From Girardia tigrina (Eukaryota), in assembly GCA_001938485.1 (NCBI GenBank), contig MQRK01231093.1:4722-54347 (forward strand): 49,626 bases of DNA, in the 5' to 3' direction. Of the stretch, positions 1 to 49,626 are shown piece by piece. The first letter of the stretch is position 1. The number at the start of each line of letters is the position of its first letter. The notes under the pieces were generated by a model. It did no database searches, was not told where the DNA came from, and saw nothing but the letters and a program-made list of their open reading frames with translations. A program made the translations under genes and the position numbers.

Positions 1-135
1 ATATATATATATATATATTTACATTTTTTCTTTTCATAGCATAAAATTGTGTTTTCTTGGAAGTATTTACACTAGAAATTTAAATTTTGATTTTACTTAA
101 ATTTTTAACTTAACTAAAAAATTCAATCAAAAATC

Positions 136-1669
136 ATGGCGGCAGTAATGAAGTTTGCGTTATCAAGTAAGCCGTTTTGAAAAATGCTACAGATTCATAT
201 GTAGATGATACTATTGTAGATTTGAATAAAGTTAATAGTTAAGAAGTGTTGAGGGTGCTTGGAGATTTTGGATTGCAAGCTAAACCGGCTGAGTCATTGT
301 GTGAAGGTCGGGATCTGGGATTGCGAGTTTTCAAAGAAAAGAGAGTGATAAAATGGAAACTGGATAATACCGTTTAGGAATTGCGCGACGAAATGACAAA
401 GAGGTAAGTGTTCTCATGGTGTGGGCAGGCGATTGGACATTTTCCTGTTGCCGGTTGGTTGAGACCAACATATAGTATAGTGAAGCGAATGGTCGGTGGA
501 GTTCTTATTGGACAGATTATTAAGTGAATATGGAATGTTGTTATCAATTTCGCTGGAAAAATCAAGTGAGAATAAAGTTGATATTCTGACCAGGGTTCCA
601 TCAAACTGGTTCAAACACACATAATGTATGATGTTAGCCAGTCCCGTGAAAGTGCCTACCATGAAAGAGGTGAAAGCCATTCATGCAATTCATCATGTTG
701 GGGTGAATATAACACTTCTTTCGGTTAAAAATATTTTTGGAACGGCAGTTGAGAGTTTAGTGACCAAGTTGGTAGCAGAGTGCACGCAGAGTTTGTCCAT
801 TGATCCAAGTGCCGTGCGATGACCTCGGGGTGAATTGGAAATAACCAGAACTTGGCAACGCCTAGCATGTGATATTACACATTTTGGTGGAGAGATTTTC
901 TTTACAAGCATTGATTGTGGACCGAGTCGTTTCGCAATCTGGAAACGAGTAGAAAAGGAAAGCGCAAATATCATTGCAGAATTATTGGTGGAAATATTTA
1001 GAGAGAGAGGACCCCCAGACGAGTTGTTATGTGATAACGGAAAAAGTTTCCGGTCACAGGCGGTACATGAATTGTGTAGAGAATGGAATGTATCGATGAT
1101 ATATTGATGTGCATATCGCCCGTCAGGAAACGATATCGTCGAGAGGAATCATCGTACTATTAAAAGGATGGCTGCGAGATCTGGAAGAGATGTGCTAGAG
1201 ATGGTGTATTATTATAACTTGACACCGAGCAAGGGACTGAGGAGCGATTCAGTTCCTAGTAATAGTGTTTTTTATGTATGAATGGTGGTTTCCGACGAAT
1301 GAACAACAAAACAAAACCCCTTTCGTACCTGGGGATAAAGTGTTTGTAAAACCGGCTGATGCACGGTGCACGTCTCGGTGGACAAGGGGGGTGGTATCTC
1401 GGGTCAACTCTGAGATGTCGGTTGATGAGGACGGGATTCCCAGAAACATGGCTGATTTGAGACGGATCCCAGTAGAAACAGATTTGAATACAACGAATGC
1501 AATCGAGAAGCGTGGAGATAGTCTTGATTTAGCGGATACTGAAATGCCGAGTGACGAGGAGATGATCGAGCCAGTTTCGAGGTTAGTAGAAGGCCGGCCA
1601 AGGAGAGCGCGTTGCGTCCCCGGATGGTTCAGTGACTTCGAAATGGATGATGATGACATCACGGGGGCG
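136..1669 (+). mobile_element. Decayed Ty3/gypsy LTR retrotransposon pol (RT C-terminal part, integrase, C-terminal tail)
   Basis: RT motif DSYVDD near 193-210; 'VFSWCGQAIGHFPVAGWLRP'; integrase zinc-binding 'IHAIHHVG...ECTQSLSIDP'; core 'WQRLACDITHF...IDCGPSRFAIW...RGPPDELLCDNGKSF...GNDIVERNHRTIKRMA'. Multiple stops and frameshifts. Confidence 0.9.
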
Positions 1670-1771
1670 TGTAATGAAGAAAATAATTGAATGTAAATGG
1701 ACGAAAAATTAAATATCATTGTTTTTCTGAAGTGGAACTACTGCGTAATTTAAAGTGCAATTGTCGATGAA

Positions 1772-1776
<5 letters not shown>
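1670..1776 (+). repeat. Start of 3' LTR of the gypsy element, truncated by (TA)n
   Basis: G-rich PPT-like 'acgggggcg' at 1661-1669 is followed directly by 'TGTAATG', right after the integrase tail. Confidence 0.55.
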
Positions 1777-1816
<40 letters not shown>

Positions 1817-2854
1817 TTATCTTTCGTTGGTCTTAATTATTTCTCAATTACAGGTACTTAATGGGTTAAAAAGCTCCTCTTTAAATATTGTTAGGATATT
1901 AAAACGCGATTGGAAAATTTTTTAATTCAGAATTAAATGTCGTTAGAAATTAAAGAGATTATTTATGAAGATGAAAAGAAATTAATAAAGAATAAAAATT
2001 ATCATAAAAGAATATCGAATAAAAATTAAAAATTCTACAAAATTTATTATCTAACAATAATATGGTTTTTTAAACATATTTAGGAGATTTTAGTGATTTT
2101 TTAATTTAACCGTATTTTTAAAATAAATAAATATATGATATTATATTAAAATATTGATAATAAAAAATTAAAACAAAAATCTTATTCTAACGTCTTATTT
2201 TAAAATCTTATTTCTAGATCTAATTTTACATAAATAAAATAAAATATCGATAATAAGAAATTCATATTTCTAACATCAAAATCTTATTTTACAATTTTAA
2301 AAAATGTCGAAAAAACAGTCGAAATTGTTAAAAAATCAACGAAGCTTGCAGTTTTCAAAGTAGTTTGAATATTTATTGTTTTGTGGTAGCAAATATATTT
2401 TTGGCATATAATGGTGTTATTTTCTCAAATGAGTGGTGCACCCACCGAAACTAACATATTATAAGAGAATATAAATAAATCTGCAAAAAATTTTATCAAT
2501 ACTCAAATATTATTGAAAAGTTTTATGATGAGAAATATACAAGTTTGAGGTTGATGGATGTTTGATTATTGAACTTTCCTATCAAGAAAGACAAGATTGG
2601 ACAAATTTTCTGGTGTTCTATTACAATATGTTCTATTCTAAATTTTTATTACAAAATATTTAAGTTATAACGTTGTCAACGTATTTCCGACGATTTTCTT
2701 TCGATTCATCGCGATCGCTTCGTCGATTTTAGAACCGGTTGCTGCTGTCGTCATCGGAATCGTCTCGTCGATCGCGTTATTTATTGTCTCGGTTTTTCTT
2801 TCGATCGTAGGAATCATCGCGGTATCCATTCAAAGACGGTTGTTTTTCACGCTT

Positions 2855-3809
2855 CAGGCGCGTACGCAGGGAGGATTAGGGATATTAATCCCCCCACCCT
2901 GAAAAGTTTGAATTACATAAGAATACGTTAAAATGTTTAACATTTTAAAATTTGAACTATGCAAAATAAATAATATTTTGCAAAATAAAAAAATTCCCCC
3001 GAAAAAAATGAATTACGATCCTATTTACATTAAAGTTTTTTAACTAAATAATAATAAGAATAAGTTAAAATCCTTAATTTTAAAACGTGAACTTCCAAAT
3101 AATCACTATTTTGAAAAATTAAAAATATTCTCCCCCCTTCCGAAAAAATTGAATCATGGTCTTGATAACATTTCAGTTTTTAACTGAATACTAATAAGAA
3201 TAAGTTAAAAACCTTAATTCTAAAAGGTTAACTATCCAAAATAATTAATATTTTGCGAAATTAAAACATAACTTTAAAGTTTTTAACTAACATTTAATAA
3301 AGATAAATTAAACTGTTTAAGTTTAAATGTGAACTATCCAAAATAACTATTATTTTGCAAATTTAAGAAAATTCGTCCCGAAAAATTTCAATTATGATCT
3401 TCATTACTTCATTGTTTTTTGCCTGGCTATAAATAAGATTAAGTTAAAATATTTGAGTTACAATTTGTGAACTCTCCAAAACAATTAATATTTTGAAAAT
3501 TTAAGAAAATCCCCCCCCCCGAAAAATTTTAATTATAATCTTAATTACCTAAAGTTTTGCAGAGTATAGAAATTTTTCATCCTGAAAACATAAAACATAT
3601 TGCAGGTAACGAAATCCTTCCTTCTATAGAAGCCAGTAATAAACAATGACCAAGTGATATGAGTTATATTAGGGGTATTTCGATGGTAATATAAATTTTA
3701 TTATTTTAATAACAATAAATTTAATTTTTTTAACTGTAAAAATAAAAACTCGAAAATGAAAGTAATTATTACAGAACATTACAGAAATATATTTCTGTGT
3801 ACGCGCCTG
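2855..3809. mobile_element. Non-autonomous hAT-type element (MITE) with internal ~120-bp degenerate tandem repeats
   Basis: TIRs CAGGCGCGTACGCAG / CTGTGTACGCGCCTG; 8-bp TSD tcacgctt (2847-2854) / tcacgttt (3810-3817); about five degenerate units (taagaataagttaaaa...gaact.tccaaa...cccgaaaaa) at ~2920-3560. Confidence 0.85.
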
Positions 3810-5585
3810 TCACGTTTTTTTTCGGAAATCGTTGCGATCACGATCGAATCGATTGTTCCGATTACACCGAATTCGTTTAATTTGTTTCTATTGTCGTTAT
3901 TATAACCGTTTCTATCATAATTGAAACCGTGATTTCTGTTTAATGGCGACTTAAATCAAATTCAAAAGACGAAGTATTGCGCTGAAAATATCTTTTTTTT
4001 AACTTGTTTAAACAAAAAACATTAATTCGAATTAAACAAAAAGTTCGATCGAAAAAATCTCTCGGCCAATCAGATAAGAATACGAATCGACATCACAATA
4101 ATCTGAGGCTCGAAATTTTAGAGATTTCTTTTAATTTTATTACTAGCAAAACAGTATTTGTGTTCCTTGTGTTATTTGTAAAATAAAATGGAAATTTAAT
4201 AGAGGACGAAATAAAATCTTTGAGACAAAATTTTAATAAAAGACCTTTATAATTTTAAAGATGATTATAAAATTAAAATTCGTAATTAATAAAATAAAAA
4301 TATCGGAATTTATATTTATTTTTATTTATAATGGTTTGTGTAATTAAAAAAGTGCTAAAGTTTCGCAAAAATATTTGTTTGAAAAATCGTTCATGTGATA
4401 GAAATAAAATTTTGTGTCCTGAACTTGAATTCTGATTTCGAACCCAATAACTATTAATTAGGAAGTGAATTTGAAGTACGTACATATACAAAAGCCTTAA
4501 AATGTTTGTTTAATTGAGATCCCCAAATACATCTAAACATTTTATCTGGAAAATAGAATTAGAGAAAGTTTACTTCAGTGAAACACGAAAGGCAAACACG
4601 CTTTTACCAAATTACTTCCATGTGTACAATGTTTATTAACACATGTAGATCAAAAAATAGTAAGGTACTAAGCGACAAAGAATTAAATTTAAGAGTCTGC
4701 AACGGACAAAGAATCTATAAATTTCTATGACAAATGACAGAAGCGAAAAGATCACAAAAATAATATAATCAACCATTTACTATCTCTACCAAATACAACA
4801 AGATTACCGGAAATCATCAAAATTAAATCCAAAGACAGAAAATAACTGAATTTTGATATATTTTTCGGTTTAAAACTAGAATTACTTTTTTGAAGTCACT
4901 CAAATAAGTGATGTTCGCGAAATACAACGATTATAGGAAGAACCTCAAATGGAAACTACAAATAACAAGAGATATGATATTGCAGATAGGTAAGGAAGAA
5001 AAGTGTTAGGTAAAATATAAGATGCGATAAAGAGCATTTTAATAAGAAGCTAATACTGGGAAAATCCCATAAGATATTTTTACAATAGTTAAATGAATAG
5101 GAATCAGTCCATTCGAGAGAGAAGAAATTATTACAATGAATTAAAATCAAATAAAATTAGTATCACGAAATTACAAAGATGATAGCAGTGATATCAGGAC
5201 TTCTAGTCAATTTTCTTTTACCCGTCCAACGGCAGCGAAAAAAATAAAATAAGGATCTGGAATCGGATCAAAGAAGATTTCTGATGAGATCAAATAGAAA
5301 GGAATTCCAATAGTTTCAGTAACAAAATCTAGAAAGAGGTGATGTGAGATTTTTAAATAATATTATTTTGAATATTATAAAATAAATTATTATTGTTGGA
5401 TTGGGCGTTAATTTATAAACTGCTACGCAATACATTACCATTTCAAATGAACATAAATGTATTATATTATTTTTATATTATATATTATATTTAAAATAAT
5501 AATTGTTTTAATTGAAAATATCGTAAATAGATTTTTGTTTAAATATATTACATCGTCATCCATTTAAAATTTAACATAATTAAAT

Positions 5586-5592
5586 ATGATGA
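5586..5592 (+). CDS. ACP5: Putative first coding micro-exon (ATG ATG A) of the ACP5-like gene
   Basis: Joins in frame to the next exon through a 45-nt GC..AG intron (5593-5637), giving MMKFCLLAFILL. The donor is non-canonical, so this is tentative. Confidence 0.4.
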
Positions 5593-5637
5593 GCTAAGAA
5601 TAATTACATTAAAATTCAATTAATATTATTTGTTTAG

Positions 5638-5703
5638 AATTTTGTCTGTTGGCATTTATACTTTTACCGAGTCTTAGTCGATGTTGGGGAGTGAAGGATA
5701 AAG
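5638..5703 (+). CDS. ACP5: ACP5-like purple acid phosphatase, signal-peptide exon
   Basis: Acceptor tgtttag, donor aag|gttatt; encodes FCLLAFILLPSLSRCWGVKDK (hydrophobic, signal-peptide-like); phase 1 end matches the exon at 7975. Confidence 0.75.
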
Positions 5704-6169
5704 GTTATTTATTATAATTATAAAAAATTATTACTACTGTATTAACATATAAATATTGATATATTAATTATTACGACTACTATTATTAATATTATCAATT
5801 TAAGTGCAAGTACGTTGTACTGGTTTAAAAAAAATTTATTATAGTCATCAATATATAAGATCTATATTGATAATTTGGTTTGATATTTTCAAAACGATTA
5901 TTTTTACAAGAATCATCAAACGATTTTATAAATTTTAAAATAATAATTTTTCAACGGATCTACTTTAGAGACTTGAAATTTTTATTCGAGTGGAAGTTTT
6001 ATCAAAAATTATATTAATTAAACTATATGTCTAGATTAAAAAACAGACGTAGGGTAAACCAAAATCTACTTAGGATCTTTTATTATTTTTTTGTGGTCAA
6101 CAACATTTACGTATGTGAAGAATAAACTTTTGAAGAAAGCAATAAGTAGTTCCCATCAGAAAAGAGATT

Positions 6170-6530
6170 CTAGTACCTTGAATGTCTTCCTCCGGCTTTG
6201 AGGACAGCTTCTCTTCTTCGTAGCATAGAGACAACAAGAGAGTCACAGTAACCAGGCCTTAATTTTTGGGACTATTCCTCAAGTATATCCTCCTTCAAAG
6301 TTGTCGCCGAAGTCGAGATTGCTTTTGCCCCTTCTGTTTTCAATTTTTCTCGACAACTTTCAATCGGGTTTAAATCCGGTGAAGAGCCAGGTCACGGAGA
6401 AAGAACATTGATGGAATTCTGTTGATGCCATGTCTGACAGAAGGATATCACAGTTGCGATTTCTGAGCCAACTAGGAACATTTTCCTTTATTATTTGCAA
6501 ATAATTACGGCTTAGATAAACAATAGATAA
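6170..6530 (-). mobile_element. Tc1 transposase C-terminal remnant (in ACP5 intron)
   Basis: Minus-strand translation 'P*PGSSPDLNPIESCREKLK...YCDSLVVSMLRRREAVLKAGGRHSRY*' matches the Tc1 SPDLNPIE...TKY* pattern. Confidence 0.85.
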
Positions 6531-6849
6531 CTGTACAAATATCATATATATTCATATAATTTACTCAATGCTCGTTTTAAAATAAAATCATTGTATATTT
6601 TTTGATGTTCCATAAATCATCATCGACAATTATAATTTGTTTAAAAAAACTTTTAAAAAAACCAAAAATAAAAATTTTAAATTAAGGTTTATTAAAATAT
6701 TTTTAAATTTTAAACAAATTTTTATTTCGTTAATAATGATTTTAAGTATTGAAAAGCCCTTATTTTCCATATTTTAAATGTTAATTAATAAATAGTTGTG
6801 TGTCTTATGAAATATGATTCACAGAACGAAATGTAGAATAGAAAACCCG

Positions 6850-7080
6850 TCCATTGAAACAGAAGAGACTCTATTTTTACAACGCACCCAGTAATCAAGA
6901 ACCTTATTCGTTCGATTAAGTTTGTAAATGCTCATTAATCCGGGCATTGATATGATGATTAGTCTCTCTAATGTATGTATACTCAAAAATGTAGCCAATA
7001 AATTGATAAACCAAATTAGGTAGCAATGGACACATTGTTTTCGATTTATTTGAAGGGCAGCTTTGCACTTTGGATGTCAC
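6850..7080 (-). mobile_element. Penelope-like GIY-YIG endonuclease remnant (in ACP5 intron)
   Basis: 'KVQSCPSNKSKTMCPLLPNLVYQFIGYIFEYTYIRETNHHINARINEHL' aligns by eye with 'KVQNMFSNKS..SDIVYQFTCNGCNATYIGETARH..RVQEH' of the Penelope copies at 17-19 kb. Confidence 0.75.
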
Positions 7081-7974
7081 TTATATCACTTTGATACTTC
7101 CTATATTTTTAACTACTCCTTATAAAATTTGATACAATTTGTAACATATATTAATAATAATGTTTATTTTAAATATATAACGGAGTCATATGAAAGCTAA
7201 GTTAATTTTGTTACTAACAAATGATCAGATATTATTGACAATAAGGTCTTGGCATATATGTACAAATAATATATAAATAATCACATAACTTTACAAAAAT
7301 GAAAACTGAACTTTGATCTTTACATGAAGAGATCGCAGGTCAAACTCAATTTTTTTTAAATTTTAATTACGTATTTAGTAATTAAAAATTTTAAGCGATA
7401 ATTAACATTCGCCTCATTTAACCGTTTGAGACTTTGCGAATTTACGTTTCAAATATTTCTGGAAATTTTATGAGATCAGTACTCACAAATAATTGTGGAA
7501 ATATTGTCTTGCTGGTGTCTTTAATTTGTCTTTAACAATAAATTATTATGTTATGGTTGTTATTTTGTATATTTTCCAATGACAGTGACTTATTCCTATA
7601 TCACACTTAGGGGAGTGAAGAATCTACAAAAATATTGTATCTCCTTGAAAAAACGGCGCCCTCGCATAAACTTCGCTCATAAAAGCCAAACATTTTAATA
7701 AACGACGCGCCGTTTATACGAAAGAATACGGTATTTATAAAATGTTAAAAATTAATCGAATCAATTTATATTTTTGACTAGAATATACAAAATTTTCACT
7801 CAAATATGTCTTAACATAAAAAGTGAAATAATAATTATAATACAATTTTATGAAATCTTTATATGTTATATATAAAATAATTTTTTAAAGTTTTTTTCCA
7901 TTTTATTTTAAATAATTCATTTTATTCTCTTAGATTTTTAGTCAGCCATTTAAAAATATTTTAACTTTTGTTAG

Positions 7975-8165
7975 AGTCCAAAACATTCTTCGTTATTGGT
8001 GACTGGGGAGGAGTGCCCACCCCGCCTTACGAAACCGACATTGAAAAAATGGTATCGAAAAAATTAGCAAATCTAGCCAATATTATGAAAATAGATTTCT
8101 TATTAGCTCTTGGGGATAACTTCTATTATGAAGGGGTTGAGAGTGAGTATGATTCAAGATTTCAG
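7975..8165 (+). CDS. ACP5: ACP5-like purple acid phosphatase exon (GDWG and GDNFY motifs)
   Basis: SKTFFVIGDWGGVP...DFLLALGDNFYYEGV...DSRFQ; ttag acceptor, cag|gtata donor. Confidence 0.95.
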
Positions 8166-9429
8166 GTATAAATTTATTATTTGTACAATGTCACATATTT
8201 GATATGTTTTAATCGTGTGAAGCTAGGTTTTAATAAGGTTTTATTGCTCTAAAATCAATCTCAAAGGACATTTTCAACCCACTCATTGATAATTTTTTGA
8301 TTAACAGGATTTCATTCCGTCGATTACTTAACCGCCAATTGATAATCATATAGGTTAATCAAAACTTAGTCAGTGACGATGAACCGTCAAAATATATGTA
8401 TTTTCTTTATTAAAAACATCAATATGATTTTTCAAACATTTATTAACATCACAAACAGAATTGTCATGACAACAATTATTCAAACTACTTTTTTCTTGAT
8501 TAATATATTTCTGAAATTCATCCTAATTTTTAAAATAAATGAAAAATATTTATTAATAGTAATTAATTATAAAGATTCTGATTGGTTAAAATTAAATTTA
8601 AACATTATTAAAAAGTAGTGATGAAATGAATATATTAAAATTTTAAATTACATTAAAAATTAAATATTTTATTCGAAAGTTTAAATATTTCATTTGAAAA
8701 ATATTTTAAATCTTCTTACTTTAAAATTAAATTAAATTATTTTCAATTAGTAGGAATCAAAGAACATACCTATTGATTCCGCAAACCGTATTTAAACATA
8801 TTAAAAACATAAAAATATTTAAACAACCACTTTCGTTTGTAAGGAGAGATTAAAATTGTATATACTATTTCAAAGTCATTAGTATAATTTTACAAACTGT
8901 TTTTTATTTTGAAATAAATTTATTAAAATTTATTTTTGAAAATATTTATTGATTTTTCGTTTTAAATATAAAATTTCATATTTAATTTTTTACTAATTGT
9001 ATAAATATTTTCGTTTGCTATTTATGATTTTTTTAAATAATAAAAAAAATATTATACACATTACAAAAGACAACCAATATTAACAGAGGGAGAAAGAATA
9101 TTATCTGTACGACTTTGTCGTCATGTTGATGAAATAAATGCTTAAGCATCTTGCTTTACATCAATACAAATTTTGAAGGAAAAAATTAGATTTCTTGATC
9201 ATTGATATGGAATCTTATCCTTCAAGTAATCAAGAAAATATGAATGGACAGTCATTGATAAAATAACATTCTTTATTATCGACAGTTATTATTAATTAGC
9301 CATTTTTAAATTTTGTTTTCAAATTTTCGATTTCGAATTCAATGCAAAAACCAAAACTCATTTCACCTTTTAAAAATTTTATTTTTATTTCAATTACAAA
9401 TTATTACAATTGATGCAGTAAAACAATAC

Positions 9430-10277
9430 CGAGAATAGACTGAAATTAGTTGAGGAAATGAAGGCTAAATTATTGGCTGACTCTCGAATGTCTATTAGAG
9501 ATTTATCTACGAAATTTGATTCGTCAAGACAGATGATTATGCACATCATCCACAACGACCTTGGATTTCACAGTGTCCACTGCAAGTGGATCCCACACAA
9601 CCTGACTGATGCGCACAAAGAAAGTAGAGTGAATTCTTGCGGAAAATTGTGGAGGCGATGAACAAAAGAAAGATTCAGAAAAACCTCGTCTTTACTGATG
9701 AGAAGTAATTTTATGCGCGTGAAATTGGGAACGCAGCTTCCAGGAAAGCTTCGATTCCCCCGGACGGAGATGTTCCTGAAATCACCAGGCAAATGCCCAT
9801 GGCAAAGAAGTGGATGGTTCTTTAGGCTGCAAACTTTGACTTTCTTCATTTTTTCCGCGTAATGCCTAACAACGGTGACGTCACAGGTGTACATAGCATT
9901 ACTACAAGACGCCTTCAATTCATTTCACACCCAGCAGCTGCGACAGACAAGAAAAGTCGACCAATAGGAAAATGCGACGCTGATTCATGAAAATGCGCCA
10001 GTCCATGTATCCAGGACAACTACCACCTTCCTGGAGACGAAACGTTGCCATCGTCTTGACCAACCCCCATATTCTCCTGACACTAACATTTGACCTCCTC
10101 ATATTCCCTCTCCTGGAAATGCGTCGCACAAATATCGTCTTCGTTGATTCTCATTCCTTGGAGACCTTCCTGGAAGATTCAAAGGAGAATATGAGTAGTG
10201 AGATCATGAGACAGGAGTTTGATAAACTGAAACACCACTGCCAGCTGATAATTCTGCATCAGGGTAATTTTGTGTAA
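9430..10277 (+). mobile_element. Decayed mariner-like transposase (in ACP5 intron)
   Basis: HTH 'DSRMSIRDLS...MHIIHNDLGF', 'KWIPHNLT' (WVPHEL-like), 'FTDEK*FY', 'LIHENAPVH', 'PPYSPD'; frameshifted. Confidence 0.85.
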
Positions 10278-10389
10278 TTATATTTTTGAATATCATTGGT
10301 GCAAAGTTATTTCTCTATTATCTGGATTTGTAAAAACGACATTTTTTAAAGGAAAATCTGTACAAACCTGGATTTAACAATTTTTGACC

Positions 10390-10670
10390 GAAAATTTGAA
10401 AATTACAATTTCTCAACAGGCAAGTTTTTTAACAATCTCTTTAAGTGTACTAACGTCGTTTTCCTCGACTATAATATCAATTCTAGCGAGTATTCATAAG
10501 TCAATAACAAACTTAGTGCATCTTCTCTTCGCAACAGTTGCATGGTGCCTACTAAAAATCGCAGATGCTGTTTTGTCGTTTAAGTTTAAACTCTCAATAG
10601 CATCCGACAACGGTCGGCCGTCAACGCACATCATTTCGATCATAAAACTTTTGATATTCAAATTAATAAT
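10390..10670 (-). mobile_element. IS630/Tc1-like transposase N-terminal HTH remnant
   Basis: Minus frame 'MIEMMCVDGRPLSDAIESLNLNDKTASAIFSR...IDIIVEENDVSTLKEIVKKL' resembles the bipartite HTH of IS630-Tc1 transposases; contains stops. Confidence 0.45.
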
Positions 10671-11248
10671 TTGTCACCTCGTTGGTTAGTCGCCGGTGTG
10701 CCATTTTTCTCGGTATTTTCAAGGAAATCGATGATTCCAACTATTTTTGGAGTACCAGCGTCTCCAGCAATCATGTAAAAAAGGATAATGTGAAATCTAT
10801 CAGAATAAGTAAAATTAAAATTTCATAATTAAAAACTATTGAAAAAGATACTTTTGAAACATGAAATGATCTTGGTATATTTTATAAATATATATCTTGT
10901 TTTAACACGAAAATTCCTTGAAGTCATGTGGTCAGTTGTCAGCTTTTTGAATATTAGGACAAATTGAACGATTTAAAAACTTTTACCTTTTTAGTTTCTT
11001 CAGTTAAATCTTTTTTTAAGTCTCGCATAAAACTTTTGAAAATGTCGAGATGATACTCTATATTAGTTGTGATTTTGCTCAAAAGGTCGAGTTCTCAGAG
11101 GCAGCAGAATCAAGTAGTATATTCATTCAATATATCTTTTAAAAGACCTTTGTCTGTTTTAACATTAGTAAAATGAGAGTATCTTACCATTCAACTTAAT
11201 TGAAAAGATTTGAGTATGATAAATGTTTTTTTAATAATATCCTTTTAG

Positions 11249-11373
11249 ACAACTTTTGAGAATGTTTTCAACGCAAACGATTTATATTTCCCCTGGTACG
11301 TAATCGCTGGTAATCACGATTGGAGGGGAAATGTTTCTGCTCAAATTGCATATTCCAAACATTCAAATAGATG
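11249..11373 (+). CDS. ACP5: ACP5-like exon (GNHD motif)
   Basis: [42 protein letters not shown]; canonical AG/GT; phases 0/2 fit the neighbouring exons. Confidence 0.95.
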
Positions 11374-11401
11374 GTAATTTTCTATTCTTTTAATTAGCTT
11401 A

Positions 11402-11432
<31 letters not shown>

Positions 11433-12137
11433 CGCGTTTGTATCCATAGAATTTAGAAACCTATTTTTGAAGGTCTTTTACTCATTTAAATAATTGTAAT
11501 ATGTGATAATAAAGAAAATTATACATTTTTTTGTAATTTTATTTATACGTATAATATTTAGTTTTTATTATTATTTTATATATATTTGTTAAATTGAATT
11601 TTTATTATCAAAATAAATATTAAATTATTTTTTGTGAATATTTGTGTTTTATTTAAATAATTTTTTAATTAAAACTTTGTTGGCAAAGTAGAGTTCTGAA
11701 TGTATAAAGAAAGGATATTAAAAATTCAATTTTTTGATTTCCTAGTTTGTAGATAGTATTAACAAATTATTTCTATTTAGTATTTTCTATATTCATGTAA
11801 CAACGAAATACAACCTATCATTTCAAAAAATTTATAATTCCTTATTTTGTGTAAAAAATGAGTTGAAAGAATCCTTTAAATTTACCAAAACTTTTACTTT
11901 AAATATGCTAGAATTTAAAAGAATTTTGAACCTTTCCAAATATTTTGATTAAGAAAAATGAGATGTATCAGTCAATGATTAAAAATTTTCATTTTAAAAT
12001 AATAATAAAAATAAGTATTTAATACAATTTAATAAAATATGGTAAACTCTGGCACATCCATACAGCTACAAAGTCTAAAGTAAAATATATTTGACTGTTT
12101 CTAATAAAAGTAATTAAGCATTATTTATTTAACTCAC

Positions 12138-12757
12138 AATAATATTATTAATAAAAAATTTTTTTTATAAAAACAACCACGTTTTTCAAGCATTACCAAT
12201 GCACTAAAAAGAGGAAAATAATTTTTTTCTAGACATGTGAGAAATTTTATACCTAACCAAAAACGTGGGGCGGATTTCTGAATTACTGCTTTTTCTCTTT
12301 ACTGCTTTGTAGTAACAATCGATCATTTCTATGCCCCACGTTTTTGGTTAGGTATAAAATTTCTCAAATGTCTAGAAAAAAATTATTTTCCTCTTTTTAG
12401 TGCATTGGTAATGCTTGAAAAATGTGGTTGTTTTTATAAAAATTTTTTTTTATTAATAATATTATTTAACTATTTTTAGTTATCATNNNNNNNNNNNNNN
12501 NNNNNNNNNNNNNNNNNNNNNNNNNNNNNNNNNNNNTGTATAAATTTGTAGATAATCGTAAGTGGTTTTTTGCAAAAAAAATTAGAAAAAATTATTTTTT
12601 TTTCAAAATTTTTTTTATAATATTGTATTGTCATCGGAAGCAAGCCTGTATAAAACATTCAGCTCAATTGGATGACTGAAAGTGGTCGAAAAATCAATCG
12701 CAAGATTTGTTCCAGACAAACAGACAAGAAAGCAAGCTAATAAAAACGTGGTAAAAA
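12138..12757 (-). mobile_element. Non-autonomous interspersed repeat with ~134-bp terminal fold-back (possibly Helentron/DINE-1-like)
   Basis: Near-perfect inverted arms 12138-12271 and 12333-12466 (61-nt spacer); 12620-12757 is the reverse complement of 30830-30960; one arm recurs at 31453-31569. Confidence 0.75.
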
Positions 12758-13116
12758 TGAATTAACATTTTAATCAATATTTAGACTTTAAAATGGAGCT
12801 GCAAAAATATTTGACCTGAGAGCGCTGAAATCGGATTCAGTGAATAAATATATATTTTGGAATAAAATAACCTGTATTAACATTTTCACAGTTGTGATAT
12901 TAATTGTCAAGTACTAATTTGATTCTTATGTCTGAACTTATAAAATCTGATTACTTGCTTTACCTTGACATCGTAAACATAACTTTATTCAGAGATTATT
13001 GATGTTAAACAATCAATATTCAAAATTGGGTTATTTAAAAGTTAACCGGTTTTTCAGATACTTCTTTTAATATTGAACATAAAATTAATGAAACATTTTT
13101 AATGAAGTTTTTTTAG

Positions 13117-13326
13117 GAAGTTTCCAGATTATTTTTATACAATTACCGAAACATTACCTCAGAATCCAAATATACGTTTGGCAATTATTATGATTGATAC
13201 CGTGATGTTATGTGGGCAATCTGGTTCTGATTTCAAGGAAGATCAGACTTTTGAACCAGTGATCAGTCAATCTTCCTCTAAAAATTGCTTGAAATACATT
13301 GAAAATGAACTCATAAAATATAACAA
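13117..13326 (+). CDS. ACP5: ACP5-like exon (W-FP-YFY, IDT-LCG)
   Basis: [39 protein letters not shown]...[10 protein letters not shown]; canonical splice sites; followed by a 43-nt intron. Confidence 0.93.
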
Positions 13327-13369
13327 GTACAAAGAAAGGTTATAATCATATTACTTTATATATTTTTAG

Positions 13370-13517
13370 ATATACCTATGTAATCGTCGCGGGGCATTAT
13401 CCAGTTTGGTCTGTTTCTCATCATGGGCCAACTAAATGTTTGGTAGAAAATCTAGACATTCTTCTGAAAAAATACAATGTATCTGCGTATATGAATGGTC
13501 ATGACCACACTTTGGAA
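13370..13517 (+). CDS. ACP5: ACP5-like exon (VAGHYP, HGPT-CL, GHDH motifs)
   Basis: [49 protein letters not shown]; canonical splice sites. Confidence 0.95.
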
Positions 13518-14499
13518 GTAAATATTTCTTAATAAGTACAATCCAAAAATAACTCTACTTTATGAAGTTAAAATTATTTTAGTTAAAATTGAACTCTACA
13601 TCATCCATCACTATTTATCCCGTATTTAATTACTACAAAAATAGGGAAACACTAAAATTAAAAGATTTTCAAAACATCAATGTGACTTTTAAATCATTTT
13701 TAGAATTGTCCTCATATTAATTATCAGAAAAACTTAAATTAATTTAATGATAAAAATTTTCTGAATCAAAAAACGGGATTTTAATGAATGCGTTGGTAAT
13801 TAAATTAAATTATGTACCTAAATTAATTGATTTAAAGAATTTCGGAGATTATTATACTCATTGTAAAAGAGCTAACTGAAAACGTGTTTCAGTGAACTCC
13901 TTTAACGTAAAAAAATAAAGATAAATATGTATAGAACTTTTATTTTTACACAATATAAATAAACATATATAACAAAAAAATCACATACGAGAGAGAGAGA
14001 ACGGCACAGATAAATCTCGATTACGATTTGTGTTTGTTGTTCAAAGGTTTCAAGGAATGATCTTCTATTGAAACAATATCGATGGAAACGTCAGAGAATC
14101 ATTATGTTGCACAACGAGATTTTGAGAAAATAGAGCACATGAAGAGGAGCACTTTCAGGGGGAATATTGATAAATTGGTTTGCAGAAAACTCCTTTAAGA
14201 ACCGATTTTACAGGAAAACGCCTCGCAGGCAATATAGTATAATTGTAAACAGTAATATTTATGATTGTTTTTATTGATTGTTTTTATATATATAATTTTA
14301 TATATAATTTACTATATATAATTTATATATAATAATTGACTGGGTCACTACACTCATAATCTTTTAAATAACTCGATATAGATATAAATAGATATAGTAA
14401 TTTAATTTATAAATCAGCTGTCTATCTAGAAGAAACACAATCCCAAATCAACGCACAATCTTCAAACACAAAATATCAAACATTTAAACGTTCATCAAA

Positions 14500-15320
14500 A
14501 TGTCAAATTTTCGTCGACCGTCAAAGTAAGATGTTGATAACTTGCTAGTTGATTTTGATGTCAGAAATAATCAATCCAGATTTCATATTTAATTTTAGAA
14601 TTGGCAAATCGGTGCTTCATCATCTTCAATGACTTACGTTTTGCTTAAGAAAAGCCACTCACAGAACCACACGTGTTCAAATAAGTTTAAGTTACAAAAA
14701 TCGTAAAAATTTGACATGAGCAGCTCAAAATTCCGAAAAACGACTAATTCTGAAATCGCGTTGTGATTTTTGATTAGAAATTGATTTATCTGGTCAATCA
14801 AACCTAAAGCAACGTCATTAGTCCAGTGTCAAGATAAATTTACTCAAGAAGGTAATGATTTGGGTTTGGTGGAACTTTGAAGATGTTTTGCACTTTGGGC
14901 TTGTTCTGAATAATTATGTCATCAATTCAGGACTATACTGCCAGCAATTAGATCGTGTTGCAAAAACTTGGTTGAGATATATCGAAATTTGGTCTTTCAA
15001 AAGAGTATTTATTTCAAAAGGATAATACGAAACCAGATTTTACTAAGAGGACTAAACAGAAGTTTGAAGAGTTCTACGATGTTAAAGTTTCGCCACATCT
15101 TGCATATATGTTTCCTCATCTGGCTATGGTCTTTACGATCGCTGCAGCACGTTTCGAAAGGTCACCGATTCGAATCTTTTGAGGAAGTTGCAGAAGTGCG
15201 TCAACAGTATTTTTGTAGAAGCCATCCGAGTGGTACTAATTCAAATTAAAACAAATTCAGATGCTTGCAGACCAATGGTAGAAGTAGTAGAAACTGATGG
15301 ATCGTACTTTGAGGAATAGT
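14500..15320 (+). mobile_element. Decayed mariner transposase (in last ACP5 intron)
   Basis: 'KKVMIWVWWNFEDVLHFGLVLNNYVINSGLYCQQLDRV' and 'LRSLQHVSKGHRFESFEEV' match the mariner core and C-terminus. Confidence 0.8.
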
Positions 15321-15836
15321 TTGTTTTGTTATTAATAAATAGTTTTTTTAATATTCATTTATAAGTGGTTACTTTAATTAGATATTGATTGAAAAAAAAT
15401 AGAATTCTTCGTATCTACCTTCGTACCTTTTTATTTGATTTCTTCAAATTATTTTAGAATTGTATTTAGATTATCGTAAAATATCAAATTAATTCATCTA
15501 TAATACAAATAAGTACATATTATTTATAATTTAAATTTTTTAATAAGAATTATTTTACGTGTCCGAATACATATGAATTTGGGTAGTATAACAGAACGTG
15601 TGGGATAACTTAGTATAAAAAAGAAAATAATTATTTAATGGTGAACGATATATTGATAACACATTAAAAACAATGACAACAAGTCAGTTATATTTTTCAA
15701 ATTTTGTGGCCCATCCTTTGACAAACTCATTTTGTAGGTTCATTAAATATAATGCCTTAGATTATAATTTATTTACGGAATTACAACCTTTTCTACTATA
15801 ATTTTACGTATAAATACTTAATACTAATAATTTTAG

Positions 15837-16085
15837 CATATTCAAGTACTCTATGGAGCAAATATGTCTATGAATTATTTTACTATTGGAGCGAGTAACT
15901 TTTTTGATAACAGTAAAAAGAATGAAGACAAAATTCCCAAAGGCAGTTTAAAATTCCATTGGTTAAATTATCATCGCAAAGGAGGTTTTGCATCAGTCGA
16001 CGTTACAGAGAATTTTTTGACTGTAACGTTCCTATCGACGAACAATAAAACTCTCTATACAACAAAAATAAAACCAAGGATTTGA
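15837..16085 (+). CDS. ACP5: ACP5-like terminal coding exon
   Basis: HIQVLYGANMSMNYFTIGASNF...IPKGSLKFHW...GGFASVDVTENFLTVTFLSTNNKTLYTTKIKPRI*; acceptor ttttag, phase 0; matches the TRAP C-terminal pattern. Confidence 0.92.
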   Translation, partial: HIQVLYGANMSMNYFTIGASNFFDNSKKNEDKIPKGSLKFHWLNYHRKGGFASVDVTENFLTVTFLSTNNKTLYTTKIKPRI

Positions 16086-16185
16086 CTTTCATGAAATAAC
16101 ATCAATGGACATTGAAGTTGTATTTACTTTTAATCGAATAAATAATGAATAAATCTGTCTAACTGTTTTTGATAATCATTTGATG

Positions 16186-16219
<34 letters not shown>

Positions 16220-16269
16220 NNNNNNNNNNNNNNNNNNNNNNNNNNNNNNNNNNNNNNNNNNNNNNNNNN

Positions 16270-16301
<32 letters not shown>

Positions 16302-16439
16302 CGAAAATATAATTTGATTAAAGCTTTTTTTATATAATTATTGGACATGTTTTAATGTTTACATACATCATCATCAGTAATTTTTGGATGTTTAGTATAT
16401 GAATATTGAATTGTTTGAATAATACAATTTTAATAGAAC

Positions 16440-17293
16440 CAACGATAGCTTCTGTTTTTCTTTCAAAGATTGAAAATAAAATTAAACTGTTTGATGTAAA
16501 TCAACCTTTAGTATCTAAACGATACGTTGATGATATATTCCTATTACGAGACTGGAATTTATAGGAAGCAAACTGATACAGGTTTATATACTTCACCAGA
16601 TAGGTTTTGTGAACTTAAGTATAAGAGAAACATGATTAAAGGTTTAATTTATCGTTCCTGGTCGTTGTCTTCCATTTTTGTTAAATCTGTAAAAAGTGCT
16701 AATAAACTAAGTTCGTTGTTAAATAAGAATGGCTATTCTAAATCTTTTCTAGAAAAATTAATAAAGGAAACAGTAGATAAAATAATTTTGAAAGATTTTT
16801 CGAAAAATCAGAGTTTGGCTTCTCCTGATGGATCTAAGAAAGAAATCGAAGGATCATTAGATATGAATAATATGCCCAAATATTGTTTAATTGTACCTTA
16901 TTCTTAAGGATTTAAAAACTTTATAAATGCATTGTTAAAAGCAACTTACAATGAATTAAATTTAAAAATTATATCACGATCTCATAAAGTTCAAAATATG
17001 TTCAGTAATAAATCTATTACACCTTTAACACTTTGTTCTGATATTGTTTATCAATTCACATGTAATGGGTGCAATGCCACATACATCGGAGAGACTGCCC
17101 GTCATCGCTGCAAACGAGTCCAGGAACACAGTCAAAAAGGGGGAAAGAGTAATATTGCTGAGCATAAAAAAACGTGTAAATGTAATATGAGCATAAATGA
17201 TTTTAAGATTTTGTGCAAGCATTTTAAAAATTATTGGGAGAGAGTGTCATGTGAAGCATTGTTGATAAGATCATGTGATCCTAAAATCAATGT
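16440..17293 (+). mobile_element. Penelope-like element fragment (RT C-terminal part + GIY-YIG endonuclease), 3' truncated
   Basis: 'KRYVDDIF', 'TGIYRKQTDTGLY...KYKRNMIKGLIYRSW...KNGYSK', 'IVPYS', 'IVYQFTCNGCNATYIGETARH..RVQEH...EALLI...PKIN'. Confidence 0.92.
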
Positions 17294-17896
17294 ACTTTGG
17301 TTATTAAAAGAAGATTTTCATTCGGACTTCCTTTTATCAATAATTAAAATTAAGTTTAATATTTTTAAAAATTAAATATTTTATAAAAATTTTGAAAATG
17401 GTTCGAATAATCATGATTAAAAATAAATAATAAAACCAATTAGAACGATGACAAAGGATGAAAGACCTTCTGAGAGTCGTAATGACTCTAAATGTGATAG
17501 TAATAAAAATTCAAATGATACTTTGTCTCAATGTTCTTAATAATGAAAATAATGTTTCATTTTAATTTAATCTTAAATATTGTTTTTACCTAGATCTTGT
17601 AAATCTATATAAATCTTGTAAATCTATGTTATATTTAACTATTTAATTCGCAGTCCGCAAATTAAAATAAACTATCTCATAATTTTAATCATAAAATATT
17701 ATTTCAACGAATTCTGTTCAGTGTTAAATTTACAGAAAATATAATTTTCTTTTGTTATTTAATTGTTTTCTACATTTTTAAGGATTTAATGTACCCCTGA
17801 TTTTTTTAGACAATGTATTATAAATTTAAAAACCGATCACACATTGTCATGAGACGGAACTATACTATGTAAATGTAAAAATAATATGTGTATATA

Positions 17897-18212
17897 TGTG
17901 ATGCTGGCCACCGGACCGAGCTGTCGCAACTAGCATCTCTTTAATGTGCCGGAATTTGGTGCCCGATAAGATCGGCATATCGATTCAACGGCGGCTGTAT
18001 CCCAGTCGGTTCCAGCGAGTAACAGCAACAGACTCAGTAGACCGGTTAGTCATGTCGCGGATTGACCGTACGGTTTCTATCTGTCCGATTAGTGCGGTCA
18101 TGTCGACCAGTTGAACACCATCGAATCGGGAGGGATAATACGGGGTTCAGTCAGACCGGTTCGTGTTGTCATTGAGCAGTGTGATTCCGCAAATGACGCA
18201 TGGTGTTGCGCG
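17897..18212 (-). repeat. Solo-LTR-like GC-rich segment related to the LTR at 24244-24505
   Basis: Its minus-strand 3' end 'cacattaaagagatgct...ctcggtccggtggccagcatcaca' resembles 'cacaattaagaggtgct...ctcggtccggcagtcggctcttca' just before the PBS at 24507. Right boundary uncertain. Confidence 0.5.
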
Positions 18213-18939
18213 TTATTATTTTTTAGTTATTTCCAAGTAAGTAACACGTACTTGTAAAAATTTATTTTTATTTGAGAAATATGAAATTGTTACACCAAAT
18301 TATTTTGTGTTGCTTTAATCAAACAAAAGTTAAAAGTAAAAGTTTTTTCAATTTTTTTTCATTTTTTTGTCAGTTTTCCTGAGCACTACAATATATTTTC
18401 TGCGTCCACCCTGTATATAATCTATATAATTAATTATATTTTATTAAAAGTGTTTATTGAAAAGGAATTATTTATAAATGTAATTATTCATTTTCTTTTA
18501 TATCATAAATGTATAATTTTGTGTGATCAAAGCATTACTACGAACAAAGCAGATGAATTATTTTAAAGCATGTTTAAAATTTTAGATATATGATTAAATC
18601 GTTTTTAACTATTTACAAAGTTTTCAATTACTTTATTTTATTACAATAAAGAAGCCATAATGGTGAAACTAGTTTGTTTTATTACTAAATGTAATGAGAA
18701 ATGGCTTTTCTTTTAATTTAGTAATACTTATCTTGAAAAATAAATAATACAGTGCACTCCGTATATATCGAAGATATGTTATTGTACTGACATATAATGA
18801 ATGTTGAGAATAATTGTAAACTGTTGGCTGACTGATAAATCCAAGTGTATAAAATTTAATAATAATCATGATGATAATTATTTATTAATATTATTCAAAA
18901 TTAATCTTTTTTTTACATTAAAAATCAGTGATGTTTTTG

Positions 18940-19892
18940 TTTAAAAACAAATAAACACCATTTGAAAATATATTTCGTGATAATATATTTCGACGGTTTA
19001 ACCGTCATCATCAGATCACTGATTATGTTCTTTTTTACTGCTTTTATATAAGAAATGAATGATTATGCAATCAATTACGTAAGTCTAATCGAAAACGCTT
19101 AACAAATTAGTTGATAGTGCTGTTTGAACATTGATTTTAGGATCACATGATCTTATCAACAATGCTTCACATGACACTCTCTCCCAATAATTTTTAAAAT
19201 GCTTGCACAAAATCTTAAAATCATTTATGCTCATATTACATTTACACGTTTTTTTATGCTCAGCAATATTACTCTTTCCCCCTTTTTGACTGTGTTCCTG
19301 GACTCGTTTGCAGCGATGACGGGCAGTCTCTCCGATGTATGTGGCATTGCACCCATTACATGTGAATTGATAAACAATGTCCGAACACAATCCTAAAGGA
19401 GTATGTGATTTATTGCAAAACATATTCTCAACTTTAAATGATTGAGAAATAATTTTTAAATTTAAAATGTTAAATTCTTGAGGTGTTTAAAACCCTCGGA
19501 GTAAGATAAGCTTAGAGTATACCCAGGTGTAAAGCAGTTTTCAATGTTTAAACTATTAATTTTTTCATTTTTGATTTTTTCTTTTTCGATTATTCTATCT
19601 ACAGTCTCACGAATGAGTCTGTCTATGATGGACTTAGAGTAACCGTTATTATTCAATAACTTGCGCAATGTATCAATACTTTTAATAGACTTTGAAAACG
19701 TGGAAGAAAGATATCGATACATAAAATATAGTACAGTTTTTATGATACGATCTCTTAAGGTTAGTATTTCAGAATTAAACTAACTGATGGAGCGTATCGA
19801 TCAGTGAATTTACTTCTGCAAATATTGATCGAGAAACAAGAGCAGTATAACAAACCTTTGATCATATTCCTTTTATATTTAAACTCACAAAA
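18940..19892 (-). mobile_element. 5'-truncated Penelope-like element (RT thumb, GIY-YIG ORF end at 19085, 3' pLTR with hammerhead)
   Basis: 'FCEFKYKRNMIKGLLY', 'NNGYSKS', 'LSYSEGF', ORF 19423-19085 with the GIY-YIG motif; ~125-bp unrelated insert near 19720-19845. Confidence 0.92.
18977..19019 (-). ncRNA. Minimal type I hammerhead ribozyme in Penelope pLTR
   Basis: Minus strand GUGAU-CUGAUGA-U-GACGG-UUAAA-CCGUC-GAA-AUAUAU-U-AUCAC: helix I GUGAU/AUCAC, intact core, helix II GACGG/CCGUC, palindromic helix III. Confidence 0.85.
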
Positions 19893-20236
19893 AAGGGGGA
19901 AAGAGTAATATTGCTGAGCATAAAAAAACGTGTAAATGTAATATGAGCATAAATGATTTTAAGATTTTGTACAAGCATTTTAAAAATTATTGGGAGAGAG
20001 TGTCATGTGAAGCATTGTTGATAAGATCATGTGATATAAAATCAATGTTCAAACAGCACTCTCAACTAATTTGTTAAAAGTTTTCGATTATACTTACGTA
20101 ATTGATTGCATAATCATTCATTTCTTATATAAAAGCAATAAAAAAGAATATAATCATTGATCTGATGATGACGGTTAAACCGTCGAAATATATTATCCTA
20201 AAATATATTTTTAAATGGCGTTTATTTGTTTTTAAT
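19890..20236 (+). repeat. Inverted Penelope pseudo-LTR (endonuclease 3' end + 3' UTR)
   Basis: Highly similar reverse complement of ~18940-19287; directly abuts the 5' truncation point of the minus-strand copy. Confidence 0.9.
20157..20199 (+). ncRNA. Minimal type I hammerhead ribozyme (second copy, weakened helix I)
   Basis: ttGAT-CTGATGA-T-GACGG-TTAAA-CCGTC-GAA-ATATAT-T-ATCct; core and helix II identical to the 18977-19019 copy; helix I only 3 bp. Confidence 0.8.
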
Positions 20237-20515
20237 AAAAAATTGCCATCTTCTTTCAAGTTTATTTGTAATATTTTTGTTTCTCTCTATTTTTTTGTGA
20301 TTTATCCCCCTTGTAATCTATTAACTATCTTGACAATTTTTTTTATCTGTTATTATCAACGGTTGTACATTTAATTATAATTTTTATAGTTTCCATCAAT
20401 ACTTTATTTTAGTTATTGTATTAATCATGAGATTGCGTTGTCGAGTTAGTGAAGATCTTTGACTCATTAGCTCGTTTCCGTAATAGCCTAAGCATCACCT
20501 TCCATTACCTAAGCA

Positions 20516-20560
<45 letters not shown>

Positions 20561-20845
20561 ATTATAATTGCGACCTGGAGCGTCGGTCAAAAGCCAAATA
20601 ATTTTTCTTTAATAATAAAAAAAACAAAAATGATGAAAATGACAAAAAAATAACAAAAACAATGAAAAAAATGGAAACAATGAATAAAAAAATAAGAAAG
20701 GTGGATAATACACTACTTAGGCTATATCGAAGTTTTTGGCAAATGCCTCTTCGATATATGCGGAGTTCACTGTATTCTATTTTGTCTTTAATTTCAATTA
20801 TAATTGCATTACTATTTCTCTTTATGAAAACATTTAAGATTGGGC

Positions 20846-21217
20846 TTAAATATAATCAATATTTACTATTCTGCCTCTGTCTAAGGGACAAGTTGGATTT
20901 ATAAAGTACCAATCTGTGAAACAATTTATACACAGTCGGTGATTACAATCTCTTATCACAACGACTTCTTCTAGAAGAATCTTGAAGCAAATTGGACATT
21001 CATCATTTGCATTTTTCTCTAAACTTTTCTTATATTTTCTTTTTTCTAAATATGTCGAATAATTAATTATATTATATACTTGTTTTGATTGACTTTTTTC
21101 TAAAGAAATTCGATTTCTATTTTTGATATTTAATTGATTGTATTTTTTATTAATTTTGATGTGTAATAATTTATTGAATTGATATTTTTGATTACTTTTA
21201 TTTATTTTAGTCTTCAT
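20846..21217 (-). CDS. Small intronless RING-finger protein (C3HC3D variant), putative E3 ligase
   Basis: CPIC-x11-CNH-x2-CINC-x3-W-x6-CPLDR at the C-terminus of a 123-aa ORF with a K/N-rich N-terminus. Confidence 0.7.
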   Translation of the reverse strand: MKTKINKSNQKYQFNKLLHIKINKKYNQLNIKNRNRISLEKSQSKQVYNIINYSTYLEKRKYKKSLEKNANDECPICFKILLEEVVVIRDCNHRLCINCFTDWYFINPTCPLDRGRIVNIDYI

Positions 21218-21859
21218 ATAATTTCGATATGTTAAACTTTGTTGACAGCAAAAGATACGTATGAAAGATGTATAAAATAAATCAAATATGGAAATAATTA
21301 TTATAATAATATTTATTTCTTGAATTTATATTGGTTCAAATTAAAAATAAATTTTTATAATTTTTTGAATTTTTTCTATTTTTATTTGTTAAAGTCTAAT
21401 ATCAAAATATAATATCCAATTCCCCAGCATCAAATTTTCGTAAATTTAAGTAAAAGTAAAATCATTTTTGATAGATAGGGTAAGGTTGCTCAAGTGACAT
21501 ATTACTTTATACCGTAAGCAAGCCCCTTTGTAAATTTTAGTTCACAAAAATTTATTTTATTTACATGGTATTTTGATTAGATTCTGATTAGTGTTCTTGG
21601 GAACTGAGAAGTTGAGCAGCAGATGGTTCTTTGATGTTCATTTGTACTGAGGTGACACATCAGCCTATGTACACAAATAGTTACCCATCTGTCAGATATA
21701 GGTTGAAGTGTTTATGTTTGCAGCATAGATGAGAAAGAGCTAACAATTAAACACTTATACTTATTACTCTGAATAGAGTATTACCATATATCAGCTAACA
21801 CAATAGGACATTGACAGAAAAAAAGTAAAAACTGCTAACACGATGATATAAAAATTAAA

Positions 21860-22160
21860 TTTGTTACTCAACACTGTTAATATTGGTATTATGTATTGTT
21901 TAAGTAGCATTTCGTGTTTGCGGGAGTGTCCTGATGGAGAAATTTCAGACATTTTCAAGTCGGTGGCCTATCCATGTGTAATTTCTGTAAGGTCAGACAT
22001 GACTCAATACAAGATATCGTTGCCAAGGAACTATCCGCTTTTACCGACGCAGAATTCTATGTTAATGAGGTGCGCCGGTTTGTGACATCACACTTAAGAG
22101 TGGACCGCCAAATATGTTTTCGGGTGAAGCGTATAATTCATCTTATAGATATGAAATGCC
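21860..22160 (+). mobile_element. Non-LTR retrotransposon remnant, restriction-like endonuclease type (R2/NeSL-like)
   Basis: Degraded zinc knuckle 'SCLRECPDGEISDIF' followed by 'RHDSIQDIVAKEL...FYVN...LRVDRQI...IIHLIDMKC', the RHD...PD...D.K pattern. Confidence 0.55.
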
Positions 22161-22317
22161 TGAAATCAGTTTATTGTCTGAAACCATTTTTATTGGTTAT
22201 TTTCTACCTTTTTATTATATTTTATTCATTTTTATATAGAATGCATATTATAATGGTTTATTGTCCTAAGAAAAAGTTAACAGGTATATATATATATATA
22301 TAATACATAATAATGTA

Positions 22318-22935
22318 CAGGGTAATCATAAAGTTATTACCGGGTTTTAAACTGTAATAACTTTTGAATTATTTGGTATTTCCTTTTCATTATAAAGACA
22401 TCTTGAAGTTTATTCTTTAAAATTTAATTAAAGGTACATTTTGTTTAAATGTATTAATAATTGTTATTGTTTTAAGCGTAATATTCAAAATGGATGTAAA
22501 TCAGCGTGTAAAAATTGTTATTTTATTTGCGAAGCATGAGTCAGTGACTTTAGTAAGAAGAGAAATTCAACGACTTAAATGGAAAAATATTTCAATCGTA
22601 AAAAGTATTAGAAGCATCTTCAAAAAGTTTGAAGAAACAGGAAGCATTCTAAATGCCCCAAAATCTGGAAGACCACCAATTGATGATGAAAAGGAAAATG
22701 AGATAGCAGAAAGTTTTAAGCAAGAACCCCAGTCTTCTATCAGGAAATCGTTGTCAACTCTGAATTGCTCTAAGGGAACTGTTCAAAAATTATTACGAAA
22801 CGACTTAAAAATGTTACCCTACAGAATTCATGCCACACAACTTTTAGATGAAGAAGATTGCGCTCTTAGACGTATTATGTGTGAAACGTTAATTCAATCG
22901 ATAGACGCAGATGAAAATTTTCTTAGTAACCGAAA
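22318..22935 (+). mobile_element. Tc1/mariner-superfamily element: 5' TIR and truncated transposase (DUF4817-like HTH)
   Basis: TA|CAGGGT.. terminus at 22316-22323; ORF from 22490 'ESVTLVRRE...KKFEETGSILNAPKSGRP...SSIRK...KGTVQKLLRNDLKMLPYRI...DENFL' breaks before the first catalytic D. Confidence 0.85.
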
Positions 22936-24243
22936 GAACTTTTGGAGCATATTGTTTATTGTATCGTTTAAAAAAAATTGAATAGTTTCTAGGCTTCTGA
23001 AAAATAAACTCAATCCTGTACTTTCATGGAGTCTGCTTTTTATCTTTTTAGCCCACCCTAGGTGTAAAACCGTTCCGGTACCTATGGTTACTGTACTAAC
23101 TGAACATATTTATTTCCCATTGAATTACCAAGAAATTGTGAAATCATACAATTGCTCAATCCTTAATTTTCTCTATAAAACTTTTATCATCTTGATATGT
23201 CGACAATTATTTATTAATCATCAGATAAAAGGCACCTATCTCTTCCTATAATCAACAATAATCTCACCCGACTGGGACTCAGGCTATGGTTGTGCGGAGT
23301 AGGGACGAGGCGGACATGGACAAGATTGAGAACGCGCAGTTGCACGATTTGGGCCGGCGCAGGTGATCAGGAGTTTTTTTACGATAAATTCTGAACGTCA
23401 GCGTTCATGAATTTGATGATAAAAATGATTTTAAACCTGTTTAAATTTTGATGTAAATTATTATTTATGTTAATTTGTGTCGCGTGGGATTCGGTATTGT
23501 TGTAAAGATTATATACATGATGACTGTTTGAATTGGAAAATAACATCGAGATAAAAATAATATTAATGTTTGAATTTTATATAAAAAAATATTATTGTGT
23601 TTGTGTGAAAAATGATTATTAATGTAAATTATTAGTATCAATATTATTTGTTTAAATGGAAAAAAGTAATTTTGGATGGTGAAAAATGTCGAATGTTGAA
23701 ATTTCAAATGAAATAAAGTTTTTTTCGGAATTTGAGTTTTTATTCTCTTGAGCAATAATTTGGAAGCGATCGAACAATATTTATTTTACATTTTTTAGAA
23801 GAAAAGATAATTTTGAAATTATTTTTTTCCATGGACAATTTTCAGCGATTTTTTGAACCTTTTGTGAGGTAAATGAAGTCGCAAAAGAATTAAATTCATT
23901 AATAAAGAGTGAGCATTCCAATATCTCAAAATTCCATGAAACGATATCGTTAGGTTTTCCGATCCATAATTATGTTACAAAAAAATTATTTCTGATGATG
24001 TATAGCAAATACCGGATGATGAGAGTAATATGAACATTTCTGAGTGTGGTGCTCCGGTCAAACGACCGAAAATAAAAAAACTAAAAAAAATTAATTTAAT
24101 TAATTAATAAACTAAAAATTACTAAAAACATGGTTCAAATTCAAATTGTATTGAAATAAATCTTTTGATCGTCTCCATTATATGCATCAATTGTTAAATA
24201 GTTTTCTCAAAGATTTAGATTTAAGATATTTTCCGATTATATT

Positions 24244-24505
24244 TCGTCGCACTCGGTCCAACAATACAGTGATTCGACCTCATCCATCAGATCGATCCAA
24301 TCGAACTTGATACCGCCACATATCAACCCGTGATGCACTATGATCACACTGTATACCACTGACGGGGCAAACCGGTGTCGTGTGCGGTCACTGGGCTGAT
24401 AACGGGGTACGGGAAGATGCGGCCGATCAATTCCTCTATCCGACATTTTCCCCCACAATTAAGAGGTGCTCGCCACCATTACTCGGTCCGGCAGTCGGCT
24501 CTTCA
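24244..24505 (+). repeat. 5' LTR of a Ty3/gypsy element
   Basis: Abrupt GC-rich block ending in ..TCA immediately before a PBS; left edge approximate. Confidence 0.65.
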
Positions 24506-24506
24506 T

Positions 24507-24524
24507 TGGTGTAAGAAGTGGGAT
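24507..24524 (+). promoter_or_regulatory. Primer-binding site complementary to the tRNA-Leu 3' end
   Basis: TGGTGTAAGAAGTGGGAT differs at one position from TGGTGTCAGAAGTGGGAT (complement of the tRNA-Leu(CAA)-type 3' end, recalled from memory). Confidence 0.75.
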
Positions 24525-25033
24525 CAACCGATCCAACACAGGTAACACACACACACTACAATCACCACACATGCACCGCAACGAACACTCTCACGCACCA
24601 CATTTAACGATTTCACTCTCACACAGCATTCGACGATCACATACGAATTCACCACATTGAAAAAATACTGTAAACAATAACTCTATCACACACCACAATA
24701 AAAATCAACACTGAATGGGACATTGTAACCACACTCTAATTGTCCACCGAGTGTCTTATCGAACACATCATAAACATCCTCACCAGCCTGTCGGGACATT
24801 CAGTCACACTCTATAAGCCGTTATAACCTCTGCGCTCCAATCTTTCTTTTAAACAATACGGGATTACTACGGCACCACCATCACCTGCCACTTCACATTG
24901 CCAGGTGGCGGAGATCCCGACAATACCACAGACTCCTCAGCGCTCACTGGAGGGACACTTTTACAAGTCCCCGTTCATGCAGTTATACTCCCTGCACACT
25001 ATTCTTCCTTGACAATGATGGTTCACCGCGACA

Positions 25034-25870
25034 GTGGCTCGGACTCATGGACTTTCGATTGAAATAGGTCAAGAGCCAATACTCTCGGTTCCATCACCTT
25101 ACAGCTGCACTCCCAGTGGAACAACTGAAAGAGAACTTCTGGCGATCATGGCACACAACTGGACAAACGATCAGTTGTGCCAACACTTAATGAAGCCACA
25201 CTCGCAGACTTTCGATGCTCACTTCAAGAAATATATCAGAACTCAACCGATGGTAGACATGAGACTCACTCAGTTCCTGAACAAGATGACCGCCGATCTT
25301 CATGCGCTCAACCCGGCACTGGTCAGTGATGATGCAAATCAGTGGCTGTTTCGGAAGCTCTTCCTCCAAGCCTTACCGGACACACAACGGGCCATACTGC
25401 CCGCGTCCGAAAATATACCGCTCGTGGAGCTCTCCAGGATCGTGGACAAAATCGCCGAAACCCTTGGGCACGACAAGGGCCACTGCTATCCGATCATGTC
25501 GACCACCAGCGACAGCCGCCACTTACCGAGTTCGAGAGCACCGAAAGACTCACACTCCACAGAGATAACTGCACTGTCCGAAAAGATAGCAGCCCTGCAG
25601 GCAAGTCTGGCCGCAATCAATGGGGCCCGCCAGCACTCTAAAAGCAGCATTACATCACACAATGAGGAGACAACATACAGATCACAAGAGTTGTCGGGCC
25701 TAAGATCAAACCTCCGATGCTTCGATGGCACACTGGTACAACCATCATGCCGAAACCCATTTGGAAGGACCCACGCACTGTGTTACTTTCATCGACGGTT
25801 TGGAAAGAGCCAAAAAGTGCCAGCCAGGATACACCTACCCCTGCAAAGAATCCAACATGCAATTGCCTGA
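25034..25870 (+). mobile_element. Ty3/gypsy gag remnant
   Basis: 'LFRKLFLQALPDTQRAIL...LVELSRIVDKIAE...LSEKIAALQ...LCYFHRRFG' then frameshifted 'AKKCQPGYTYP'; lies downstream of LTR+PBS; no pol follows. Confidence 0.8.
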
Positions 25871-27495
25871 TGTATGCATTTGGCACGTCCTGTTTGGTGT
25901 TGACGCCGGCACCTTACTGAGAGTGACAGGAATCCCCATATATATTTCGATGATAAACTCTGGTAATATAATCTTCCTTATGATATCCCCCGATCCTCAA
26001 TCAACCCCATGACACCAGGGTATCGCGGCCGCGCTGCCCTTGCTCTTCTATCAATGGAAAATTACAATTAGCAGGAGATCGAGAAGTGGGTTGCAGGGAT
26101 TCAGGACTAGATCGAGTTGTCAACAAAGTGCTGGATACATGGACGGCGTTGAAATTGGCGATCAATTGCAGCGGCTACGAGAGACAGTCGACGATGGGAG
26201 TCAAGGGGCTCATATTCGAGCATATCGGGCGAATGAGCGCACCGGACGAGTTAGAGAACTGATTGGATAAGCGAGTGGATTTAGTTTGCAAGAGCGGCAG
26301 CTAGAAAGAGATGATGGCTGTGCTGATGGGCTACAGGGGTCTGAGTAAGGCGGGGCTGACATAAATGTGTGGATTGGAGGGTACGAGAGACTATGAGAAC
26401 AGCGGAAAGTGAGTTGTCCGAGGAAGCGGGCTTGTTCTGCTGCAAGGTGACCGCGGGCTCGTGTAATCTCAAGAATGGTCTAGAGTCGCACTTCTCGAGC
26501 GATGTGAGGATGCTGCTGGTGATCGTGGCGGTGACGATCAAGAACAAGGTGTTAGGCAAGCTGGTAGTGGTTACGGGAGTCATACTGTGTTTGAGGGACA
26601 CCAAAGGCGGCAGGAAGTGCTCTGACGGTGTATGACATTGTGTTTGGGCAGGCGGGCGACAACACCAGTTGACTATTCTCTGGCCGCAATTGAATTTTGT
26701 CTACTGTTGGAGCCGAATTAAATTTCAGGAACAAGCCGAACTCGGTTACTCAGGGTGTTGTCTAAGTGCCAAAAATTTTATAAGCTTAACTCCCTTGCTG
26801 AATCAATGAATGTGCCTTGATGACAAGGTGTGTTGTATATTATAAAATCTGCTTGTTTAAATCAGTAATTTGCCGATTTAGTATTTTATTTAAATACATT
26901 CTGTAGCTCGTCGTGCTTGTTCTTTACAAACTCCTGTAAATACTGTTGTTTAAATAATATAAAGCGTGAGCAACTTCTTTCAATTTAATAAATAGTACTG
27001 AACATTTCTACAATTGTTCATTTATTTATTGGCAATGTCAGAAAATACTTACATTCGTAAAAGAATTAAAAAAAATTTTCATAAAATTTTTTCTAACAAC
27101 TTACGACAGAATATTTTTTGAAATATTTACCGGTTCTTTAAATTGCTTTCATTTTTTTCGTTTCTTTGTTTAATTAAAATCAAAAGCGCAATTTATTTAA
27201 AATTAAATTTGATTTTCTTCACCGATATTTTTTTTATTATTAAAAATTAAATTCGATCGTTATTTTTGCTTAAAGAATTTTTTCTATTTGTTATTTATCA
27301 ATTTTTTTTAAAAAATTATTCTCTGAAAAATCAAATGAAAAATATCACAAAAACGGATTTTACTTTTCCTGAAAATGGTAATTCATCGATGTTGAAAGTG
27401 GAACATTTTCTAATACAAGGTAAATCGAATTGGATTTCTGTGAATGTTTTATTTTCTACCAAATTTGATTGATTAAAATATTTTACTTATGTAAT

Positions 27496-27719
27496 GTTAC
27501 ATTAGCAACGGTTACTAAGGAGAGAATGAGGGGAAATTCTTCCGAGATTTTTAATTAAAAGCATTATTATTATTAAATATAATTTATTATTAAAATTATT
27601 TAATAACTATTATTTTTTTTATTAATATTATTTTTTTAATTACTTTGATTGTTTGAGATATTATTTTACTTGATATAGTTTTATAAATATGTTACAATGA
27701 CAACGGTTTCTTAGAGTAC
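27496..27719. promoter_or_regulatory. Two tandem pairs of RFX X-box-like motifs
   Basis: GTTACATTAGCAAC-G-GTTACTAAGGAGA (27496-27523) and GTTACAATGACAAC-G-GTTTCTTAGAGTAC (27691-27719) resemble GTTRCCATGGYAAC. Confidence 0.45.
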
Positions 27720-28414
27720 CATTGGAGAGCTATAAGTCCAAGAGTTTAAAATTTTAAAGGTAATATCAAGTAAAATTTTAAATCGAAAAACATTTTTTCA
27801 TAATATAATTTTCCTTCATGTTTTTCTTGAAATTTAAGAAATACTTCCATATTGCCCCACAACAAAAATATTTTTACCATTATTTATTTTTAAATATATA
27901 TATATATATATATATATATTATTTTTTTATTAAAAAACATTTTCAGTAAAAATATTTTTTATGATTAAAATTATATTTTTATAATAATAATTATTATTAT
28001 AAAATAATATCAAAAGTATAACAAAATGAGTTCTATTTTTTGAAGTTAATAGTTTTTGTTTGATATTCTGATTCTTTATTATTATTATTTTTTACTTTAA
28101 TAATGTTTTCATATTCATATAAGAATTATAAACACTTTTATAATAATAAAATTAATAATAATAACAATTAATTAATAATCATAATTAAAAGCTTTTTCCA
28201 AGAAAAATATATCTATATGATCAGATTTTTATTTATTAATATTTTTATTATTATTAATTTTACTTTTATTATTATTATTATTATCATTTATTATTTTATT
28301 TTTAAATAAATTAAAATTTTTGGTATTTTTTTGATGAAAATTTGTGATAAATCATTTTAAATGGTAAAAAATATTTTAAAATAATATATTTTCTTATTTT
28401 AGACAATAAAATAA

Positions 28415-28620
28415 GAGTTCATCAAATGATATTCCAGAAGTCCTGGAGCATATACTTTCTATATACTCTTTGACCTATGCCAATAGATTTTTTTGTTAAT
28501 CATGCTATTAAATTTTCTTTTCAGGGCGTTCTTTCTTTAATGCCTTCGTCATGTAACATATTTCGGATGGTTTATGGCCCAATAGTAACTCTTTTTTAGA
28601 TTATATGTGACAACCAATTG
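28415..28620 (-). mobile_element. Tc1 transposase remnant (second HTH to start of DDE)
   Basis: 'TIRNMLHDEGIKERTP*K...NKKNLLA*VKEYIE...QDFWNII' across frameshifts. Confidence 0.55.
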
Positions 28621-29638
28621 AATAATTATTCTATTTTAGTGAATTTTATTGGATAATAATTATTTTTGTATTAATTTTATGTTACATATTAATTGAAGAT
28701 ATTTATAATGGAGACTGCTTTACTTTTCCCGTTTTAGATATTAATCAATGGATAATAGTGTCTGATCATCAATGATTCACAATACAACCTCTCATAATAT
28801 GCATCAAAATTCTTCTGAAGAATAAAAAACTCGTCTTTTGAATTCGACGAGTCTCTTACTTTGCAGTGATCGAAAACCCTACTCGATCTACTCTATTGTG
28901 AAAGTTCACTTATTCGTGTCTTGAGACGAATATTTGTCTTTCAAATGTACGAGTTTTGAAACGAGTGACCATTTAATTTTGAACACCAAATTAACTTTCA
29001 CTATATTACGATCACTAATAGGCCTCCTCCTTCTTGTACGGGACTAATGAATCTTAGAACCTTTCAGGAGCCTGAGTCGGAGTCTCATGCCGAAACATTC
29101 AACAGATTACGGGCCTCACCATTATGTGTATTTCGTGATCCTTCTCAGGAGATCATTGCCTTTTCAGTAGTGGATTGTGAGCCCATACAACTCGTACTTT
29201 GTTTGTCTGCAATACTAACAAGACAAGCTTTGGACACTTTAGCCTAGAGGGTTCAAGCCCCCCTAGTTTCCCAGGGACACCACGTGGAGGTATGTGCGAC
29301 TTGTTTAACACAGGTCACCAATTTAACGGGTCCCTAAGAACCCTAATATGATTTTCGACACTTCTTTTATTATCACAAGTTGAATTGTCTTCAGAACAAA
29401 TATAATTAATCTTTGTAACTTTGCATCATACAATGGTTTAATGATCTTTATCCAAAATATTTGAACTAATTTGAACCAGAAAAATCGCTAAAAAATATTT
29501 GCTAGAAAATTCATTATTTAAAATGAAATAATCATTCATTATTTTAAAATATGAATTTCCGTTATTGATTAAAAAATTTCAAATAAAATGTATCAAATTA
29601 TTTAAAAATTTACAAAAATATTAAGTTAAATAGCTTTA

Positions 29639-29693
<55 letters not shown>

Positions 29694-29743
29694 NNNNNNN
29701 NNNNNNNNNNNNNNNNNNNNNNNNNNNNNNNNNNNNNNNNNNN

Positions 29744-29779
<36 letters not shown>

Positions 29780-29809
29780 TCAAATCAAATTGGTTTTAAA
29801 TTATAAGAA

Positions 29810-30510
29810 TTAAAATACCAATCAGCCATCTGTATAGGAGAGACACAATGCCAAATCAACATACAGCATAAAACATTTCAAACATTCCTCTCACATTTTA
29901 TTGGGGGTTTTCGATTTCACGCAAGGAAGTCTTTCACATTAAATGTTACTGACACTATTTTAACATAAGCGATATTTTTAAATGCTATTCTTAAATCTTC
30001 TTAAATCTTCTAAATAGGGAATTTTTAATTTTAATGTGTTTAATATTCTTTCTTGGTCTCGTGAGTGTGGACTCTGTCAAAATTAACCTAATTTTAGCCT
30101 TTATTTTTTTCGACCACATTTTATTATTGAAACGTTTTCTTAGAATATCAAGTGCATCACATTTACTGTTTTACTGGAGGAAACTGTCCATACTCTATGA
30201 ATTAACCCCTAGATAATACATCTTCGTATTTCTCTTCACAGTAGCTTATTGATGTTGTATACTGTCCGCTTGTTGTACGTAACTATTCCGTTTTATATTT
30301 AGTATTAGTTCGTTTGGCAATAATATCCAGGAACGGAAGTTTATTATTAACCTTAAATTCTGTTGTAAAGTTAAACATTATTATGAAATAATTTAAGGAA
30401 GTTCATAAAGGGTTCTATCATAGAATATCTATGTAGACTTTGTCTTGGAAAACTAAGAAAATATCATCCACATTCCTTTAATACACAGATGGTCGTTTCC
30501 CAGTATATAG
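29810..30510 (-). mobile_element. Decayed Penelope-like RT fragment
   Basis: 'RPSVY*RNVDDIFLVF', '[19 protein letters not shown]', 'GQYTTSISYCEEKY', 'GLIHRVWTVSS'. Its tail (~29815-29870) recurs at ~45055-45110 (+). Confidence 0.8.
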
Positions 30511-30829
30511 GTCCATGTGAAGATTGAATCGTGATTAAAGAAGGGAACTGTCTTTCTGAAGGTACTATTTCTCATTGAAAAGAAACAAAAAAATCAATAA
30601 GATAATTTTATAAATGTTAACTTAAAATATAATTTGTATTGAACAAATGATTTCAAAAGTCAGTAATTAAAGAAACTAACAATTTGTAAGATTAGTATAC
30701 TTCTATATTTAATAAGCTATAAGTAATTTAAAGGTTTGAGTAAATTTTTGTTCGCAGTTATTCGTTAAATTATGTCTAAGATTAAAAAAAAATAAATAAA
30801 AAGAATGACAGGTATTGTATAAGATTTTA

Positions 30830-31569
30830 TTTTTACCACGTTTTACTTAGCTTCGTTTCTTGTCTGGAACAAATCTTGCGATTGATTTTTCGACCACTTT
30901 CAGTCATCCAATTGAGCTGAATTTTTTTATACAGGCTTGCTTCCGATGACAATACAATATTTTAAAACATTTACGGCTCTACATGAACCGCATATGCTAT
31001 AATTTAACTTTATGAAAATTTTAACTTTATGAAAAAAATCAATAATATTAATTAATACGTACAAGAAAATTATTTTGAAATAAAACTTGCTTTTATTAAA
31101 ATAAAACTTTGTTATTTTGGTTTTATTATCATTTCTGTTATTCGAAATCAATCGAAAGATTTGAATTACTAAATGATAACTAAANNNNNNNNNNNNNNNN
31201 NNNNNNNNNNNNNNNNNNNNNNNNNNNNNNNNNNNNNNNNNNNNNNNNNNNNNNNNNNNNNNNNNNNNNNNNNNNNNNNNNNNNNNNNNNNNNNNNNNNN
31301 NNNNNNNNNNNNNNNNNNNNNNNNNNNNNNNNNNNNNNNNNNNNNNNNNNNNNNNNNNNNNNNNNNNNNNNNNNNNNNNNNNNNNNNNNNNNNNNNNNNN
31401 NNNNNNNNNNNNNNNNNNNNNNNNNNNNNNNNNNNNNNNNNNNNNNNNNNNNGTATAAAATTTCGCACATGTCTAGAAAAAAAAATTATTTTCCTCTTTT
31501 TAGTGCATTGGTAATGCTTGAAAAACGTGGTTGTTTTTATAAAAAAATTTTTTTATTAATAATATTATT
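30830..31569 (+). mobile_element. Second copy of the non-autonomous fold-back repeat seen at 12138-12757
   Basis: Same 5' end (tttttaccacg...tgtctggaacaaatcttgcgattg...ccaattgagctgaa) and same terminal arm (31453-31569); the interior is an N gap. Confidence 0.75.
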
Positions 31570-32596
31570 AATAATTATTTTATTTACTCCTGTGTCGAAA
31601 ATTATTTTATCATAAAAATTGAGAATATTTACAAATCAGCTCTTGAAGGATGGAATGTCATTTTTGGAATAAACTTTGGTTTATCCAAGTTACATCTCAA
31701 GTAACTTCAAGTCATTTGTATAAACTGATACGTGTCCAAGTGATTGTCTGAGAGTTTATGGTGTTATATTGTTTTCGTTTGAACGAGATTTATCTGTATG
31801 TTATCTGTACATAATCAAGAGATCATAGTGTTCGATATGATATAAGATATTAAAATTATTCAATTTTCATTGTTACAACTCCTTTACTTTCAGAAACAAT
31901 AAATTACACAACATACATTTTATGGATGTTTTTCGGTGTTTCACTGTTGCTGTTGTTGTTGCTATTTGTTGTGCTGGGTGTTCGCAAACTGGTGAAAGAT
32001 TCGCACAAATATTCGAGTTACAAACAGAAAGTTTGCTGTGACAATATTTGCTTTAATCCAAAGAGGAATGACATCAAGGACTACAATTTGAACGAACAGT
32101 TGCTGTGATTATCGATTATTTTTGTATAAAACACATTCTTTAGTAAGGGTTTACTATGGGATTTGATTTGTCTTTCTTTATTCGGTCTTCTTTTACAAGA
32201 AACAATCTGTTTTTCATTCAGTGTCATTTGTTCTTTACAAAGTAATTTATTGGTGCATTTGGAGGAATATGTTTTTCATGAAGTTTTCTTCGTTTATTAT
32301 ATTTTAATATTATTTTAGGGACATTAAATGCTTATTTATTTGCTCAAGTTGTTAAAAAAATGCGAAACTAATTAATAATAAATGTTCATTAGATCAGAAG
32401 TGAGCTTCAGCGACCTCTAAAGGCGTTTGGAAAATAATCTCGGCTTTTGAGACTATAAAGGTCGTATTGTGTTGTCTTTTTGTCACCAGATTTTGCATTT
32501 TCATGAATAAATAATGATATACAAGCACTACCATTTTACAGATCAGCGACCTTCCTCATTAGTTCATAGGGCGTTTACTCTTACATTAGCTTAATA

Positions 32597-32755
32597 CAGT
32601 CAGGCCTCTCGTATTCGTCCCTCTTCTAACCGTCATCCTCTCATTCCGTCGCGATTTTTATTTGACGGAGCTTCAAGTCGCCATTGAAAACGACCCATCA
32701 TATCCGTCACACTTTCGAAAAAAACCGACCCCAGTGGATACGAGAGGTCTGACTG
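32597..32755. mobile_element. pogo/Tigger-type MITE (159 bp)
   Basis: TA|CAGTCAGGCCTCTCGTAT ... ATACGAGAGGTCTGACTG|TA; TA target duplication. Confidence 0.88.
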
Positions 32756-33499
32756 TAGTATATTGTCAATAATATACTACTAGGTTGTAGTTACAAAACA
32801 TTTTGTTTTTTCCATAAATTATTTATTAAAACAAGATATTTATAGTTCATCATTTTCCACTACTTTCTACCATCGGTCTGTAAGCATCCACGTTTATTAG
32901 CCCATTTCATAAAGAACCCCTTAAATATTTAATTTTTGTATTAAAACTTTTAATACTTGAACTACGAGTAATGTATTTTCACTGAAGACCAGTGTCGTAT
33001 ATGTTCGAATAACACACGTTGTATGTACGTTTTTTGTTTTGCCAAGCAATGCTTTTTAATATTCCTTGTCTAAAGTTTCGTTTGGAGAAAAATGGTTTTT
33101 GATTTACTGCTATTTTACCAAAGAACCAGTCTCCCGCAAGGTTCACTAGAAAACGCACACGTAAATTTTGCGATGAAAAATACCCGCAGTCCCAGCAGAT
33201 CGTCGTTATCAGAATTTTTCAGCCATTTTATCGTGGGCTACAGTACGATATTTATGTATAATAAATATAAATATCTAATATCCAACTTATGTATGAGGAA
33301 ATTCAAGTAATCCTCTCCCTTGATGCCTAGTTTAAAAGATAATACATGGGTTAGTTACCCTGCTTTTGAGTTTGAATAGAGGAAATAAAATATGGGGAAA
33401 TAAAACACGCGTAGAAAAAAGTAAAGAGGACTTAGACTCCCCTGTTATAGTTTTACAAATATTTGTTTGAATTTTCTAAAAGAAGACCATTGTATGACA

Positions 33500-34859
33500 C
33501 TCTAAACTGAACGACGAGACTAGAAGTTTAAAGACGATGGAAGAAATTCGAAAGACGGACCACTATGGAATTTATGGAATTTAAAAGGATAAAGTGATAG
33601 AGTCAATTTTATGATTTATAGCAGGAGTCTAATCTTTAAATTTTGAAGAAACAGTTTGTTAAAGAATTTAAGAAAAAAAGAACATGAAACATGAATCTGA
33701 CAAGAGTAAGAAACACGTAAATCGAAGATATCAGGGAATTGCGTTATAAAAATTTAATATCAAAATCTCTATGAAAACGTCCTTCAATTTTTTGAAACTA
33801 CAAGAGAACTCATTCTATTTTGTTCGTAAGAATACCAAATTCGGAAGGAACTATAAACAAAATCAATAGATAGAAAAGATGTTCTGGGCAACTAATGAAA
33901 ATGCTGACACCTCGGATTAGGATAAGTTATCGTATATGAGGTAACCATTAGTTGGAGAACCTTTGCATTTGTTTTGGAGCAGATCCCCTCCACACTCCTC
34001 AAAAAGATTAGAAGTCAGATAATGGCGGTGGACAGAATTATTCAGATATTAATGGAAGAGGTCGTTACGTTTTAGGTCATTCAAAAGGAAATGTAGAATT
34101 ATTTTCGGCTAAAGATATAATTCTAAACAATAAAGGAGAGAACAAAATCTGCTATTTAGAAAATTGATTTCTGTAAAATAAACTATTAAAATTAATCCAA
34201 GAAAGCCTTTTATGAATGTGGGAAAGAGTATTGTTGAAGAAAGATAGCACAGAGATTCTTATAATTTTTCTATTTTTAGATTGTATGAAAGATTAAACAG
34301 AATCCAGAAGAATTGATGTGATTAGACACAAATAATAAACGCATACAAAAACAAAATTTTTTAGTTTTTCTGAATAATTCACAGAATATTAAATGCTATC
34401 TTTTTAACAAGATCATTACTTCATAGAATGCAAAGAAGTCTTAAACATGAATGTGAACAAAAGGAAAGAAACGCTCATGGACAAGGGATTATGCTTTAAT
34501 TGTTTAAGAACAGACGACACCTCTAAAAATTGTCAAAAGTTAAATTTTTATAAAAAATATGATTGCATAATAAAACATAAATAGTTAATGCATCTTGATT
34601 CTAAAGTTACCAAGGAGCAAAAGGATATAAAAGAAAAACGGTTCTACGTGCTTTGATCACAGCGGAGGTTTGACCATAGGTGTTAAGAATATATATGTGA
34701 AAACAAAGAACTAAAAATAAGTATCCTATGTATATTTATGTCTATATATATATATATATATAGGAAAAATTTAAAAAATAAAATTTTTGTATTGTTTATT
34801 TAAAAATTATTTTCGATTCTATTTTTAAATAAACAAAAAATATTCTATTTTTTAAATTT

Positions 34860-34901
<42 letters not shown>

Positions 34902-35270
34902 ATATATATTCATATGTATATTCTTAACAGCTATGATCAAACCTCCTGTGCTCAAACCCTCGCTGCGGACAAACCACCGATGGACAAACATTCTGTGGTC
35001 AAACTTCCGCGTACCATGAAAAACAGGCACATACTTTAATAACTAAAACTGGACTTACAAATAATAGACGAACGTACATTGCATTTCGATCAATTCCCGT
35101 AATATTGAAGTGCATTACTGGATGATGCAAGCATGGCAAGCTACATCAGCATGACTTTTTGTTTAGAAATTAGAATAAAACAAAAGGAAAGAATTATTCC
35201 GGTGAGTACTATCTGTGTAGTCCAAAGACAAATGATAGTAAAGCCTATCAAAATCAACGCGAGGCGCTAA
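33500..35270 (+). mobile_element. Decayed BEL/Pao LTR retrotransposon gag-protease
   Basis: 'DKLSYMR*PLVGEPLHL' (DUF1759-like), 'KRKETLMDKGLCFNCLRTDDTSKNCQK...LMH' zinc knuckles, protease-like 'ALLDDASMASYIS'. Confidence 0.7.
34652..35015. mobile_element. Fold-back MITE with ~15-bp subterminal tandem repeats, inserted in the BEL/Pao remnant
   Basis: ggaggtttgaccataggtgttaagaatatatatg (from ~34664) is inverted at ~34915-34946; repeats tggtcaaacttccg / tggacaaacattctg / tgctcaaaccctcgc on the right side. Confidence 0.65.
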
Positions 35271-35645
35271 GGCCTGAATAAATAGAATGGCAGTAACGAT
35301 ATTTTAAATGATAAACCAACGAACAATCCTCCATAAGCACTGATACAGCGATGAATTTGAAACGACAGAGATGATGCCTCCCCCTTTTAACAGAGAAAAC
35401 AGCTGAATCATCAATCCGGTAAAAACCGAGAATAAAATTGACTCAACAAACGAAATAAACAAGACCACACAGCAATTATTAAAGTGACTAAACAAGACAT
35501 TGGTAGCACCCGAGCGTACCTCCAAATAAGAATAAATAAGTTGTTCAGCGTACCCTCCCCCCCCATAGACCGGCATGATTAGTCATGCAGATATAGCGTT
35601 TAGAATAACAGCAGTAATACCAGCCGTCAATTAATTCCAGCTTAA

Positions 35646-38530
35646 CACTAGTACAGAAATGTGGGTCAATTTGACCCACTCCAAAAGAAAATTTGATTTT
35701 AAACCAATATCGGCACAGCTATACTAGCATTTTTTATGTATATTCTGTTGGGTATTTGAATTAAAACTCGGTTTTGTCCTTGTTTATATTAAATTTCTAA
35801 TCTGAATCCAAAACAACCACAAGGTTTCTTCCAACAATATGATATGAAGAATGAACACAAATCCTTTTATTATACTTTATTTGCAAATGACAACTTGAGC
35901 ACAAAATTAAATCGAAACTTTAACAATAAATCAATATTTTGAAGCACACTCAACCAGCACAAACCAATATCAATTTAGAATGAGCAATATCTGAAAGTTA
36001 TGATTAAATTTTTCTCTTTTACAGGATACTAAATTTGTTAAGTAAACCAAAATTAAATGAAGAAAGATTACCGTAAATAATAATAAAGTTTAAAGAGTTA
36101 ATAGGGTCAGCAAGTTTAATTATGTCCGTAATTTTGTTGTGAATATGACTGAAATAATTATTGTTTATATACTAGTTTTTAAATAACCTTGAAAATTAGT
36201 TTGCTAAAACAATTCTAAAAATATTTACGAATATTCTACAAATTTTATTAAAATAACTATTATGACAATCAAAAAATTATTAATTTTAACCATAGTATTA
36301 TTTTTTTATTTTTCTATTAGATTTTAAAATTTTAATTTATATTTTTCGGAACCCCAAAAATGCTAACTATATGATATTATATGAAACATTTTTATGACCT
36401 AATATGTACAATGTGGGTTAAATTGACCCACATATATGAAATTGCAGAATATTCACTGGTAGTTACTTTTTTCTTTCAATTTTTGTGGTATCTGAATTTA
36501 TAATTTATTATTAATCAAGTATATTTGTTTTGATTTGTACATTTAATTGTAAACTTTAAATAAACGTGGAATTATAATTTTTGAAATAAACTAATTACAT
36601 TTAGGATTAATTTCTTTTTTTACAAAAATGTTACTGTTTTATTGAAGGATGGATAACCAACAAGTACTAAACCCAATATTTGCATCACTCAATGATAACT
36701 CCGATAGTTCTGACGCTGTCGATGAATCATCAAGTGACACTGGAGACATTGGCAATTCTATATTTTATACTATAGTTTTTTGAATATTCTATGCTAATTC
36801 ATCTATTTGTCCAGAGCTGAGAATTCCATTGTTGAAAATGAAACATCAGCTAGTGAAAATTCCGATTCAAGTGATCCAAGGCAGGATATTGCCACAACTA
36901 AACGTTCAAAAGCAATGTCACTATCAAAAGATGGCCAAATAGAATACTACAAATTACCATCAGCTAAAACAAAGACACTGGCCTAAGATATTTTCACCTT
37001 TACACCTGGGATAACAAAAAATTCAAAAATAATTGTTGATGAACTCGATGCATTCTTACTTTTTACTTTTTATCAACAAAAGCATCATCGAGTTAGTTTT
37101 GAGATGTTCAAATGATTTTTCCGAAAAAAAACAAGCTCAATTCAAATTTGACAAAGACTGATCTGCTGAAATGGATTGGAATAAATCTTTATTTCAGGCT
37201 GACAAATCAAAAAAATATGAACCTTCAGGAACTATGGGGTAAGAAATTCAAATCTAAAAATATCAAATTTCCATGTCATATAAAAGATTTGGGACAATCA
37301 AAAAAATTTTGAGATTCGATATAAAATCCCGTAACAATGGATCAAACAAATCTGCTCGGTTTGAGGAAATTTTTGACATTTTTTCACGTAATTTGAGGCT
37401 TTCATACATTCCATCTGAGCAGATCACTGTCGACGAGCAGCTGGTCAAGTATATAGGCAAATCACGATGCAAAGTATAAATTCCATTAAAGCCAGGGACA
37501 TACGGCATCAAGGTATGGGCTGCCTGTGATGCCAAAAACGGATATGTTTGTAATGCACAGGTCTGGCAAATCTGGAGATGTACCTGAAAAAAATCAAGGA
37601 AAAAGAGTTGTCTGAGAAATGTGCAGACCACTCCTGTATCAGAGTCAAAAAATTACATGCGATAACTTCTTTACATCTTATGACCTGGTTACAACTCTTT
37701 TGGAAAAAAATACATGTATTGTTGGGACAGTCAAGAAATCAAAGAAATTTTTGCCTCAGGAGTTTCAAAAAAAATCTATACCAGTCTGTAAATGACTATC
37801 TTTTTTCAGGCCTAGTTAACCTCCTCAATTTTGACGATAAGAAGCAAAAATCAGTTGTGCTTTATCTATGCTTCACAAGAATATTTGCGATGAACAAGCC
37901 TAACTTGAAATAGTATGATACTACAATCAAGCAAAAGCTGGTGTCGATCTGGCTGACCAAGTCATGAGATTCTACAGTTGTAAAAGAGGCACAAGAAGGT
38001 GACGTTGTACCTCTTTTACAATTGCCTAGACATGGCAGTACTAAAGGCCTACATTGTGTATTGTAAACGATTTCCTGAATTCCTGTTTGATGAAAAAAAG
38101 CACGCAAGGCGAAACTTTCTCTACAATTTATCGAAATCCCTGATGAACAATGGCAGTGAAAAAACTGTTTATGTTGATTGCTTTGGTCAAGAGCGAAAAC
38201 GATGTACTGAATGTCCGAAAAAACCAGATATAAAAACAACTGTGCTGTAAAGTGTGTAAAAAGCCAGTTTGTAAAAACCATGCTGTTGTCATTTGCAAAA
38301 AATGTCAATAAATAGCTACGTATATTTATAAATATTGAATAAATTTGATTTATAAACACTTTTAATGTTACTTTATTTATTAAATTGGTCTAAAAATTGT
38401 ATTTAAAGTTGTCAGATGTGGTAAATTTAGCTTTCAAAAAACAACTGTTTCAATCCAGAACAGACAAATAAAAAACGTGTAGGTATTCATGTAAACCCGA
38501 GAACACTGGGTAATGTACGTCGCTAAGCCA
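35646..38530 (+). mobile_element. Decayed piggyBac transposon
   Basis: TTAA|CACTAG left end; subterminal palindrome gtgggtcaatttgacccac (35661-35679, again at 36413-36431); transposase ~36650-38310 with 'MSYKRF...LRFD', 'ITVDEQLV', 'KPGTYGIKVWAACDA', 'ITCDNFFTS', 'YNQAKAGVDLADQ' and a Cys-rich C-terminus; frameshifted. Right end degraded. Confidence 0.92.
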
Positions 38531-39149
38531 CTATAAATATAACAGCATAGTCAGCGATAATTCACACCAAATTCGGAACTAATTTTGAACTACTATTAAC
38601 GATATTTATCGCACAATATTTGCAGTATTTCATTTCGAACGGAACCGTTTCATTAATTAACAAGTACGGCCTGTTTTGGTTTTAATTTTAACTTTATTGA
38701 TTGTATTATATTTTCATTTTACTATTATGGCTGACGAGTATTTAAATTTATTCGTGTATATTTTATTATAATTACCTTCTTTTATTTAATTTTTATTTAG
38801 TTAGCAATTTAATTTAACAGATTTATTATAACTAGCCACTGTTATTTAGTCAGTTATTTAGAAATTTAAATTTGTGGAAGCCTATCGTTGATCCTTTTCT
38901 ATTACTCTAAGGGATAATAACGAGGAGGAGTTTAGTGATGAACAAGATTCTTGAGTTGAGTACTTACCGCGTAGAAGATGTAATGAAAAAGGATAGGGAT
39001 AAGACAGGCAAGAGTGGTATACTAGTTATGAGAAAGGCCACGGTATAAGTGATTAGATGTTGCGTGTTTATAATGTAATTTACACTTTAAATGTTATTCA
39101 ACTGATCGAATTCAGTAATAGAATGTGGCCGACAATAGCAGAGGTTATC

Positions 39150-39770
39150 AATTATAACTTATCATCTTTATCATCAACTATCAAATGTACCTCAACAACC
39201 ATCAAAATTACCATATATCAACCTTCAAATATACCTGAACAACCATACAATCAATCATCAAAAATACCTTAAAAACCTTCAAAAATTACAATATCAACTA
39301 TCAAATATACCTTATCAATCATATCAACCATCAAAACACTTAACAACCATACTATCAACCATCACATCCGTTTCGAAAAGATTTCAACTATCAAATATAC
39401 TTTAACAAGTATACTATCAACCATCACATCTACTTCAACAATCATCAAAATTACAATATCAACCTTCAAATTACCTTATAAACCTTTAAATAACCTTATC
39501 AACCATATTATCAGCCACCAAATTTACCTCAACAACCATCAAAATACCTTAATAACCTTCAATATCACTCAATCAACCTGCAAAACTCAATATAAAACAT
39601 CAAAATCTGCTCATCAACCTTATTTTTTATTTAAAAAGCTTATATTTCTATATTAAAGCCTTCTAAAAACCTTCAAATATACCTTATCGACCTTAACAAT
39701 TACCTTAACAACTTTCGAAAATCACATTATCGACTTTCAAAGTAACCATTACTTCATCAACCATTCAAAA
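39150..39770. repeat. Degenerate low-complexity tandem array (atcaacc / accttcaaa units)
   Basis: Dozens of interleaved atcaacc, atcaaa and acctt motifs; G almost absent on the plus strand. Confidence 0.75.
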
Positions 39771-39988
39771 AGTGGAAATTTTATATCATATACATATTAT
39801 TAATAATTAAGATTGATATTTTATAATATATATAATAAAAATTATTATATATATACATAGATTACACATCATGTATACATGTATGTTATATTATTGTTAT
39901 ATATTATATACAAGCACTATATGATCACAATACATTCAACACAGTTCAACTGTTTCTATGGTGTTTTACACGTTGTGTATTATCTATA

Positions 39989-40784
39989 TGTATTATTATA
40001 TTATAGTTATATATCACAGCATTAACTTGACTCATCATATTAAATGCAATCTATGTGGTACATGTATACACTAAGCATAGACAGGCTGTAATCTATATGT
40101 AGTATGTAAACTATTTAGAATTGCTGATTCTCTAAATAAACTCCTTTTTGGTACAAAACCATGTCAATAAGTTCTACACTTTCAAGGCTAGTTCAGAGTA
40201 ATCCTCAATGGAAAATGTTGAATAACGTGCTGTTGGGAGCCTAGGCTAGCCTTTTGATCCATCCAGTTTACCCACAATATCACCAATATTAGTATTCAAT
40301 GTAATAAAGTCATATATGATTATGATCAACTTATTAATACTATGGATATATGAATATAAACCATAAATAGTCTGTTACGCAATAGAAAGTTGAACAATGG
40401 CGTAATCATCCAACCTTTTACATAAATGTCATGTTTTCTGTTATCTTGACTATTATATGTTATGTATTATGATTATACATAACTATATTCTTATCAAGTA
40501 TATAAGTATATGACTAGAGATAATTATACTATAATATATGTATTACATGTATCTTCTTCATTGAAAAATACATATATTACATGAAAATCATGTATATGTC
40601 TATGTTTTTTAGTATTTTATGTTAATTTTTATATACACATTCATATAAAACTTATAAATAGTTCACATACTACATATAGATTACAGCATGTATATGCTTA
40701 GTGTATACATGTAACACATAAATTGCATTTACTATGATGAGTCAAGTTAATTCTGTGATTATATAACTATAATATAATAATACA
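39989..40784. mobile_element. Fold-back/MITE-like element with ~130-bp inverted arms
   Basis: 39989-40117 and 40655-40784 are reverse complements with scattered mismatches; ~540-bp spacer. Confidence 0.75.
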
Positions 40785-41013
40785 TACATACAAAAAAAAA
40801 TTTTTTTTAATCCACAAAATGAATCCCTTTTTATAACAAAATTCTGAGTTTCAAAATTTGACCTTTATTGCGCAAAAAGGTCAAGTTCTGGAATTTTTAC
40901 ACCTCACATGTTATATATCAAAATACTCGTCTTGACGAGTAGATTTNNNNNNNNNNNNNNNNNNNNNNNNNNNNNNNNNNNNNNNNNNNNNNNNNNNNNN
41001 NNNNNNNNNNNNN

Positions 41014-41062
<49 letters not shown>

Positions 41063-44000
41063 ACATATAAATGATTATTCTAATGACAAATGTTTTTTTA
41101 GCATGAAATATTTGAAGGAAGCGTTTTTTATCTTTTACTTTTTTATCAATTCTCATCAAAACAGGTGGTATTACTTTTTTACAACTCAATTTTTAGTGGA
41201 ATCTATCCGTGTTTTGATTTTCGAGGGAGAACCAACTAAGTCAATCAAACCGATCGAGTTTACTCAATCAACCAAACCAATCAAGTAAACCCAACTGACC
41301 AGACCGACCGAGAACACTACATCTGTATTTACCAGAGTTTTTACTGTTTCCAGGAAGACAAAAACAATTTATTTTATTACTTATATAAATTTTGCATAGT
41401 TGTTCTTTTTCCGGTACTTAGAATTGAATACAAGCTTCTTCTTTGGAAATATCAAAATAGTTTAAAATTAAATACAAGCACTTTTTACTTCTCACAAATC
41501 TGGTGGAGCACTTATATTATTGAAAAATAATTATTTTATTTGTGATTTTTTAAGTTTTAAATATAAAATAATTTTGTACACTCAAGAAAATAATATTTCA
41601 GTTTCTGCAAAAAAAGAAAAAAATATATAAAGTTTCTTTAATTCTTAATTATTTTATACTTCAAAAATTGATTTTTTTTCATATAAAATTATTTATTTTA
41701 ATCGCAATTGACTTCATGCACTTTCAATTAGACACAATTACCTACGAAGGAACCCATTTTAAAACAAAAGTTAAGTTTTGTTCTTTTTTACAAGAAGACA
41801 TTGGTGTTAACTTTAGATTTTTTGATTTTTGAAATATATATTTTGAAATTTATTTATATAATTTTTTGTAATATATAATTTTCAATATTTATTTTTAAAA
41901 TATTTTTAATGTTTTTATTATTTTTTCTTCCACTGATTTTCACTATACGAACCTCACTAACAACACTCTCGTAATGATGAAAAATGGTTCATTTCGTACC
42001 CGTTTGAGCACAATAACCTTGCCGATGAATAAAACCAGATACCTTTCGGGTTCTTCATGACAAACATCCTCTTATAAATTATGAAGGGATTAATCTAAAA
42101 TAGTATATACTTTCTGAGACTTTACTTTTCTTTCGATTTCATGATTATTCATATGTGGTGTTGTAAAAGATGTACTATAAATTTTTAATTTAGTTGAAAT
42201 TTTATTTAAACGTATTTATATTTTCAGATAGCCTGTTTCGTTTGATTAAATATCTTGATTCTATTTTATGTACAAAAAATAAAAAGTAAATTCGAAATAT
42301 ATTTACATGCTTTATTGATATATAAAGAAAATGAACCAGAAACACAGAAGACATCACCAAATTTACCCATCGTCATTTAGCACCTGGTCAAATAAACCAT
42401 CAAATTCTACGTTTTTTAAAGTAGTTAAAGGAACTTAAAGAAGCTGTTCTTGATTTTCTCTGCAAATTGTAAACCCATTTTCCAGATTTAATATTTTCTG
42501 CTACTGAATGTTTTTTATCCTTTTAATGAATGTTTTTCTATCCTTTCTACCGAAGTAGAAAGATGAAAAATTGCTTGATTACATTAATTTACCCCAGAAA
42601 GGTTGGAAAGAGTCAGCAGATTTCATATGATTCGGTACGGTCCTTTCGTTTTCGTTGCTCTCTACGTTTGAAACTCTACTGTTTGTGCAAAAGAAGAATA
42701 CATCATATCCTCTTTCTTTATTGATCTAAAAATTGTTGTGCACACACTTGTTAGTATTTTTTTATATTTCCCGCTGGGTTCACTTTAATTGTAGTAACTG
42801 CTTTGTTAAACTCTGAGGGGTTTATTAATAATTTTATCCTTAACCCACTTCGAGCTTAACAAGGAAGATGCATTTAAAAAATTAATTGGATCTTCTGATT
42901 TATATAATAGATCTATTTTACTTCGTTGATTTCCCTACTATCAGGAAAGCAACTTCAATTTAGCCCTTATATTATAAAAATTCAAATTTGTTGATATTAA
43001 CTATAAGTATTGAAATGACAACACGATTTTTTTCTTTATAAAATTTATTTAATATTCACAGTGCTTACAAGAATGTCGTTTTTTTACAAAATTATATAAA
43101 TATATCCTACGTGTGTTATGTAGTGATTTTACTAGTGGTCACAAGACTTCGTTTGCAGACCACTGCAGAAATGATTTTAGATGATAAATATAAATGGTTA
43201 TTTTATATGAATATATTTATGGATTATTGATTTTAATTATATAAATTTTAATAGTAATAATAATAATAAGTTGAATTTAAACTTGGCTCACCAGAGTAAA
43301 TGAAACGTCAAAAGAAAATGGATTCTGACTGCGGCACAACAAAATTTCTTATCAAATCTTTCTCAAAATCAATCAATTCTTCTCTTTGGATAATCAATTC
43401 CTTTCGTAAATTTCTCCTTATGTGAATAGCAAATCAATTTCCTTCACCAATAATAATAATCAATTAAATTCTTCTCGGACAATCAAATTCTTTTGTAAAT
43501 TCTTCTTCCTCGGATAACGAATCGGTCCACTTCACCAATGATAATCTAGAGACTTAATTAATTTTTCTCAAAAAAGTTTTATTTGTAACTCCTTTTATAC
43601 CAAACGCAAAAGTGCGTAGTTTGCGAAAAAGGAAGATGCGCTACGCGTTGTTCAATAATCTTACAATTGAACTTATAATAATAAAATATAATTTGAACTT
43701 AAAAAATAAAATATAGTTAAAACTTAAATTTATGATAAATATTTAATTTTTTACTTATAAATACTAGATATTAATGTTATTAATTTATAAATATGATACT
43801 AAATAATAACTTCGTATTATTCAAAGATATGTAAACACACACAAAATAAATATCATAAAAATAAAAATAAATCGTCTTTATTTACATTTGGTATGAAAAT
43901 AAAATAAATCAATAACATAAATAAAATAAAAAAAAACTAAATAAAATAAATAAAAACACATCAACAAGAGCTTTTATATTCAGTTTAAGTTACTCCAAAT

Positions 44001-45443
44001 TGATTTGTCCCACAAATATTTGTGAAAATTTTATGACATTGTGTTTGATACTAAGATCATTGTATTCTATTTGAAGGAATTTGTTTACCTTTTGGGAAAA
44101 GATATTCTTCTTAATTACCCGCCTTTGAACTTTTAATGGGACAGAATTTTGCTTATATTATTCACCTTTTGTTGCTATTTTGAATAACTTGGAATCTCGT
44201 CTGCCACATTTCCTGCTTAATTTCTGAACCTCTTGTAACTATTTGCAATTTTCACTTATTTGTTGTTAGTTTTAGTTTATCAGCCAAGCTTGTAATGCTA
44301 AAAGGTTGAATAATCTCGATGACTTATTTGTAAAAATTATATTAAAAACTAAAAAGACAACAATAAACGTAAAAACTTGAGTCTGAGGGAGGCTTGGAGG
44401 ATCTATTTCCCTCATTCTATCCTAACATGATGTTTATGAAGCGTTTCTTTCTCCTTAAAAGTTTGATTATCAAAATCTTTGACATGCATCTTTTAAATGT
44501 ATCGGTGATCGTCAATATTTTTAATTCTTTTTTTTCATTATTTCACAAGAAAAGAAACCAAAAAACTAGCCTAAGTTTGTAGATACTTCATACCTTTGAA
44601 AAAATACTTCATCAAGCGTCTAAAAGAAAACAAAAACAAACATGCTTTAAAAATATTTTTAATGTTACTTTCAATAAAAATGTTCTAATGTTATTTAAAA
44701 AACTTTAATATGGTTTGATAAATCACCTTACACGTTTAAACATCGTTTAAGATGCTTTATTAACAATGCTTCGGCAAAAGTCATATCATAATTTGTGTCA
44801 AAATTATTTTATTTATTATTACAATACCTTTAAAATAAATAAATATTTATTTAAATATAAATTTTTTTTTAAATAAACTTTTATTTAAATAAATACCTTT
44901 AAAATCTTTATCCTGTCCATAATGAATGTGATGACTTAGCTAAAATTTTCTAATAGCCAAATAATTTGCAAAAAGTTTCAAATTAAAATTTTAACAAAAA
45001 TTAAATGATTATTGAGGAATATTTTGAATATTAGATGTTTTGTGTTTGAATGGTGTATGTTGATTTGGAATTGTCTCTCCTACACAGATGGATGATTAAT
45101 ATGTAATTCTTATTACTTGAAAACATGTAATGTTTAATTTTGTTTCTGTAATAAACAGCTTGAGGCCAACAATTAACTACAACCCTCGATTTTTTTATGT
45201 GCAAAACGTTGAACTGGTTGATATTGTATGGTTGAATTTGTTTTGTGCTGTGTAATTAAAATTCTTTCTACCAAGTCTATCTGATTTGTTTTTAGCGAGA
45301 GTGAAAATAAAAGACAAAGAAAATTTATTTCAAAAGGAGAAAAGTAAAAAAAAGAAAACAAGAATAATAATTTACTATTTTTTTAGATCATAAATAACAT
45401 ATTTTTATTAAATTAAAATTTTAATTTTAAATGCATGGTAATT

Positions 45444-45489
<46 letters not shown>

Positions 45490-45539
45490 NNNNNNNNNNN
45501 NNNNNNNNNNNNNNNNNNNNNNNNNNNNNNNNNNNNNNN

Positions 45540-45610
<71 letters not shown>

Positions 45611-46699
45611 AAGTGAGCTAATAAAAAAGAATAGAATAAATGATTTTTTGACCTAATTTTCATCACACGTGAATACAAAATTTTAGCAAAATGTTTGAAC
45701 TCCAAATGTATACGGCTGCTCTTCAAGTCACAGATATTAGCTGCATATGTGCGTACTTGAATTTTATGAAACATTTGTCGTTCCTTAATCTCTAATCTAA
45801 ATCCTATTTTCTTTTTGAGATTATTTTAAAGAATATTTTAGCAATGCCTGTTACTGCGTACATTGTGGTATTCCATCTCAATTTAATTTTGGTTCTAACA
45901 CTTATCAACTTACACTATTCTAAACTAAAACGTATCTCTGGTAACTTGAACCTAAGCTAATATTGGTTCATTTTAGTTAATAATTATCATCAATTTTATG
46001 AATTTTGTGTAAGAAAAATGTATTTCTTCAAAAATAGAACTATAAATAAAAGATGCTCCACTAATAAACAAATATTTCTTTTTCCTTTTCTTTTATGTAA
46101 GTTGATTCACTTTTATTTATAAAATAATAAAATATATAAATATTATCCATATTTCTTTTACAATAATAATATTAAAATTAAATTAAACCAATGAAAAGCA
46201 CACAAAAAATAAAATAACGTTTATGTAATTATAATAAATGTAATAATAAATGTCAAAACACATAGATAAATGTGATGGTAAATTGAGTAATTTTTTCGAT
46301 GGATCGAAGGTGTTGAGACGGGAACAATGATGAATAATTTTCCACAGATTGTATTGCGATTCTTCGAATGACGGCAGATCGAAAACGTTCTATAGACGTA
46401 TTTGAAGATCATAAGATCAGTTTAGATTTGGTAGCCAGTAGTTTTATCTCTTGAAATTCAAACTTTTAATTTTATATTCGTAATTATAATAGCTTAGCAA
46501 CTATTGATTGATAATAGTGCTGATATACGTGGTTTTTCTTTCCCATCAAATCTCATTGCGTTTCAAAGAAAAAGACTCTACCATTTTCAAAAGAAATTTA
46601 CATAAAGTATTACTCTGCCTTACTTTTATTACCTCCTTGTTTTAATAATAAAATTATTGTTTCCATGGCTACTAGAAAGTGTTTAAATTCTAATTAATT

Positions 46700-48180
46700 T
46701 TTTTATGTTTGTGGAAATTTTATTGATGTTGGCCACAAAAGGATGCTGACCCCACTTTTAAAAGAAGCTTATCAATTGTATTTTGATTCAAAAGTTGATG
46801 CAGAAAAACAATGAAAACCAAACATCATTTGTTTCATTTGAGCTGGTACTTTGATTGGTTAGGGAAGTCACCAAAACACAATTCAATGCCTTTCGGAGTT
46901 CCAGTCATATGCCAAGAACTCGCAAATCATGCTACCGATGGTGATAAAAGTTATAAAAGGGTATTTTATCCCAACATATAATCCGTATCCAAGCAATTCC
47001 TCACAATCCTGTAAAGTACCCAGTTCCAATATTTCCTGATTATTTCTCCATTCAGTTAGACGATTCTCCAGAGAGTGACAAGCAAGCAAATCCAGAAAGA
47101 ACCAATGACTCAGATAATGAATACATTCCTGAAAGTAATGTAACCCATTTAGTAAATGATGCTGAAATTTTGCACCTTATAAGTAATCTTACTTCGATAA
47201 AATGACAGTCAGAGCTTTAATCTTCACGATTAAAACAGTGGAATTTATTACCTCATGATACGAAAATATGAAACTTTCGTTTCCAACACAAGGAGCTCAT
47301 GCAGGAGCTTACATCTGATGATAACATGTACTACTGTAATGGTGTTAGAAATCTCATGACCCATATTGGTCATAAACACAGAGTCAAAAACTGGCGTCTC
47401 TTTATCATTGCGTCAAAACGAGTCTAAAATTTATGCTGCATAATGGAAAGGTACATGCCATCAAAACCAGTTGCCCACTCTGCACAGTTAAAAGAGATTT
47501 ATGACAACATCAATAATATTTTCATAAAAATAAAATACATTGATTAAAAAATGAGAGTGTGTGGAGACTTGAAAGTCATCATAATTCTCATGGGTGTACA
47601 ACTTGGTTACATTAAATCCAGCTGTTTCCTCTGCTAATTGAAAAGTCAAGACAGAAAAAACATACTCTCACGGAAACATTTATGAGCCACTGGTTTTCAA
47701 AAACGACATTGCCACCGTTACATATCAAGTTGGGTCTAATGAGGAATTTTGTGTAAGCGTTGGATAAAATGAATGATGCCTTTACATAACTATGTTCTAT
47801 GTTTCGGCTACTCGGTGATGCTAAAATAAAAGAAGGAATATTTGAGGGCTCAGATGCAAAAAGTAATATACTATGAGCATTTTAAAAACCTATTAAATGG
47901 AAAAGATCTTAAGTGTTAAAATCCTTTATTATCATTTTTTTGGGAAATAATAAATAGAGTAATTACAAAGAAGTTGTTGAACAGTGCATCGATGCCTTCC
48001 AGAATTTGGGATGTAACATTTCCCTTAATATTAATCTTCTTCATTTACATATAACCTTTTTCCCTGAATGTCTTCACGAAGTCAGTGATGAACATAAACA
48101 GCGTTTCCGTCAGTCAAGTCACGCTACCAAGGTCGACAGAGTCTTGCTATGCTTGCAGATTACTGGTGGTTGCTGCATCG
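46700..48180 (+). mobile_element. Decayed Chapaev3-type (CMC superfamily) transposase
   Basis: 'LKEAYQLYFDSKV...KPNIIC', 'MPFGVPVICQE', 'NWRLFIIASKR', 'VCGDLKVI..LMGVQLGYIKSSCFLC', 'LPPLHIKLGLMRNFV', 'AKIKEGIFEG', 'LGCNISL..LHLHITFFPECLHEVSDEHKQRF', 'MLADYWW'. Confidence 0.85.
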
Positions 48181-49099
48181 TGATGTTCCAGACGTTAAAC
48201 ATCAACGAAGTCTACTAGCAAGATATCCAAGACTCTTTCATAAATTTGATGTATAATTTGAATGAAACTGTTTTATTTTTCTTAGTTTCGTTTATGACAT
48301 TGTCGCTATTTGACATTTCAGAATTCATATTTACCACAAAATTTATTAACGAAAATAATACACATATTTTAACAAATTTCTCGTTAATTTAATCATTTCA
48401 CTAAAAACAATTGAAATTAGAATTGTAAAATCTATTTCTAAAATTCAAAATTATAACTGTAAAATTTATTTATAAAATTTTATTATAACATAAAATTTTA
48501 ATATACAATAAGCTTTTTATTTTCCTAATTATTCCATTAAAATATTATAAATTTTAACCCGTTTATTATTTATTTTAAAATTCTTATTGTAAACCTTTTA
48601 TTAATCATTTTCCTATTAAAATATATCGATTTTAATTAATGTAAACTGTTTATATACTTATTAATTTTTTTGTTGTTTTTTTTTCAAAAAATCATTTTAA
48701 AGTTTTATAAAATTTATGTATGTATTTAATATTTAAATTTTTTTATTTTTTGTTGGTTTTTTTTAAAAAATCATTTTTAACTTTTTTTAAGTTTAATTAA
48801 ATTAATGTATATATTTAATTTTTTAAATTTTAAATTAAACGAAGTCTTAAAAGTATTTGGAAAATTGAAAATTTTAACTAACTCTTCAAAAGTTTAATGA
48901 ACAATGACAAAATTTTTAATTAATAATTATTTGCAGATTATTTTCAATAAAATGACACTTTTTAGATTAATAAAAATCTTGATTGAGGTTACCTTTTATA
49001 TTTTAATGATTATGATTTGGAAACTGAAAGAAAAACAGTGGCGTTTGATAAACAGATCGACTCCCATCTTGCTCTAAGGCAATACAAAACCAAATACTG

Positions 49100-49626
49100 C
49101 ACTTTAGACAGTGATAAAACTTCTAGAACTTGAGTTGGAACTTCTGCATCACCCTTTATACTGAATAGATTTAGTTTTTGTTCTGCAAATACTCTTCTTA
49201 AACGCTCTAAATCCTTCAGTATATGGAATTTTAATGATTTGTTTGTATTCTTCAGTATTTTCTTCTTTTAATTGTTTTTTAACTCGTGCATCTGTACATA
49301 ATTTGTCTAATGTTACCCTAATGTTGTGTTCTATTTGCTTGTTTGTATACATATTGTCCCTCAAGCGCCTTCAAAGAATATTTAAACCCTGATTTGAAAT
49401 TTCAAAACTGGACGACAAATTCCAAACTCTGTGAACAAGCCCTTTGATCATACGCTCTCTGTATTTTTCCTCACAAAAACTCTGTGGTGTTGTGTAAAGC
49501 CTGTATTTGTTGCCTTTCTGAATAATTCAGTTTTATAGCCTCCATTCATCTTAGTGACAAGAATGTCCAGAAAGGGAAGTTTATTATCTACTTCCAATTC
49601 TGTGGTAAATTTAATATTCGGATGAA
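49100..49626 (-). mobile_element. Penelope-like RT C-terminal fragment (runs off the window end)
   Basis: '[23 protein letters not shown]', '[30 protein letters not shown]', 'IKIPYTEGF'. Confidence 0.88.

Follow-up and report, generated by a model that had tools for sequence, protein, structure and literature searches.

The minimal hammerhead ribozyme of a Penelope element in Girardia tigrina seems to hold the likely start codon of the element's open reading frame (ORF) behind a predicted TATA-initiator promoter, and we consider it somewhat probable that this ribozyme self-cleaves, weakly and as a protein-assisted dimer, the cut depriving the mRNA of its predicted cap and its start codon. The motif lies in a stretch of 49,626 nucleotides (contig MQRK01231093.1), here called the window. 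An earlier note on this DNA had described it as an intact Penelope hammerhead with several unusual traits; the class stands and the unusual traits do not, and the overlap with the start codon and the TATA box upstream had been overlooked. The processing of element transcripts proposed there is plausible from the sequence.

The motif on the minus strand is, judged by its letters and its relatives, a real and typical member of a known ribozyme class, the Penelope minimal type I hammerheads. Its sequence matches the quotation in the earlier note exactly, and the distance of about 65 nt from the GIY-YIG stop is likewise correct, with 65 nt between the stop codon at 19087-19085 and helix I. Its parts, assigned from the sequence (helix III from palindrome counts and predicted folds, the whole motif also from folding and genome counts), are as follows:

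18977..19019, minus strand: minimal type I hammerhead of the subfamily with a 5-bp helix I; cleavage predicted between 18982 and 18981
19019-19015, minus strand: helix I, 5' arm
19014-19008, minus strand: hammerhead core
19007, minus strand: extra base U9.1
19006-18992, minus strand: helix II, 5 bp and a 5-nt loop
18991-18989, minus strand: GAA
18983..18988, minus strand: palindromic helix III AUAUAU, predicted dimer interface
18982, minus strand: H17, a U
18981-18977, minus strand: helix I, 3' arm

The conserved core CUGANGA ... GAAA ... UH of the published consensus is present, the U at 19007 is the additional base that separates position 9 from 10.1, G19006 and C18992 form the G10.1-C11.1 pair, and the palindromic 15.1-16.1 segment AUAUAU stands in for a stable helix III. 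Core, 9.1 base, palindrome and place in the pLTR all support the class and the expectation of a dimer. The extra U, the AUAUAU helix III and the AUU triplet, which had been singled out as unusual, were already published: the available text of Cervera and De la Pena (2014, PMC4209133) counts a base between 9 and 10.1 among the conserved traits of PLE minimal hammerheads, and by our own count of its Fig. S3 the extra base occurs in 54 of 56 rows, AUAUAU in 6 (5 Drosophila species) and AUU in 5, with AUAUAU and AUU together in three Drosophila species. The 43-nt motif folds with a z score of -2.7 (2 of 200 shuffles were as good), and the predicted minimum fold of the 43-nt piece is not the hammerhead fold. 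A covariance-model search of 15000-26000 returned no hammerhead among 13 Rfam matches at E <= 10. Scanning the window for full motifs gave two, 18977-19019 and, overlooked in the earlier note, 20157-20199, both within one element, which has the following parts:

18934..19893, minus strand: Penelope/Poseidon-type copy, truncated at its 5' end and broken in frame near 19472 (blastn and tblastn against the loci L259, L266 and L061)
19085..19486, minus strand: GIY-YIG endonuclease (EN) end of the ORF with CCHH residues, stop codon at 19087-19085 (Pfam PF01541, E 5e-5)
19890..20272, plus strand: inverted 5'-truncated partner, head to head, with a longer 3' tail (repeat and blast comparison)
20157..20199, plus strand: second hammerhead motif; helix I of 3 bp, 3' arm of the majority type, C3 at 20162 (sequence and genome counts)
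18967..18976, minus strand: second copy of the 10-nt GAAATATATT repeat, coding for a repeated KYI (predicted folds)

The EN family is large, all 150 scored genome matches showing 89-100% amino acid identity, and locus L061 carries a 520-aa frame with both RVT_1 (E 3e-11) and GIY-YIG (E 7e-5), that is, a single ORF with the RT followed by a C-terminal EN. By eye, the translations show the CCHH residues in the EN and the DKG motif and lack the CX2-5CxxC linker, and the family thus fits the Penelope/Poseidon clade, for which the accessible part of a preprint gives CCHH, DKG and the absence of that linker as criteria (bioRxiv 10.1101/2021.04.23.441226); the assignment is by motifs and domains. Other hallmarks of Penelope/Poseidon elements are also present, namely partial tandems, an inverted 5'-truncated copy and a 30-40 bp tail on one end. 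The motif is located in the pLTR after the EN domain, and an EN ORF precedes it in 97 of the 110 copies of the main cluster. Genomic 3' ends fall 35-39 nt past the cut site in 43 of 114 copies and 65-84 nt past it in 42; the window shows one 3' end of each cluster, which is the known tail pattern. The window copy of the hammerhead is most likely an inactive fossil, and probably inert because it stands in a broken 3' fragment with its partner motif on the opposite strand and no ORF downstream; for the same reason of opposite strands, an in-cis dimer of the copies at 18977-19019 and 20157-20199 was rejected.

Several further features of the window were recorded. Inside the minus-strand copy, about 125 bases (19712-19836) are unrelated to the family and matchless elsewhere in the 313 loci collected. 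At 16433-17408 (plus strand) lies a third, mosaic-looking PLE fragment without a hammerhead, approximately 70-76% identical to the family at 16543-16955, 94% at 16956-17293 and, beyond 17293, 76-87% identical to the post-hammerhead region of another family. Older PLE RT or EN fragments, all on the minus strand, occupy 49179-49624, 30205-30549, 28737-28952 and 6922-7107 with 36-53% amino acid identity to the family ORF; the window scan found no intact hammerhead near the two older EN pieces, and perhaps a decayed one near 6600. At 20846-21325 (minus strand), 570 nt past the inverted copy, an open frame encodes a RING finger (PF13639, E 4e-8). A frame at 22421-22981 (plus strand) matches HTH_32 weakly (E 1e-4) and may belong to a DNA transposon, and MITE-like terminal inverted repeats, 134 and 108 nt long, lie at 12138-12466 and 40013-40759. 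The host genome is AT-rich.

In the genome, the pattern of the core followed by CGAAATATATH has 3,496 matches against 0 for a reversed-pattern control, core patterns with an AUUAAU helix III have 2,607 (control 0) and those with a G/C-containing helix III 14,766 (control 152), while core matches with A at position 7 number 15,204 (control 82). By form, exact matches amount to 1,712 for the 3-bp helix I, 442 for the 5-bp helix I, which is therefore a minority subfamily, and 59 for a form with a 15-nt in-frame deletion, the latter being short copies derived by deletion between the GAAATATATT repeats. From 237 motifs in 313 loci we sorted 19 families, which are related to one another. AUU is the commonest triplet in the genome (8 of 19 families). 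Six different helix III palindromes occur across the 19 families, partly fixed by the search patterns; with the four inner bases left free, 87 of 100 among the matches listed were palindromic when counted by eye. Pair 4 of helix II, on which no filter acted, is Watson-Crick in 17 of the 19 families, with two pair types. A shuffle test of the palindromes (38/38 pairs) was set aside because the search patterns inflate its result, and the count with free inner bases serves as the unbiased check.

Within the family the picture is flat. Among 94 of 121 EN-selected copies (the other 27 were left out because they were truncated, had gaps or did not reach across both flanks), differences amount to 2.3% in the core (15/645), 4.1% in helix II, 1.1% in the palindrome (5/448), 3.9% in the upstream spacer, 2.4% in the EN coding region (329/13,504) and 2.5% downstream. 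The core is thus not clearly more conserved than its flanks in these 94 copies, contrary to what the earlier note expected of a working ribozyme, in a comparison that is ill-posed for dead copies; flat conservation is expected because copies decay after insertion. Covariation, also raised there, is found between families, and the conservation signal, as far as sequences tell, sits between families, where structure is kept as letters change. Two abundant families with GUC triplets (L191-L219) end in (TA)n and have little or no EN similarity upstream, one without a TATA box at the usual distance and the other mostly with a TATAG variant; they are perhaps another PLE clade or non-autonomous elements. 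Three loci (L254, L256 and L257) carry internally deleted units, with the ORF N-terminus joined to the EN end between two pLTRs, and are possible non-autonomous derivatives.

The sequence of the core itself holds the second layer of this motif:

19006..19011, minus strand: two in-frame ATGs in the core, A6-U7-G8 and A9-U9.1-G10.1, the likely start of the next unit's ORF (frame of locus L250)

The extra U of the motif is the U of an AUG. From the core ATG, L250 has 250 open codons, and in L250 and L266 the frame runs into the DKG and RT motifs; in the window copy it spans 28 codons and then leaves the element. Hammerheads lie 2,558 nt apart in L259, which gives the unit length, and one unit apart also in L260. 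In such tandem units of about 2.56 kb the ORF stop and the next ATG are separated by about 74 nt, with a TATA box within the gap, and the hammerhead makes up the first codons of the next ORF. This layout does not match a non-LTR retrozyme, made of non-coding tandem repeats: an EN ORF precedes the motif, and the next ORF begins within it. The predicted cut falls 26 nt downstream of the A of the second ATG (A9), and the frame has its next Met at residue 99. All search patterns left position 9.1 free, and it carries U in 19 of 19 families and in 230 of 237 copies. A conserved N-terminal motif is in frame with the A9 ATG in 7 of the 19 families; in 2 further families it is in frame with an ATG of helix II, and 10 of 19 were unscored. 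Among 188 copies of the window type the helix II span is 15 in 183, 18 in 3, 12 in 1 and 16 in 1, length changes that preserve the frame in 187 of 188, and the 15-nt deletion is also in frame. From these sequences it is likely that the hammerhead contains the start codon of the element's ORF.

Hammerheads one unit apart, as in L259 and L260, also suit a model in which the ribozyme cuts tandem read-through into unit-length RNA, which is then circularised and reverse transcribed, so that the overlap with the start codon is mere compactness. This is the model of PMC4209133 in its available text, and the geometry of a dimer between 5' and 3' copies agrees with it. The main insertion template of PAc, the Poseidon element of Anolis carolinensis, is an uncut RNA according to the accessible text of Frangieh et al. 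(2024, PMC11167929), and the genomic 3' ends described above cluster past the cut site, not at it. We regard the model as rather unlikely to be the main explanation, although it is compatible with a cut that removes translation.

Upstream of the core we predict a promoter from the family comparison:

19041..19050, minus strand: TATA box TATATAAAAG
19018..19022, minus strand: initiator-like TCAGT, in which 19020 is the predicted +1, 30 nt downstream of the TATA box's first T
19063..19082, minus strand: two bZIP-like palindromic sites (19082-19075 and 19070-19063), possible upstream promoter elements

In 12 of 19 families, where shuffles predict 0.91, at least half of the copies have TATA[AT]A at -40..-30 from C3, in a bin picked after seeing the data and among families that are related; each of four other bins gave 0-1 of 19 families. 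The initiator-like sequence, which we take to resemble the Inr consensus, stands about 30 nt past the TATA box and directly before helix I, with similar spacing in other families by eye. A bZIP-like site is present at -54 to -68 in 7 of the 19 family representatives, and we presume that the palindromic sites are those of a bZIP-type factor. In some relatives (L299-L303, L269, L276 and others) a 5' leader of only about 9-15 nt is predicted, and in some families the start-codon context resembles what we take to be the TISU short-leader element, a likeness partly forced by the core letters.

The same stretch could be read as a 60-nt intron (19078-19019) ending in helix I, with splicing that remodels the ribozyme, as in the Penelope of D. 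virilis (PMC4209133, available text). A donor-like GTAAGT, contained in the commonest 10-mer (71 of 94 copies), and a CAG at the start of helix I would suit it. GTRAG, however, is found in only 2 of 19 family representatives and at different offsets, the donor-like site lies inside a palindromic bZIP-like site, a polypyrimidine tract is absent, and among the matches listed (15 of 17 joints, in contigs that cannot prove absence) no such joint appeared. We consider an intron very improbable.

Returning to cleavage behind a predicted promoter, the events might run as follows. Transcription would start 3-6 nt before the core, which would explain a helix I of 2-5 bp, and the uncut RNA would be translated from the AUG at A6 or A9. 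With element protein bound, two hammerheads, either the 5' and the 3' copy on a single tandem transcript or one on each of two RNAs, would pair via AUAUAU. Cleavage would follow the AUU, 26 nt past the A9 AUG. Lacking cap and start codon, the product would no longer be translated and could give unit-length RNA. Because the start codon lies inside the motif behind the predicted promoter, self-cutting would likely switch off translation of the cut RNA.

The predicted energies are unfavourable for such a dimer without help. The active dimer is predicted at -19.0 to -21.8 kcal/mol, or -12.0 for the 3-bp form, against -23.2 to -40.4 for two folded monomers, which makes it 4 to 24 kcal/mol less stable in the five fragments tested, core tertiary contacts being uncounted. 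The difference is mainly due to the monomer hairpin with the downstream repeat; in predicted folds the second GAAATATATT copy can form a hairpin with helix III and GAAA. A monomeric fold with a second AUAUAU as partner, judged by eye, would place a U-U pair beside the cut site and was not favoured. Two RNA-seq runs (assembled contigs; 4 of 18 listed runs were examined) yielded short pieces only, below 95% identity. High pLTR depth in run X6 was rejected as a sign of expression, of a start or of a cut, because a genomic excess of 3' fragments fits it and X6 may be DNA.

These energies, and a helix I of only 2-3 bp in most families, raise the question of whether the fold is kept instead as a binding or folding platform for the element protein, or by coding and promoter constraints, with in vivo cleavage very rare. 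AUU is a slower triplet than GUC, which points the same way. The available text of a paper on hammerhead rates holds nothing on AUU triplets (PMC11875169), and that on PAc gives no in vivo ends (PMC11167929). Against this reading, core matches with A at position 7 far outnumber their control, the palindromes vary yet stay paired, and a C3G/G8C rescue marks real catalysis in PAc (PMC11167929, accessible text). We hold it to be quite unlikely.

Beyond probable weak cleavage, we offer tentatively, and as a possibility that we would not call probable, that a single cassette of about 80 nt comprises TATA box, cap site, hammerhead and AUG. In this cassette the start site would set the length of helix I, the role of U9.1 as the U of an AUG would keep it fixed, and dimer cleavage triggered by the element's own protein would take away cap and start codon, a feedback switch from message to template. 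In the searched literature no paper ties promoter, start codon and cleavage together as a switch of translation; Lunse et al. (RNA Biol 14:1499) may already cover variants or the AUG overlap. Taken singly, the motif matters little, since several thousand decayed copies of this already described class of ribozyme exist here. The value is in the comparison of promoter position, start codon and ribozyme across at least 19 diverged families, and such a switch, if true, would answer what Penelope hammerheads are for, a role stated as unclear in the accessible part of bioRxiv 10.1101/2021.04.23.441226.

Among known systems, compared here through the available parts of each source, the metazoan PLE hammerheads share the core, the 9.1 base, G10.1-C11.1, a palindromic helix III, a short helix I and the pLTR location (PMC4209133). 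The closest rows of its Fig. S3 are those of Schmidtea mediterranea and Drosophila rhopaloa, elegans, ficusphila and virilis. The Schmidtea row has U9.1 and a 15-nt helix II span and, re-parsed because its GAAA column is separated in the PDF text, AUAUAU, AUU and a 3-bp Watson-Crick helix I. The Girardia motif differs from the others in a family-specific helix II and in a U9.1 that is fixed here but in the minority across animals (12 of 56 Fig. S3 rows by our own count). D. virilis has a helix II bulge and an intron before the hammerhead, neither of which is seen in the present motif, and its Penelope uses a TATA-less internal promoter (PMC2377424); because of this promoter and intron, the layout of TATA box, hammerhead and AUG is not general. 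Non-LTR retrozymes carry type I hammerheads related to those of PLE pLTRs and, unlike the present elements, are non-autonomous tandem repeats (bioRxiv 10.64898/2026.07.22.740005).

The two nearest parallels concern the start codon and the promoter, and in both respects there is precedent, the geometry of AUG and cut site being known from PAc (PMC11167929) and a putative TATA box with Inr from rotifer pLTRs (PMC3846280). PAc shares the arrangement of start codon and cut site, with the cut 26 nt downstream; its cleavage was measured and needed the element's protein, whereas cleavage here is predicted from sequence. Core mutants of PAc still inserted in vitro, so that cleavage was dispensable, no RNA-seq reads ended at the cut site, and the text searched gives no TATA box or start site (PMC11167929). 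The Penelope pLTRs of Adineta vaga were described before hammerheads were reported in such elements, and in the available text their promoter is not related to a ribozyme (Arkhipova et al. 2013, PMC3846280). Like the Girardia elements, they have an Inr-like sequence with a putative TATA box 20 bp ahead of it, a pLTR that takes in the first ORF codons, and an inverted pLTR with a tail (PMC3846280).
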